Positions 1 to 64,000 of a stretch of 64,000 nucleotides of DNA are shown here, piece by piece. The notes beneath the pieces are model-generated. The model saw only the letters and a program-made list of their open reading frames with translations. It did no database searches and was not told the DNA's origin. Position 1 is the first letter of the stretch; each line of letters begins with the position of its first letter. Position numbers and translations under genes: made by a program. This DNA is from an uncultured Nitrososphaeraceae archaeon. GTDB taxonomy: Archaea > Thermoproteota > Nitrososphaeria > Nitrososphaerales > Nitrososphaeraceae. Location: assembly GCA_963729045.1 (NCBI GenBank), contig CAVSMN010000009.1, forward strand, positions 160,001-224,000, given 5' to 3'.

Positions 1-164
1 CAGGAAGCTAAAGGATCATCAAGACGTTACCATAAGACCCCATCCACATGAGTTCTCGCTATATGCAGATGTGTGAAATGTAGGTTGAAATGGCAACCAA
101 GACCAACAGTATGATAAAACAAAGGTTAATAACACTGGATTAACACAGTTCTAAATAATTTTTT

Positions 165-239
165 GGAGGGGTTGTCTAGACTGGTTAGGATACCTGCCTT
201 ACACGCAGGTGGTCATGGGTTCAAATCCCATTCCCTCCA
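165..239 (+). tRNA. tRNA-Val(TAC)
   Basis: Cloverleaf: acceptor GGAGGGG/TCCCTCC+A, anticodon arm CCTGC-CT TAC AC-GCAGG, T-arm ATGGG-TTCAAAT-CCCAT; no encoded CCA, no intron. Confidence 0.96.
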
Positions 240-451
240 TTGTATTCACGGAATTACACAGAATGCTTTTATCTAAAAAATGAGATAAGTATCAAGGAAT
301 CAACTAAAGAGACAAAAATAAAGAGAATTGCCCATCTATCAAAAAGCATTTTCATCATCAACAATCATTTATGGCATAAATTTGTAGTAAATGAAATGAA
401 TTGTTCAAATATAAAGATAATATATAAAAAGTCTCATTGTAAACATATTTC

Positions 452-751
452 ATGATACTTAACTTAAAAGTCAACCTGGGTAATGGTTATGTTCATGGAA
501 TAGCATCAAATAATCAAAAATCTTATAAAATAAATATACAGGAAGGTTCAGAAATTCACATGGTTCTTCCAGAAGAGTTGCAAGTAAGTTCTAAAGAAGG
601 ATCGATTTTTTTTACAACTGAAACAGGATATGATATTTCTCTACAGTTAAGTTTTAAGAGAATGGAAACAGATATGATTTTAATTTATACAGATATAGAT
701 ACGTTAATGAAGTTAGCTAAAAATCTCCCTATTCAGATGGAGATAAAATAA
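452..751 (+). CDS. hypothetical protein
   Basis: 99-aa ORF with normal composition, AT-rich TATA-like element about 30 bp upstream. Confidence 0.6.
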   Translation: MILNLKVNLGNGYVHGIASNNQKSYKINIQEGSEIHMVLPEELQVSSKEGSIFFTTETGYDISLQLSFKRMETDMILIYTDIDTLMKLAKNLPIQMEIK

Positions 752-886
752 TACAAAATAAATATCTTTTTTAGTAATGCAAATACGCTCATATATGATA
801 AATTATATCATACACTAGATTCTATAATTATTAAGTTATGTATCATAAATTTAAAGAGTGTATTGGGCAAAGTAAACTACAATAAA

Positions 887-1168
887 TCATTCTACCTCTT
901 TTCCTGTAATTTCGAATAAATATCGGTGACCATTCCTTGTTCCGAGATATTTATAATCCTCTAGATTCTCTATTATATCGCCATCCATGATCCATTGAAA
1001 AGTTCTTTTTTCTTTTTCACTTATAGAATCATCTTCAATGCAGACTAACGTATCATGTTGATCTATGCTGAAATTGTAACCAATTACCTTGGTTCCCTTG
1101 GTTAAGAGAAGGGTAAAGGGACTTTGCTCATTAGGTCCAGGATCAAATCTATGTACTTTTAATTTCAT
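887..1168 (-). CDS. hypothetical protein, resembles a small virus/mobile-element-associated beta-rich domain
   Basis: 93-aa ORF; pattern ...EKRTFQWIMDG...YKYLGT...YLFEI is reminiscent of small phage proteins (from memory only). Confidence 0.55.
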   Translation of the reverse strand: MKLKVHRFDPGPNEQSPFTLLLTKGTKVIGYNFSIDQHDTLVCIEDDSISEKEKRTFQWIMDGDIIENLEDYKYLGTRNGHRYLFEITGKEVE

Positions 1169-1298
1169 AAGATAAAATAACGACCTCTCTTAATTATTGT
1201 ATTGTCCTAAACTTAAGATGGTAAGTTTGATAATGATATATGATAAAGATAATTGTCTGATTAAATTAAACAGATTTTGTCATTATTAATAAGCTAAC

Positions 1299-1570
1299 AT
1301 GACTAATCCAATGTTACAGTATTGTTAATTCATATAGATGAAAAATGTTGAAAAATTAAATCTGACAATATTATTCAACAATCATACAACATCAATCAAC
1401 TTGCCTGTCAATGCGATCAAAATTGATTATAAGGCAGTACTGCATCACATACGTGTATTAAAGAACAATCTAGTCATTGAATCTGGAGAAAAATATGGAA
1501 TTCTTTAATTTATATCGAACCCTAGAGGCAAACATGGATGTACTCATAGAAGTCAAAAACCAAATCTATA
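1299..1570 (+). pseudogene. decayed ArsR-type winged-helix regulator
   Basis: Fragments across frames: YNINQL, IDYKAVLHHIRVLKNNLVIESGEKYGIL*, LEANMDVLIEVK; interrupted by stops and frameshifts. Confidence 0.65.
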
Positions 1571-1713
1571 AGAAAAAGGGAAAGAAATAAAGAATATGAA
1601 GATATGTGGAAATAACCATTTCTATCTTTTGATCTTACTAATTCATTTTAGTTCCAAACAAAAGAACATAATAGTCCTCAGATGGTAAACCATATTCTGT
1701 TGTTTCCATTCAC

Positions 1714-2304
1714 TTATTTAGTCGAGTCAACTTGTTGAGACTTTTCATGACTTTTTTGGTTCCATTTTCCGATTACAATTGACATTGAACTAATCAGTGC
1801 AGTAATAGCGTCTAAAAAGAACTGCTTGCTCAAACCATCATAAAATATAACCTTGTATAAGTTAATTAACGGGTGAGACTTGATCATAGAAATATTCTTT
1901 GGTAATATGAGACTGTCTAACTCGATATATGTTAAATCTAGTTCTTTCCCAGTAATTTGGCTTTCAATATTTTTGTCCAGTTCAAAGGTTGTTCGGATTA
2001 TAAAGCCATCATCTAAATCCTTTTGAAATTCCAAAAACAATGGAGTAGATAACCCCGACGAATAAGGCAATTGTGGTGATATTTGTGCCTGAAATTCGAT
2101 ACCTTCTGTTTTATTTTCCTTTGTGGTATCCTTTGCTTCATAGCCCCATTTTTTTAACCAATCAATTAATTCATAAAATTTTGATTCTTTTAATTTCATC
2201 AATTCAGTTCCATTTTTGCCTGCGTCTTTTTCAACCGTTATCTCCTTACTTACATTACTAGAGGTAGATTCAGCCGAAGTATCGGTATTGTTCGATGTAG
2301 ACAT
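1714..2304 (-). CDS. hypothetical protein, possibly DUF2299-like
   Basis: 196-aa ORF; C-terminal IFYDGLSKQFFLDAI motif. Confidence 0.6.
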   Translation of the reverse strand: MSTSNNTDTSAESTSSNVSKEITVEKDAGKNGTELMKLKESKFYELIDWLKKWGYEAKDTTKENKTEGIEFQAQISPQLPYSSGLSTPLFLEFQKDLDDGFIIRTTFELDKNIESQITGKELDLTYIELDSLILPKNISMIKSHPLINLYKVIFYDGLSKQFFLDAITALISSMSIVIGKWNQKSHEKSQQVDSTK

Positions 2305-2955
2305 CTTCTTAATTAAAATTAAAATATTATTTAAATAATGATTTCAATCTCAATTATGAGACTAACGATTAGTTCAATATCATAAAAGAAACTTATTTGT
2401 TCTTATCAAAGTAATCACTCTTACTAATTGAATTGAGGGAGAAAAAATATTAAGATCTCCTGTATGATAAACATACAGAATTAATTAAGAATTATAAGAG
2501 TTGATCATGTTCTTAATTCGATTCGGATCCGAAATCTCTTCATTCCAAATAGTCTATTATGAGACTAATAACATAGATGGAGCCTCTATTACTCAGGTAA
2601 TATACTGCAATCAAGGATTAACTGTAAGTTGCCATGACTATTTAATAATGATCTTTATTATCGGTTTCGATTCTACATACTGAAAATTACTGAATGTCAA
2701 CTAATAGTATTTTTAGATATTCGGAATTAGATATTATGGTAGTTAATTGGTAAGAGATGCTAACAGGAATTTCTGTTAAATGAACCGTGGTTTCAAAAAA
2801 TTGCAACCTCGTAAATTATTCCTGCAAAGATTTGAAGACATATTGTAAGCCTCATTGCATCTAGGCAATAACTAATCAATGAATACTTGGTTAGCAGATT
2901 TGAATTGAATATGGAATAAGTTTGAAGGAATTAAGCATGGAAAGTAATGAAATGT

Positions 2956-3014
2956 ATTAATTTGTACTTAATATTTCATTAATTTGTACTAATATTTCAT
3001 TAATCTGTACTAAT
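2956..3014. repeat. about 3 tandem copies of a 21-22-bp unit (ATTAATTTGTACTAATATTTC)
   Basis: Units at 2956-2977, 2978-2998 and 2999-3014 (partial), directly upstream of the ferritin-like gene promoter. Confidence 0.85.
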
Positions 3015-3072
3015 TTTTTATAAAATTTCATATAATATTGAAATATTTATATAAAAGAACTGTGTAACATAT

Positions 3073-3567
3073 TTGATCAATATGGGTAAAATGTCTAAAG
3101 AAATAGCTGGACCTGGTGTTGAAGGTACAGTACAAATGCTAAAAAAAGCATATGGCGCTGAATTATCTGCATTTCATTACTTTTGGTTCGTATCACAGAA
3201 TATAGAAGGATTAGGAGTATTGCATCAGGGTTTCTTTGAAGATAGAGCAAAGGAAGAATTAGGACATGCAAAAAAAGTTGCATTTAGGTTAATGCAGTTA
3301 GAAACACAACCAACCGATGAACCATCACAATGGGAACAAGACAGTGGCCTCGGAAAGCTACAACCTTCAAGATATTTAACACTTAGAAGTGCATTGGAAA
3401 AAGCATTAGAATTTGAAAGGGCTGTAATTAAACATTATAATGATTTGGCAAATAATGTAAAAGATAAAGACCATGCAACATACCATCTTGCATTAGAATT
3501 ATTAGATGCAGAGTTGGAAGATGAACAAAACATAGAAGATATTTTAGCAAAGCTAGAAATCAAATAA
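3073..3567 (+). CDS. ferritin-like di-iron protein (DpsL/bacterioferritin-like)
   Basis: AELSAFHYFW, EELGHA, ALEFERAVIKHY and EDEQ di-iron helix motifs; true start probably ATG at 3082. Confidence 0.85.
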   Translation: MINMGKMSKEIAGPGVEGTVQMLKKAYGAELSAFHYFWFVSQNIEGLGVLHQGFFEDRAKEELGHAKKVAFRLMQLETQPTDEPSQWEQDSGLGKLQPSRYLTLRSALEKALEFERAVIKHYNDLANNVKDKDHATYHLALELLDAELEDEQNIEDILAKLEIK

Positions 3568-3961
3568 AATATTTTTCTTTTAATTTTTGATTTAAAACAA
3601 TGATATAAATATATTGTAAAAGTACTTAGTCAGGTTGACTGACACCATTTCTAAATATTCTACTTTTTTGTACAGCGTGTAAGATTAGCGTAAATTTATC
3701 GGATATTAAATTTGTTAAACTAGCAAATAATATGGCGACAATTGAAGGCAATTGTACTATTTGCGGTCTCAGGTTGATGAAGGGAAAGATTATGCCAAAA
3801 GCAGGAAAAAATCCACTCCAAAAGAGCAAAAGAAAAAATAGTAGAAGAAAATTAAGTCCTTATAATTTGTTAAAGTCGAAGAAATGATTTTAAATTATAG
3901 TAAATAAATGGTAAGAAAAGCAATATTATGTTTTGTGATTGATTTTCAACAAATACGTTAA

Positions 3962-4240
3962 TTAGCCATTATTTTCTCTTTTTCTATTGGATGGAAGCTC
4001 CAAACCGATAATGCCCATCATTGATTCGCCTATGGGTTCAAATATAGTTCTGAGAGATTCATCATCATAATACTTTGCTATATCAGACAACTTTGATTCG
4101 ATTTTCTTTTGTTCAATTTTTAATAAAACATATCTAGCTATAAGGGCCTTAACCTCGTCTGCTTTATCTTCCTGAATAGGATGCTTCCCTGATGAAGTAG
4201 AATTTGATGTATTAGAGGTGGTTTTAGTAGGCAATACCAA
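3962..4240 (-). CDS. hypothetical protein (coiled-coil)
   Basis: 92-aa ORF, 22 bp downstream of 4263..4466 in the same orientation. Confidence 0.5.
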   Translation of the reverse strand: MVLPTKTTSNTSNSTSSGKHPIQEDKADEVKALIARYVLLKIEQKKIESKLSDIAKYYDDESLRTIFEPIGESMMGIIGLELPSNRKRENNG

Positions 4241-4262
4241 TTTTATTAGTTACTTCCTAATA

Positions 4263-4466
4263 CTATGGGGCATCTTTGAGGACTACGATAGGACCATATC
4301 TTATTGCCGTCTCATTTAAAGCAAAAGTCATTTGGTCGATTGAGTCAAGTATTCCATCTGTGTTTTCGCAAATATAGGTTATAAAATTGTCTTCAGATTC
4401 TTTTTCTTCATTTTCATTTATGAGTGACGATGATAATAAAGATTGTTGGTGGTCGGTAGTAGACAT
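4263..4466 (-). CDS. hypothetical acidic protein
   Basis: 67-aa ORF with ATG start and TATA-like TTAAATA upstream. Confidence 0.45.
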   Translation of the reverse strand: MSTTDHQQSLLSSSLINENEEKESEDNFITYICENTDGILDSIDQMTFALNETAIRYGPIVVLKDAP

Positions 4467-5688
4467 TAGTATGGCCTAATTAATCCAGCCTAATATTTAA
4501 ATTGTTTCATAATATAGAATATCAAATCATGTTCTATTACCATTGCCATTACCACGGGTACAACATTATGTTAGAAAATGATAGAATTGTGGATATATTC
4601 ACATATCATCATCATTTTTGTACAGGTTAATTAATTCGCTCTTTATTAACACATTTAATAACCAGTTCATAATTGCATACAACGCTAAAAAGAAAATGAA
4701 ACTGACTTTTCATTGATAAGTTAATAATTTTTTGAATTTTTAATTAGTTCGATAATAGTTGAAATCTCAATTATCGCATTGAATTTTTTTAAGTTTCTGG
4801 TATCATAAGGGTTGTAATATGGAACGATTTAGAACTCGATATAATTATGTCTAAATTCAATTCAGGAGGTTAGATTCGTTGAATCATAAAAAACCCGTAA
4901 AATTCCATACAAGATTTGAGCATTAATTCTTTCTGCTGATAATATCTGGCTTGCACTCGGATCCATGGAATAATTCATAAATATTTATTCATTTTTGTAA
5001 TTTTGTTTTGCACCGCAGACCGAGACCAAATCTCATTTTTGAAAATCTAGATCAATATTAAATAAAACATAATCTAAAGTTAGAGCAAAGTTCCAATGAA
5101 ACCATTGGTTGACTTTGAATCGGTAAGAAAGGCTACAATCATGACATAAGTTCACATAACACTTTTTGTAGCAATATGTAACAAAATCATGAGTAGGTCA
5201 TCCGTACCTAAAATGATGCCTTGATTACTGTTTTAGTGACAAACATATCTATTGCATGTATATGTTCAATCAAACAATCAGGTATATTACTCAGAATTTT
5301 AGATTTATAGAATCAAAAACGAAAATCTAGATCAATATTAAATAAGTATTTGAGCAATTCAATGATACTACTCGGAAGTCAATAGTGCAAAGAATTTCAT
5401 CCAGTCAAACCTAATGTGATATTTGGGGAGTAATAAGGCTACAATCATGTGATAAGTATCTTCTATTGAGGAGTGTTTATGACTGAATGAAAGCAATTTC
5501 ATCCAAACGGATTTATTGATGTTTTTGAGGATACAAAAACATGGGAGGCAACTTGAGACCTTATTGACGCCTTCATTACTCTTCCACGTATCAAAATTTA
5601 AGGAAAAAGGGAGGAAAAAATTAATTACTACATAAAAATATCAACATGTCTGAATAAAAAACCAAATAGTCTAGAAATCCAGACTATT

Positions 5689-5967
5689 CTATTGTTGACC
5701 TAATGCGTTGTTACCATCATTCAAGTTGAATGACAAAGCAACGTTGTTACCAGATGCCGCAGAATCCCCATTTTCAGAGAATACTTCACTAGATTGTCCA
5801 GTAAACTGATCCTGTAAAACTCCTTGGGTCGAGTTGTTTGATTTAATCTTTTTTGCAAAAACACTTTGGTTATCGGTGTTCACATTCAATGCACCTACAA
5901 CTAGCAGTGTAGTTGTAGAAGCAATTACCACTACAAGAATCATCGATTTATTTTTTATTCTAGACAT
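5689..5967 (-). CDS. small secreted Q/N/S/G-rich protein
   Basis: Signal peptide-like N-terminus ending in VFA; mature part ends SGNNVALSFNLNDGNNALGQQ. Confidence 0.75.
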   Translation of the reverse strand: MSRIKNKSMILVVVIASTTTLLVVGALNVNTDNQSVFAKKIKSNNSTQGVLQDQFTGQSSEVFSENGDSAASGNNVALSFNLNDGNNALGQQ

Positions 5968-6583
5968 CTTAATTATATTTCACATCAAATAATCAGAGTA
6001 TTTAGATTATCGAGCAAAAAACTGTAAAATAATTCTATAACCTACCTGATTTTATATCCTAAATTTGCATGTCAAATATTGCATCAATTATTTCCTTGAT
6101 TTGCATTTTGCAGTCATAAGCTAAAATACTTAAATCCCATTTTCTATAAAAAGATACTAAACAAGGAAACAGATCATTAATAGTGAGATCATTTTTGGGA
6201 AAATAGGAAAGTGGAATGGAATGTGATATAACATAACTAGAACATCTAGATCCTCAATTCATTTTCTTTATTTTGGTAAAAGAAAATCAAGTTTGTGTGT
6301 ATAAATTTGTCATATCGTATTAGTAAAACTTTGTCTGATATTGTTATCTACATCAATCTTTGCAAAAGGGTAAAAGAAATAATCAACGATCCTCTAGTCA
6401 ATTAGCGTTACTTTCACAAATATCCCAGTAACTAAAAAACCAGCAAATTAACTTACAATATATTACTAATCATTATACTTTGGTTTATTTATATTACATA
6501 ATTACCTAGTTATTTATTTTCATGATACAAAATTAAGATAGGATCCGCTTATTGAGTAAGTAGGTAGTCTCCTACTACAAGTT

Positions 6584-7510
6584 TTAATGAGTAATAACAC
6601 CTAATTTACCATTCCTATAGTCTTCCATTGCCTGATATATCTCCTGTTTTGTATTCATTACAAAAGGACCATATCGTGCTATAGGTTCGTTTAGTGGAAC
6701 ACCTGCAATGAAAAGAAATTGTAATGATTCATTAGCATCTTTGGATGACTTTATCTTTATGTTCTCCCCGTCATTATTAAAAATAATTACGTTTCCTCTT
6801 TTTGCATACTTTTCATCATTTCCAAAAGTACCTTCACCTGATATCACATATACAAACGCATTATAGTTACTTTGAAGATGATGTATAATTTCAGACCCCG
6901 GGTTTAAGGTAAAGTGCAAATACTGAATGGGAATTTTTGTCCTAATTGCTGATTCAACGTTAAAAGCCTCTCCCGCAATTACCTTTACATGTCCACTATC
7001 CTCTAATAATTTGACAACTGGAATTTCTGAAGAAGGAATATCTTGATAATGTGGATTAGTCATTTTATCTTTCTGAGGCAAATTTACCCACAATTGAAAT
7101 CCGTGTAATCTCCCCCCTTTCTTACTGAACTCCATTTCGGGCATCTCTGAATGGATTACTCCTGATCCGGCGGTCATCCATTGAATATCTCCGGCATTGA
7201 GCTTTCCTGAATTCCCTGACGAATCCTTATGTTCAAAAATACCCTCTATCAAATATGTTACTGTTTCAAATCCTCTGTGTGGATGATCTGGTGCTCCCTT
7301 GGCTTCCCCAGGTTTGAAGTCCATTGGGCCCATTTCATCGAGAAGTAAAAAGGGATCTATATGAGATAAAGAATTGGTAGGAAATGATCTATTGACTATA
7401 AACCCATCACCTTCAGTAGTCTTTAGACTGTTTATTATTTTATTAATAGAACGATTTTTGTTGATAACTTCGTTTTGATCTGGGTGTTGCTGTTGTATTT
7501 TTTCCACCAT
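6584..7510 (-). CDS. pirin family protein
   Basis: DPFLLLD, HPHRGFETVTY, WMTAGSGVIHSE, FQLWVNLP, GPFVMNT. Confidence 0.95.
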   Translation of the reverse strand: MVEKIQQQHPDQNEVINKNRSINKIINSLKTTEGDGFIVNRSFPTNSLSHIDPFLLLDEMGPMDFKPGEAKGAPDHPHRGFETVTYLIEGIFEHKDSSGNSGKLNAGDIQWMTAGSGVIHSEMPEMEFSKKGGRLHGFQLWVNLPQKDKMTNPHYQDIPSSEIPVVKLLEDSGHVKVIAGEAFNVESAIRTKIPIQYLHFTLNPGSEIIHHLQSNYNAFVYVISGEGTFGNDEKYAKRGNVIIFNNDGENIKIKSSKDANESLQFLFIAGVPLNEPIARYGPFVMNTKQEIYQAMEDYRNGKLGVITH

Positions 7511-7729
7511 TTTATTTCGTTAATCTTGTATATAACTATAGTAGTAATTTATTACTTAGTTAGTTATTAGTATTTAACCATGATTTGGCGATTTTTTGGT
7601 TGTTACCTAAAACCAAGATACACGATAACTAAATCGGATGGAATGTATTTGATACCGTAGTAATAATAACAATAAGATTATAAAATTTTAATACCTGATA
7701 AGCTATTATAATTTGGACAGGAAGTTCTG

Positions 7730-8101
7730 ATGAAAGAAGAAAAATGCGATGTAGTAGATATATGGGAGGTATTAGGAAAAAGATGGTCACTACACATTCT
7801 AAAGAATTTGAGCACTAATGGAATAATCAGATTCAACGAACTTAAAAGATTGATACCAGACATTAGTAGTACTGTTTTATCTCAAAGATTACTGGAGCTA
7901 GAAAGGGAAGGTCTAATATCAAAAAAAATTTATTCAGAAATTCCCGTTCGGGTAGAATATAGTTTAACACCTAGGACGAAAGAATTAGAGACCATTTTGC
8001 AACAACTAAATGATTGGATAAATAAATGGAAAGCATATGAGAAAAGAAAAGAAATCAAGAGTGTGACAGCGACCATATCAAAATCTGCTCCTACATCATA
8101 A
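7730..8101 (+). CDS. HxlR-family transcriptional regulator
   Basis: LGKRWSLHIL, RFNELKR, LSQRLLELEREGLI, PVRVEYSLT; divergent from pirin. Confidence 0.92.
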   Translation: MKEEKCDVVDIWEVLGKRWSLHILKNLSTNGIIRFNELKRLIPDISSTVLSQRLLELEREGLISKKIYSEIPVRVEYSLTPRTKELETILQQLNDWINKWKAYEKRKEIKSVTATISKSAPTS

Positions 8102-8356
8102 AGATTATCAGCAAGTTAATCGCTGCGGGACGAGCAATCCTTTGATATGGTATATTTTTTGTAATTTTTTATTCAAGTAATTTAACATCTTTTCATTATT
8201 CCTTTATGAAATAGATCTTTGTACTAAACTTTATACTCATTATGACAGTCATATCGTTGTTAAGATTCATTCAAAAACTTAATTAGTTTACAAAAACGAT
8301 GGTATTTACTGACAAAATCATGCATGAACGCAAAGTCTTGACTTTTTTGTACTTTA

Positions 8357-9979
8357 ATGTTAATCATCTTTTCTTCAACATTTTCATCTTATATTCAGTT
8401 TTCTTATGGGGCCTATGCTAAAGCCCCTCTGTCTCCTTATGGCCCCACCGTAAATGACGATAATCTTACAGTCGAAAAGATAACGGAAGGTCTTGATTTT
8501 CCTACGAGTATGTCCTTCATTGGAAACAACGATATATTAGTAACGGAAAAAGAAACCGGTATTGTAAAGAGGGTGCTAAATGGTCAAGTACAGGAAACAC
8601 CGGCACTCGACGTGTCCGTAGCCAATAGCATAGAGCGTGGGCTTTTAGGAATCGCAGTATCTAAACAACCGGACGGAAAAACATATGTTTTCTTGTCCTA
8701 CACTGAATCCGGTAATGATGCAGACGGTAGTGATGTTGAAGACAACGTCGACCCGTCAGGCAACAGACTATATCGCTATGATTATGTCGATGGCAAATTG
8801 ATAAACCCTGTCCTTTTATTTGATTTAACTGCTATTCCCGAAAATGAAAGAGGAGAACATAATGGCGGTAAAATTCGAATTGGACCCGATAATAATGTGT
8901 ACTTCATAGTTGGAGAGGTAGGAGGTCATAGAACTCAAGCTCAAAATATCGCTGATGGTCCCGCCCCGAATGGTCTGGGAGGTGTTTTGAGGATTTCTCA
9001 GGATGGTGGAATAGTCGACCCAGGCAATCCTATTTTTGGAGAGGGATTGCCGTTGAATGTATACTATGCTATGGGTATTCGAAATAGTTTCGGTTTTGAT
9101 TTTGATCCTTTAACAGGTAATTTATGGGACACAGAAAACGGGCCTACAGTGGCAGATGAAATCAATCTTATTTTGCCAGGCTTTAATGGTGGTTGGTCTC
9201 AGGTTCAAGGCTATTTGAACCAGGATCTACTAGGGCGAGGAATAACATCTGAAGATGAACTTGTAACATTTGGTAACGGCAAATATACTGATCCGAAATT
9301 TGTATGGGTTACCACAATTGGAGCTACAGCATTAAAATTCTTGAATTCTGAGAAATTGGGTAAAGAGTATGCAAACGATATGTTTACAGGAGACATCAAC
9401 AATGGCTTGTTATATCGATTTACTCTGAATGAGGCACGTGACAATATACTTATAAATGATACTTCTCTAGGTAATGTTGCAGCACTTGCTGACAATCAGG
9501 TTGATGAGACCACCGAAAATCGACCTTTAATATTTGGACAAGGTTTCGGGGGAATAACCGATATTCAGGTTGGCCCAGACGGTTATCTTTATGTATTAAG
9601 TTATACCGGTGCGTTATATAGAATAGTACCCTTATCTGAAAGTAATATTCCCAAAAATCAACCTGATTTAGCCGCTCAAAATGAAACACAAAGTGCAGAC
9701 TCTATCCCCGTGGTCATTGCTGGATTAAAAGGTGATCAGTCATATTCACCTAACCCAATTAACATAGAAGCTGGCCAAACCATAACGTGGTACAATGGTG
9801 ATTCCATATCGCATACTGTAACTTCAGGACAGGATAATGACGGGGATGAGGGTACTGAATTTGATTCTGATGCAATCATACCTAATCAACATTATAGTCT
9901 GACATTTGATAGGTCTGGAGAATACCCATATTATTGTATATACCATCCTACAATGGTAGGCGAGGTAATAGTAGAATAG
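8357..9979 (+). CDS. secreted PQQ-dependent sugar dehydrogenase (GSDH family) fused to a C-terminal cupredoxin domain
   Basis: ERGLLGIA, HNGGKIRIGPD, GIRNSFGFDFDP, TENGP...DEIN; C-terminal SHTVT...YYCIYHPTMVG type-1 Cu ligands. Confidence 0.9.
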   Translation: MLIIFSSTFSSYIQFSYGAYAKAPLSPYGPTVNDDNLTVEKITEGLDFPTSMSFIGNNDILVTEKETGIVKRVLNGQVQETPALDVSVANSIERGLLGIAVSKQPDGKTYVFLSYTESGNDADGSDVEDNVDPSGNRLYRYDYVDGKLINPVLLFDLTAIPENERGEHNGGKIRIGPDNNVYFIVGEVGGHRTQAQNIADGPAPNGLGGVLRISQDGGIVDPGNPIFGEGLPLNVYYAMGIRNSFGFDFDPLTGNLWDTENGPTVADEINLILPGFNGGWSQVQGYLNQDLLGRGITSEDELVTFGNGKYTDPKFVWVTTIGATALKFLNSEKLGKEYANDMFTGDINNGLLYRFTLNEARDNILINDTSLGNVAALADNQVDETTENRPLIFGQGFGGITDIQVGPDGYLYVLSYTGALYRIVPLSESNIPKNQPDLAAQNETQSADSIPVVIAGLKGDQSYSPNPINIEAGQTITWYNGDSISHTVTSGQDNDGDEGTEFDSDAIIPNQHYSLTFDRSGEYPYYCIYHPTMVGEVIVE

Positions 9980-10187
9980 AATAATCATTTTTAGAAAAAT
10001 AGTATTTGCTTTCATCAGACATATTTAACCCTATATGAACATTTATTAAAACTCCAATTCACATGATATCTAATCTGAGCGCAAAAATCGTAAAGAAATT
10101 CATGTTTGTAATTAATAATTGTTTAGGATATCAAAATTAATCGACTATAATTTATCATATATATATAATATTTAACTAAAGAGAAAT

Positions 10188-11381
10188 GTGAAAATCTCTG
10201 TATCGTTGATTTCGAAATCAGTTGTGCTAGTTTTCACTATTTATACTTTTTTGTCCTTAGTTATAGAATACGAAGTACAAGATGTTTCTAGCACAATTAT
10301 CAACGAATCTTCATTTACGTCGATAAATCCATCTATTTTGATAAATACGACAAAGGTGTCTAATTGCATACCGCAAGACATTATCGATAACAATGGTAAC
10401 AATAGTTCAACCGCATTATCCAAGACCGAAACCAACAAGACAAATGAAGCAAATATCAATAATGAGACTACAGGTATTTGTAAAATTCTTAGAGTATCAG
10501 ATTCGATCTCCTGCACTGAATATAATGGTAATCAATCTGAAATACCCTGTGAATCAAACGATTCTGATGAAGATAGTCTTAAGATAGATAATTTTGGAGA
10601 CAACGGTCATCTATTAGCCGACACAAAATTTGATCAACAATATTCATTTGAATTAAATGATCCCGTGGGTCAAGACAAAAAATTCAGAGTAACTATGGAC
10701 TTTGATAAACATACACAAAGCGAGAATAATGATATAAACTCACCTCGATTAGAGATAGTAAGAGAAGATTCAGAAGGAGTACCAGATATGTCTGCCGCAA
10801 AGAATCAGGAAATAATTTGGCATGGAAACATACATGAGTATTTTAAGGAACCTAAAGATAAATTTGAAAATGAAACATACATATCTCTTCAATTTAATAC
10901 CGGACGTCACGGAAGCAATGACCCAGATGAAGAGCGTGGCTTTGGAATATTGTTTGATGTTTCTGGCAGTAGTAACCCAAACCTATTAGAATATCGGGAT
11001 GATGGCAAGTATGTAAAATATGATTTTAATACTACAAAGGAATTAGCACAGGACAGTTTTATTTTCCATCAATTAGATAAGAATGGTAATCCCATATTTA
11101 ATAACAATCTGACAAACAAAGAAAATGTAGAACTTAAAGTAAGAACGTTGTTGACAGACAAAGATACTAGAATGATCGAAACATTTATTGATAATGGCTC
11201 GGGTAAGGAAATTCCCTATTGGACCTTAAATAATCTCTCCAAGTTAAAGGAACAAGATGATGTTGATGACCAAAACGGATTCATGGAGACTATAAATCAA
11301 GGATCTGGATATGTTATTGCACGCACTGATAACATTGATACCAGGCCCTCGTCCTTTAAGTCATTTTCTTTTGATTTGTAG
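10188..11381 (+). CDS. secreted hypothetical protein
   Basis: 397-aa ORF, N-terminal hydrophobic segment, N/T/S-rich linker with several Cys. Confidence 0.75.
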   Translation: MKISVSLISKSVVLVFTIYTFLSLVIEYEVQDVSSTIINESSFTSINPSILINTTKVSNCIPQDIIDNNGNNSSTALSKTETNKTNEANINNETTGICKILRVSDSISCTEYNGNQSEIPCESNDSDEDSLKIDNFGDNGHLLADTKFDQQYSFELNDPVGQDKKFRVTMDFDKHTQSENNDINSPRLEIVREDSEGVPDMSAAKNQEIIWHGNIHEYFKEPKDKFENETYISLQFNTGRHGSNDPDEERGFGILFDVSGSSNPNLLEYRDDGKYVKYDFNTTKELAQDSFIFHQLDKNGNPIFNNNLTNKENVELKVRTLLTDKDTRMIETFIDNGSGKEIPYWTLNNLSKLKEQDDVDDQNGFMETINQGSGYVIARTDNIDTRPSSFKSFSFDL

Positions 11382-11547
11382 TATTCTATCCATCTTAATT
11401 TTACGGGCTTTGGTTTTTCAGCTGATAGGATAAAAATCAAATAAGGTCATAAACAATAATTTTTTTTGCTATAGGATGTATTAATCGATCAAGTAACCGG
11501 ATTGGTATAATATTCACATTAATAAAAAATACCATATTTAGTCCTGA

Positions 11548-11814
11548 TTATTCAAAATCAAACATCTCGTCAGGGGAGGCATCTTTACGATATTCACCCT
11601 TGTAAAAATAATAACCCTTATCTTGTCCATCACAAACATTGTTTTTTTCCGATTGATTTCTTTCATGAAGTTCAATCCCAATGTTGTTATTAGCAGCTAT
11701 TTTTTCGATTTCACCGCAATCTAACCATATACCTTTACATTCAGGGCATTTATCCAATTCCACGCAGAATCCATAGGTCAAAGCCATTTCAGAAAAACAA
11801 TTTGGACATTTCAA
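11548..11814 (-). CDS. zf-TFIIB-type zinc-finger protein
   Basis: CPNC...VELDKCPECKGIWLDCGEIEKI. Confidence 0.85.
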   Translation of the reverse strand: MKCPNCFSEMALTYGFCVELDKCPECKGIWLDCGEIEKIAANNNIGIELHERNQSEKNNVCDGQDKGYYFYKGEYRKDASPDEMFDFE

Positions 11815-12055
11815 AATATCAAATGAATTTCTGTTGATGATATATATAAAATGATCCTATCAATTAAATTCTTAGAATAATTATTGTGATTTTATAATAT
11901 AATATAATTTCTACAAGTTCATTTCTATAATACTGGAATAATTGAATTGATAATCCATATCTATTGCTACAATTAGCTTCTGTAATTATTTTCGGCCCCA
12001 TATCATAATAAATGTCAATCAATAATCTTATTTACTATAGAGACAAATTTAATTA

Positions 12056-12343
12056 ATGAGCGAATCTACGAAATTTAATTATTCGATAGTTAGAGAGAAT
12101 TCAATTAATAATTTCATCAAGGATCTGCTAGAGGACAGGATTGAATTTGATTATTCAAAGGGTATTAAGGAAGATAAAAATGAAGTTTTTAATGCTGCTA
12201 TGGATTTAAAGGCAAAAATAATTCCATATCTAGCTGTTGAAAAGGACTACGCCAATAAAGAATATCACAAGCTTCAAGAAAATATATTTTCTTGTTATCT
12301 GACCCTAAAAATTTTTGGAGTAATACGTCCAAAATTAAGTTAG
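12056..12343 (+). CDS. hypothetical protein
   Basis: 95-aa ORF with ATG start. Confidence 0.6.
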   Translation: MSESTKFNYSIVRENSINNFIKDLLEDRIEFDYSKGIKEDKNEVFNAAMDLKAKIIPYLAVEKDYANKEYHKLQENIFSCYLTLKIFGVIRPKLS

Positions 12344-12662
12344 GTTACTTACCTTTCATGTGTTTTATGAAAGAGAATAATATCATCACATGATTCAACT
12401 GACATAGACAGTTTGTTTTTATAATGACCATCCGTACATTTTTTGTTCGACATTAAGTAATCAAAACTTATTTTCAACTCTGATTAAATATTCCTCTAAA
12501 AGACATACAGTTCAATTAATTGGTACGTAAAAACCGAAACTAACTGGATGAATTTTTTGTGTAGTAGTATAATCAATAAATAAATTTCTAATTGGTAATA
12601 TTTATGGACCATATTTCCTGTATTTAACATTAAAGTATAAGATTTATTTACAGAATGTTATT

Positions 12663-13634
12663 ATGACTAATAATTTCATTGGTGTTGAAAAAACTACAAA
12701 AAGTTTTTTAGATAAACTACAAAACAATCCCGGTCCCCCTATTTACAAATTATCGCCTAGCGATGCTCGAAATGTATTATCAGGTCTTCAATCGGTACCA
12801 GTTGCAAAGCCTGCAGCTGATGTACAGGATCTCTCCATCTCTGGCAAATCAAATGAAAAAATAGATATTCAAATTATAAGACCGTTCAATAGCGGCGATA
12901 AAACCCTTCCGGTTGTGGTCTATTTTCATGGTGGCGGATGGGTTTTAGGAGGAATAGATACTCATGACAGACTGGTAAGAGAATTGACCAACTCCATTAA
13001 TGCTGCAATTGTATTTGTTAAATATAGTAGATCTCCTGAAGCTAAATATCCAAAAGCTCTAGAAGAAGCCTATGATTCAATAAAATGGATTTCAGAAAAT
13101 GGTAACTCATTGAATTTAGACTCTTCTAGAATGGCTGTCGTAGGAGACAGTGTTGGCGGCAACATGGCAACCGCTGTTGCGATGCTTGCCAAGGAGCGTC
13201 AGGGACCAAAAATTCTTTATCAGGTCCTTTTCTATCCGGTTACCGAAGCAAATTTTGATACCGAGTCATATCGATCTTTTCAAGAGGGTTACTTTTTGAC
13301 TAGAGAAGCCATGAAATGGTTTTGGGAAAGCTATGTTTCAGATAAAGCCGATTTGAAAAAACCCACAGTTTCTCCATTGTTATCTTCAATAGAACAGCTC
13401 AATGGTTTACCACCAGCACTTGTAATAACAGGCGAGTTTGATGTATTAAGGGATGAAGGGGAAGCTTACGCACATAAGTTGATGGAAGCTGGCGTAAACG
13501 TAACTGCATGTAGATATCAAGGCACTATTCACGATTTCGTAATGTTAAACGAAATTGCAGGTACGCCAGCAACAAGAGGTGCAATTGAACAGGCATCTGA
13601 TAAATTAAGAAAGGTATTATGGGAAAGAGAATAG
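12663..13634 (+). CDS. alpha/beta hydrolase, HSL-family esterase/lipase
   Basis: HGGGW oxyanion motif, GDSVGG nucleophile, D(VLRD) and H(DF) triad residues. Confidence 0.95.
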   Translation: MTNNFIGVEKTTKSFLDKLQNNPGPPIYKLSPSDARNVLSGLQSVPVAKPAADVQDLSISGKSNEKIDIQIIRPFNSGDKTLPVVVYFHGGGWVLGGIDTHDRLVRELTNSINAAIVFVKYSRSPEAKYPKALEEAYDSIKWISENGNSLNLDSSRMAVVGDSVGGNMATAVAMLAKERQGPKILYQVLFYPVTEANFDTESYRSFQEGYFLTREAMKWFWESYVSDKADLKKPTVSPLLSSIEQLNGLPPALVITGEFDVLRDEGEAYAHKLMEAGVNVTACRYQGTIHDFVMLNEIAGTPATRGAIEQASDKLRKVLWERE

Positions 13635-14054
13635 ACATTTTAGATACTGTTTGGTCAATTTTTTTGACCATACCATTTCTCATTATTTACTGAAGAAAGA
13701 AATACGATTGTTTTCAATAGAGTTTTGTGAAATCCATAAAGTACGTATATCTATTTAAAAGACTAGATAGAACATGTTACTAACATTATTGTTATTATTT
13801 TCAATATTTTTGAAGTGGTCCAATGATAATTGTATCAAGGATATAATGTGATTGGATCGGATTTGATTGAAATAGTGTAATACCCGTAAAGCTGAGTAAA
13901 TTGATCCATATGTTCATATTCAGAATTCCATTTGTTGATGTCTGTCTGTCTGTTTATATGTCTATGAATGTCATTTTTCAAGTTTTTCAAACAGGATTGA
14001 AATCGACTTGATGAATTTATTAAATATCAATACAATAATTAGGTAGAAAACATA

Positions 14055-14792
14055 TTGGATAAAGTACAAAGTTATCACGTTGAACCTCACATAAAAGAAA
14101 GTAACTACATTAGAGATATTGTTTTTGGTTTTGGTGATGGAGTTAATACTTCTTTAGGAATAGTAGCTGGCATAGGTGGTGCCTCTGTGGGTGTGGATAT
14201 AGTCATTTTAGCTGCGGTAATAGGAATGTTTACGGGTGCTAAAGCCATGGCAGTACAAAATTATCTTGCTGTTAAATCCCAAATAGAGATTTTACAATCC
14301 GAAATCAAAAGAGAAGAATATGAAATTGAAAATACTCCCGAGGAGGAAAGAAAAGAGATAGAAGAAATCTACAAGTCCAAAGGGTTTGTCGGTGAAGAAT
14401 TGAATATGGTTGTAAATAAGATTACATCCAATAAGGGAGTTTGGTTGAAAACGATGTTAACAGAGGAGTTGGGTCTGAATCTAGAAATCCTAGGCAATCC
14501 TATAAAAGGAGCTATTGTTATGTTCATATCATTTTTGGTAGGAGGTATCTTACCAATACTACCATATTTCATAGTCAAAACTGGCTTAATCAACAATTTT
14601 ACGGCATTACTAATAGCCATTTCTATGAGTTTATCGTCATCTTTTATGATTGGTGCAATCAAAGGTAGATTAGCTAAAAAAAGCTGGGTAAAAGGAGGAT
14701 TGGAAATGTCTCTATTAGGAACAGGAATTGCGTTACTTGGTTATGGAATTGGATCTGAAATGAATAACCTAGGAGTGGTTGACTTTGAATAA
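14055..14792 (+). CDS. VIT1/CCC1 family Fe/Mn transporter
   Basis: RDIVFGFGDG, AMAVQNYLAVKSQ, EELG, GGILPILPY. Confidence 0.92.
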   Translation: MDKVQSYHVEPHIKESNYIRDIVFGFGDGVNTSLGIVAGIGGASVGVDIVILAAVIGMFTGAKAMAVQNYLAVKSQIEILQSEIKREEYEIENTPEEERKEIEEIYKSKGFVGEELNMVVNKITSNKGVWLKTMLTEELGLNLEILGNPIKGAIVMFISFLVGGILPILPYFIVKTGLINNFTALLIAISMSLSSSFMIGAIKGRLAKKSWVKGGLEMSLLGTGIALLGYGIGSEMNNLGVVDFE

Positions 14793-14847
14793 CAGATATT
14801 GGTGTTAAGGCATTTGGTTTAGATATATGCAACAGATGAGAAAGAAT

Positions 14848-16989
14848 TTAAGAAGAATATTTTTTTTTCAATTTCTTGGCTAGTTTTGGACCTATTTTTG
14901 GGATCATAGATAGTTTTGATTCTGAAATTAGTAGGAGATCGTTAGGTACGTTGATTCCAGCCCCATGAAGAGATCGCGCTCTGGCCCTGCCTATATCTTT
15001 CATCTGTACCAATGGAACAAGCTCTGCCTTTACTCCATGCTTAATTCGACTTTCGAGTGAAAAAAGAACGGGTAAAAGATCGTTTCTGTTTAACAATTTA
15101 CATATTTCGAATATTGAAGAGATTAACCAATTAGACACTTCGACAATTCTATGTATATCGCCTGGCTCTACACCAATTCTCTCATTCATCCTTTTTTCTG
15201 TAGACTCATTGATCCATTCGTATAGAGTCCATAGACTTCTAGAACAATCCATTATTTCTACGTCTGAAAAAAATTCATCATAATTGTTATAAAACAAATA
15301 ACTGAACTCTTCGATGTCTTGTTTTCTAAACGAAAGTTTAGGATAAAAGTCTGGGCAAGTGGTAATCATATGAAGGAAACCAAATACGTTGTTGATTTTT
15401 ACAGACCTTGGTTTTATATCATCGATGGTCTTCCTAAACGCAACAGCAGTCTCAGGATTAAGATATAAATTTGAAACTAATTTTCCAAATCCGGTCACAT
15501 TATACATATTGTTTTGCAATCGAATTAGATCTTCTTCTAGAAAATAATCTAAAGATGAATCTATTTTATCAAATAGGGAAGTATTGTTCCTATCTTGAAA
15601 TGAATAAAATGTCTTTGAGAACAAGTCATAGATATCATCTAGACTAATTCCGTTAAATGAAGCAATTACACCCAGTAGATGGATTTTGATCGCTATTATA
15701 TTCCCAAGGTTTGAATTTAGAGGTTCAGGAATCCCCAATATATAATGATCATACAAGTCTTCATAAGATGTTCTTGAATCTGAAATAATTATAGATTCTC
15801 CATAAGCATCATATTGAGGTCGTCCAGCTCTTCCACAAAGTTGTTTATATTCAAGCACACTAATAGGAACTGAAGCACCGTATACAAAATCATACCGGGT
15901 AACATTTGTTATTATGACTCTACGTGCAGGGAGGTTGACGCCAGCAGCTAGTGTGGGTGTTGCAAACAGGGATTTTATGATTCCACTTTTAAAAGCCTCT
16001 TCAACAACCCCTCTACTTGAAAGACTTAATCCTGCATGATGAAACCCTATGCCAGTAGATATCAAATTTGACAAATTTTTAGTTAAATCCGTGTCATCAC
16101 CCTCCTCCAAAATTTGTTTAGAAACCTTTAAGGTATTTTTCCTTTCTTCTGGTGATAGGGTTTTGGATACAACCTCTGAAACCTTCTTAGCTAAGGATAC
16201 GGCTCGTTTTCTTGTTTCAACAAAAATAAGATTTTGTCCATTACTATTTAGAGAATCCATGACTAAATCGATAGCCATCGAAGTGGTGTCCTTCCCTGAC
16301 TCAGAAACTTTAATTCTGGAATCGTCATTAGAATATATTATCCCATCAGAATATACCCCTTCTATCAATTTTGTTGGTCTCCAAGTGCTTTCTATTAATC
16401 TTGATCCTAACCATCCTGCGATTTCGGAGGCATTAGTGATTGTAGCACTTAAGCCAAGAATCTGAGATGATGAATAGTATTTTTTTATTTTGGTTAGGAC
16501 CATTTCTAAAACCGGTCCCCTATCTTGATCTCCGATTAAATGAATTTCGTCTGAAATAAATAGTCCAACATTTGATAACCATGAAGCATTATGTCTAAGA
16601 ATCGAGTCAATTTTTTCGTTTGTCATAATAATTATGTCGGCTGAACTTAAATCGGCGTTTGAAGTATTAAAATCGCCAGTGCTAATCTTTATTCTTATTT
16701 TTCTGGAAAATATACCAGATTTATCTATAGAAGTAAATTCCAAATATTTTTCATAAGCTAATGCTCTTAATGGTGTAAGATATACTACTTTCTTATTTTT
16801 TTCTAAGGATTTAATTGCAGCTAGGATGGCAATTAATGTTTTCCCGCTTGCGGTAGGAGTAGTAATTAAAATATTAGAATCTTCTAACAAGCCTTTTTCT
16901 ATAGCCAATTGTTGTGGAGGATATAGAGAGGTATAACCTAAAAATGAAAGATAAGAAGAAATCCTATCATCACTTAACTTCAATTGCAT
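14848..16989 (-). CDS. hel308: Ski2-like DNA helicase Hel308/Hjm
   Basis: TPTASGKT, DEIH, GLSAT, FHHAGL, TPTLAAGVNLPA, QLCGRAGRP, C-terminal HhH. Confidence 0.93.
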   Translation of the reverse strand: MQLKLSDDRISSYLSFLGYTSLYPPQQLAIEKGLLEDSNILITTPTASGKTLIAILAAIKSLEKNKKVVYLTPLRALAYEKYLEFTSIDKSGIFSRKIRIKISTGDFNTSNADLSSADIIIMTNEKIDSILRHNASWLSNVGLFISDEIHLIGDQDRGPVLEMVLTKIKKYYSSSQILGLSATITNASEIAGWLGSRLIESTWRPTKLIEGVYSDGIIYSNDDSRIKVSESGKDTTSMAIDLVMDSLNSNGQNLIFVETRKRAVSLAKKVSEVVSKTLSPEERKNTLKVSKQILEEGDDTDLTKNLSNLISTGIGFHHAGLSLSSRGVVEEAFKSGIIKSLFATPTLAAGVNLPARRVIITNVTRYDFVYGASVPISVLEYKQLCGRAGRPQYDAYGESIIISDSRTSYEDLYDHYILGIPEPLNSNLGNIIAIKIHLLGVIASFNGISLDDIYDLFSKTFYSFQDRNNTSLFDKIDSSLDYFLEEDLIRLQNNMYNVTGFGKLVSNLYLNPETAVAFRKTIDDIKPRSVKINNVFGFLHMITTCPDFYPKLSFRKQDIEEFSYLFYNNYDEFFSDVEIMDCSRSLWTLYEWINESTEKRMNERIGVEPGDIHRIVEVSNWLISSIFEICKLLNRNDLLPVLFSLESRIKHGVKAELVPLVQMKDIGRARARSLHGAGINVPNDLLLISESKLSMIPKIGPKLAKKLKKKYSS

Positions 16990-17277
16990 GTATAAATTAC
17001 TATTATTAAGAAATCGTATTACATATTAAATTTCTTTCATTGATAAACAAGTTATTGTTATTAAGGATAGGTAAGGATTTCATCGATAAAATTCTTGCTT
17101 GCTCCGGGTTGTGCGTTTGAAATCAATTGGCCTTTGATTAACTAAAATGAATTGAAAAATGCTTATGATCACGATAATTGACATTTTTTCCGTCTGGTGG
17201 TTATTATTATAATATTACTAACAAATTAATAATAATTAATAAGTAAACTTTATATTATTAATAACCAAATTATTTTC

Positions 17278-18243
17278 ATGCGAGAGAATTATAAGACTTG
17301 GATCTCTTTTTGCTTTATTGTTTTAACCATAACTTTATTTTCTTCAATTATTCCAAAGTCTATTGCTACCAGTAATTTATCACAAAATAACAATAATAAT
17401 AATAGTATCAAAGAATCAGAGGGTCAGAGCTTAATTTCATCAAATAATACAAATCTAAAAATTTTCGCATCCTTTTATCCGATTTATGATTTTGTCAAGA
17501 AAATAGGCAAAGACAGAGTGGATGTTTCAACTATAGTACCTGCCAGTATAGAACCCCATGATTTTGAACCTACAGCCAAACAAGTAATTGAACTACAAAA
17601 AGCTGATGTGATTTTTATTAATGGAGCAGGATTTGAATCCTGGATTAATAAGATAGGAAATGCAAACGTAGTTGACTTGAGCAAGGATCTCCCAATTGAA
17701 AATATAGGATCTACTCCAGATCCCCATATTTGGCTTGATCCCAATTTGGTTAAAGCATATTCAAAAACTATATTTGAAAAATTAATATCTTTAGATCCTC
17801 AAAATACAGATTATTATACGAGCAATTTTAATGAATTTAATAGCAAACTAGAACTACTAAATTCAGATATTAATATGAACTTGACTAATTGTGATCTGAA
17901 TGATTTTATCGCATTTCATGATGCTTTTGGCTATTTTGCAAAAAGATACGGGTTAACTCAGCATTCAATTAGTGGTTTATCACCTGAAGGAGACATTAAT
18001 CCTCAAAAAATTACAGAGGCAATAAAATTAGCTGAGCAATTAGGTGTAAACATTATTTTTTCAGAAGATAATATTGAGCCTAGACTTTCAGACACAATAG
18101 CAAATGAAATAGGAGGGAAGGTAATGAGATTGAGTCCGATTGAAATGATTACACAGGAAGAACAAACTTTAGATAAAGATTATTTCTCAAAAATGTACGA
18201 TAATTTAGATAATTTGAAAATAGCGCTCAAATGTGAAAATTAA
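17278..18243 (+). CDS. Zn/Mn ABC transporter substrate-binding protein (ZnuA/PsaA family)
   Basis: EPHDFEP, DPHIWLDP, FHDAFGYFAKRYGL. Confidence 0.93.
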   Translation: MRENYKTWISFCFIVLTITLFSSIIPKSIATSNLSQNNNNNNSIKESEGQSLISSNNTNLKIFASFYPIYDFVKKIGKDRVDVSTIVPASIEPHDFEPTAKQVIELQKADVIFINGAGFESWINKIGNANVVDLSKDLPIENIGSTPDPHIWLDPNLVKAYSKTIFEKLISLDPQNTDYYTSNFNEFNSKLELLNSDINMNLTNCDLNDFIAFHDAFGYFAKRYGLTQHSISGLSPEGDINPQKITEAIKLAEQLGVNIIFSEDNIEPRLSDTIANEIGGKVMRLSPIEMITQEEQTLDKDYFSKMYDNLDNLKIALKCEN

Positions 18244-18285
18244 TTATTTGAATTATATGGAATATGAAAAAAGAATTGAATAGAA

Positions 18286-19125
18286 ATGATTGAAATTCTC
18301 CAGTATGAGTTCATGCAACGTGCCCTTATTTCTGGAATAGCAATTTCTATAAGTTGTTCGCTAATTGGACTGTTTCTTATATTAAAAAGATTTTCTTTGT
18401 TTGGGGATGCAATGTCGCATGTAGCTTTTGGAGGGATCGCATTAGGATTGTTTCTAAAGTCTAATCCTATTTGGGTATCATTAATTGTTTCGATAATTGG
18501 AGCATTAGCAATCATAAAATTGAATTCAAGCAAAAGAATCTATTCAGATTCGTCTATCTCAGTTCTATTATCTCTAGGGCTAGCGATGGGATTGGTATTA
18601 ATCAGCTTATCTGGAGGATTTTCTATAGATATAACAAGTTATCTTTTTGGAAGCATATTATTAGTCAATATCGAAGAAACATTGAGTACCATACTTCTAA
18701 GCGTTATAGTTATTACATTTGTTATCTTTTATTATAAAAAATTAATATATCTTGTATTTAATGAGGAACAAGCATTAGTAAATGGCATCAATACAGTTGT
18801 ATTAAATATTTTATTCATTACTTTGGCAACCATTGCAATTGTAATGTCCATTAGATTGATAGGAGTACTAATGGTTTCGTCTCTCTTAATAATTCCTAAT
18901 GTTTCTTCGTTGCTACTAGGATATGGATTCAAGAAAACCATACTATTCTCAATTTGTTTTTCTTTGATATCTGTTATTTTGGGAATAATATTAGCATATG
19001 AATGGAATATTACACCTAGTGGAATGATAGTAATAACATCCGCTGGAATATTCTTTGGAGTAAATGTATTAAAGTTATTTTCTTCAAAAATAAAAAACAA
19101 GACTGAAACAAAAATAAGATCTTGA
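18286..19125 (+). CDS. Zn/Mn ABC transporter permease (ABC-3/ZnuB family)
   Basis: FMQRAL, GDAMSHVAFGG, YLFGSIL, multiple TM helices. Confidence 0.93.
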   Translation: MIEILQYEFMQRALISGIAISISCSLIGLFLILKRFSLFGDAMSHVAFGGIALGLFLKSNPIWVSLIVSIIGALAIIKLNSSKRIYSDSSISVLLSLGLAMGLVLISLSGGFSIDITSYLFGSILLVNIEETLSTILLSVIVITFVIFYYKKLIYLVFNEEQALVNGINTVVLNILFITLATIAIVMSIRLIGVLMVSSLLIIPNVSSLLLGYGFKKTILFSICFSLISVILGIILAYEWNITPSGMIVITSAGIFFGVNVLKLFSSKIKNKTETKIRS

Positions 19126-20069
19126 CAATTAATAGTTTTTATCAGCTATTACCCGATATTATTATGTACTTGTATAACCAGTATGTTTTTAAAGAAATGA
19201 ATTTTGGTATGAAATTTACGTTTGTCTTTCTTTTTGCTTCATCACTTTTATTTTTTACTTGCTTACTTATTTTTGACGGTATCACAGTCTTTGCTCAACA
19301 AGAAAATAATACCACCACCATAAATACAAATGATCAATTCGGTATTGAAAAAATATATCCTACCAAATCCGATGGCAGGGAATGGTATGTTAACATGTCT
19401 AACCCCAAAAATGATCCAAATGTAACTTTTACTTTTAATCCTAGATTAGCCAAACAGGATGATGGATCTTGGAAAATAAGGGATGACAAAATTCGAATTA
19501 ATGTAGACACATTAAATGGGACAGAAGAATGGAAAAATGTTGAAATTACGGGATATGTGAAAATAGACTCGATAATCAATCCGCGTAAAAGTGTTATAAC
19601 AGACATTGACTGGGTAGCAAGAACTGATCAACATAATGAAGACTTTCCATGTCATGGCCTATCCCTTCACGGGGGCATTTATCCGGATGGTTCTGTAGCA
19701 TGGAAAAAAGAAATATGGTTTACCGGAGGATATACTAAAGAAAAATCAGTCCCTAAAATAACCGACTCATTGATGAATAGATGGATTGGCTGGAAAACTG
19801 TGATCTATAATACAAATAATGATTCCGCGGTTAAAATGGAATCATATTTAGATAACTCAAATTCTAATCATTGGGTCAAAGTTTTTGAAATTACGGATAA
19901 CGGAGGCTGGTATGCAAGTAGTTCGGATAAAGTATTCTACAGTGCAAATTGTGGTAGATCCAAAGATCATATGGTTTTGAATTCAGGACCTATTGTTACG
20001 TTTCGCGCAGATAACGTAGTTTTGAACTTCAAGGATTTGAGCATAAGAGAAATAGAGCCACCAAAGTAG
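19122..20069 (+). CDS. secreted beta-rich hypothetical protein
   Basis: Signal peptide ending VFA (true start probably about 19197-19209); FGIEKIYPT, WKNVEITGY, WIGWK, ELTDNGGW-like motifs. Confidence 0.75.
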   Translation: MTINSFYQLLPDIIMYLYNQYVFKEMNFGMKFTFVFLFASSLLFFTCLLIFDGITVFAQQENNTTTINTNDQFGIEKIYPTKSDGREWYVNMSNPKNDPNVTFTFNPRLAKQDDGSWKIRDDKIRINVDTLNGTEEWKNVEITGYVKIDSIINPRKSVITDIDWVARTDQHNEDFPCHGLSLHGGIYPDGSVAWKKEIWFTGGYTKEKSVPKITDSLMNRWIGWKTVIYNTNNDSAVKMESYLDNSNSNHWVKVFEITDNGGWYASSSDKVFYSANCGRSKDHMVLNSGPIVTFRADNVVLNFKDLSIREIEPPK

Positions 20070-20147
20070 GATAATACTGATTTATCCATTGGAAATTACT
20101 CGTAAATGGAAAAAACAAATATTATGAAATGATCATAATAAAAAACA

Positions 20148-20531
20148 TTGCCAATCATAAGCATTTCACTGAATGAAAACATAATCCAAGAACTAGATAA
20201 ATTGCAAAAGTTTTTGGGTTTTTCAGGCAGATCAGAAATCGTAAGAGCTAGTGTTAGAAACCTACTTTTAGAAGAGAAAAGAATAGATGAATTGTCAGGA
20301 GTTCTACATTCAGTTCTTCTAGTAATACATGATGAAAAATCCGATCAAGAAATCAGTGAAATTCGACATGGATTTGATAAAATAATTAATACCCACATTC
20401 ACAATAAGATAGACGAAGATAGATGCCTTGAAATTTTTGTACTTTATGGTGATGCAAGAGAGATTAAAAATATTACCAAGAAATTTCAAGGGAACAGAAA
20501 AATGGATCAAGTTAGGTTAGTGGTAACATAG
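20148..20531 (+). CDS. NikR-like (CopG/RHH) metal-responsive regulator
   Basis: IISISLN...GFSGRSEIVRASVR RHH domain; THIHNKIDEDRCLE metal-binding motif. Confidence 0.9.
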   Translation: MPIISISLNENIIQELDKLQKFLGFSGRSEIVRASVRNLLLEEKRIDELSGVLHSVLLVIHDEKSDQEISEIRHGFDKIINTHIHNKIDEDRCLEIFVLYGDAREIKNITKKFQGNRKMDQVRLVVT

Positions 20532-20553
20532 TAATTCAACATATTAATTTGAA

Positions 20554-20627
20554 AGCCATAAGTGGGATTTGAACCCACGGCCTAAGGTTTACGAAACCTT
20601 CGCTCTGCCAGGCTGAGCTACTATGGC
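20554..20627 (-). tRNA. tRNA-Thr(CGT)
   Basis: Reverse complement GCCATAG TA GCTC AGCCTGGCA GAGC G AAGGT TT CGT AA ACCTT AGGCC GTGGG TTCAAAT CCCAC TTATGGC T. Confidence 0.96.
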
Positions 20628-21033
20628 GGCAGCGTTAGAACCAATCTGCGAACAATTTCCAAGTATTAGAAGTATGAAAAAGTTAAATAATAATGTATTT
20701 TTTTTCTATGATGTGACAAAATGCAACTTACATGAATTTTTTTTTGACTGGAATTGTAATGATTGCAAAGAAGAATATAAGAATTTGAAGGGAACTAACA
20801 AAATTGAAGAAGAGTCACATGAGGAAGTAGAACCGATAAAGGCAAAGAAAATAAAGAAGAAGAATGATTACAAAGAATTCACAGAAGAGAGAGCTAAAAA
20901 ACTCTATGAAGAAATTTTTTTGCAGTATTTAAAAAAGGGTAACATAAGTGAAGCAGAATCCATTGAACGCTCAAAGAAGATAATAAGAAAACAGTGTTTA
21001 ATGCGCAACATTGAGCCTTGGTCATGGGTCTAA
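20623..21033 (+). CDS. hypothetical protein with CxxH..CxxC motif
   Basis: CNLHEFFFDWNCNDC; the listed start overlaps the tRNA, so the true start is probably further downstream. Confidence 0.6.
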   Translation: MAAALEPICEQFPSIRSMKKLNNNVFFFYDVTKCNLHEFFFDWNCNDCKEEYKNLKGTNKIEEESHEEVEPIKAKKIKKKNDYKEFTEERAKKLYEEIFLQYLKKGNISEAESIERSKKIIRKQCLMRNIEPWSWV

Positions 21034-21096
21034 TCCAGATTCAGAATTAAATAGTTAAGTTAAACCTAAATAACAAAAAAAAGTTATTTAACTTTA

Positions 21097-21324
21097 TTGT
21101 CATCACCGAATAATCAATCTAATATCTTACAAGGAAGTGTAAATAAAGACATCCTTCTAAAACTAAAAGGAAAGAGAACTATCAAGGGAAAGCTGAAAAG
21201 TTTTGATCAATACATGAATTTAACACTGGAAAATGCAACTGAAGTTTTAGAGGGAGATAAAGTTCAACAAATGGGAGAAATATTCATCAAAGGCGAAAAC
21301 ATTGTTATTATAGCAACAGATTGA
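21097..21324 (+). CDS. Sm-like archaeal protein (Lsm/SmAP)
   Basis: IKGKLKSFDQYMNLTLENATE (Sm1), IFIKGENIVII (Sm2). Confidence 0.92.
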   Translation: MSSPNNQSNILQGSVNKDILLKLKGKRTIKGKLKSFDQYMNLTLENATEVLEGDKVQQMGEIFIKGENIVIIATD

Positions 21325-21389
21325 TTATATGAATAAACAGTGATTCTTGTTAATAATTATAATCAAGTTTTTCAAAAGATTAAGTTAAA

Positions 21390-22695
21390 TTATTTAAAAC
21401 TACCTCGATCTTTGGCACATTCAATAATTTCCGAGTCAGATAGATAGTTATCAATGCTAAATGCTCTATCAAAACATGCAGAGATTTCCTTTGAATGTTT
21501 GTTATCAGTCTTACCGTCATTGTCATTATTATTCTTAATGTTGTCGCTTAAAGCATAATTGTGAAGGCTATTTTGAGAATAACTACCTCGATCTTTGGCA
21601 CATTCAATAATTTCCGAGTCAGATAGATAGTTATCAATGCTAAATGCTCTATCAAAACATGCAGAGATTTCCTTTGAATGTTTGTTTTTGCCATCTAGAG
21701 ACTCACCTAATTCGCTATTAGTTGGATTAGTATAGATATTTTTGTTGATTGATTTATGGAATGACTGGAATGAATAAGGGTTGGATACTGGTTGATTCAT
21801 ATTTTGCTGTTGTAACCCCGAGAAGGTTGAAGGGTTGGATACTGGTTGATTCATATTTTGCTGTTGGAGCCCCGAGAAGGTTGAAGGGTTGGATACTGGT
21901 TGATTCATATTTTGCTGTTGTAACCCCGAGAAGGTTGAAGGGTTGTCTTTGGGTGGAGACTTGATAAAGGTTGAAGGGTTGTCTTTGGGTGGAGACTTGA
22001 AGGTATCCATATAATTGCCATTAGCTGTATTTGATGAATCAGAAGTAAAAGTGGGAGTACGAACGTCACCGTCAGCAGTATTTTTGCTCTGAAATTCATG
22101 ATAGAATGGATTATTCTTACTTAAATTGTAAGGATTGCTACTAGAGGAGGAGGATACAGAAGTAGTACTATCAGGGGCTTTGTCTGGAGTGAAGAAGATA
22201 CAGAAGTAGGACCATCAGGGGCTTTGTCTGGAGATGAAGAAGATACAGAAGTAGTACTATCAGGGGCTTTGTCTGGAGATGAAGAAGATACAGAAGTAGT
22301 ACTATCAGGGGCTTTGTCTGGGATGAAGAAGATACAGAAGTAGTACTATCAGGGGCTTTGTCTGGAGATGAAGAAGATACAGAAGTAGTACTATCAGGGG
22401 CTTTGTCTGGAGATGAAGAAGATACAGAAGTAGGACTATCAGGGGCTTTGTCTGGAGATGAAGAATTTATTTTATTGAAGTTGTCAGTACAATCAGAATT
22501 TATACCAATAAGCGCACTAGTCATCATGCTCGTAATACAATCAGTAGTTTGGGCGATCAATGAATTATCAGGAACCAAACTTATTTGACCGTACGAAGGA
22601 GTAAATGTTGCATATATAGTTGAAAACGATATCAATAAAAACACCATTAGAATGGGACTGATTTTATTTGCTATGTGCACGAAAAAATAAAACAA
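21390..22695 (-). CDS. secreted repeat-mosaic protein (single gene broken by two 1-bp deletions in the 45-bp array)
   Basis: Signal peptide in 22171..22695; restoring the two 44-bp units joins it through ...SSSNPYNLSKNNPFYHEF... into MDTFKSPP of 21390..22010. Confidence 0.75.
21398..21686. repeat. 106-bp exact direct repeat x2
   Basis: 21398-21503 = 21581-21686, encoding NKHSKEISACFDRAFSIDNYLSDSEIIECAKDRGS. Confidence 0.92.
21777..22003. repeat. 54-bp tandem repeat x3 followed by a 36-bp-spaced repeat x2
   Basis: Encodes SGLQQQNMNQPVSNPSTF x3 and KSPPKDNPSTF x2 on the minus strand. Confidence 0.9.
22153..22465. repeat. 45-bp tandem repeat x7
   Basis: TCAGGGGCTT at 22171, 22215, 22260, 22305, 22349, 22394, 22439 (spacings 44,45,45,44,45,45); encodes SSSSPDKAPDSTTSV. 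Confidence 0.93.
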
Positions 22696-22963
22696 TCATA
22701 CTTTATAATGAGCACTTTAGAATGCTAGTATTAACTTAACAATATATCTATTATACATAAATAAGATAGATTTTTTTTATAAATTAAAAGGATGATTTGG
22801 TATGTTTATGATGTGATCTTAGTCTGTTATAGACTTGTTTTATGTGTAAAGTGTTAGGTGATACCTCGATAGAATCAATTTTGTACTATCATTAAAAACA
22901 AAATTGTAGTTTTTTGGTTAAATTGACCCATATTATATATATAGATAATCTATAATAAAATAG

Positions 22964-23974
22964 TTGTTTTTGCCTAATTTTGAAGAGTTAGTAATAGGCA
23001 CTGTTATCGCATCTATTATCGCTTTTCTAATAAATCTAATTTTAATGCCAAGTTTTATTAAATTTCTAAAACTCAAAGGAAAGGTTGTAAATGATAATCA
23101 CAAACCAAATAAACCCAAGGTTCCTAGACCTGGGGGGCCGATATTATTATTAAGCATTGTCATTGGGGAACTAATTTTATATTTCATTACCGGGAATCTC
23201 GAGATAGTAAGTATTTTACTTACTACGACTATTGCCTTCATAATAGGAATTATTGACGATTTTAGAATAATGCCGGGATGGTTTAAACCAGGAGCATTGA
23301 TTTTAGCCTCAATACCTCTAATTATTTTTCACATATATGATAACGAATTAAACGTGATTTTTGGGAGTGTGTTTATCCCCATCCTATACATCCCATTAAT
23401 ATTAATATCAATACCACTAGCGGGGAATACAGTAAACTCGATAGACGTATTCAACGGGGTAGCGACAGGATTCATGATTATAACGATGTTTCCAATAATA
23501 ATTAGTACCTTTTTGTTTGGAAATCTGGAAATTCTTATGATCGAGATACCATTTTTAGCGGCTTTGTTAGGATTTTATATATTTCACAAATACCCCAGTA
23601 AGATATTTCCAGGAGATTCAGGTACGCTATTGATGGGAGCTATGTATGGAGCATTAGCAATTGCGTCTAAATCAGAAATAATTGCAATCATAGCATTATT
23701 ACCAGCAATAATGAACTCATTTTTGTTCTTGAGTAGTGTAAGGAAGATTGTTGAACACAGAGAATTGAAATCTAGACCAACTATACTAAATGAAGATTAT
23801 ACACTACAGGCTTCAAAGGATAAGAACGCGCCCATAACCCTAGTTAGATTAATTTTGTTGGATGGAAAACTTTCTGAAAGAGAAATAGTCATGAAAATTT
23901 ATAAATTGGCTACCTTTTCGTCATCGCTTGCACTAATAACAATATTATTACAATTTATTATATCCAGTGGATAG
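22964..23974 (+). CDS. UDP-GlcNAc:dolichyl-phosphate GlcNAc-1-P transferase (AglH/MraY-like)
   Basis: PRPGG, GIIDD, NTVNSIDVFNG, KIFPGDSGT; polytopic membrane protein. Confidence 0.9.
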   Translation: MFLPNFEELVIGTVIASIIAFLINLILMPSFIKFLKLKGKVVNDNHKPNKPKVPRPGGPILLLSIVIGELILYFITGNLEIVSILLTTTIAFIIGIIDDFRIMPGWFKPGALILASIPLIIFHIYDNELNVIFGSVFIPILYIPLILISIPLAGNTVNSIDVFNGVATGFMIITMFPIIISTFLFGNLEILMIEIPFLAALLGFYIFHKYPSKIFPGDSGTLLMGAMYGALAIASKSEIIAIIALLPAIMNSFLFLSSVRKIVEHRELKSRPTILNEDYTLQASKDKNAPITLVRLILLDGKLSEREIVMKIYKLATFSSSLALITILLQFIISSG

Positions 23975-24251
23975 AGTAGGAGGAGTAGGAGGAGAAATGA
24001 ATTTTTTAGATCTCAAATTCTTTATCTTGTTTATGTGGGTGCTGGTCATGACAGCATGTATTTTTATTATTTTTGTTATAGCCCCAATCAGTAAATTTCA
24101 AATAGATCAAAATGATTCGCTATCTTTTCTAAAGACTTCATTTATTCAGGCAATATTAGCAGTTATTATAGTTGGAATTTTAATAATTGTACTGAATAAA
24201 TTTAAGAAAGTATATTTGTTAAAAAAACTTTCGGGTAAAAATAAAAGTTAA
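23967..24251 (+). CDS. small membrane protein
   Basis: Two hydrophobic helices; overlaps the upstream stop. Confidence 0.6.
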   Translation: MDRVGGVGGEMNFLDLKFFILFMWVLVMTACIFIIFVIAPISKFQIDQNDSLSFLKTSFIQAILAVIIVGILIIVLNKFKKVYLLKKLSGKNKS

Positions 24252-24457
24252 TCTATTTCTGCAGTATAAACCTGGATTAAGTTAGAAAATCCCTTTTTCT
24301 CTACAAAATTCCAAATCTTTCCACAAATTGAACATGTTATTATATTGTCTTTAGATGAATACTCTAAGCTATAATGGCTACAACGAATTTGATACTCATA
24401 TTTGAGCGACTCTAATTCTTTAATCGTATCTATATGCCTGACAGAATTTTCTGTCAA
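24248..24457 (-). CDS. small putative zinc-ribbon protein
   Basis: CSH...CSICGKIW. Confidence 0.6.
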   Translation of the reverse strand: MTENSVRHIDTIKELESLKYEYQIRCSHYSLEYSSKDNIITCSICGKIWNFVEKKGFSNLIQVYTAEID

Positions 24458-24640
24458 TATTATTACTTAGAATCAACATAATATAATCTATTAATCATGA
24501 AAATTAATATAGTTTCAAAAAAAATAAGTGACCTATAGTCGAATTCATATAGATATAGTAATAATATTGAATAACAATGTAATAACCATTATTATTAAGA
24601 ATCTATATATATAAAATCAATAGTATAGATAGGTATAATA

Positions 24641-25717
24641 TTGAATAAATTGAATTCGGACATTAGAAAAATTCAATTTACAGGTAGATCCACATACATT
24701 TTATCATTACCCAAAAAATGGATTGAAGAAATGAATCTTAAAGCAGGTGACCATGTTTCTATCTCCCGAGGTTCAAACAATTCGCTATGTATTACTCCAG
24801 AGCAGGAGAAGAGATTACAAGACTCGACAAACGAAGTTAGCACTCAGGTATTGATTGATGAAGGTCCCAACACCCTAAAGAGAAAGATTGTTTCAATGTA
24901 TTTATCAGGATATAACCTGATAAATCTAAAAGCGAAATCTGCAAGGATTCAACCCATACAAAGAGAGGCAGTTAGAGAAGTGGTAAGAAGAAGTTTGATA
25001 GGAACAGAAATTATTGCAGATTCCTCCGATATAATTACCATCCAAGTTTTATTAACACTACCGGAACTATCAGTTAACACGGCTGTACGGAGGATGTTTC
25101 TGATTGCTTCCTCAATGCATAGAGATGCCTTAGTGGCGTTAAAAGAAAAAAATTATGATATAGCGATGGGAGTAATCAGATCGGATGATGAAGTGGATAG
25201 ATTTAGTCTCTACATATTAAGAAATCTAGTCATGGGTACTAATAATGAAAGAGTATTACAGGAAATAGGGTTAAAAAATGCCTCCGATTGTCTTAGCTAT
25301 CGAGTTACTGTAAAAAGTATCGAAAGAGTTGCTGACCATGCATCGAGAATTGCTTCAAAATCAATGGAAATTCAAAGTTTGATCCCTCCTTTGATAACCG
25401 AGAAATTGGAGAAATTGAGTAATTCTGCTTTGGAGGTTTTGACATCTGCAGTTGAGGCTTTCTTAAGAAGAGACTACAATTTGGCTGATAAAATTGCAGA
25501 TAAATCAGATAACGTTCTTGGTATTGAAAGAGAGATAATGTTGTTCTTGGATTCATTAGAAAATAAGGATATCGACAGTCACAATATCAATGCGGGAGTA
25601 AAATTAATACTTGAAGATATACGCAGAACTGTAGAACATGCAAGTGATATTGCAGAATCAGCCATGAATCAAACTGTAGGAGAGATAATTAAAGTAGAGA
25701 AAAAGGGAGAGAATTGA
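24641..25717 (+). CDS. AbrB-PhoU family phosphate uptake regulator
   Basis: RKIQFTGRSTYILSLPKKW (AbrB) plus two PhoU repeats (DDEVDRF, ERVADHA, RRTVEHASDIAE). Confidence 0.92.
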   Translation: MNKLNSDIRKIQFTGRSTYILSLPKKWIEEMNLKAGDHVSISRGSNNSLCITPEQEKRLQDSTNEVSTQVLIDEGPNTLKRKIVSMYLSGYNLINLKAKSARIQPIQREAVREVVRRSLIGTEIIADSSDIITIQVLLTLPELSVNTAVRRMFLIASSMHRDALVALKEKNYDIAMGVIRSDDEVDRFSLYILRNLVMGTNNERVLQEIGLKNASDCLSYRVTVKSIERVADHASRIASKSMEIQSLIPPLITEKLEKLSNSALEVLTSAVEAFLRRDYNLADKIADKSDNVLGIEREIMLFLDSLENKDIDSHNINAGVKLILEDIRRTVEHASDIAESAMNQTVGEIIKVEKKGEN

Positions 25718-25944
25718 AATTAGATATTGGTTTGTAGTAAAATTTGATTTATTTTAGAACAAAGACTACAGTGCATATTGCAATTATCATGAATACAAAT
25801 GGATCTAAGCGAATTACATACAAAACACCAAACTTGTTTATCCATGGAGTTAAGAAAATAACAATTATTATAAATATTATGAATAAATAATAACATTAAT
25901 TAGATAATAGATCGGAATAATATGCTATTTTAATATTAAAAATA

Positions 25945-26283
25945 TTAAATGGCAGATTCGCCTCTAGCCTTTGTTCTTATGTCTATTGCCTCCTGCACTT
26001 CCGATATGAAAATTTTGCCACCTATTTTATTACTAAGTGTATCCAATAAATTATTGACTAGTTTATCTACCACATCGTCCCTCACAACTATTTCAATTTT
26101 TGTTCTAGGAACAAATTCCGGAGTGTATTGCATAGTACCTCTCCCAATTGAAACAGGTTCGGCTTTAGATATTCCTTTTCCTTGAACTCGATAGTGACTC
26201 ATTCCTCCGATGTTATTATCCTTTAAAACGGCACCAACAGTTTGTAGTTCTCTGTCTGGAATTATTATTTCAATCTTTTTCAC
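25945..26283 (-). CDS. glnB: nitrogen regulatory protein P-II
   Basis: MKKIEIII, VQGKG, PRTKIEIVV, GGKIFISEVQEAIDIRT..RGESAI. Confidence 0.9.
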   Translation of the reverse strand: MKKIEIIIPDRELQTVGAVLKDNNIGGMSHYRVQGKGISKAEPVSIGRGTMQYTPEFVPRTKIEIVVRDDVVDKLVNNLLDTLSNKIGGKIFISEVQEAIDIRTKARGESAI

Positions 26284-26552
26284 TATTATTGATCAACCAT
26301 CATATTTTTTATATAACATATTTAAAACATCAATGTGTTCACTGCATTGCAGTGAAATAGTATCATAAAATAATTGAAAAAGATAATATTTATAAAATCT
26401 ATTAACTATATTATGGGCATATTACTATATATAAATTTTAAAAGTATATTGTAAAATAGTAAAGAATGTAGATCGAATGTTCTGATCGAAAGACATGATC
26501 GAATGGACAGCTTTTAATAAATACTTGATCTACAATGTTCTATTTGATAATA

Positions 26553-26813
26553 ATGAAATATAGAAGTAGAACAGAAATAACTGTCTTAATACTAGAAGCA
26601 GCAAATGGTGGGGCTACAAAGACAAAAATCATGTACAAATCATTCCTTTCATACGCACAGTTAAAAGAATACTTTACAATGCTAATTGAGAATGGTTCGC
26701 TAGAATATGAAAGTGGATTGTTAAATATCTATAGAACAACAGAAAAAGGCTTACGACTATTAAAGATATATAATCAGATAGAAGAAATAATACCACAAGT
26801 TCATTCAAATTAG
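26553..26813 (+). CDS. winged-helix transcriptional regulator (MKYRSR family), copy 1
   Basis: MKYRSRTEI...ATKTKIMYKSFLSYAQLKEY...YRTTEKG; alternative start at 26535. Confidence 0.9.
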   Translation: MKYRSRTEITVLILEAANGGATKTKIMYKSFLSYAQLKEYFTMLIENGSLEYESGLLNIYRTTEKGLRLLKIYNQIEEIIPQVHSN

Positions 26814-26899
26814 TGACGTTCATTTATTATTACATAGGCAAACTAAAACTATAGATTTTGATAAATAATAATCTCTGATTCATTGTAATTATTTTATAT

Positions 26900-27328
26900 C
26901 TATTTAACCACTAGTACCGGAATTTTACTATGATGTAATACTCGATGAGAAACACTGCCCAGTATGGCGTGTTTGAATTTCCCTCTACCTCGACTCCCTA
27001 TAGTAATATAATCAAAATTGTTTTTCTCGATATAATCAATTATTATGGACCCAACATTTTGTCCTTCCAAAAATATGGTTTCTGGTTCTAAACCATAGTT
27101 TTTTGTTCTATTAACAGCATTTTCAAGAACAATTTTGGCTTCTTTTTCTAGCTCTGCCATTATAGAGTTTACTAGTTTTTGAGATTGAATATAAACGAAA
27201 GGAGGGATTTCAAGTACATATAGGACTATCAATTTTGAGTCTAATTTGGAACTCAAGAATGAAGCATGATCTAAGGATCTCATTGAATTTTCAGAACCAT
27301 CCACTGGAGCAAGTATTCTGGAATTCAT
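26900..27328 (-). CDS. universal stress protein (UspA family)
   Basis: ILAPVDGSENS, IGSRGRG, ILGSVSHRVLHHSKIPVLVVK. Confidence 0.95.
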   Translation of the reverse strand: MNSRILAPVDGSENSMRSLDHASFLSSKLDSKLIVLYVLEIPPFVYIQSQKLVNSIMAELEKEAKIVLENAVNRTKNYGLEPETIFLEGQNVGSIIIDYIEKNNFDYITIGSRGRGKFKHAILGSVSHRVLHHSKIPVLVVK

Positions 27329-27444
27329 TAGATAATATGAGTGAATTCAATGATATAAATCTAATATTTGAAATATGTTCTCATAAAAAGTAAATAATTT
27401 AGGAAAAAATTTTGTATCTTAGATATAAAAATTAAAAGAATATA

Positions 27445-27720
27445 TTAAAAAATGTCTTTATTAGAGGTATTTATTGTGCTTGGGATTAATTCTTCTATCT
27501 GATTATATATCTTTAATAGTCGTAAGCCTTTTTCTGTTGTTCTATACTTTTGAGTTCCATCTTCATATTCTAACAAAGCATTCTCAATTAGCATTGTAAA
27601 GTATTCTTTTAACTGTGCGTATGAAAGGAATGATTTGTACATGATTTTTGTCTTTGTAGCCCCACCATTTGCTGCTTCTAGTATTAAGACAGTTATTTCT
27701 GTTCTACTTCTATATTTCAT
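27445..27720 (-). CDS. winged-helix transcriptional regulator (MKYRSR family), copy 2
   Basis: Same motifs as copy 1; alternative start at 27738. Confidence 0.9.
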   Translation of the reverse strand: MKYRSRTEITVLILEAANGGATKTKIMYKSFLSYAQLKEYFTMLIENALLEYEDGTQKYRTTEKGLRLLKIYNQIEELIPSTINTSNKDIF

Positions 27721-28112
27721 TATTATCAAATAGAACATTGTAGATCAAGTATTTATTAAAAGCTGTCCATTCGATCATGTCTTTCGATCAGAACATTCGA
27801 TCACAACAACTGACATAATAATCTATTTCATAAAAAATATGACATTTACTAATTTCGAGTTCCTTAAGTATGTAATAGAAAATCTTAATGAATTAATGTT
27901 ATTAATCTATTTAGCTATTTAGTTACGAATTTGCTGAAACCAAATTTTAGTTTATTTTACTTTGGTATAAACAAATATTCAATTAAGTTGAAATCGTTGA
28001 AATCAATATGATATATTTTAACAAGTTTGTTTTTTTCGAAAACAAGGATAAGATATGGTCTCTAGGGTTTAGATTACGATAATTATTTAAATTACAATCA
28101 GGCAATGATCTC

Positions 28113-28415
28113 ATGTCTTATGGGTCTGCTACTCCATCGGAGCCTTCAACGAAGAAACTAGTATTAATTTTTGGTATTATTGCTATAGGTGCATTTATTG
28201 TTTTGAGTATTTTTGTATTTCCTATTAAAAATTTAATCAGAGACGATGTTACTGCCGAGGTTAAAATATTAAGTAAAAATGAAGGAATTTGTGTTGTTGA
28301 TACTGCTGATCATCCTAGAGGTATTAATCAATGTCCCTACGAGGCTGGAGATATAGTAATAGTAAAATACAAAGAGGGAACTTCAGACATAATAAGTCAC
28401 GAATTAAAACTCTAA
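28113..28415 (+). CDS. membrane-anchored hypothetical protein
   Basis: N-terminal TM helix, small beta domain with two Cys (GICVVDT...QCPY). Confidence 0.75.
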   Translation: MSYGSATPSEPSTKKLVLIFGIIAIGAFIVLSIFVFPIKNLIRDDVTAEVKILSKNEGICVVDTADHPRGINQCPYEAGDIVIVKYKEGTSDIISHELKL

Positions 28416-28463
28416 AAATAAATATATTATTTGGTTTTAGTTATTTGAGTTGAATTAAAGAAA

Positions 28464-28718
28464 TTATTTTATTGTGCTTGGGATTAATTCTTCTATCTGA
28501 TTATATATCTTTAATAGTCGTAAGCCTTTTTCTGTTGTTCTATACTTTTGAGTTCCATCTTCATATTCTAACAAAGCATTCTCAATTAGCATTGTAAAGT
28601 ATTCTTTTAACTGTGCGTATGAAAGGAATGATTTGTACATGATTTTTGTCTTTGTAGCCCCACCATTTGCTGCTTCTAGTATTAAGACAGTTATTTCTGT
28701 TCTACTTCTATATTTCAT
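28464..28718 (-). CDS. winged-helix transcriptional regulator (MKYRSR family), copy 3
   Basis: Identical to copy 2 except the extreme C-terminus; immediately downstream of cdc6; alternative start at 28736. Confidence 0.9.
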   Translation of the reverse strand: MKYRSRTEITVLILEAANGGATKTKIMYKSFLSYAQLKEYFTMLIENALLEYEDGTQKYRTTEKGLRLLKIYNQIEELIPSTIK

Positions 28719-28767
28719 TATTATCAAATAGAACATTGTTGATCAAGTATTTATTAAAAGCTGTCCA

Positions 28768-28801
28768 TTCGATCATGTCTTTCGATCAGAACATTCGATC
28801 A
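28768..28801 (-). promoter_or_regulatory. three TGATCGAA direct repeats, 13-bp period, upstream of a TATA-like box
   Basis: TTCGATCA at 28768, 28781 and 28794 on the + strand; same array at about 26471-26503 and 27770-27803. Confidence 0.6.
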
Positions 28802-30016
28802 CAACAACATAGATAAGAAATTATCATCCTTTAGTGCTTTGGATACAGTATCAGAAGAAACAGCCATTTTTATTATTTGAGAACGGCCATACCTACCATG
28901 GCTAACGACGTTTGAAGTAATTAATCCAAGTTGATCCAATTCACTAATTATTTGAGTGACTCTTCTTTGGGTCAAAGAATCATGTTCAATCTGTTTACAT
29001 AATGAAGTATAGATATCATAAACATCTCCAGTCATACCAGTTTGAGATTTCATGATAGATAGAACAATCAATTTTGTATGTGTAGTGGAATTTTTAATGA
29101 CCTCATAATTAGTGTCTTTTTCAATCTTTTCTTGTGCTTCTCGAATATGATTTTCAGTAACCATATCAGCCCTTTCTCTTTCCGCTATTTCAGCCGCTAC
29201 TCTTAATAGATCAATTGCCTTTCTAGCGTCCCCATTTTCCTTCCCGGCCACTGCTGCACATAAATTAATCGCTGCCTGACCAATAGATCCCTCATTAAAT
29301 GCAAGTTTTGATCGATCATTTAGGATTTCTTTTAATTGAATTATTGTATATGGATTGAATATTATTTCCTCCTCACTTAGACTGCTTCTAACTCTTGGGT
29401 CTAGTTTGTCTTTAAATGTAAGACTATTAGATATTCCTATCAAAGATACAAACCCGTCTCCCAACATACGTTCATTTGCTCTAGTAAAGTTATATAAAAC
29501 ATCATCTCCATTCCTATCAACCAAGGAATCAATCTCATCTATAATTAAAACTACATGAAGATTATTTTTTTTTAAATATTCAAGAATCCTATCAGTGGCT
29601 TCGCCCATAGACAAACCAGTAAAATGAACTTTTAATTTCCTGTCGAAGCGATTAATCCCTATATCCTCCGCAATATCATATAATACCTTGTATGAAGTAT
29701 TTGAAGTCTTTGCGTTAATGATAGTAACGGTAATCTCTATTCCATGTTCTATTGATTTTTTTTTTAATCTAGTAATTACATTTTTTACAACAGCAGTTTT
29801 CCCAGTTCCAGGTTTTCCAAAAACTAAGAGATTAGAAGGTCTACCATTCTTTAATACGACTGATAATACTTGCGCGATTGTTTTAGACTCTTCGTCTCTA
29901 AATGGCAATTTTTCAGGAACATAATCGATTGTTAATGTTTTTCTATTCTTAATTAAATTAGCTCCAATAACAGCCTTATCAAATATATTATCTAAATAAT
30001 CTGAATCCATCATCAT
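28799..30016 (-). CDS. cdc6: Orc1/Cdc6 replication initiator
   Basis: Walker A GKPGTGKT, Walker B IIDEID, GDARKAIDLLR, C-terminal wHTH GRYGRS. Confidence 0.97.
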   Translation of the reverse strand: MMMDSDYLDNIFDKAVIGANLIKNRKTLTIDYVPEKLPFRDEESKTIAQVLSVVLKNGRPSNLLVFGKPGTGKTAVVKNVITRLKKKSIEHGIEITVTIINAKTSNTSYKVLYDIAEDIGINRFDRKLKVHFTGLSMGEATDRILEYLKKNNLHVVLIIDEIDSLVDRNGDDVLYNFTRANERMLGDGFVSLIGISNSLTFKDKLDPRVRSSLSEEEIIFNPYTIIQLKEILNDRSKLAFNEGSIGQAAINLCAAVAGKENGDARKAIDLLRVAAEIAERERADMVTENHIREAQEKIEKDTNYEVIKNSTTHTKLIVLSIMKSQTGMTGDVYDIYTSLCKQIEHDSLTQRRVTQIISELDQLGLITSNVVSHGRYGRSQIIKMAVSSDTVSKALKDDNFLSMLL

Positions 30017-30550
30017 TTCTTTCCGTTAATAGTATTGATAAATCAACACAGACACACCCCTATTTTTCTATTCGAATGATAAAAAGATAATGTCATGTTA
30101 ATATGCTAACTGTTATTAACATTTAATTTTAAACAGGTTAATCAATTATTTTATACATAATAATTAAATAAATTAATATAATTCTACTATCAAAATCAAT
30201 ATTAATTGCATAAGAAATAGAGGGGCCTGTGGCTTTCAAACCAAATTAACATTAATCTTAACAGTTAAAAATCATTTGATAATAAACGTGAATTAACCCC
30301 TTTATTTCCACTGGAGGAATTCTAAATTCATTCACAACGATAATAAACGTGAATTAACCCCTTTATTTCCACTGGAACTAGAAAACCTTTAAGATGGATA
30401 ATCAAATTAACTTTAGAAATATAGACATCAATAATTATGTGCTTATTTTAGTTAACAAAAACTAATCTTTTAGTTATCAATTTTTATTCCATATTGTTAA
30501 GTTAACATATGTTATCAAATTCACAGAGACGATAAATTGTCCACTGGAAA
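30017..30550. other. chromosomal replication origin (oriC) with ORB elements
   Basis: ORBs CCCCTTTATTTCCACTGGA at 30297 and 30358 within a 38-bp exact repeat (30278-30315, 30339-30376); degenerate ORBs at 30057-30076 and 30206-30225; mini-ORB at 30540; AT-rich tracts; adjacent to cdc6. Confidence 0.9.
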
Positions 30551-31118
30551 AAAGAGAATAAAAATTGAATTAGAGGATGCTGAAGGTGGAAAATATAATT
30601 TATCTCTAGAAGGCAATTTATCAAAAGACAAAATTCAAAAGGTTCTTCAATTAGTGGAATCATTGAACATCTCAAAGGATGATTTAGATAATAATATCCA
30701 AATTCCTATGGAACAAAATAATAGTTTACAAAAGTATGACTTAGGACTCAATCAATCTAATAACTCGATTGGATCAAAGATATGGGCATTGATCGAAAAC
30801 AACTTTGCATTTAGTTCTTTTACATCTTCAAATGTAGCCGAATCCTATGAAGAATCATACGGTGAACAGTTACAACTTAGTCTCATATCCACTTATTTAT
30901 CAAGATATTTTGAAAAGCAAAAATTGGTAAGGAGTAAAAGAGGGAAAGAATGGATTTATAAGTTAATTAGAATTCAAAAAGATGTTATTTCGTCCGTTGG
31001 GACACCTACTACTTCTCAATCAAGTCGTTTAATGGATTCACATTACTCGGAAGATCAGGGTGAGAATGACTTTTTGAAGCAGAATGCTTTGACAACAGTT
31101 TACGACCTTCGACTGTGA
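30537..31118 (+). CDS. origin-adjacent hypothetical protein with probable winged-helix domain
   Basis: FTSSNVAESYEE...LSLISTYLSRYFEKQKLVRSKRGKEWIY helix-helix-wing pattern. Confidence 0.75.
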   Translation: MSTGKKRIKIELEDAEGGKYNLSLEGNLSKDKIQKVLQLVESLNISKDDLDNNIQIPMEQNNSLQKYDLGLNQSNNSIGSKIWALIENNFAFSSFTSSNVAESYEESYGEQLQLSLISTYLSRYFEKQKLVRSKRGKEWIYKLIRIQKDVISSVGTPTTSQSSRLMDSHYSEDQGENDFLKQNALTTVYDLRL

Positions 31119-31732
31119 TAGTATACCTGAAGGGCTTTGTGCTCATATCTCTATCAACTAATTTCTCTTCAAATAATTTTTTCATTAATCTAGAAGTGTG
31201 TTCTCTAGTCCTACCTACTACTCTTTGAACCTCCCTAGTAGTCAGAGATTTATCCTCTAATTTTTTTAGGATGTATTCTATTGTACTATTCTGACGGTCT
31301 TCTTCCTGATCCACCGACTTGATAGAGTCTTGTGATGTTATGTCGTGATTAGGTAGTGATGTTTCAATTTTTGGATTGCTTACGTAGTTTTGGAATGGTG
31401 ATATTACAGAATTCTGTGACTTGATCTTGTTGTTGAGATATTATATTTTCATCTAATAATTTTATTAAACTTTGGATATCGGTTAATTTTTCGTTGGTCT
31501 TATTAGTTCTGTCATATAAGACTCTAAATTGTTCAGAAATGAGATTAGTCTTATTAATTTGATCCTTTATTTGACTTTCAAGCTGAGAGATTTTTGTTTC
31601 AATATTGTATTTCTTAAATTTTTTGTTTTTTAACTGCTTGTAAATTTCTAAAGCTAGAATTGATAATGCTATAGCTGAAACAAATGGAATTAAGGTATAA
31701 TTTAATATTAGTGATGCAATATCTATGCTCAC
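31009..31732 (-). CDS. membrane-anchored coiled-coil plus C-terminal winged-helix protein (one gene with a frameshift near 31410-31450)
   Basis: 31364..31732 gives TM helix + coiled coil; the shifted frame NSVISPFQ...HDITSQDSIKSV runs into 31009..31314 (LTTREVQRVVGRTREHTSRLMKKL...PFRYTITVEG). Confidence 0.72.
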
Positions 31733-31812
31733 ATATAATTTAGCAATACAGTGTGATATAACTTTATTGTATGTGATAATTTGACATTTAATATTATAAA
31801 CTTAGTGATATA

Positions 31813-32178
31813 TCACATATCGATTATTCTATTAATCAAATCTTCTATTACATTTATCACATTAGTTATCTCTTTATCGTGATATTTAGCGTGATTGTCT
31901 TCAAGCATTCTAAGCTTGATTAACATGGAGTTTAAGGCGGTAATTTGATCATCTTTCATTACATTTATTAGATTTAGTAGTAGGATGGAATAGAACAATT
32001 TCCGCAGTTTTGTCTTTGATTGCTTAACTTCTCTGTAATATGCGCCTGAACTTATTTCCTTCGGCCTTTTCTCTTTTTTCTTGAAATTATAAATTATTTG
32101 TATTTGTCTGTTGGTAAATAGAGATTTTTCAATTAATTTGGAAAGAAATAAATTATTTATATCTTCTTTGTTTTCCAT
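31813..32178 (-). CDS. hypothetical protein, probable helical DNA-binding protein
   Basis: SLFTNRQIQII...ISSGAYYREVKQSKTKLRK pattern. Confidence 0.7.
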   Translation of the reverse strand: MENKEDINNLFLSKLIEKSLFTNRQIQIIYNFKKKEKRPKEISSGAYYREVKQSKTKLRKLFYSILLLNLINVMKDDQITALNSMLIKLRMLEDNHAKYHDKEITNVINVIEDLINRIIDM

Positions 32179-32272
32179 CAGCTATACAATATTGTATAGT
32201 TAATTATACTATTTTAAATAAACTTAGCACAATCATTAAATTTAATTCAATTAGTATACGTGTAGTATTAGA

Positions 32273-33010
32273 TTGAGTCGGGTAGAGAACTATATTAATG
32301 ATGAATTGAAAAAGCATAAAAAAATATGTTTTGCTTTATTAGATTCGGAGAATTTTGAAGACATTGCTGGTGTTGCGAAAAAAGTTGAATCACTTGGTGC
32401 CTCAGCTATTTTGGTGGGAGGTTCGTCTGCCATAGATCAACTGGATTTAGACAAATTAGTAATATCAATAAAGTCTATAATATCTATTCCTGTTATTTTA
32501 TTTCCAGGAAACGTTACAGGTGTATCTCCTAATGCCGACGCGATTTTATTTACCTCATTGCTAAATTCCGAGGATCCATATTTTATTTCAGGAGCTCAAG
32601 CACTAGGTGCATTGTTGGTAAAAAAGTATAATATTGAACCATTGCCAACAGGATATATAATAATTGGTGATAATACTACAGCCTGGTTTATTGGGAGAGC
32701 AAAAGGTATACCTTTTGAAAAATCTAATATCGCTGTTATGTATTCATTGGCCGCACAGTATTTGGGTATGAGGTTTGTTTACCTGGAGGCTGGATCCGGT
32801 GCAAAAAAGAATGTATCTGCGGAAATGATTTCAAATGTTAGAAAGTATTATGATGGCTTATTAATTGTTGGAGGGGGCATTAAGAATTCCTTGATAGCTA
32901 AGGAATTAGCGGAGGCAGGGGCAGATATCTTAGTTGTAGGAACATTATTAGAGCGGGATCCGGATTGGGAAAAAAAATTTAACGACATTGTTATGGCCAT
33001 TCGTTCCTGA
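32273..33010 (+). CDS. geranylgeranylglyceryl phosphate synthase (GGGPS)
   Basis: ILVGGS, PVILFPG, SLLNS, YLEAGSGA, VGGGI. Confidence 0.95.
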   Translation: MSRVENYINDELKKHKKICFALLDSENFEDIAGVAKKVESLGASAILVGGSSAIDQLDLDKLVISIKSIISIPVILFPGNVTGVSPNADAILFTSLLNSEDPYFISGAQALGALLVKKYNIEPLPTGYIIIGDNTTAWFIGRAKGIPFEKSNIAVMYSLAAQYLGMRFVYLEAGSGAKKNVSAEMISNVRKYYDGLLIVGGGIKNSLIAKELAEAGADILVVGTLLERDPDWEKKFNDIVMAIRS

Positions 33011-33030
33011 ATTAGTGCGATTGAATAATT

Positions 33031-36000
33031 ATGAATTTGATTGATGAGGCCAAAGTAAGATTAAAAAATATTTCAATTCCAAGTTACTATTTAGAGTATC
33101 AAATTGGTTTGCTGGAACAGGTAAATAAGCTTCATTTGGTAGCCGAAAAAGCAAGAAAAAAAGGTTTAGATGTTACGACTTATGTTGAACCAAAAATTGC
33201 CTACGACTTATCTGACAGAGTTGCAAAAATGCATAATATAGATATATCAGACCGATTAAGGACATTACTAAATTATACTACAAAAGAGAAAGCGGCTCTT
33301 AAAATAGCCGAGGAAATTGCAAAGGGGGAATATGGATCTGGAGATCTTAGGACAAGATTAGAAAATGCGGTTAGGGTAAGTTTGGCTGTGGTGACGGAAG
33401 GAGTCACTGTAGCTCCATTACAGGGTATATCTGACGTACAATTGAAAAATAATAAAGATGGTTCACAATATCTCTCCATTTCATTTGCTGGCCCAATAAG
33501 ATCTGCTGGAGGGACTGAAGCAGCACTAACTATGCTTATAGCTGATCATGTAAGGAGAGTGTCTGGACTTGCAAAGTATCAAACAAATTCTTTTGATGAT
33601 GAAACTGGCAGGTTTATAGAAGAATTAAGATTGTATGAGAGGGAAGTAGGGAACTTTCAATTTAAAGTCTTAGATAAAGATGTCGATTTTTGCATCTCTA
33701 ATTTACCAGTTGAGATCGATGGAGTAGATACAGACCCAGTTGAGTTAGTAATTCATCGGGAGATGAAGAGGATAAAAACGGATAGAGTTAGAGGAGGAGC
33801 ACTCAGGGTTATGAACGACGGTTTGATAGGTAGATGTAGAAAACTCACAAAATTGGTCGAAACACTCGAGTTAGAAGGTTGGGATTGGCTTGCAAATATG
33901 AATGGTGCAATCCAAACAGGCGATGATGATACTGTGAGTCATAGGATGTCTGAAGTAATTACAGGAAGACCCGTGTTATCTATGAACAAGAAAATTGGTG
34001 GATTTAGGTTACGATACGGAAGGTGTTTTAATACTGGATTCGCTACGATAGGAATTCACAACACGATTCCTGTACTATTGAATTCTGCCGTAGTAGTTGG
34101 AACGCAAATTAAAATGGATGTCCCTGGAAAAGCTTCTACAATCGCCCTTGTGGACACCATTGAACCACCAATAGTAAAATTAGATGACGGAACGGTCTTG
34201 CAGATCAATACCGTAGAACAAGCCCTAAATTTAAGATCACGAGTAGTCAAAATATTATACCTAGGAGACATTCTGATTAGTTACGGAGATTTTCTTGAGA
34301 ATAATGCACAATTATTACCAGCAAGTTATGTTGAAGAAATATGGACCCAGGAATTATTTGAAAAATTGAGTCACATCAATGAAGTCAAAAATGACTTTGT
34401 TGTTGAATATGATAAGTTAGTTAAATTGAGTTCGAATCCCTCTACAATACCCCTATTTAGAGAGGCATTGAAAATATCGATCCAATTCGACATTCCACTA
34501 CATCCTAAATATTCCTTCTACTGGGAAGCTATATCAATAAAAGATTTTTTAATAATTAGAAATGTCTTGATATCTTTTATTTCTCTATTTAACAGAAACG
34601 GAGAGATTGAATCAACTACCGAGGAAATTAGTCTATCATATGATCATAAACTAAAAAGTATTCTAGAAAAACTAGGCGTGTTCCATCGTCTAGATACATC
34701 TAGTAATACTATAGTATTGTTAGATGGGTCTCAAATTATTGCGTTAGTGTGTTTATGTATTCCTGAATTTCAATCCATACTCTCATTCTTATATGAAACT
34801 CGCGATAAAATCCATTTTTCAACAATTTCTAATTATATATCAAAGGATGGATTTATAGGAGATATAGGTGAAATTGTTGAAAGTTTACAGTCGGAGAAGG
34901 GTGAAGGTAAAACAACTGTCATCAAACTAATAAATTCCATTTCATCAATTAAAATACGTTCAAAATTTTCTTCTTCCATATCTGTTAGAGTTGGTAGACC
35001 TGAAAAAGCCTCAGAGCGTAAGATGAAACCCCCAATTCATGTTTTGTTTCCAGTAGGTAACAAAGGTGGTCCCATGAGAGACCTCCTAAAGGCTTCAAAC
35101 GCAGATTCTTTTTATTCTGAAAAATCAAATCGATATTGTTATAATTGTAATATTCCATCCTTAGGTACTAACTGCAACTATTGCAATCAAGCGACTCCTA
35201 TCAAATTTATTTGCAATGTCTGTAAAGTTGAATCTCTTGATTTATCATTTGATCCTATTGATAATATAAAAAAAAGGAACAAATGTTTAAAATGTGGTAA
35301 CGAATATAAAACATTTTCTCCAATTAAGTTTCCTTTAAAGACCTTGATAGAAAAAGCCGAAACAAGGTTGAGCTTTAGGGTAACTTCTCCTTTAAAGGGA
35401 GTGAAAGCATTAATGGGGAAAGACAAGGAAGCGGAACAAATTGAGAAGGGCATTCTTAGAAAAAAATGTGGTTTATCTGTGTTTAAGGACGGTACCATAA
35501 GATTTGACGCTACGAATGAACCTCTTACTCATTTCATGCCATGTTTTATCGATACATCCATTTCAAAATTAAGAGAATTAGGGTATAAATTTGATTATCG
35601 ACAGAATGAACTTGATTCTGATAGACAAATCGTAGAATTGCTGATTCAAGATGTTATAATTCCATTAGATTCTGCAAAATATCTCTTAAAAACGGCTAAA
35701 TTCATAGATGAAGAATTAGTTACCTTATATGATTTACCACCGATTTATAATGCCTATACCGAAAATGATCTGATCGGACATTTAATAGTGGGATTAGCTC
35801 CACATACTTCTGTCGGTATTATTGGGCGTATAATAGGTTTTACAGAATCACAAGTTTGTTTGGGTTCTCCAATATGGCATTCCGCAAAAAGAAGAGATTG
35901 TGATGGTGATGCCGATTCAATTATCCTACTATTTGATGCATTCTTAAACTTTTCATATTCTTTCTTACCCGATAAAATAGGCGGATTAATGGATGCTCCA

Positions 36001-36648
36001 TTACTAATACAACCTATTGTATTACCTCATGAGGTTCAACGACAAGCTCATAATGTTGACATTGTGGAAAAATATCCACTAGATTTTTATAAAAATACGT
36101 GGTTGGGGGTTAAAGCAGCTGATGTTTCTGATACGATTGAAATACTAAAAAATCGAATAGGGAGTGATAAACAATTTTATGATTATGGGTTTACCCATAC
36201 TAGTAGCACTTTAATATCCAACATAAATCGAAGTGCTTATTCTACATTAAATACAATGGGCGAAAAATTAGAAATGCAAATATCCACAGCAAATCTTATT
36301 AATTCTGTAGACACAAACGAAGTGATCTCTATGGTCTTGACGACACATATTATTCCTGATATAATGGGTAATATGCGTTCTTATTGTTCGCAGTCGTTTA
36401 GGTGCAATAAGTGCGGTGATAAGTATAGGCGAATTCCTTTGTATGGTAAATGTCTTACTTGTAATAATACTTTACTACAGACGGTTACTCGAGGTTCGGT
36501 AGAAAAATATGTTCTTTTAGCAGAAAACTTGAGTAACAGTTTTAAAGTCACTAATTATCTAAAGAGTAGAGTTGAATCACTTATTGTGGAGCGAAATTTT
36601 GTTTTTCAATCAAAGAAAGAACAACCTACATTACTTGATTATTTATAA
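33031..36648 (+). CDS. polC: DNA polymerase D large subunit (DP2)
   Basis: AGPIRSAGGT, GGFRLRYGR, GRPEKA, FKDGTIRFD, AKRRDCDGDAD, C-terminal Zn fingers. Confidence 0.97.
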   Translation: MNLIDEAKVRLKNISIPSYYLEYQIGLLEQVNKLHLVAEKARKKGLDVTTYVEPKIAYDLSDRVAKMHNIDISDRLRTLLNYTTKEKAALKIAEEIAKGEYGSGDLRTRLENAVRVSLAVVTEGVTVAPLQGISDVQLKNNKDGSQYLSISFAGPIRSAGGTEAALTMLIADHVRRVSGLAKYQTNSFDDETGRFIEELRLYEREVGNFQFKVLDKDVDFCISNLPVEIDGVDTDPVELVIHREMKRIKTDRVRGGALRVMNDGLIGRCRKLTKLVETLELEGWDWLANMNGAIQTGDDDTVSHRMSEVITGRPVLSMNKKIGGFRLRYGRCFNTGFATIGIHNTIPVLLNSAVVVGTQIKMDVPGKASTIALVDTIEPPIVKLDDGTVLQINTVEQALNLRSRVVKILYLGDILISYGDFLENNAQLLPASYVEEIWTQELFEKLSHINEVKNDFVVEYDKLVKLSSNPSTIPLFREALKISIQFDIPLHPKYSFYWEAISIKDFLIIRNVLISFISLFNRNGEIESTTEEISLSYDHKLKSILEKLGVFHRLDTSSNTIVLLDGSQIIALVCLCIPEFQSILSFLYETRDKIHFSTISNYISKDGFIGDIGEIVESLQSEKGEGKTTVIKLINSISSIKIRSKFSSSISVRVGRPEKASERKMKPPIHVLFPVGNKGGPMRDLLKASNADSFYSEKSNRYCYNCNIPSLGTNCNYCNQATPIKFICNVCKVESLDLSFDPIDNIKKRNKCLKCGNEYKTFSPIKFPLKTLIEKAETRLSFRVTSPLKGVKALMGKDKEAEQIEKGILRKKCGLSVFKDGTIRFDATNEPLTHFMPCFIDTSISKLRELGYKFDYRQNELDSDRQIVELLIQDVIIPLDSAKYLLKTAKFIDEELVTLYDLPPIYNAYTENDLIGHLIVGLAPHTSVGIIGRIIGFTESQVCLGSPIWHSAKRRDCDGDADSIILLFDAFLNFSYSFLPDKIGGLMDAPLLIQPIVLPHEVQRQAHNVDIVEKYPLDFYKNTWLGVKAADVSDTIEILKNRIGSDKQFYDYGFTHTSSTLISNINRSAYSTLNTMGEKLEMQISTANLINSVDTNEVISMVLTTHIIPDIMGNMRSYCSQSFRCNKCGDKYRRIPLYGKCLTCNNTLLQTVTRGSVEKYVLLAENLSNSFKVTNYLKSRVESLIVERNFVFQSKKEQPTLLDYL

Positions 36649-36669
36649 AATCATGTGATTTTTGGTTTA

Positions 36670-38289
36670 TTAGTTTGCAAAATTTATTTGATATGGTCTT
36701 AAAGTGGCCAAATTAACTACAATTGCTATACCAGGGGTAGGAGTAATTCCCATAGCGCGCTGAAAGGGTGTTTGGGTTTGCCATGCGCCAGAATTCACTA
36801 CCAAAGTTCCCTTATAGCTATCCACATCAATTACATGTACATGACCAGAATGGAAAATATCCGGAACGTCTTCAATAACCATCATATCCTCTAATTCTGG
36901 AGCAATAGGTGTTCTTTGACCGTATATAGGTGAGAGATGTCTTGATTTAAGTAAAATCTTCATCGCCTCTGCTGGTTTAGAATAACTTAAACCAGGAATT
37001 GTAGCAATCGTATCGTCCAAGCTTTGACCATGAAACATTAATGTTTTTACTCCGTCCATATTGATCATGCAGGGATTTCCTAGCATAGTGATATTGCTTA
37101 AAGAGTAAATCTTATCAGCATATTTCCTTGGTATTGCTGGCTGGGGCAATGCTCGTCTTCCCAGGTCGTGATTTCCTGGAATCATAAAAACCTTAATGTG
37201 CTTAGGAATCTTCGCCAACAAATTTGTAGCATGCTCCATCTGGGAAAATGAATCCTTTTCAAATAATTCTCTGTCTTGATGTGGAAATATCCCTATTCCA
37301 TCAATTAGATCCCCACAAATACAAATATACTTTATTTTAGAAACAATATCTTTATTCTCTTCTTTTCCATTTAACCAATTCAAAAACATTTGAAATTCAT
37401 CTTCCATGAAGAATTTACTACCTATGTGCAAATCAGATATTAACACGCTATATACCTCAGAATGAGATCTGTTTGGAATTCTGTCTGGTACATCTAATGA
37501 GAATATTTTTTTTATTATGTGGTTCTTTCTTTTTGAATTATTCTCAAGTTCTACCATTACCATTTGATCCAAAATTAATGATGAAATCTGTTTTTTTAAA
37601 TCTTCATCGTATGCAAATGCCTCTAATAATCCACTCTGATCATCAATAGTTAAATTATAACTATTCTTTTTGATCTTCTTTTCCATAATTAATCCTGCTA
37701 TGAATAAAGATTCTTCCAAATTCTCCTTAGACTGTGACTTTGGATTTAACCTTGATTGGTTAAGAAATTGTTTAATGAACGCTATTTTTTTTATTCTTTT
37801 ACTGTCTGGTCTATTGGATAAAATTTTTAAGGATTTATCAAATCGGCTTCTAAACAGTGATGTATACCCTTCAACCCCTTCACCACTATTAATACTATTA
37901 TTGGAATCATAAATTATGTTGTTAACATAATAGTTATTCTCCAAATCATCAGAATCGCGAGTTACCAATTCTAAAATAGTCTCTTCATTATTTTTTTTAA
38001 TATCCATGATTTCCGAATGATCTAGCTTGTTAACGATAGTAGTACCATTATTAGCATTATCATTTACAATCAGTGAACTATTTGTTGAAAACTTTAAAAT
38101 ACTCTTTATATCGTCGGATAAAATAACCTTAGACCCGTCTCTCTCTCTTTTGATCATAAGAATCTCTTCAACTATTTGATACACATCTACCTGTAGATTC
38201 TCAATTAACACTAAAGCATCGGGATGAATCTGAAATCCTTTGCTGGTTATAAAGGAAATTATTTTTAAGAGATTGGAATTATCGGTCAA
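36670..38289 (-). CDS. polB: DNA polymerase D small subunit (DP1)
   Basis: SDLHIGS, GDLIDGIG, PGNHD, FHGQS, HSGHVH phosphoesterase motifs; OB fold. Confidence 0.96.
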   Translation of the reverse strand: MTDNSNLLKIISFITSKGFQIHPDALVLIENLQVDVYQIVEEILMIKRERDGSKVILSDDIKSILKFSTNSSLIVNDNANNGTTIVNKLDHSEIMDIKKNNEETILELVTRDSDDLENNYYVNNIIYDSNNSINSGEGVEGYTSLFRSRFDKSLKILSNRPDSKRIKKIAFIKQFLNQSRLNPKSQSKENLEESLFIAGLIMEKKIKKNSYNLTIDDQSGLLEAFAYDEDLKKQISSLILDQMVMVELENNSKRKNHIIKKIFSLDVPDRIPNRSHSEVYSVLISDLHIGSKFFMEDEFQMFLNWLNGKEENKDIVSKIKYICICGDLIDGIGIFPHQDRELFEKDSFSQMEHATNLLAKIPKHIKVFMIPGNHDLGRRALPQPAIPRKYADKIYSLSNITMLGNPCMINMDGVKTLMFHGQSLDDTIATIPGLSYSKPAEAMKILLKSRHLSPIYGQRTPIAPELEDMMVIEDVPDIFHSGHVHVIDVDSYKGTLVVNSGAWQTQTPFQRAMGITPTPGIAIVVNLATLRPYQINFAN

Positions 38290-38374
38290 TAATCAAATTA
38301 ACTAGTTGATGATATTCTTTAAGTCTTTTTATATAAATAATAAAGTATTATAATTGATAAAAAAAGTATTATAG

Positions 38375-38902
38375 TTGGTTATGCTTATTACATTTAAAAA
38401 GAGACTGGTGTTTTTCTTTATTGCCATGTTATTTTTCTTGGGTATTTTTTATCTTGGATTTTCCTTTAGAATGGATGAATCATTTTCTAAGGAGTTATCA
38501 AAAAACTTTATTAATCAGATAACTGACATAGACGAATTTGGTATATTCTTAAATAACCTAAAAATAGCATTAGTGATGTTTATTCCAGTCATAGGCCTTA
38601 TAATGGGAACTATTTCTGGATTTTCTACCGGTTTAGTGTTTAATTCAATAATGAACCTATCAGATGTTACGTATTCTAATCCCTTGGTCATTTTCTTGAC
38701 ACCATTTGGAATCCTAGAGCTAGCCGCGTATGGACTAGCAATTTCTCGAAGCTGTATTTTATTTTTTGAAATACTAAAGAAGAAATTTACAAAAAAATCT
38801 TTATTTTATCTGCTAATCGAAGTAGCATTAGTTTCTGGAATGCTTTTTGTCGGGGCAATAATAGAATGGATGATGATTGAAAATATTCCAAAAAGATTAT
38901 AA
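38375..38902 (+). CDS. SpoIIM-like membrane protein
   Basis: IFLNNLKIAL, PFGILELAAY, GAIIEW. Confidence 0.85.
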   Translation: MVMLITFKKRLVFFFIAMLFFLGIFYLGFSFRMDESFSKELSKNFINQITDIDEFGIFLNNLKIALVMFIPVIGLIMGTISGFSTGLVFNSIMNLSDVTYSNPLVIFLTPFGILELAAYGLAISRSCILFFEILKKKFTKKSLFYLLIEVALVSGMLFVGAIIEWMMIENIPKRL

Positions 38903-39008
38903 TCATCTGTCATTCGTGCATGGCTTTTGGATTATTTTATATCATTGTTATAAAATGCCATAGTGTTTAAATAGTTTTAATGAAGATTTACCTACAGTGA
39001 ATTATTAG

Positions 39009-39302
39009 ATGCCAGTAGCAATACTTCCAGATGTTAGTGAACAGCATTGTATTGGGTGTGCTTTATGTGTAGAAATTTGTACAGCTCTTGGTCCAGATGT
39101 ATTAAGAGTAAAACCTGTGGAAGGTTGGAAAAGAGGTAAAGCATTTGTCTTTTATCCAGAACGATGTATCTCTGATGGTGCTTGTATTGGCGTTTGTCCA
39201 ACAAAAGCAATTTTCTGGATGAGACCAATGGATTATACACCAGGACAACCAATTCCATTAAAGAAAAACGCCATATTTACGAAAGGCTGGGAAGAGGGCT
39301 AA
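39009..39302 (+). CDS. 4Fe-4S dicluster ferredoxin
   Basis: CIGCALCVEIC and CISDGACIGVCP. Confidence 0.93.
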   Translation: MPVAILPDVSEQHCIGCALCVEICTALGPDVLRVKPVEGWKRGKAFVFYPERCISDGACIGVCPTKAIFWMRPMDYTPGQPIPLKKNAIFTKGWEEG

Positions 39303-39453
39303 CTCTCCACCAATTTTTATTTTTTCTCTAAATTTTAGAATTCAGTAACCATTACAAAGCTGATAAGATTTACATTTAGTGTATTAATATTCTAATATAG
39401 TTTTCTCTAATAATTAGTACTTAAATATCCAATAGAATTACTAAAATGGCTAA

Positions 39454-40176
39454 TTGACAAAAAAATTGTATGTTATAGGCGTAGGTCCAGGATCAAAAAA
39501 ATATCTGACGGATTTTTCAAAAGAAATTATCAAACAATCTCGTTTTATTATAGGATATAAATATACTCTAAATACGATAGATCACCTACTTGATAGATCA
39601 TTTAATCAAGTATTTGAAATAACCATGAAAAATCAAGAGGAGATTTATTTGAATGTATATAATAATTTAATGAGAGAAAATGATATATGCACTGTTCCAT
39701 TTACAGGAGATGTAAATTTCTCAGAATCAGAAGTTGTGGACCGGCTTTTATACCTGTTCGGTGATGAAAATGTCTGCATTGTCCCTGGCATCAGTTCTAT
39801 ACAAATAGCAGCTGCAAAGTCTAGAGTTCCATTGGATAAATCTACCATCATGACTTTTCATGTCACCGGTGAGATTGAAGAAAAAAAAATAGAACTGGTT
39901 AAATCAATTGTTGATAAGAAAAGTGTAATATTAGTGCCAAGACCATGGCCGTCGGACCCATCAAAAAACTTTATGCCCTCTGAAATTTCATTATTTATCA
40001 AAGAAAAAGGACTGGACACTTCAAAAATTGATGTTTGGGTATTTGAAAATTTGACAAATGAAGAAAAGGAAACAACTTTTACTGGAAAAATGAGTTCGCT
40101 AGAAAATAAAGACTTTAGCGATTTATCAGTAATGGTTATAGATCAAAACAAACGACAAACTTACTTGGAGTTCTAA
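39454..40176 (+). CDS. cbiE: cobalt-precorrin-7/precorrin-6Y methyltransferase subunit CbiE
   Basis: LYVIGVGPG, TGD, VPGISSIQIAAA, VFENLT, FSDLSVMVI. Confidence 0.85.
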   Translation: MTKKLYVIGVGPGSKKYLTDFSKEIIKQSRFIIGYKYTLNTIDHLLDRSFNQVFEITMKNQEEIYLNVYNNLMRENDICTVPFTGDVNFSESEVVDRLLYLFGDENVCIVPGISSIQIAAAKSRVPLDKSTIMTFHVTGEIEEKKIELVKSIVDKKSVILVPRPWPSDPSKNFMPSEISLFIKEKGLDTSKIDVWVFENLTNEEKETTFTGKMSSLENKDFSDLSVMVIDQNKRQTYLEF

Positions 40177-40255
40177 ATTTATTCTTTCCCTATTTGTATT
40201 ATTTAAGTTTTGAATGTAAATAAAATATATTACAATTAACTTTGTATAATGTTGA

Positions 40256-40351
40256 ATGAGCAAGAACGAATTTAGATGTTGTATTGAATGTGGTTCAAAA
40301 ATGTCTAAAAATATTAAATTATGCCCAGCCTGTGGAGAATCTCAGGGCTAG
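40256..40351 (+). CDS. 31-aa zinc-ribbon microprotein (below the ORF-track cutoff)
   Basis: ATG..TAG reads MSKNEFRCCIECGSKMSKNIKLCPACGESQG; CxxCG and CPxCG knuckles. Confidence 0.8.
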   Translation: MSKNEFRCCIECGSKMSKNIKLCPACGESQG

Positions 40352-40471
40352 ATTTAAATATTTTTGCTAGACTCATTTTCCATTTTATTGCTCTTATTTT
40401 TAGATAATCATGACAGTTTATTTTCACATATAGTCATTATTAAAATACCTCTATTTTTTAATAATTAGACG

Positions 40472-40963
40472 ATGGTAAAAAAAATAACTCTCCTTATTCC
40501 CGTGATTATTTCAGCCTTTGTAATAGGGATTTTAGGAATTATCTTTGTTCCATCAGATATTAAGAATGCAAACATCAATTTTTCAAAAGGAACTATAAAA
40601 ATAGACGAAAAACTTTTGACCGTCGAAATTGCTGATTCGGATTTTGATAGACAACGATGGTTAACATTTAGGAACGACAAACCTGATTTGGATTCCGGGT
40701 TACTATTGATATATGATAAACCTGATTTATATTCAATGTGGTTGTTAAATATAAAATATCCATTAGATTTAATGTGGTTTGATCGAAATGGCGATATAGT
40801 TTATATTAAAAAAGATGCCCAACCCTGTGATAATATACTTGATTCATCCAAATGCACATTTAAGAATACAAAGCCGGCAGGATTTGTGTTGGCTAGTTCG
40901 TCGGGATTCATCCAACACAACAACATAACAGAAAGTTCAAAATTAGAAATAATTTCAGTTTGA
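40472..40963 (+). CDS. DUF192 family protein
   Basis: VEIADS...GLLLIYD...MWLLNIKYPLDLMWFD. Confidence 0.88.
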   Translation: MVKKITLLIPVIISAFVIGILGIIFVPSDIKNANINFSKGTIKIDEKLLTVEIADSDFDRQRWLTFRNDKPDLDSGLLLIYDKPDLYSMWLLNIKYPLDLMWFDRNGDIVYIKKDAQPCDNILDSSKCTFKNTKPAGFVLASSSGFIQHNNITESSKLEIISV

Positions 40964-41129
40964 AACTCTATTTTTCTCTTTTACTACACATTACTTTTGT
41001 CAAGAGCAGTATCACTAACTCTTAAGTTCGACAACAAGAAAGTAAAAGACAGAATTGCTTTAAACCGGTAACAAATAGAGTAGGATGTGGCTTAATTAGA
41101 GAATCAAGAGTAGCCATATTGTATTATTT

Positions 41130-43064
41130 TTATAAATGCTTATTTATTTCTTGTAGTTCATGAGTTATTTCTTCAATGGACGCCTCATCCTCAAGGGTAG
41201 TGATATCTCCAATAGTCTCGTTGTTTACAATAGATTTTAGAAGTCTTCTCATTATTTTGCCACTTCGTGTCTTTGGTAACTTATTTACAAAATAAATCTT
41301 TTCAGCAGATGCAATTGGCCCTATTGTATTTTTGATGTGCTCATTTACCTCTATATCTAAGTGCGAAGATAATTCTGCTCCTTTTCTTAGTACCAGAAAT
41401 GCGATGATTGTTTCACCTTTGATTTCATCCTTTTTACTAGTGACAGCTGCCTCAGCGATTGAAGGATGAGAGATAAAAGCACTTTCAAGTTCTATAGTTC
41501 CTAATCTGTGACCGGCAACCTTCAATATATCATCTGCTCTTCCTAGTATCCAATAATATCCATCATTATCTACATATGCAAAATCACCTGCAAAGTAACT
41601 ATTATGTGTCTTTTCCCAGTACGTTTTTTCATATCTTTCGTTATTGTTCCACAATGAAAGGAGCATTCCGGGCCAAGGTTCTTTTACAGTTAAATATCCT
41701 TTTTTATTGGCTTCTACTTTTTTACCATGGTCATCTACTATTTCTAATTCTATGCCTGGTAATGAAAATGTTCCAGAACCAGGTTTCATTTGGATAATCT
41801 CAATTCCGGTACACATACTTATCATGATACCACCAGTCTCAGTTTGCCACCACGTATCTATTATAGGACAATTACTTTTACCAATTGTATTGAAATACCA
41901 CATCCAAACCTCTGGATTTATTGGCTCTCCTACCGTGCCCAATAGTCGCAAACTTGATAAATCATACGAATTGGGTATGTCATTTCCATATCTCATATAT
42001 GATCTCAAGGCTGTGGGTGTGGTATATAGAATGGTTACCCCGTGTTTTTCAATAATATTCCAATATTGACCTTGGTCAGGGTAATCTGGTGCACCCTCAT
42101 AAATAATTTCAGTTACTCCATGCATCAATGGTCCATATACTATGTAGCTATGTCCGGTTACCCAGCCTATATCTGCTGTACAGAAAAATACATCTGTTGG
42201 GACAAAATTGAAGACCCATTTTGCCGAGTTAAACAAATGAGTCAAGTATCCTCCGCTTCCATGGACAACACCTTTCGGTTTACCTGTGGTCCCTGATGTA
42301 TATAATATAAACAAAGGATCGTTACTTTCCATCCATTCTGACTCACAATAGTTGGATTCTTTGTTTACTAAATCTTCGAACCACATGTCTTTTTCATCGA
42401 TGTCTATATCTTCATGCGTTCTTTTAACGACTATTACTTTTTCAACAGTAGGGGTTTGTTTTACAGCTTCATCAACTATTTTTTTCAATGGTATTATTTT
42501 CCCTCTTCTATATCCTCCGTCTGCTGTAATTATTATCCTGGATTCAGCATCATTCACTCTGTCAATGATTGATTGAGAACTAAACCCTGAAAAAATAACA
42601 GAATGAATTGCTCCTATTCTAGCACAAGCAAGCATTGATATGACTAATTCGGGTATCATCGGTAGGTAAATTGTGATTCTGTCTCCTTTTTTTATACCAA
42701 GCCTTTTGAGTGCGTTGGCCAGTTGATTCACTCTATAAAACAATTGATTATAGGTAATAGTAACAGATTTTCCATCTTCCCCTTCCCAAATAATCGCTGC
42801 CTGATTCTTCTTTTCACTTGTTAGATGTCTATCAAGACAATTATAGGCGGCATTTAGTTTACCTCCTAAGAACCATCTAGCAAAAGGAGGGTTCCAGTCC
42901 AATACTTGCTCCCATTCTTTAAACCATGCCAAATTCTTTGCACAATTTGACCAAAATTGTTTTGGATCTATTTGGGATATTCTTTTTAATTCTTTTATCT
43001 TATTTCCATCTAGAGAAATGATTTCTTGATGTCCATCATCCTTGCGATATTGAGGATCAATCAT
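41130..43064 (-). CDS. acs: acetyl-CoA synthetase (AMP-forming)
   Basis: YTSGTTGKPKG, DIGWVTGHSY, DTWWQTETGG, PKTRSGKIMRR. Confidence 0.95.
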   Translation of the reverse strand: MIDPQYRKDDGHQEIISLDGNKIKELKRISQIDPKQFWSNCAKNLAWFKEWEQVLDWNPPFARWFLGGKLNAAYNCLDRHLTSEKKNQAAIIWEGEDGKSVTITYNQLFYRVNQLANALKRLGIKKGDRITIYLPMIPELVISMLACARIGAIHSVIFSGFSSQSIIDRVNDAESRIIITADGGYRRGKIIPLKKIVDEAVKQTPTVEKVIVVKRTHEDIDIDEKDMWFEDLVNKESNYCESEWMESNDPLFILYTSGTTGKPKGVVHGSGGYLTHLFNSAKWVFNFVPTDVFFCTADIGWVTGHSYIVYGPLMHGVTEIIYEGAPDYPDQGQYWNIIEKHGVTILYTTPTALRSYMRYGNDIPNSYDLSSLRLLGTVGEPINPEVWMWYFNTIGKSNCPIIDTWWQTETGGIMISMCTGIEIIQMKPGSGTFSLPGIELEIVDDHGKKVEANKKGYLTVKEPWPGMLLSLWNNNERYEKTYWEKTHNSYFAGDFAYVDNDGYYWILGRADDILKVAGHRLGTIELESAFISHPSIAEAAVTSKKDEIKGETIIAFLVLRKGAELSSHLDIEVNEHIKNTIGPIASAEKIYFVNKLPKTRSGKIMRRLLKSIVNNETIGDITTLEDEASIEEITHELQEINKHL

Positions 43065-43296
43065 GAAAAAGGAAAGATTTTTCTTTACTTAAATGCTTTC
43101 GTTATTTATTATAGTGTATTATCTATATGCGATTCCTCTATCAAAAACCATTCACAATCATACCAATTTACACATATTATTCATTCAAAAATTTTTCTTT
43201 CAGTGGCAATTTCAAATTACATAATAAACTTATATAGGAATGTTATATTTGATTGTTGCAATAAACTAAAATAAATAAAGAGAACGAAAATAAAGT

Positions 43297-43554
43297 GTGA
43301 AATATAGAAGTCGAACTGAAATAGTGGCCATGATACTGGATGCAGCCAACGGCGGAGCAACCAAGACAAAAATCATGTATAAAGCATTTTTAAGTTATGC
43401 CCAGTTACGTGAATATTTATCAGTATTAATTGAAAATAATCTAATCGAATATGTTGAAGGTTCTCAAACTTACAAAACCACCGAAAAAGGCTTAAACTTT
43501 CTTAAAATGCACAATGAAATTGGAGAACTCTTAAGTTCAACTACTCAAAAGTAA
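43297..43554 (+). CDS. winged-helix transcriptional regulator (MKYRSR family), diverged paralogue
   Basis: MKYRSRTEIVAMIL...ATKTKIMYKAFLSYAQL...YKTTEKG. Confidence 0.9.
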   Translation: MKYRSRTEIVAMILDAANGGATKTKIMYKAFLSYAQLREYLSVLIENNLIEYVEGSQTYKTTEKGLNFLKMHNEIGELLSSTTQK

Positions 43555-43721
43555 AACTACTTTTCAAATTTTTATAAATTCTTGTAATTTATGTTTTTTT
43601 TAATAAATTTTACAAGTGTAGTCAATCAAATAAATAAAGAGTGAAGGAATGATCAAAAAACAACTGTGGCTTTCTAACCAAATACCTGCATATTTCAGAT
43701 CTTTTTTGTTATTTGTACTCA

Positions 43722-44609
43722 TTAATTATTTGTAGCCATTATATGGGTGGATTCGTTGTTTTCTATATTATTTCCTAATGACGCCTCTACATAGTTAGTT
43801 ACTTCATTGGTAGAACTTTCACCACCTTCTGCATTTGATCCCATCTCTTGTTGTTCCTGGTCTTGTTGAATCCCTTGATTATAATTCGTATCTTGTTCCG
43901 ATTCTTGGGTTAGCTTTTGAATATTGTAATCTAATACCTCTTCTTTATCTTCATTTTGAACGTTTAATTGATCATTCTTGATTTCGCTATTGTTTGAGGT
44001 AACTGTATTGTCTACTGTTTGTTGTGTAAGCTTGTTAATTATGTTGTTTATTTCTGTTTTTTCTAAGTTGACGTGTTCTATTAATTCATTAGTGTGCATA
44101 GTTATCTGTTGATAAATATCTTCTGTTATTTCGTTACTCTTATATTGCAACTTTGCATCAAATAAAACTGCTTTTATCCTTTTCGATTCCATATCTATTT
44201 CAGATATTCTCTGATGAAGTCTCTCGATAATCTCTTTGGTGTTTTCGCCTAAATCATCCAACCTTTTTTCATACTTTAAGTATACCAATTCTGCATCATC
44301 TTTCATATTGTCGTTATCAGCTACGATTTCTTGCAAAGCTTTAATCCTCTTCAATGTCAAAGATTTTTCTCGCAAGAGCTTTTGTGCATCTAAGCGCCAT
44401 CTCGGAATAAAAATGACATAGTCTCCTTGTACCAACAGTTGTTCATATGGTAAATTTTTTATACCACTTGATCCACAATCAACACTAACAGACTCTATAG
44501 ATCCTTCTATATCTGTGATGATACCTACAACTTTTCCAATGAATGTTCCATACATGTCTTTAACTTTTTTACTGACAAATTCGAGCTTCAATTCGCTCAT
44601 GCAATTCAA
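43722..44609 (-). CDS. cdvA: CdvA-like cell division protein
   Basis: KKVKDMYGTFIGKVVG PRC-barrel, IPRWR, long coiled coil, acidic tail. Confidence 0.85.
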   Translation of the reverse strand: MNCMSELKLEFVSKKVKDMYGTFIGKVVGIITDIEGSIESVSVDCGSSGIKNLPYEQLLVQGDYVIFIPRWRLDAQKLLREKSLTLKRIKALQEIVADNDNMKDDAELVYLKYEKRLDDLGENTKEIIERLHQRISEIDMESKRIKAVLFDAKLQYKSNEITEDIYQQITMHTNELIEHVNLEKTEINNIINKLTQQTVDNTVTSNNSEIKNDQLNVQNEDKEEVLDYNIQKLTQESEQDTNYNQGIQQDQEQQEMGSNAEGGESSTNEVTNYVEASLGNNIENNESTHIMATNN

Positions 44610-44705
44610 TTTGTAGATGAGTATAATGCTCGCTGTGTGAAAAAGATTTTATAATATTGTAAGATTTAATCAACTATAAGTACAATTACATGTATACAAT
44701 AAACT

Positions 44706-46403
44706 TTGAATAAGAAATTGAATCAAGAAAATTTTAATAATGATGAAAGAAAAAAACTTGAATCTCATTTTTCCAATTCAGACAGTAGTGTATTTGTAAT
44801 AATTACTCCACATCAGGTCGATCGTGGAGCTTTGATGTCTAGATATTCTAGGACTGATAAGACGATGAGAAGGATATTTATTGATGAATTTCTACCAAAT
44901 CCCAATAGAGGTCTGGAATTTTATAACAGAGTCCTTTTAGAATATGGCGATGAATCTGTAGCTGAACTCGGGACAGCTCAATGTGCTTTGGAATGGATAT
45001 CCAATATATCTGCACAAAAAATAGAAGATCATAGGATCGGATTATCATTTTTAGAAAAATCATCCCGCTACGTTGCATTTGATAAAAAAATTAACGGAGT
45101 TTATAAATATTTTAGGGATAAAAAAATCATGTCTTCCGTTTATGCCGACAAGTATATACAGTCATGTGATTTGGCATTTGAAACTTATTCAAAGAATATC
45201 TTACCTATGCAACAGTATTTAAAAGAAAAAATTCCAATAGATAATCTTGTTTTTAATGATTCTGAAACAAAAACTGATACCCTCTTTAACAACCTAAAAA
45301 GCTCTAAAGATATTGACAATGCAAAAAAAATATATAATTCATCCATCAAGGCCAAAGCTTTAGACATATTGAGAAATCTCCTTCCATCTTCAACTCTCAC
45401 TAATCTGGCAATTACAGGAAATGGAAGAGCGTTTGAATATCTTTTGTTTAATATGAACTCCTCCGAATTAGGAGAAATCAAAAATTTAGGTGATTTATTA
45501 TATAAAGAACTGGAAAAGTACATTGAACCATTTATCAAACGATCAAAAGATAGACACAGCATTTCATATTGCAAATACCTTGATAATACCGAGAAATCAA
45601 TTTCAAGAATTCTGGATAAGGATCTTTATCAAAAACATGATGAGATTTCCGTTAATGACATTCCATTAGATACTTTCATTAATATCAAAAGTTTCACAGG
45701 TGTCAAATTGCTTTATCATATACCCAATATTGAAGCAGAAATCAAATTGGTTGCCTCTATTTTGCATGAATATGGTAGAGGTCTATCCATGTCTTTTTTA
45801 CTAGATCTTGTTACTACCTTCTCTGAAGAAAAGCGACATGAGATTATTCGTGCATATTCTCATTTTAGAGAAAATAGACGGCATAGACCTGGAAGAGCTT
45901 TTGAGGTAATTGATTATTCATTTGAATTAGTAACTAATTATGGAATGTTTAGGGATCTTCATAGGCATAGACTTTTGACTATGAGTCGACAGTTGTTATC
46001 TACAAAATATGGGTTTGATGTTCCAGAGGAGATTAGTGAATTAGGAATAGAAAAGGATTATAGTGATTGTATGTATCATAGTGCTGATACTTACAAGTTA
46101 ATCTCATCTACGATGCCTGCAGAAGCACAATATGCTGTAACTTTTGCTTATAGGTATCCATATTTTATAAAAATGAATCTTCGTGAAGCATGTCATATGA
46201 TTGAACTAAGGACAACTCCGCAGGGCCATCCAGACTATCGAAATGCGTGTCAGAAAATGTATTCACTGATAAAGCAGGTCAATCCTGTTATTTCTGAAGG
46301 TATCAAATTTGTAGATATGAATAGTTATGATTTAGAAAGATTCAAATCAGAAAAAAATACCGTATTGAAAAAATCTAAATATAAATTAATCGATACATTC
46401 TGA
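44706..46403 (+). CDS. thyX: FAD-dependent thymidylate synthase, two-domain ThyX
   Basis: [36 protein letters not shown]. Confidence 0.92.
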
Positions 46404-46442
46404 TTTCTTCTTATAGTATCTCCAATATTACTACTTTTTTCA

Positions 46443-47472
46443 TTAAAACCATTTGTCAAGAGATTGACTTCTTTTAACAATACTTTTTTCAAGCCTTCCC
46501 AAGTGGTTGATAACCCTTTCATTGGAGAAATTTTTCTCATCACAAAGATATTTTATGGTTTTTTCCTTCTCTATCTCATTAAATTCAATATTTAAGTCCT
46601 CTATGTCAGTAACTTGGGGATTCAGAAATATTTCCCTAATTTCATTGTATGGAGTGGTCAATAGTTCTGCTTTTATTTTTTCTATGTCTTCAATCTTCTT
46701 GTACTTTTGTATCAATTTTAGAGCATTTTTTGGACCGATGCCACTAAATCCATCAGGATTAAAGTCAGTACCAATCAAGATTCCAACATCCACAAGCTGC
46801 TGGTGAGTTAGATTATTGGTCTTTAGTACTCTGAGAGTACTCTATTATTTCTGGTACGATATCAACATACACATTTCTGTTGGGGATTTTTCTTTTCCCA
46901 CTAACTGTCAAATTCCTTATCAACCTTTTAGCACCAAATAGTATTGAATCATAATCTTGACTCACGGATGAATATGCTAAATCCTTCTTAGATAGAAGTG
47001 CGGCGGTTGCTTCCCCTTCTGACTTTGCAGTAATATATGGAATACCCATCAATGACAATAAGCATTTTGATTCTTCAATCATTTTAGAGGTTAGAATTGA
47101 AGTTCCCTGACTAAATTTTTTTGCGTCATCTAATCTTCCCTCTTCCAATGCTACATTATACTTTTCAGTTGCTTCTTCTTTGACTTTTCTTCTTCTTTGA
47201 ATTTCTCCTGATTTCAATCTATGAGGTAATCCGTCGAAAATATATACTAATTTGACTCCATCACTAAGTAAATTTATGTTTCTATAAAAAAGTCCACTGA
47301 GATGACTGGTGGGTTCTCCTTGGTTGTTTGCTAGTAATTCTCCAGTGGGACCTCTAATTGTCGCTAAGAATTGATAAATTACATTGAAAGCATCTATCGC
47401 AACCACTTTTCCATCTAAATCAGAAATTCTGATAGGATTAGATGTAATCAATGGTTTTAGGTTTAATCCCAT
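46443..47472 (-). CDS. fen: flap endonuclease 1 (1-bp frameshift near 46833)
   Basis: MGLNL, AIDAFNVIYQFL, SEGEATAA, SQDYDSILFGA; second half GTDFNP.G..GIGPK and PIP box QSLDKWF. Confidence 0.93.
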
Positions 47473-48169
47473 ATTCTGATGTTCTACCCTTTATGATTTT
47501 TAAATATTTGATATCTTACAGTCTTGTAATAACGAGACTACTATTTATTATTCATAATAAGATCAGTTCAAATAAATAAGCCTACCAAAAGTAAAATTTA
47601 AACATTGATACATAAATTATTCAATACGGTGTATAGGCAGTAGCCAAATAACTAATTCTAATACCTGTATCAGGACTGGTCAACTATAGAATAATGAATG
47701 TCACATAGTTAAGACGGTATTAACAATAGTTCGCACAGGATATTAACCGGTTCTAATTATACAAGAGATCTATTGTATATGTCTTAAATTCTATTTATAA
47801 TTTGTCCCTGGGTATTATTCAAATCTCTTAGAACTATCTTTGATTCGTTAATTTCCTGCTTCAACCCATCCTTCTCTAATATCATTTGATCTAAATATTG
47901 TGGAAATTCTGAAAGAGGTAAAGGCTTGTTTTCCTTCTTTCTTTATACATTTGTTTATTCTTCTTTTTCTATTTGACCATCAAATACTTTGCCGTTTTCA
48001 TGTTGAAATCCTGTGAAATCAACAAATCCATCAAGTAAATCCATTCCTTTTTCAGCATGTGGATTCATTCTTTAGGGTTAATATTTCCATTTGATTTTGA
48101 AAAATTTATTAGATCGTAAATAAATCACCTATGAAACCTGGGATTATATTATTACGTGTGCAAATTAAA

Positions 48170-48488
48170 TAAATGTCCCGAACAAAAGAAAAAAAATTTA
48201 TCATCGTCATTCACTCCTAGTAATTTCAACATTTTGCCATTCCTAAACCCCTCTGCACATTCACCAACGGCAATGCCTGATTTTTTAACTAAAATGGCAG
48301 ATTCTCTTAAATTTTCTATATCTGGCATTCACCATTTTTTCTTTCCATTTTGTAATTATCCCTGTGACGGTGCCTTGACTAATGCTAGTTTCTTTTGCTA
48401 TTGTGTCTCTTGTTTTACGTTTTAGCAGTCGTATCACTAGTGATTCCTTTAACGACTGCCTTTGATCAATTAATTCTACAAGAATCAC
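48170..48488 (-). pseudogene. fragment of an N-terminal HTH protein
   Basis: TRDTIAKETSISQGTVTGIITKWK, then in another frame LVKKSGIAVGECAEGFRNGKMLKLLGV; truncated. Confidence 0.55.
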
Positions 48489-48817
48489 ACTAATATGGCT
48501 AGGTTTAAAAGCAAATAGAATTTATCGTCATTTTCTCCGTCAATTCTGTCATTTTATACCTTTTTCTCATGTAGCGTAGAAATAAGAAGAATATTGATTC
48601 ACAATAATAAAAGAATTTTTGTAAGAAATTAATAAAATGATAAAATATAATAAACTTGTATATACTATAATAAATTAGAAAAGAATTTGGAAATTAGTTA
48701 ATGAATATCATGATTTATTATTAATCTTTGAATCTGTCTAAATGGACTAACCTTTCAGAGTTTTTAGAATTAACAACCTCTACTAAAGGTTTAATCTTGG
48801 TACCTGAAAATCTATTA

Positions 48818-48859
48818 TTACCTATGAGAAGAGGTTTGGGTTTAACTTCTCATAGGTAA
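48818..48859. repeat. perfect 14-bp inverted repeat with 14-nt loop
   Basis: TTACCTATGAGAAG (48818-48831) / CTTCTCATAGGTAA (48846-48859). Confidence 0.85.
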
Positions 48860-49530
48860 GAGATACTATTGAATACCTTGAATATTTTCACTATTAATTT
48901 AGAATTTAAGTTTTAATAGAACAAATTTCTGTTCGATTATACTATAAAGATCTATAACCAGGTATAGTTCTGTTCTATCTCCAAGAAAAACAGCTCCTTT
49001 AAATATCAGGTCTATAGCGAGCTTTTCAAAGCGGATGAAATCCGGTTTAGAGCATTCAAATCTGTGCATTCTTTCACAATATATAGATCTTGATTTCTTT
49101 TGACGACTATATTGATTTTCATATTGGTAACAAACTATTTGTTATGGGAGTAATTCGGAGATGAGATTATCTTAATGAAGTAGTAAATCCGAGTGGGTCT
49201 CTAAATGGATTATCATAATGTTTTAAAACATCTATTCCCAAAATACTTGATACATCAACTGCATCTTGGTTACCTTTTATTTTACTCATGATATTTAGTT
49301 TGTATAGTTTAATCGTATGTAAGCCCTCGTTTGAATTGAAAACTATTTTTACATAAGATAAATTGTTAAAATGATATTTTTTCCGTTCGTTTTCATATAT
49401 TTATTATCCTCGATTAAAACCTCGGTGAAACTAATCCTATTCTATATTCATTGTGTCAACTTAACTGAGTAGTACAAGCACAAGTATCTAAAACGAATCA
49501 TATATCCGTTGGTTGATATAAAAAAAGATA

Positions 49531-50307
49531 CTATAGTTTAGCTGATATTCCCCCATCTAGCGTCATCACTGTTCCGGTTATCCACTTTGAATCATCTGAA
49601 GCTAAAAATAAAATGGCATTAGCAACATCCTCTGGATCGCCAATCCTTTTTAATGGAAATGATCCCTCTAACATCCTTTTTGCGTTTTCGTCCTGTAAAT
49701 ATGGCTCCATCATAGGACTGCGAATGGTAGACGGTGCTATACAATTACATCTTATATTGTATTGTCCGTATTCTACTGCTATACTTTTTGTTAACATTAT
49801 GATACCTGCCTTTGTGACACCATATACTGAAAACGGTACCTTTGGAATGGCTCTTATTCCCAATAATGATGATATATTGATGATATTACCTGATTTTTGT
49901 TCGATCATCAAGGGAATCACTGCTTTGATAGGCTGAAACGTTCCTTTTAGATTAACATTCATCAAGTTCGTCCATTGATCTTCAGTCATTAGATGGAATG
50001 GTGTAGGATCATTAATTATTGCTGCACAATTTATGAGACTATCTATTTTATCAAAAGCAGTCAAAGTTTGTTCAATGACACTTAATACTTCAGATTCATG
50101 AGATACATCCGCCGCCATATGTATCAAATTATCATTCTTGCCCAACTCCTCTACCGTTTTTTTTAATTTATTTTTATTTCTAGAAACTAAAACCACTTTA
50201 CTACCTTCTTCAAGTACTTTTTGTGCTACTGATTTTCCAATCCCACCAGATGCACCTGTAATAATAGTTACTTTTCCATTCAGTTTCATGAAATAATTAC
50301 GTTGCAA
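49531..50307 (-). CDS. short-chain dehydrogenase/reductase (SDR)
   Basis: TGASGGIG, INISS, YGVTK, GTVMTLDGG. Confidence 0.95.
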   Translation of the reverse strand: MQRNYFMKLNGKVTIITGASGGIGKSVAQKVLEEGSKVVLVSRNKNKLKKTVEELGKNDNLIHMAADVSHESEVLSVIEQTLTAFDKIDSLINCAAIINDPTPFHLMTEDQWTNLMNVNLKGTFQPIKAVIPLMIEQKSGNIINISSLLGIRAIPKVPFSVYGVTKAGIIMLTKSIAVEYGQYNIRCNCIAPSTIRSPMMEPYLQDENAKRMLEGSFPLKRIGDPEDVANAILFLASDDSKWITGTVMTLDGGISAKL

Positions 50308-50488
50308 TTAATTAAAAGGCTTTTCAATTTTGCCCGTACAATTCTCGATGTTTATGTAAAAAGGTACTAAAAATGTAGTTATTGATAGAATGTAATGAAT
50401 ATAATTAATTATAATCGGGCAATATTATCTATTTAACGATAAGAATTACGACAAAATAGATTAATATTGGAAAAATCTTATTTTTTAT

Positions 50489-50830
50489 ATGGTTAACGAA
50501 TTAACTTGTCCTAATTGTTCAACCATGATGCGCGCCAATCAAAGATATGGAGTTGATATCGATTTCTGCCCATCTTGTAAAGGTATATGGCTAGATAGAG
50601 GAGAAATAGAAAAAATCGCTAATGCTTCTAAAAGATATGATGAGGACCCTGCATATTCAAATGGTCCTGCATATTCAAATGAACGTCTTGGAAATTATGA
50701 CGAATATCCAAGGGAAGTAAGAAAATACCGAAACGACGACGATTATGATCATCATCGGTATGAATCTAGTCAATATGGTTACAAAAAGAAAAAACGAGGA
50801 TTTTTCACCGACTTTTTTGATTTTGATTAA
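50489..50830 (+). CDS. zf-TFIIB-type zinc-finger protein
   Basis: CPNC...GVDIDFCPSCKGIWLDRGEIEKI, C-terminal KKKKRGFFTDFFD. Confidence 0.9.
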   Translation: MVNELTCPNCSTMMRANQRYGVDIDFCPSCKGIWLDRGEIEKIANASKRYDEDPAYSNGPAYSNERLGNYDEYPREVRKYRNDDDYDHHRYESSQYGYKKKKRGFFTDFFDFD

Positions 50831-50916
50831 CAAGTAACAAACATCATATTTTTCAAGCCATTCGAAATTTATCAATCTATCTTATTCGAAATTATCAAGA
50901 ATCCAGAACTTATCCA

Positions 50917-51126
50917 TCATAACTTAGGGTTCCCCTCTCTATTTCGATTTTTGCTGCTATTTTTGATATCGATTTTCTTTTCTCTGTTTAGTATGATTAT
51001 TATGAGAAGAGGAAATATGAAACCTACAAGAATCATTATTTCTAATGTAATGACTATAAAAAAACCATTAATAATCAACCAAACGTAGCAAATTGTTGAA
51101 ATAAAGTCATACGTACTCTTCAGCAT
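50917..51126 (-). CDS. small membrane protein
   Basis: Hydrophobic N-terminus, basic tail. Confidence 0.4.
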   Translation of the reverse strand: MLKSTYDFISTICYVWLIINGFFIVITLEIMILVGFIFPLLIIIILNREKKIDIKNSSKNRNREGNPKL

Positions 51127-51363
51127 ATAATTTGGATATATTTTACTTTATAATAAACTAAAAGATCAAGGTCTAAAAAATTAATAAAACATCTCTCATC
51201 TCCTCGAGGCACAACCCAAAAGATTTCATGAATCTCCATAATACATAAGGAATCTGACTAGTCTATTCTTGGTTTTTCATCTGTATTATCATCCTTGATG
51301 ATTAAATATTGATTATATCATTTTGAAAAAATTGCATTTAATAGCACGCAGAGATTACCATGA

Positions 51364-52374
51364 TTGGATCGGTATATTATAATAATATTTGGGAGATTGG
51401 TCATTCTTGACATGAATATCCGTAGGGCCAGATCCTCTGACAAAAATAAAGTCTTGGATTTTTGCGTAAATACGTTTGAATGGGGGGATTATATTGATAG
51501 AGCTTGGGATAATTGGATAAGTGAGCCATCTAGTCTGCTATTTGTCTGTGAAACTCAGTTATCATCTTTCATTTCAAAATCAGATCTCGTAGGAGTAATC
51601 CATATTCTTCAATGTTCAAATAATTCATTATGGATTGAAGGGCTACGGATAAATAAGCTATATAGAAACAATGGTTTTGCCACCGCCCTCTTAAATCATA
51701 GTATTGATTATGGAATCGAGAATAACTTAAATGAATGCTGTGCTTTGGTTTCTCAAGGTAATTTTGCTTCGCAAAAAATGCTAGAAAAATTAGGATTTTT
51801 GAAACTCTTCATCTGTACTTATTATAATGTAAAGTTAGAAAAATTAGGATTTATGGGTAAGAAATTGTCCACATTTACAAATATGTCATCAATCAAATTA
51901 GTTATTAAAACACCACATTTGGCTGACGTCACCAAGATTCACAGATACTTATCTAATCCAAATACAACAAAGATTATGGATGATAGATATTTTGATTCCT
52001 GGAGATTCTACAAATTCAATATGGATTATTCAAACTTAGTTTTACTAATAAAAAGTAATGAATTATTGATTGTTTTAAATGAAGATGATAGAATAGTAGG
52101 AGTTATAATGATGAAAACAATTGTTAGTCAAGATAGCTTCGACAAAAAATCTGTGATACAAATTAGTTACTTTAATTGTATCAAAAGGTCGTTATACTTA
52201 AAAGTCTTATACCTATTACTAGAGAAATATCATAATGATATGCGATTTGATAATATTCAGGTTTTTTTACCGACTTTTCTAGGATTAGGAAAATTTCTTA
52301 GTTTCGAATCAATTGATTACTCAGATCAGTTCTGTCTATATACAAAAAAAATTAAGGATATTCGGAATAAGTAA
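51364..52374 (+). CDS. GNAT-family N-acetyltransferase
   Basis: IRRA, WIEGLRINKLYRNNGFATALL, NFASQKMLEKLGF; true start probably 51412. Confidence 0.85.
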   Translation: MDRYIIIIFGRLVILDMNIRRARSSDKNKVLDFCVNTFEWGDYIDRAWDNWISEPSSLLFVCETQLSSFISKSDLVGVIHILQCSNNSLWIEGLRINKLYRNNGFATALLNHSIDYGIENNLNECCALVSQGNFASQKMLEKLGFLKLFICTYYNVKLEKLGFMGKKLSTFTNMSSIKLVIKTPHLADVTKIHRYLSNPNTTKIMDDRYFDSWRFYKFNMDYSNLVLLIKSNELLIVLNEDDRIVGVIMMKTIVSQDSFDKKSVIQISYFNCIKRSLYLKVLYLLLEKYHNDMRFDNIQVFLPTFLGLGKFLSFESIDYSDQFCLYTKKIKDIRNK

Positions 52375-52612
52375 TAATTTATCTCATGATTAAAACAACA
52401 TAATATATTGTTGCATTATTATTGCTTAATCGATTCTAATTTACTAGATATATCCAGCAGAAGTGAGAATTCAAATAGTTGTTGTTCGAAATCGATATTG
52501 TTCATTGATCCAAAATATACTTTGGATAGGGATATCAATAATATCGACGTCAACTCGAATAACCATATATACAAAGTTAAATTCGAAATAATTCTGATGA
52601 GGAGTGAAAAAT

Positions 52613-53170
52613 CTATCTGGTTTCCTCTTTTACTTCTTTTCCACTCAATATTAACTTATAATGAATTAACATTCTTCTAGGCATACTGGCTAACGCAGCT
52701 TTCCCGTAAATTAATAAAAATTCAAAAATAATTGTAACCAGTAAAAATATCGTCATAGCCTCTCCAAAGAAAAAGAAAGTCAATTTATAATCCATCTTTG
52801 TTTTTTCGAGTAATCCAAGCCTCAAAATTATACCACAAGAAGTAATTACTATACGTGTTATGGTGGCCAGTATATAGGAGAAGTTGGAAAACCGTCCGAG
52901 ATCAACAAAAATTATACCATTCCTATTTTTATAGAATCCTAATGTCTTATCAGAATATTTGTTGGCTAAATATAGGGAGACACCAAAAGCAATCAAATAG
53001 GGGACTATAAATTAGATTGGAACCCCAATGATGAAAAATGAACTATAGAGTAAAAATAATGTAAGCACGAATTGTATAATTGAATGGGTGATAACTTTTC
53101 TCTTATTTAATTTTTCAACTTTTATTACTGATTTAAATCTCATGTCTATGCCACTAGTTCATCTTATTCT
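52613..53170 (-). pseudogene. membrane protein, frameshifted
   Basis: Hydrophobic ORF 52613..52996 continues upstream in another frame (MRFKSVIKVEKLNKRKVITHSIIQF...); 5' end approximate. Confidence 0.45.
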
Positions 53171-53229
53171 TTGATTCATCAATTGTGTAATTTTGTATTC
53201 AAGCAAGATATGGTTAATGATATCTGATT

Positions 53230-54711
53230 TCATATCGATCTAATCCTTGACTTCATCTTTATACCATTTTTTGGATTAAGTGTGATTCCGGGATCCATTC
53301 TAATTTTTTGATTTGGGATAAGCTCTAATTTCCAATAACTTGAAACGGTAGCAATTAATAGTATGCCCTCTTGCCATGCGAAAGATTCCCCTATACAACC
53401 ACGTATTCCTCCTCCAAATGGGAAATAACTAAACCTTGGTAAATGTCTTTTAAACTCATCAGTCCATCTGTCAGGATTGAATTCGCTCGGATTATCATAA
53501 TATCGACTATCATGGTGCATAACATATTGACTCATTAGGATTGAAGATCCCTTTGGAATCGTATATTTATCAATCAAATAATCCTCTTCAACCAATCTAC
53601 CAATGCTCCAAACAGGTGGATAAATGCGCATTGATTCTCTAAATATTTTTTCAATATACTTGAATTTAGGAAGATCTTTGATTGTTGGATTTCTATAAGT
53701 CTTTTTCTTTCCATCTATATTTTTTAAAAGTACGGTATCTATTTCTTCAAACATTTTTTGTTCTACCTCCGGATGTTGGGATATGAGATAATAAGTCCAT
53801 GTAACTGCATTTGATGTGGTTTCGTGTCCTGCTATGAGCATGGTTATAACATTGTCTCTAATTTGGTGATCAGTCATGGGGTTAAAGTCCGATACGGTGC
53901 TTGTTTGATGCTCGTCAAATTCATTATTTTGTTCCACTTTTGAATTAATGGTTGATAGTAATTGTGCTTGTATTAGCCTTGATAACAAGTCATCCTGCTT
54001 CTCTACTTGTTTACTTGATCCTTCACCTTCATCGATAACGGTAGTCTTCTTTCTATCTTCAATTAATTGATAAACTATGGAATCAAGTGTTTTTATCGAT
54101 TCCCTGCTTTTATGTACTTCTGGTAGAATTTCAAAATGATCCAAAATGTGTCCTATTGGATGTTGAAGGCGTTTAAAGTATTTCTTTGAAACTTCTAATG
54201 CAGACGAAAATTTAGATGCCTCGTCGGAATCAATTTCATAATTCATAATAGATTTACAAATTATTCTTAGAGTAACATTCATCATTTCTTTATGAATATC
54301 CATGATGCAGCCATCTTCCCATTCTTTGCACATCAAGGATGTCTTGTCTACAACGATTTGACCATAAGAAGCAATTCTCTTTGGTAGAAACAACGGGTGA
54401 ATTATTTTTCTTTGACTATCATGTTTCTCACCCTCACTTGTTACTAAGCCTTCGCCCAACAATCTTTTGGCTGTTTGCAGCCTTTTACCTTTTCTAAAAT
54501 TTTTATGATTATAGATCAAAATTTTTTCAATGTAATCTGGATTATTTATTAAATATACATGACCATTACCAATTTTAAAGTGAGTGATCTCTCCATAACT
54601 TTGTGCAAAATTACTTAAGGTTTTGATTGGATCTTTTGACAATTGACGTAGTAATCTTAGAGAAAATTTTGATGATGGTCCTGGAGGAAATTCTAGTATT
54701 GTCTTTGACAT
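53230..54711 (-). CDS. cytochrome P450
   Basis: PPGP, I-helix AGHETT, K-helix ESMR, FNPDRW, heme motif FGGGIRGCIG. Confidence 0.97.
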   Translation of the reverse strand: MSKTILEFPPGPSSKFSLRLLRQLSKDPIKTLSNFAQSYGEITHFKIGNGHVYLINNPDYIEKILIYNHKNFRKGKRLQTAKRLLGEGLVTSEGEKHDSQRKIIHPLFLPKRIASYGQIVVDKTSLMCKEWEDGCIMDIHKEMMNVTLRIICKSIMNYEIDSDEASKFSSALEVSKKYFKRLQHPIGHILDHFEILPEVHKSRESIKTLDSIVYQLIEDRKKTTVIDEGEGSSKQVEKQDDLLSRLIQAQLLSTINSKVEQNNEFDEHQTSTVSDFNPMTDHQIRDNVITMLIAGHETTSNAVTWTYYLISQHPEVEQKMFEEIDTVLLKNIDGKKKTYRNPTIKDLPKFKYIEKIFRESMRIYPPVWSIGRLVEEDYLIDKYTIPKGSSILMSQYVMHHDSRYYDNPSEFNPDRWTDEFKRHLPRFSYFPFGGGIRGCIGESFAWQEGILLIATVSSYWKLELIPNQKIRMDPGITLNPKNGIKMKSRIRSI

Positions 54712-54910
54712 TTTAGATCAAAACAGGGACAACTTACTTATATAAGTTGGTTAGCTTTTCTATCCATATGATAATAAATATTTTATGAAAAATTATCTTA
54801 TCTGAAATGTTATCGTAGTTATCGTATCGTAGAACTCTAGCTTACATTGGTTAGAAAAATAGATTATTAATAATTATACGTCTAGTATTATATTTTAGAA
54901 ACAATAAGGG

Positions 54911-55774
54911 TTAGCATTGCCTGAGATCAATTGAAGCAATCGATTCAAGCAAAATTCTAGAAGCTAGAATTGAAGTTGCGTTATTGATGTCAAAATCCGG
55001 TAAGAGTTCTACTATATCAAGACCGAGAATACCTGAACCAACTGCCACCTTAATAAGAGTTATCAAATCAATACTTGATAGGCCCCCTGCTGAGGGGACT
55101 GAAACTCCCGGAGCAAAGGCTGGGTCCAAACAATCAAGATCAATGGAAATATACTTGTTACCTTTGTTACTTTTTGCTTTCACTTTATCCATAATTTTCG
55201 CAATTCCGAATTCATTTATATCTAGAGGTGTAACAATGTCTAATCCTGCTTTAAAAGCATTATCTAATTCTTCTGGCTCGGCCGAACGCGTTCCTATCAA
55301 AATACTTTCATTAAAATCTATCCATCTTGAAGCATCATGCAATACGGAACCATAATAGTCATCTGTCGTTGAAACAAAATCGGGATGAGCATCAAAATAT
55401 ACTAGTCCTGTCTTACCAATATAGTCCCCTATTGCATGCAATATAACAGTAGTGATCGAGTGATCTCCTCCTATGACGATGGGAATTTTTTTTGAGGAAA
55501 CTAGTTCAAATATTAGTCGGTACAAGTCTTCTCTCCTAATATTACCATAATCAAAAATACATTTTCCATCTATTATTCCACGCATTGGGCATATTGGAAT
55601 AGTTTTTCCTCCTCTCTCAAAAAAGTTAGACTCGTTAGATGATCTTCGAAGAATGTCTGGACCCTTTATTGTACCCTTTCTCTTCGCGTGGGATTTAGAT
55701 TCATCAGGTACACCAATTATAACAATATCAGCTTTTGAGACCTCATTTACATTTGAATAATTAAGAGTAATCAT
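54911..55774 (-). CDS. ureohydrolase (agmatinase/arginase family)
   Basis: GGDHS, DAHPD, SIDLDCLDPAFAPG, DIVE. Confidence 0.93.
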   Translation of the reverse strand: MITLNYSNVNEVSKADIVIIGVPDESKSHAKRKGTIKGPDILRRSSNESNFFERGGKTIPICPMRGIIDGKCIFDYGNIRREDLYRLIFELVSSKKIPIVIGGDHSITTVILHAIGDYIGKTGLVYFDAHPDFVSTTDDYYGSVLHDASRWIDFNESILIGTRSAEPEELDNAFKAGLDIVTPLDINEFGIAKIMDKVKAKSNKGNKYISIDLDCLDPAFAPGVSVPSAGGLSSIDLITLIKVAVGSGILGLDIVELLPDFDINNATSILASRILLESIASIDLRQC

Positions 55775-55879
55775 GTATCAATATTTCATTAGTTTTCATA
55801 ATAATCTTGCTCCAGCTTAATTCATCCGACAATGGATCTTAATATGGAAGTAGATGTACGGCAAGCGTCACTATGAATT

Positions 55880-56524
55880 TCAATTTCTATTTTTTCTCAA
55901 CGATCTTATTTTTACAAAAAATCTTTCGAGAAAAACAGCCCATTTAATCTTTAGGAAGAATACGAATAAAATACCAAATACGATTATTGATATTATTACT
56001 GTAACAATTAACGTATTAATATCTAACGACATTTCAGAAAAATTTCCTATTATTGGTTTGCCAATAATTATTGTTCCCCACACTACTATTACATTCAATA
56101 ACATTTTGGAAGAAAATGTGATCAAGATGAATTTTAAAGGATTATATCTGTACATTCCAAATGGAATAAAAATAATATTGTCCGGAATAGGTGTAATACC
56201 TGCCAGAAATATCGTTAAACCTCCATATTTTCTTAGGATCCTATAAGTTTCTGGATAATCTTCTGAATTAAAGTTTCTTTTTAAATTACCAATGTTTGTT
56301 CCATAATAGCTAATCATATATACAATTGATTTAGCACTTACGGCTCCAAGTGCACCAAATAGAACTATTAAATTTGGATCTAAATCAGTGACTAAAACTG
56401 CTGTCATTAGAATGGGAAAATAAGGAATTGGAACAATAATTAGCACCGCAGAAATAAATGTCAAAAGAAATATCGCTAAGTAATCCATTCCCTCAATGAA
56501 GTGTATAAAGTCAAATATCTCCAT
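55880..56524 (-). CDS. DedA/VTT family membrane protein
   Basis: IVPIPY, ALGA..AKSIVY, AGITPIPD, GMYRY. Confidence 0.85.
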   Translation of the reverse strand: MEIFDFIHFIEGMDYLAIFLLTFISAVLIIVPIPYFPILMTAVLVTDLDPNLIVLFGALGAVSAKSIVYMISYYGTNIGNLKRNFNSEDYPETYRILRKYGGLTIFLAGITPIPDNIIFIPFGMYRYNPLKFILITFSSKMLLNVIVVWGTIIIGKPIIGNFSEMSLDINTLIVTVIISIIVFGILFVFFLKIKWAVFLERFFVKIRSLRKNRN

Positions 56525-57102
56525 GGTAATAAGTACAATACTTATACTTGATTAATTACTGTTTTTTTTAACCAAGATGGGGTCTTTGTGTAATCATTGC
56601 CCAAAAAGACATCCGAACTTGTTAACCTCAAATCTTTTTGATATATTTGAAATTATTTAATCAATAAATAATGATTTACTATAATCTATTCCAATTTTGT
56701 CTATTCATTTTATTAAATTCAACCTTCTGGAATATTTTTAGTGAATCTATAGTCAAATATTAATATGTTACCTCCGTAAACTTTAGATTTTTGCAGGATT
56801 ACCTGTGTTTGCCTACGCGGATAAACCTAGATAGGCGCGATTTCGATTGTCAGATTTGTTAATTTTGGAAATAATTAAAACTCGGGGGATCATAATTACA
56901 TTACTCGTCTGAATAAGTAATTGGAATTGTAAGAATCATCCTCTCATAGGTTTAGATATAATCAAAAATCTTGAATTTAGCCATTATAGTCAATATTCTA
57001 GTGACAAAATATTAGATTTTGAGATCGTTACTATGTTTTTATTGTATTTCAATTCAAATTAGAGCCAATAAATTTATTTAATACCCTATAATAGATTGAT
57101 TA

Positions 57103-57385
57103 TTGGATAATAAACAGAAAAGCAACAAAAGCAACAAAAGCAACAAAAGCAACAAAAGCAACAAAAGCAACAAAAGCAACAAAAGCAACAAAAGCAACAC
57201 CTGTAAAAAGTGGAACAAAAGCAACAAAAGCAACAAAAGCAACACCTGTAAAAAGTGGAACAAAAGCAACAAAAGCAACAAAAGCAACACCTGTAAAAAG
57301 TGGAACAAACGATATACCCGTGGTCAAAAAGACTGTAACCAAAACCAAATCAAAGCCATCTACAAAGAAAGAGAAATCTCTGTAA
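57103..57385 (+). CDS. Lys/Ala/Thr-rich basic protein, histone H1-tail-like (needs a 1-bp correction near 57118)
   Basis: Frame 57104..57385 reads (KAT)9 PVKSGT (KAT)3 PVKSGT (KAT)3 PVKSGT NDIPVVKKTVTKTKSKPSTKKEKSL*; TTG at 57103; TATA-like TTTATTTA at 57073. Confidence 0.65.
57118..57306. repeat. 9-bp tandem repeat (AAAAGCAAC x15) organised into a 45-bp higher-order repeat
   Basis: 9 units at 57118-57198, then ACCTGTAAAAAGTGGAAC x3 separated by 3 units each. Confidence 0.95.
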
Positions 57386-58007
57386 GTTAGTTTTTTCACA
57401 ATTTTTTCATATTTTATTAAATCTGGTTCTCTATTTTATTTGCTCTAGCATTTGAATGACAAAACCTCAATTCATTGAATCGTGATACAACAGAATGTTC
57501 AAAATAACTAGAATTAGGATCGTCTACAATCGTGAGTTCACCGATAGCAAGAACCATGTCCTTACAAGTGTAGTAATAAAAAAAACTCTTAGTTAAGATG
57601 ATTAACATGTCTAGATAAGAACCTTTAGTAAGAAGAATCAAAGTTGACCAAGGTTGTTGAACAATATTCGTTCTTTTGTTATATATTATTAGATAACATT
57701 ACCTAAAATGGATTACATTGTACAGATAATTCTGTAAAGTCACAAAAATTAGGGTCATTCTTTAATTTTATCTTCGGTATATCATACTATAAAGGCTTAC
57801 CTCGGAATAGATTATACTTTGTCTATGCGAATGTGATTACAATAAACAAATAATATGATGTTTGTATAATGTTTGAATTTTAAACATGGCGTTAAGATTA
57901 GTCATAGAATAATCTTGGGAACTGTTGCTTTCTACTTGGGCCATCATAAAATGACTATTAATCAAGTTGTAGTTTACATAGATAAAGGGGACTCAAGTTA
58001 AGTAGAT

Positions 58008-58310
58008 ATGGGAATTAATATAGTATATACTTCTGAGGACAATAAATTTAAGCCATTCAATCTATACTTTGAGCCATATATTTCTGAAAGCAACGCCGCT
58101 AATCATTCTACTCTGAAGCTAGTTAACAAGGATTTGGCATTAGAAATTTACTTGGAAAATAATGATAATGAACTTATCATAAATCAAAAAATACAGCGCG
58201 ATCTTATGCTGTCATATGAAAAAATTGTGATCGAATATGATGATAGTAAACAAATATTCCGAACTTTGAAAAAAGTTAAAGCAAATTTAGAGAACTTAGT
58301 TAACCAATGA
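58008..58310 (+). CDS. hypothetical protein
   Basis: 100-aa ORF with ATG start. Confidence 0.55.
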   Translation: MGINIVYTSEDNKFKPFNLYFEPYISESNAANHSTLKLVNKDLALEIYLENNDNELIINQKIQRDLMLSYEKIVIEYDDSKQIFRTLKKVKANLENLVNQ

Positions 58311-59106
58311 TTAGAATATTACAAATATTGCTATTGAAAATAGAGGCGTACGGTCAAACATGTATACAACCGGTAAATTAAATTAATATATTGATAATTA
58401 AAAACAAGGGCGATTTTTATTTTCAACAATGACTTTGAATACAAATACTTTTTTCAAGTGTACATAACATGAAATTTGCACTTGGACTTATTGATATCAA
58501 ATGTCTCCTTTATTTAATTCCCATTATACTTTGATATTTGTTAGATATTTGTTAGTGGTACTTGATGCCTACTGAGTCAACGTTTCTTTCTTTTCTCAAG
58601 ATGCCTATTTTTCTTTAATCACTATTAAATTGTCTTAACCAGGATTGCTGAAACATGTTAAAGAATAGAGACATAATATTAGTTGACAATATAGTACAAT
58701 ATTACACTGCGTAATATATATAAATCTAGTAGATAATTAAATGTAATGAATAAAAAAAAGCAAATGATAAAACTGAAAATTATTAGTCGATCTCCATACC
58801 TAATGGGCATAAGAAAAAGGATAAAGATACATAGTGAAAAATAAAGAAATATATAATAAATGAAGTATATTATAAATAAAGTAACTAATATCATATTGGC
58901 ATTATCCCATGATATATTCTTCTATTTATCACCATATTATGAACTCTATCTTGGAACTCTTAACCTTGAAGCACTAAAACTATATAATAGTATCATAAAT
59001 ATGTTCGATCAATAGGTACAACTGACTGTTCTAAATATTACTACGAAATATTGTAAATAATCTTTTTAATACTAATTTTATATAATATGATTACTATTAT
59101 ATTCAT

Positions 59107-59422
59107 ATGACTCTCATTGAAAAAAATAGTGATTTTGTAACTCTAATAAATTTATTCACAGTCGACCAATCAAAACAAAAAATACTTATAGATATGTTGA
59201 TAGAAGCTACCGAACAAATTATGAAAAAGCAGGAGGGCTTCATATCAGCTAATATACAACGTAGCCTGGATGGAACTGCCGTAGTAAATTATGCACAGTG
59301 GAAAAGTAAGGATGCATTTGAAAAAAATGCTCAATAACCCCAAAGCACAAATTCACATGAATGATATCTTAAATATAGCAGGATCAGATGGAAGGCTGTA
59401 CGAAGCAGTTTTTACCGAGTGA
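59107..59422 (+). CDS. antibiotic biosynthesis monooxygenase (ABM) family protein, frameshifted in an A7 run
   Basis: VTLINLFTV, QEGFISANIQRSLDG..VVNYAQW; removing one A at 59321-59327 gives EKMLNNPKAQIHM...LYEAVFTE*. Confidence 0.85.
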
Positions 59423-59731
59423 AAATCTTCCAGTTAACTATTTTTTGTCCATTTAGCGACTTGATCCATTGACGAAATCCAACTAGACTATATGTTGAAT
59501 CATGTGGCATAGAAAGTAGCCACTTGCTACCATTTCATTATACATACGGATACTTATTTTTTGGAAACAATAAATACATACAAGAAAATGGTGTCATTAG
59601 GTAAAGATTGTAGGATGACGAAAGTGGCAATTTTCTTAAAAATAAAATTTTTTTTAATAGTTAAATTATGCATTATACAGTTACGAAGGTACAAATTAAA
59701 TAAAGTTTGATACTTGGATCATTATTTTATC

Positions 59732-60217
59732 TTAAATTTGAAGACATGCGACTAAAAGTAGCATTATCTGTTCTCTTTGTTTTCTATCATCTAATTTCTC
59801 GTCAATCTGTTTTTGAAGTTCTTTATATTTTTTATATTTTTTATCCCATTTCAAAAGCACAAACCATTGTCTGATTCCTATACCTAACCACACAAGAACA
59901 ATTATTATAGGTACTAGGGGCAAAAATCTAAAAGAAGGGCTTGGTTTGGTATCCCATGACTTTTCATCACTAGTTTCATTCCTGCTATCAAAGGGAAATG
60001 GCTAACCCAAAAGTGAAAAGCTCAACATACATGCTATAGGAGGAATAATAATAATAGTTAGTAACATTATAATGAAAAGTTTCTTGGTTTTATTTAGTTG
60101 ATCAATTATCCCATCCATTATGTAAAAAATACTAGAATCTGATCTTGTATTGTTGTTATCAGAATTATTTTTGTTGTCATTGTTATCTTCGTTATCATTA
60201 TTGTTTGATTTTTTCAT
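59732..60217 (-). pseudogene. two-TM membrane protein with an in-frame TAG at 60002-60004
   Basis: 60002..60217 and 59732..59923 are in the same frame, with an open 26-codon linker after the TAG. Confidence 0.7.
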
Positions 60218-60518
60218 TAGTCTCGCCTCTCCTTTTCATTATTTCTTGGAAATAGTTCTTCATAAGGTGCCAGAATTTCATTCAAAATTAATCTTCCTCT
60301 TTCTGAGACTTTGTAGTTGATTATAACTTTGCTACCTAATTTTCTTCCATTCTATTGATCAATTCTTTTCTGACCATATCATCCAAGATTTCTTTATGTT
60401 TAACATTATTCAAACCACAGTAACTCATAAGCTTACTCTGATTAATTTCACCATATTCACAAAGTTTCAAGAGAATATCCTTCCTGATAAATATTCGATC
60501 ACGGTATTCATGAACCAC
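60217..60518 (-). CDS. winged-helix regulator, frameshifted in an A-run near 60340
   Basis: YRDRIFIRKDIL...NQSKLMSYCGLN, then SKVIINYKVSERGRLIL; stop overlaps the next start (TAATG). Confidence 0.8.
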
Positions 60519-60874
60519 AATGAATCAATCAGACTAAATTATACATTGATTAATATTAAAATTTTTGATATAGATAAGTACATTGGCTAGTCTTCATGTA
60601 ATGGTAGAAAATAATTTATGACCTAAGATTTTATCCACTTTGCCGATACTCACACTCCTATCTATGAGGGGGAAGAATTATGGGATGGATTTGTTATATT
60701 GTAAGGATCAAATATAGAGATGTTTTGTAGCAAGATGTCTAAAAATAAAAAATAAAAAATATCAAGCAGGTTATGAAGAGTTTACTAAAACTTTTAACAC
60801 CTGGATCAGGCTATTAATGGGGAGTTCTCTCGCATTAATGCTTATTAGTATCGAAAAAGGATATAGTAGAATAA

Positions 60875-61291
60875 ATGACAACAAAAATTTTCGTGAACCT
60901 GCCTGTGAAGGATCTAAACAGAGCGGTAGAGTTCTTTACTAAACTTGGTTTTAAGTTTAATCCTCAATTTACGGATAAGAATGCAACATGTATGATAATC
61001 AGCGAGGATATTTTTGTCATGCTACTAGTTGAAGAGTTTTTTAAAACCTTTACTAAAAAAGAAATTTGCAATACTTCAAAAAATATAGAGGCTATAATAG
61101 CACTATCGGCTGAGAGTAGAGAAAACGTTGATGAAATGATTAATAAAGCAATAGAGGCTGGAGGGACTGAACCGAGAAAACCACAAGACCATGGATGGAT
61201 GTATGATCGTGCTTTTGAAGATATTGATGGACATCTGTGGGAGATAATATACATGAATGAAAGCGGGTTAAAATCAAATGACACAGCATGA
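60875..61291 (+). CDS. VOC/glyoxalase-like protein
   Basis: IFVNLPVKDL..AVEFFTKLGF, DHGWMYDRAFEDIDGHLWE. Confidence 0.92.
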   Translation: MTTKIFVNLPVKDLNRAVEFFTKLGFKFNPQFTDKNATCMIISEDIFVMLLVEEFFKTFTKKEICNTSKNIEAIIALSAESRENVDEMINKAIEAGGTEPRKPQDHGWMYDRAFEDIDGHLWEIIYMNESGLKSNDTA

Positions 61292-61603
61292 TAATACAAT
61301 AAAAGATAGACTTGATCTTGTTGCTTATATCAAGTGACATCTAACAAAAAACTAAAAAAATTTAAAATGAACTATAGTGGAGATGTATAGGAATTCAAGT
61401 AGTTGATTTTCTAATCTAATATATTTTACTGAGTCAGATCTCATTACTCCATATATTGTGCATGATTTTACAAATGGCTTGTTTAATAAGGTGGATAAGA
61501 CTCGAATTATTCCTGCATATCAAAAGTTATGAATCATCTTCATAAAAAAATTAATACCGTTTAGATTAAATAAAATGGAATGTTTTCTTGCATGATGCTA
61601 TAG

Positions 61604-62170
61604 ATGACTTCTAAGGTAATAAATGAAATTAAGATTAAAGGTGGTAGGGTGCTGACACTAGTTGAGGGGGATATTACTGAAAGAATTGTCGATGTAATAG
61701 TCAATCCCGCAAATTCTTACTTACAACATGGTGGTGGAATTGCTAGTACTATAGTAAGGAAAGGAGGGAGTATTATACAGGAGGAAAGTGATAAGATAGG
61801 TTTTGTTCAAGTAGGATCATCCACAATAACTTCTAGCGGAATTTTGCCATGTAAAGCTATCATACATACTGTAGGTCCAAGAATGGGTGAGGGGAATGAG
61901 GATGAAAAATTGAACAAAGCCATCAATAGCTGTCTTGAACTTGGCTTGCGAAAAGGATTTGAAAGCATCTCAATCCCTGCAATCAGTTCAGGTATATTTG
62001 GTTTTCCAAAGGATAGATGTGCCAAAATATTAGTAAATGAAACGATATCTTTTCTGGAAAACCTGGAAGACTCACCCACAGGTATTAAGTTAGTAGAATT
62101 CTGCATACTTGGGAAAGACACCTTACAAGCTTTTCAATATGAATTCGAAAAATCAAAACCAGAATCCTAA
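61604..62170 (+). CDS. macrodomain protein (ADP-ribose binding/hydrolase)
   Basis: GDIT, IVNPANSYLQHGGGIA, IIHTVGP, IPAISSGIFGFP. Confidence 0.94.
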   Translation: MTSKVINEIKIKGGRVLTLVEGDITERIVDVIVNPANSYLQHGGGIASTIVRKGGSIIQEESDKIGFVQVGSSTITSSGILPCKAIIHTVGPRMGEGNEDEKLNKAINSCLELGLRKGFESISIPAISSGIFGFPKDRCAKILVNETISFLENLEDSPTGIKLVEFCILGKDTLQAFQYEFEKSKPES

Positions 62171-62368
62171 AATCAGTACAATTGTTCTTCAATTATATAT
62201 TTATTTGACTTTAGCTAAGAAAGGAATAAGAATTAATATTTATGAATTTTTCCTGTTGTTGATTAAAAAAAACAAACTGTTATCATTATTATCTTTTCTG
62301 AAGAGCAACAGCAGGAGGATGACATGATTTAGTGCTAATTTTTATATACTCACTCACTTTGTTTATCG

Positions 62369-63163
62369 ATGATTATCATATTAATAACAAACTTACAACT
62401 AATGGTTATATTTTTTTTCTTGTTTGTTTATTTCCGTTTCAATTATAATTGTTAATTCAGAACCCATTCAGATTTTTGCTCAAACAGTTTCTATTGAAAA
62501 TGATAATAAAACAGGACAAGAATATGTTAACAACACCCTATTTATTTCAGGAACTGCAACTGAAAAGCAAAATCAGACTTGGTAACAATTTCAATTGGAG
62601 TAGAAACCACTAACAGAACCGCGACTGATGCGGTAGCTGCAAATTCATTAAAAATGAATAATATTGTTTCTGCTTTAAAGAATAATGGTGTAAGTGAGGA
62701 CGAAATTAGCACCTCTCAATTTAGTATTAACCCTAACTACAATTTTTCTCAATCAGGTAATATCCTAGAACTACCGGATTTACTGTAACCAACGCACTAA
62801 AAATTCAAAGCATGAACCTGAGTAACATTTCTTTATGGATTGATTCCGCGGTAAATGCCGGAGCAAATACTATTGGTGGTATTGATTTTCAAGTGTCTGA
62901 AAAACGACTGGATAATTTAAGAAATATGCTAATTGAAGATGCGATTGCCAATGCCAGACAAAGCTAATATCGCATCTTCCGCAGTTGGATAAATATTATT
63001 GGGATTAAATCTATGATAATTGATACCGACGGATTTAATCCGCCACAACCATTTGCGAATGAATTTGTGCAAAGATCTGTTCTCAGGGGCTCCTACAACT
63101 CCAATAATACCTGGAGAACAAGAAATTTCAGTGTCTGCACATATTGCCTATTTGTTGAGATGA
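62369..63163 (+). pseudogene. SIMPL (DUF541) domain protein with multiple frameshifts
   Basis: Fragments TLFISGTATEK, DLVTISIGVETT, ISTSQFSINPNY, IDSAVNAGANTIGGIDF, PGEQEISVSAHIAY in shifting frames. Confidence 0.8.
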
Positions 63164-63475
63164 CCACCAAAATTTCAATAAAGTCCCGTTTGGGTCAATA
63201 CATTTAAAGAAGCAACCTTGTGAATTGATGATATGATATTTAAAGCTATTGAACTTCTGCCAACAGGACGAAGTAATAATAAAATTAACGGTTGCAATAG
63301 TAACTTATTGGTCAGAAATAATGATCTTCTCGATCATTTAAAGGCTTCAGACCACTTTTATGAGCGGAGTACTCTAAAGCGGATAACGAATCTACTGATG
63401 CTTATTCTTCATATACCAAATAATCATTCTAGTATATTTTAATATTAGATAAACTAGACTTGATAGGTGTTGTAT

Positions 63476-64000
63476 GTGGATGGAAAAATAGCTAATAAAA
63501 AAATTGCATTGGTAACAGGTGCCAATAGGGGGATAGGATTTGAAACTTGTAAACAACTTTCGCAATTAGATATAACTGTTCTGTTAACCTCTCGTGATCC
63601 TACAAAAGGTGAAGCTGCAGCTAGACAACTAACAGACAAGGGACTAGATGTAATCTTTTTTCAATTGGATGTATCAAATAAAAGTAATATAGAGGATATC
63701 TTTACAAAGATAAAAAGACAATTTGGACGTCTTGATATTTTGATTAACAATGCTGCGATTCTATATGATAAAAATCAATCTACTATTAATGCAGATCTAG
63801 AATTGGTAAGTAAAGCATTGACAACAAATCTATACGGTCCATGGCTTTTATGTCAAGCTTTCATTCCACTGATGGAAAAAAACGGCTATGGCCGTATAGT
63901 TAATGTATCCAGTGGTGCAGCTTCCCTGCATTATATGGATGGTGGAACACCCGCCTATGGTATATCAAAAGTTGCACTTAATGCCTTGACTAGAAAATTA
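63476..64000 (+). CDS. short-chain dehydrogenase/reductase, carbonyl reductase-like (runs off the window)
   Basis: GTG start; KIALVTGANRGIG, LDILINNAA, VNVSSG, YGISK. Confidence 0.92.
   Translation, partial: MDGKIANKKIALVTGANRGIGFETCKQLSQLDITVLLTSRDPTKGEAAARQLTDKGLDVIFFQLDVSNKSNIEDIFTKIKRQFGRLDILINNAAILYDKNQSTINADLELVSKALTTNLYGPWLLCQAFIPLMEKNGYGRIVNVSSGAASLHYMDGGTPAYGISKVALNALTRKL

Follow-up and report, generated by a model that had tools for sequence, protein, structure and literature searches.

Clusters of short sites that lie in or beside the gene of their own DNA binder, near the origin, are found in the ParB/Spo0J-parS systems and in the SegB/AspA centromeres; the parS sites reportedly lie within spo0J, and autoregulation is usual in both kinds of system. 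RacA-ram and Noc-NBS of Bacillus are tethers that hold the chromosome to the pole or to the membrane, and membrane one-component regulators of the ToxR/CadC type are single-pass membrane proteins with a cytoplasmic wHTH. The half-site of CRP is TGTGA(T).

The window analysed here is a stretch of 64,000 nucleotides from an uncultured Nitrososphaeraceae archaeon, whose relevant features are collected in Table 1. It is similar to the ParB/Spo0J-parS and SegB/AspA loci in that the 13 GTGAT/ATCAC sites between 31115 and 31895, putative cognate sites of a wHTH protein, are clustered near the gene of this protein and near the origin. In contrast to ParABS and SegAB, the locus has no partner ATPase nearby: the genome gives nine matches to PF01656 and four to PF13614, none of them on contig C9, which holds the window, and the lack of a ParA/SegA ATPase reported by the initial annotation for the window is thus extended to the whole contig. 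Searches of Pfam and NCBIfam found no ParB/CTPase or RHH domain in the protein, the fold being that of a MarR/ArsR-like wHTH; moreover, unlike ParB, SegB and AspA, the candidate binder is an integral membrane protein, and its sites are 5–6-bp half-sites with no fixed spacing.

Table 1. Coordinates of the features of the origin-flanking locus (positions in the window)
Feature	Position	Strand	Remark
orc1/cdc6 replication initiator gene, 405 aa	28799..30016	-	NCBIfam TIGR02928, 374 bits vs cut-off 181
oriC intergenic region	30017..30552	.	
A193, 193-aa origin-flanking gene	30537..31118	+	conserved N-terminal domain, wHTH-like middle part
Gene for TM helix + long helix/coiled coil + disordered linker + wHTH	31009..31732	-	
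GTGAT/ATCAC sites, exact search of the window	31115, 31332, 31345, 31356, 31398, 31711, 31753, 31773, 31805, 31812(-), 31856(-), 31879, 31891		
GTGAT across A193 stop codon	31115..31119	+	
Intragenic site block	31332..31402	+	GTGAT at 31332, 31345, 31356, 31398
Frameshift, extra G on + strand	31435	.	private to this assembly
Site in codons 6-8 (A-S-L) of wHTH gene	31711..31715	+	
Promoter sites	-25 = 31753-57, -45 = 31773-77	+	counted from GTG start codon
Palindrome GTGATATATCAC (TGTGA-N4-TCAC)	31805..31816	.	spans stop of 121-aa gene, upstream of TATA box
D121, 121-aa all-helical protein	31813..32178	-	
D121 3'-end sites	31856(-), 31879, 31891		

The likeness to RacA-ram and Noc-NBS would consist in a site-specific binder that attaches DNA to the envelope and bears a coiled-coil or membrane-targeting part; however, RacA and Noc are not homologous to the wHTH protein, their sites are distributed along hundreds of kb in place of one array of ~560 bp, and the anchor found here is a true TM helix. 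The recognition helix of the protein has an R-E-x3-R triad that aligns, at E values that are not significant, with that of CRP and Vfr, and the word TGTGA(T) of the locus matches the CRP half-site, but the protein differs from CRP/FNR in having no cNMP-binding domain (its first 106 residues are a single long helix including the TM segment, with no cNMP match in Pfam); in contrast to the palindromic TGTGA-N6-TCACA of CRP, the sole palindrome of the locus has a 4-bp spacer and most sites are direct repeats. It is comparable to MarR/ArsR-type autorepressors in the fold matches of its wHTH (MepR, CzrA and ZitR, E about 1e-3) and in sites that overlap its own promoter as a candidate operator; its Pfam matches to these families are below the gathering scores, its dimerisation would use the TM and coiled-coil stalk, and its ~12 sites extend into coding DNA. 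Like ToxR and CadC, it crosses the membrane once and has its wHTH in the cytoplasm, but the order of the parts is reversed, the anchor being N-terminal, and no extracytoplasmic sensor domain is present, since the TM segment starts within ~8 residues of the N-terminus.

The GTGAT observation is real. The exact search returned the 13 coordinates of the initial annotation just as it had given them, with 11 sites on the plus strand and two on the minus strand as it had counted, and its estimate of one to two expected sites is correct, since the genome contains 5048 GTGAT/ATCAC sites in 2,847,185 bases (1.77 per kb), that is, ~1.4 per 800 bp. Among all the 800-bp segments of the genome, the one with the array is ranked first with its 13 sites (Poisson P = 3.8e-8), followed by segments with 12 sites on contig C21 and nine on C3, both due to tandem coding repeats. 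Multiplied by the 2.85e6 possible k-mer starts, this P becomes 0.11, and the corresponding look-elsewhere figure for 12 sites in 564 bp is 0.03; with tandem repeats masked, 5-mer clusters at least as extreme are found at about 20 other loci, which are rRNA-like GC islands, A-tracts and the GTTAA cluster of oriC. The array is unique in the genome. Within this single genome the cluster is an outlier but not an overwhelming one, and it is borderline across all 5-mers; what decides in its favour is that other genomes have conserved it.

The site at 31115, originally counted as a member of the cluster, is rejected from the array because an equivalent is seen in only three of 17 genus loci (L001, L006 and L015), and it is probably due to chance; the ~12 other sites span ~560 bp. 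Neighbouring sites are mostly direct repeats of varied spacing, the best helical period of 11.25 bp is not significant (P = 0.33 against jittered controls), and no longer repeat units were found beneath the sites, which are isolated short words. The intragenic block reads ATCAC on the gene strand and lies inside the codons of the disordered linker; in fact, SVISP and NHDITSQ are encoded across the motifs, as had been proposed. The 31398 site of this block is variable, and the 31711 site is present in only part of the genus. The palindrome GTGATATATCAC, which as first described spans a stop codon (the TGA of the 121-aa gene), occurs once in the genome; it is present in part of the genus and also at the promoter in a locus of another family (L019). 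No Rfam RNA family was found in 29900-32400 at E up to 1. The differences listed for environmental relatives include one within a site (31399) and are too few for a comparison of SNPs with motifs. The pattern GTGAT-N3-30-GTGAT-N3-30-GTGAT is not specific, with 6-12 matches per genome in five genomes; its matches were no more numerous than those of the reversed-pattern control in three of the five, and the origin locus recurred in four of the five.

Conservation was followed in 79 species-level loci collected with a pattern that included the recognition helix, which is therefore present in all of them by construction. Counts upstream and downstream of this helix cover 72 of the 79 loci, and the mean number of sites is 10.0 in the 800 bp upstream and 1.4 in the 800 bp downstream, with an upstream excess in 71 of the 72; the cluster proposed from a single genome is thus kept at the orthologous loci. 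The site profile of 68 loci is bimodal, with a first block at -700 to -400 and a second at -250 to +50. Unbiased k-mer scans ranked ATCAC/GTGAT first among the 5-mers, both for 10 loci from other families (80 against 18.4 expected, P 3e-26; TGTGAT alone, 50 against 7.6) and for 12 loci from other orders (62 against 25 expected, P 4e-10). Three of these 12, L046, L051 and L052, have no site excess, an observation that speaks against the array as the target of the protein. Judging from the sequences, the word cluster is kept class-wide, and the module is retained from Nitrosocosmicus to Nitrosopumilaceae, Nitrosotalea and beyond. No cluster is present at three origin loci of the one family without the wHTH gene; on the basis of these three loci, the distribution of the array follows that of the gene.

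When expected counts were computed with the amino-acid sequences fixed, the excess of sites persisted, in agreement with the constraint on synonymous positions for which the initial annotation had proposed to look. In particular, the linker codons of 17 orthologues contain 65 sites against 15.9 expected, and the last 45 codons of D121 in 14 orthologues contain 42 against 9.3; the first 75 codons of D121 in the same 14 orthologues contain none against 2.0, and the remainder of the wHTH gene contains 22 against 15.8. Families differ in how the sites of block 1 are oriented with respect to the gene; this variation, together with the lack of helical phasing, would fit half-site readers that are tethered independently of each other. 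Block 2 is nearly one-stranded, with 225 sense ATCAC against 23 sense GTGAT, which a plain half-site reader does not require; coding limits of the Ser/Gln/His-rich linker or an RNA-level role may be responsible.

In this assembly, the wHTH gene itself carries the frameshift and appears as two ORFs, 31364-31732 (122 aa) and 31009-31314 (101 aa). Its orthologues encode 227-254 aa in one uninterrupted frame, the relatives within the genus are in frame, and the additional base is absent from contigs of four out of four runs (three DNA studies and one RNA library) that come from relatives mostly at least 95% identical to the window; the 'frameshift-corrected' protein assumed at the outset is therefore justified. 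In the corrected protein, the TM segment, the long helix/coiled coil and the wHTH initially proposed are all recovered. The AF2 model of a 93%-identical orthologue has a helix at residues 2-106, a stretch with pLDDT below 50 at 107-146 and a wHTH with pLDDT about 90 at 147-219. The Kyte-Doolittle 19-aa mean is 2.05 starting from residue 8, with six K/R in residues 29-42, and in the window and in aligned homologues the hydrophobic segment begins within ~8 residues of the N-terminus, so that no outside domain is present.

An alignment of 24 homologues shows no deviation from the recognition helix [ST]-R-E-H-x-x-R, and reading by eye recovered it at all of 22 loci from other families and orders; some other orders have variants such as REH[IV].RE. 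In sequence searches of the PDB, the HTH segment matched Vfr and CRP best, with no gaps and with R-E-x3-R in register with Arg180, Glu181 and Arg185 of CRP, at E values of 0.2-1.4 that are not significant and count against a self-targeted array. All the Pfam matches are below the gathering score (HTH_27, 20.3 vs 22.2 bits; HTH_Crp_2, 17.3 vs 27; MarR, 14.2 vs 24.6), and Foldseek matched MepR, CzrA and ZitR at E 7e-4 to 2e-3, the domain belonging to a generic MarR/ArsR-type wHTH class; the centromere binder AspA is ranked 21 among the fold matches (TM-score 0.66 normalised to the target), which reflects generic wHTH likeness. In the CRP/FNR family, the R-E-x3-R triad makes base contacts and sets specificity, according to the available text of PMC2677863. 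The triad of the recognition helix fits a half-site of the TGTGA type by analogy, the argument being limited to this by the generic fold of the domain.

At the promoter of the wHTH gene, where the block ATCACATACAATAAAGTTATATCAC is conserved, the -25 site overlaps a TTATAT box at 31756-61. All 17 genus rows contain the -25 site, and 15 of the 17 contain the -45 site; these are the most conserved sites and they flank or overlap the TATA box, for which reason autoregulation of the gene is the first role indicated, as deduced from position. Across the genome, TATA-like hexamers are most frequent between -40 and -21 relative to start codons, and ATCAC at both -25 and -45 is seen in none of 1174 other upstream regions. 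A contig of the RNA library stops 6 nt inside the start codon, which hints weakly at a leaderless transcript. A dozen sites over ~560 bp is more than simple autorepression needs.

The origin is marked by the orc1/cdc6 gene. In the oriC region, a 38-nt ORB-like sequence is perfectly repeated in direct orientation (30278-30315 and 30339-30376), and a third TCCACTGGAA core at 30540-49 overlaps the first codons of the 193-aa gene; the TCCACTGGAA core is taken here to be ORB-like. The sites lie 0.8-1.9 kb from the ORB repeats, and the origin proximity originally claimed is borne out by the position of the wHTH gene within ~2 kb of an ORB-bearing origin. The adjacency of the gene to orc1 and the ORB repeats is maintained across the class, with orc1 not within the fetched stretch in two of 12 loci of other orders (L047 and L053); GGGP synthase and PolD are also retained in the synteny block. 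A193, convergent with the wHTH gene and overlapping it by 110 nt, gave no match in Pfam and PDB searches and nothing significant in a PDB profile search. Since A193 also occurs in the family in which the GTGAT array is missing, it is not tied to this array and is unlikely to be its binder.

With moderate confidence, the array is best explained as two functional blocks of TGTGAT half-sites that are the self-target of the membrane-anchored wHTH protein, repression and tethering being included in this reading. The near one-strandedness of block 2, the frameshift of the gene in this assembly, the co-occurrence of D121 with the gene and the surplus of sites over what autorepression requires count against it. 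The N-terminal anchor, having no outside domain, would hold the protein in the membrane; a cytoplasmic stalk of ~80 residues probably pairs two chains, and the disordered linker of ~40 residues would allow each wHTH to reach half-sites of any spacing and orientation, with the [ST]-R-E-H-x-x-R helix reading TGTGA as the CRP triad does. Binding at -45 and -25 would repress the gene's own, putatively leaderless promoter, and the other sites, which occupy the 3'-terminal part of the upstream gene and the linker codons, would form a patch of high avidity; when this patch is bound, the locus 0.8-1.9 kb from the ORB repeats would be held at the membrane. Origin tethering at the membrane is a plausible candidate role.

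A rather unlikely alternative is that the locus is a dedicated origin-membrane tether or centromere-like element, serving segregation, positioning or post-initiation sequestration, with the promoter overlap being secondary as in ParB/parS and SopB autoregulation. A TM anchor with no outside domain suggests that anchoring itself is the function, and the long stalk and flexible linker of the AF2 model, the genomic uniqueness of the array, its class-wide adjacency to orc1 and the ORB repeats and the generic likeness to AspA (rank 21) point in the same direction, as do sites that outnumber the needs of an operator and reach synonymous positions of two coding regions. However, a ParA/SegA-type ATPase is absent from the contig and the protein has no ParB or SegB features in Pfam and NCBIfam; furthermore, the retention of GGGP synthase and PolD implies that the adjacency to the origin may be plain conservation of gene order, and orc1 is not in the fetched stretch at L047 and L053.

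Binding of the array by a different factor, for which the co-inherited D121 would be the first choice, with the wHTH protein as its partner or target gene, is quite improbable. Every examined locus that has the wHTH gene has a D121-like gene directly upstream of it on the same strand; D121 is missing in L057, the one checked locus that lacks the wHTH gene, and contains part of the array in its own 3' end; by this co-occurrence, D121 could be the binder in place of the wHTH protein. Sigma-70 region-4-like proteins are a further, weak lead (Atlas score 0.81, to a cluster with 14% PF04545 members). The small helical DNA binder initially annotated is helical in its AF2 model (five helices), but no DNA-binding fold was recovered: at a middling pLDDT of 67, D121 gave no match in Pfam, NCBIfam or PDB sequences and no fold match at E up to 0.001, and none of its features points to TGTGA, whereas the wHTH helix has the CRP-type triad. 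A by-product formed with no protein binding, from the Ser/Gln/His-rich composition of the linker and a conserved promoter or from an RNA-level AUCAC signal in the mRNA, is very improbable, since, although block 2 is almost all sense ATCAC (xxA-TCA-Cxx, encoding Ser and then Gln/His/Pro/Leu) and the amino-acid sequence alone raises the expectation to ~2 sites per gene, a ~4-fold excess persists with this sequence fixed, non-coding DNA and the 3' end of the neighbouring gene show the enrichment too, both orientations occur in block 1 and flip between families, and no Rfam match is present.

Even on the conservative reading, the self-targeted array would be that of an autoregulated membrane-bound regulator with cis-elements inside two coding regions at synonymous sites class-wide, which is unusual, and of an archaeal wHTH whose reading of DNA apparently follows the CRP recognition code. 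As the initial annotation had stated, no description is known: a literature search found none for the protein family, the motif or the module, and the available text of two reviews (PMC5120986, PMC7617429) deals, for Thaumarchaeota, with cell-cycle timing only and names no segregation or tethering factor. It is unlikely that the Nitrososphaeria, the class of the ammonia-oxidising archaea, fix the origin region to the membrane by a dedicated ParA-independent module acting on a self-encoded TGTGAT array beside oriC; if this were true, the module would consist of an anchor-only TM-coiled-coil-wHTH protein, possibly together with D121, would act in the positioning of the origin, in segregation or in sequestration once the origin has fired, and would realise literally the attachment of the origin to the membrane in the old replicon model. 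The finding bears on how chromosomes are positioned and separated in archaea with no obvious ParABS or SegAB, for which it offers a concrete candidate: a soluble wHTH domain of ~75 residues, a 6-bp word, an array of ~560 bp and a defined origin.

The assembly carrying this locus comprises 2.85 Mb in 22 contigs with 33% G+C, and the closest named relatives of its wHTH gene are labelled Candidatus Nitrosocosmicus (84–92% identity). The features around the origin are collected in the table, in which A193 is a 193-aa origin-flanking gene and D121 encodes an all-helical protein.

Features of the origin locus and blocks of the GTGAT/ATCAC array (window positions unless stated)
Feature	Position	Strand or orientation
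orc1/cdc6	28799–30016	(-)
AT-rich intergenic origin with two perfect 38-nt ORB-like repeats	30278–30315 and 30339–30376
Third core TCCACTGGAA, ORB-like	30540–49
A193, 193 aa	30537–31118	(+)
wHTH gene, split into two ORFs	31009–31314 and 31364–31732	(-)
D121, 121 aa	31813–32178	(-)
GGGP synthase (GGGPS) and PolD large subunit		(+)
Block 1 (D121 3' end, intergenic promoter, first codons)	-700 to -400 from recognition helix	both
Block 2 (linker and wHTH start)	-250 to +50 from recognition helix	nearly all sense ATCAC

The third ORB-like core, TCCACTGGAAAA (30537–30552), supplies the TTG start and initial codons (M-S-T-G-K-K) of A193, so initiator binding would fall on the A193 start; MST[GA]KK is common to the N-terminus of all genus orthologues. 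A193 and the wHTH gene are convergent with a 110-nt overlap (31009–31118) and both tails are kept within the genus, the A193 C-terminus being ...TTVYDL[RH]L in every genus orthologue. The origin (29713–30513) has its own cluster of a different word, GTTAA/TTAAC, with 17 sites per 800 bp versus 2.0 expected, tenth among the 5-mer clusters of the genome with repeats masked. On the far side of orc1 lies a 90-aa HTH_45 winged-helix gene (28464–28736 (-); Pfam E 1.6e-20), so that several small DNA-binding proteins are encoded around the origin. In other families (L022–L028, L044–L055; e.g., L026:4267–4515) a small zinc-ribbon gene (MGRRRR...KTLPK.F.CP.CG), possibly akin to the archaeal Elf1-type protein, is located between D121 and GGGPS; the genus has no copy at the equivalent place.

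An exact search recovered all 13 GTGAT/ATCAC sites of the initial annotation, 11 of them on the + strand, and that annotation's estimate of one to two expected sites agrees with the genome rate of 1.77 per kb (about 1.4 per 800 bp). The palindrome GTGATATATCAC across the D121 stop codon was likewise confirmed, as a single copy in the genome, and the pair TATCACA-N13-TATCACA also occurs once. The cluster is, as supposed, a genome-wide outlier, its window being the densest of the genome for GTGAT; the runners-up are tandem coding repeats. The only other dense windows, G000:C21:65700-66500 and G000:C3:15400-15900 on two further contigs, hold Ser/Gly/Asn/Gln-rich coding repeats, including (GGTGATAGC)n, in which several reading frames look interrupted. 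The Poisson P of the cluster is 3.8e-8 and the look-elsewhere expectation over every 5-mer and position is about 0.1, or 0.03 when narrowed to the 564 bp that hold 12 sites; with tandem repeats masked, about 20 loci have some 5-mer cluster equally or more extreme (more than 45 unmasked, mostly tandem repeats), so that a single genome leaves the reality of the cluster open.

The comparison with other genomes settles this question at the level of sequence. The wHTH gene is present in 17 of 18 genus genomes, and the fetched genus loci, as far as contigs extend, share the order orc1 - A193 - wHTH gene - D121 - GGGPS with 10 loci from other families and with most of the 12 taken from other orders of the class; sites occur at equivalent places while the proteins are down to 35–60% identity. 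In unbiased k-mer scans of the 800-bp stretch upstream of the wHTH domain versus the remainder of each locus, ATCAC/GTGAT was the top 5-mer in the other families (80 versus 18.4 expected, P 3e-26), TGTGAT the top 6-mer (50 versus 7.6), and ATCAC/GTGAT again ranked first in the other orders (62 versus 25, P 4e-10). The latter signal is uneven: among the 12 loci L049 has 14 sites and L053 and L055 seven each, while L046, L051 and L052 show no GTGAT excess. Of 79 species-representative loci fetched, seven were left out for insufficient flank; the other 72 hold 721 upstream sites (mean 10.0) versus 101 downstream (mean 1.4), with an upstream excess in 71 and equality in one, and the cluster is therefore present at orthologous loci. 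Sampling 81 genomes of the class recovered the wHTH family in 63, and in 0 of 7 from one archaeal family, three origin loci of which lack the array.

Across 68 loci the sites form two blocks (table), and 258 sites give the extended consensus T-GTGAT-[A/G/T], C after the core being avoided. Synonymous codons were resampled by genome codon usage with amino-acid sequences held constant: in 17 orthologues the linker (60 codons ahead of the wHTH) holds 65 sites versus 15.9 expected and the remaining wHTH gene 22 versus 15.8; in 14 orthologues the last 45 codons of D121 hold 42 versus 9.3 and the first 75 none versus 2.0. The motifs noted inside coding sequence are thus in excess at synonymous positions of the linker and of the D121 3' end, and the pattern places the constraint on DNA, not protein. 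In the linker, otherwise unalignable around it, the word is almost always read xxA-TCA-Cxx, giving Ser and then Gln, His, Pro or Leu.

Orthologues of the wHTH gene are one open frame of 227–254 aa, while the split copy here is 2 nt short relative to genus relatives. The G at 31435 is not present in contigs of close environmental relatives in 4/4 runs (three DNA studies and one RNA library, run X15, whose contig spans 31301–31726) and its removal restores the frame; the break is thus confined to this assembly and may be a genuine mutation or an error of the consensus, and the single-frame orthologues and the four runs justify the correction assumed for the protein. Annotations of the family (~240 residues) go no further than hypothetical protein or generic ArsR/MarR/HTH regulator, and all Pfam and NCBIfam models fall below cut-off. 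The proposed membrane-anchored coiled-coil wHTH architecture agrees with prediction: a hydrophobic stretch of ~28 residues (Kyte-Doolittle 19-aa mean 2.05) opens the protein and is followed by 6 K/R in 14 residues, which fits an N-terminal anchor with the remainder cytoplasmic and essentially nothing outside. An AF2 model of a 93%-identical orthologue (24-row alignment, mean pLDDT 74) has a single helix at residues 2–106, disorder at 107–146, the exact place of the coding sites, and a confident wHTH at 147–219, whose fold is generic MarR/ArsR-type; the archaeal centromere binder AspA ranks 21 among fold matches.

The word enriched in the array includes TGTGA, the CRP half-site. All 24 rows of the alignment share the recognition helix [ST]-R-E-H-x-x-R, which, read by eye, also occurs in 22/22 loci of other families and orders. 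Among PDB sequences the HTH segment best matches Vfr and CRP, weakly (E 0.2–1.4) and without gaps, its R-E and the Arg five residues on being in register; a passage of PMC2677863 describes the CRP triad Arg180/Glu181/Arg185 as making base contacts and determining specificity in the family. This is analogy rather than proof, yet it gives an independent pointer from protein to word. The absence of the array from the three origin loci of the gene-less family also bears on the identity of the binder. D121 stays in contention as binder or partner, since elsewhere it always lies directly upstream of the wHTH gene and is missing too in L057, the one gene-less locus checked. For this small helical putative DNA binder no recognisable fold or family was found beyond a weak lead to sigma-70 region 4. 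A193 persists in the family without the array and is therefore not linked to it.

The block ATCACATACAATAAAGTTATATCAC upstream of the GTG start codon of the wHTH gene holds sites at -25 (17/17 genus rows) and -45 (15/17). In this genome TATA-like hexamers are most frequent between -40 and -21 relative to start codons, which suggests that transcripts commonly have no leader or a short one; the TTATAT box of the wHTH gene shares two bases with the -25 site. ATCAC is no general promoter feature, and its presence at both places is unmatched among 1174 other upstream regions. Protein bound here would compete with TBP/TFB, resulting in autorepression. The other ~9 sites exceed the needs of a simple operator. 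No fixed spacing or phasing between sites was seen and their orientation flips between families; both fit wHTH domains that, on 40-residue flexible tethers, would reach half-sites independently. A plain half-site reader does not explain the one-strandedness of block 2, which may reflect the coding options of the linker or an RNA-level role.

Because the protein is predicted to be membrane-anchored and the array is the sole one in the genome, occupancy would place array DNA, 0.8–1.9 kb from the ORB repeats, at the membrane. This placement of origin-proximal DNA may itself be the selected function, as the initial annotation proposed. An anchor with essentially no outside part, the many sites and adjacency to the origin throughout the class favour that reading; against it, GGGPS and PolD are kept at the locus too, and the absence of a ParA/SegA-type ATPase extends to the whole contig. 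No description of the wHTH family, the TGTGAT word or the module was found in the literature searched, including excerpts of the reviews PMC4010727, PMC7617429 and PMC5120986. Judged from sequence, the system is a putative member of a known general type, in which a DNA binder targets an array of sites at its own gene; its unusual features are the integral membrane anchor, the sites in two coding regions and the class-wide, origin-adjacent conservation.
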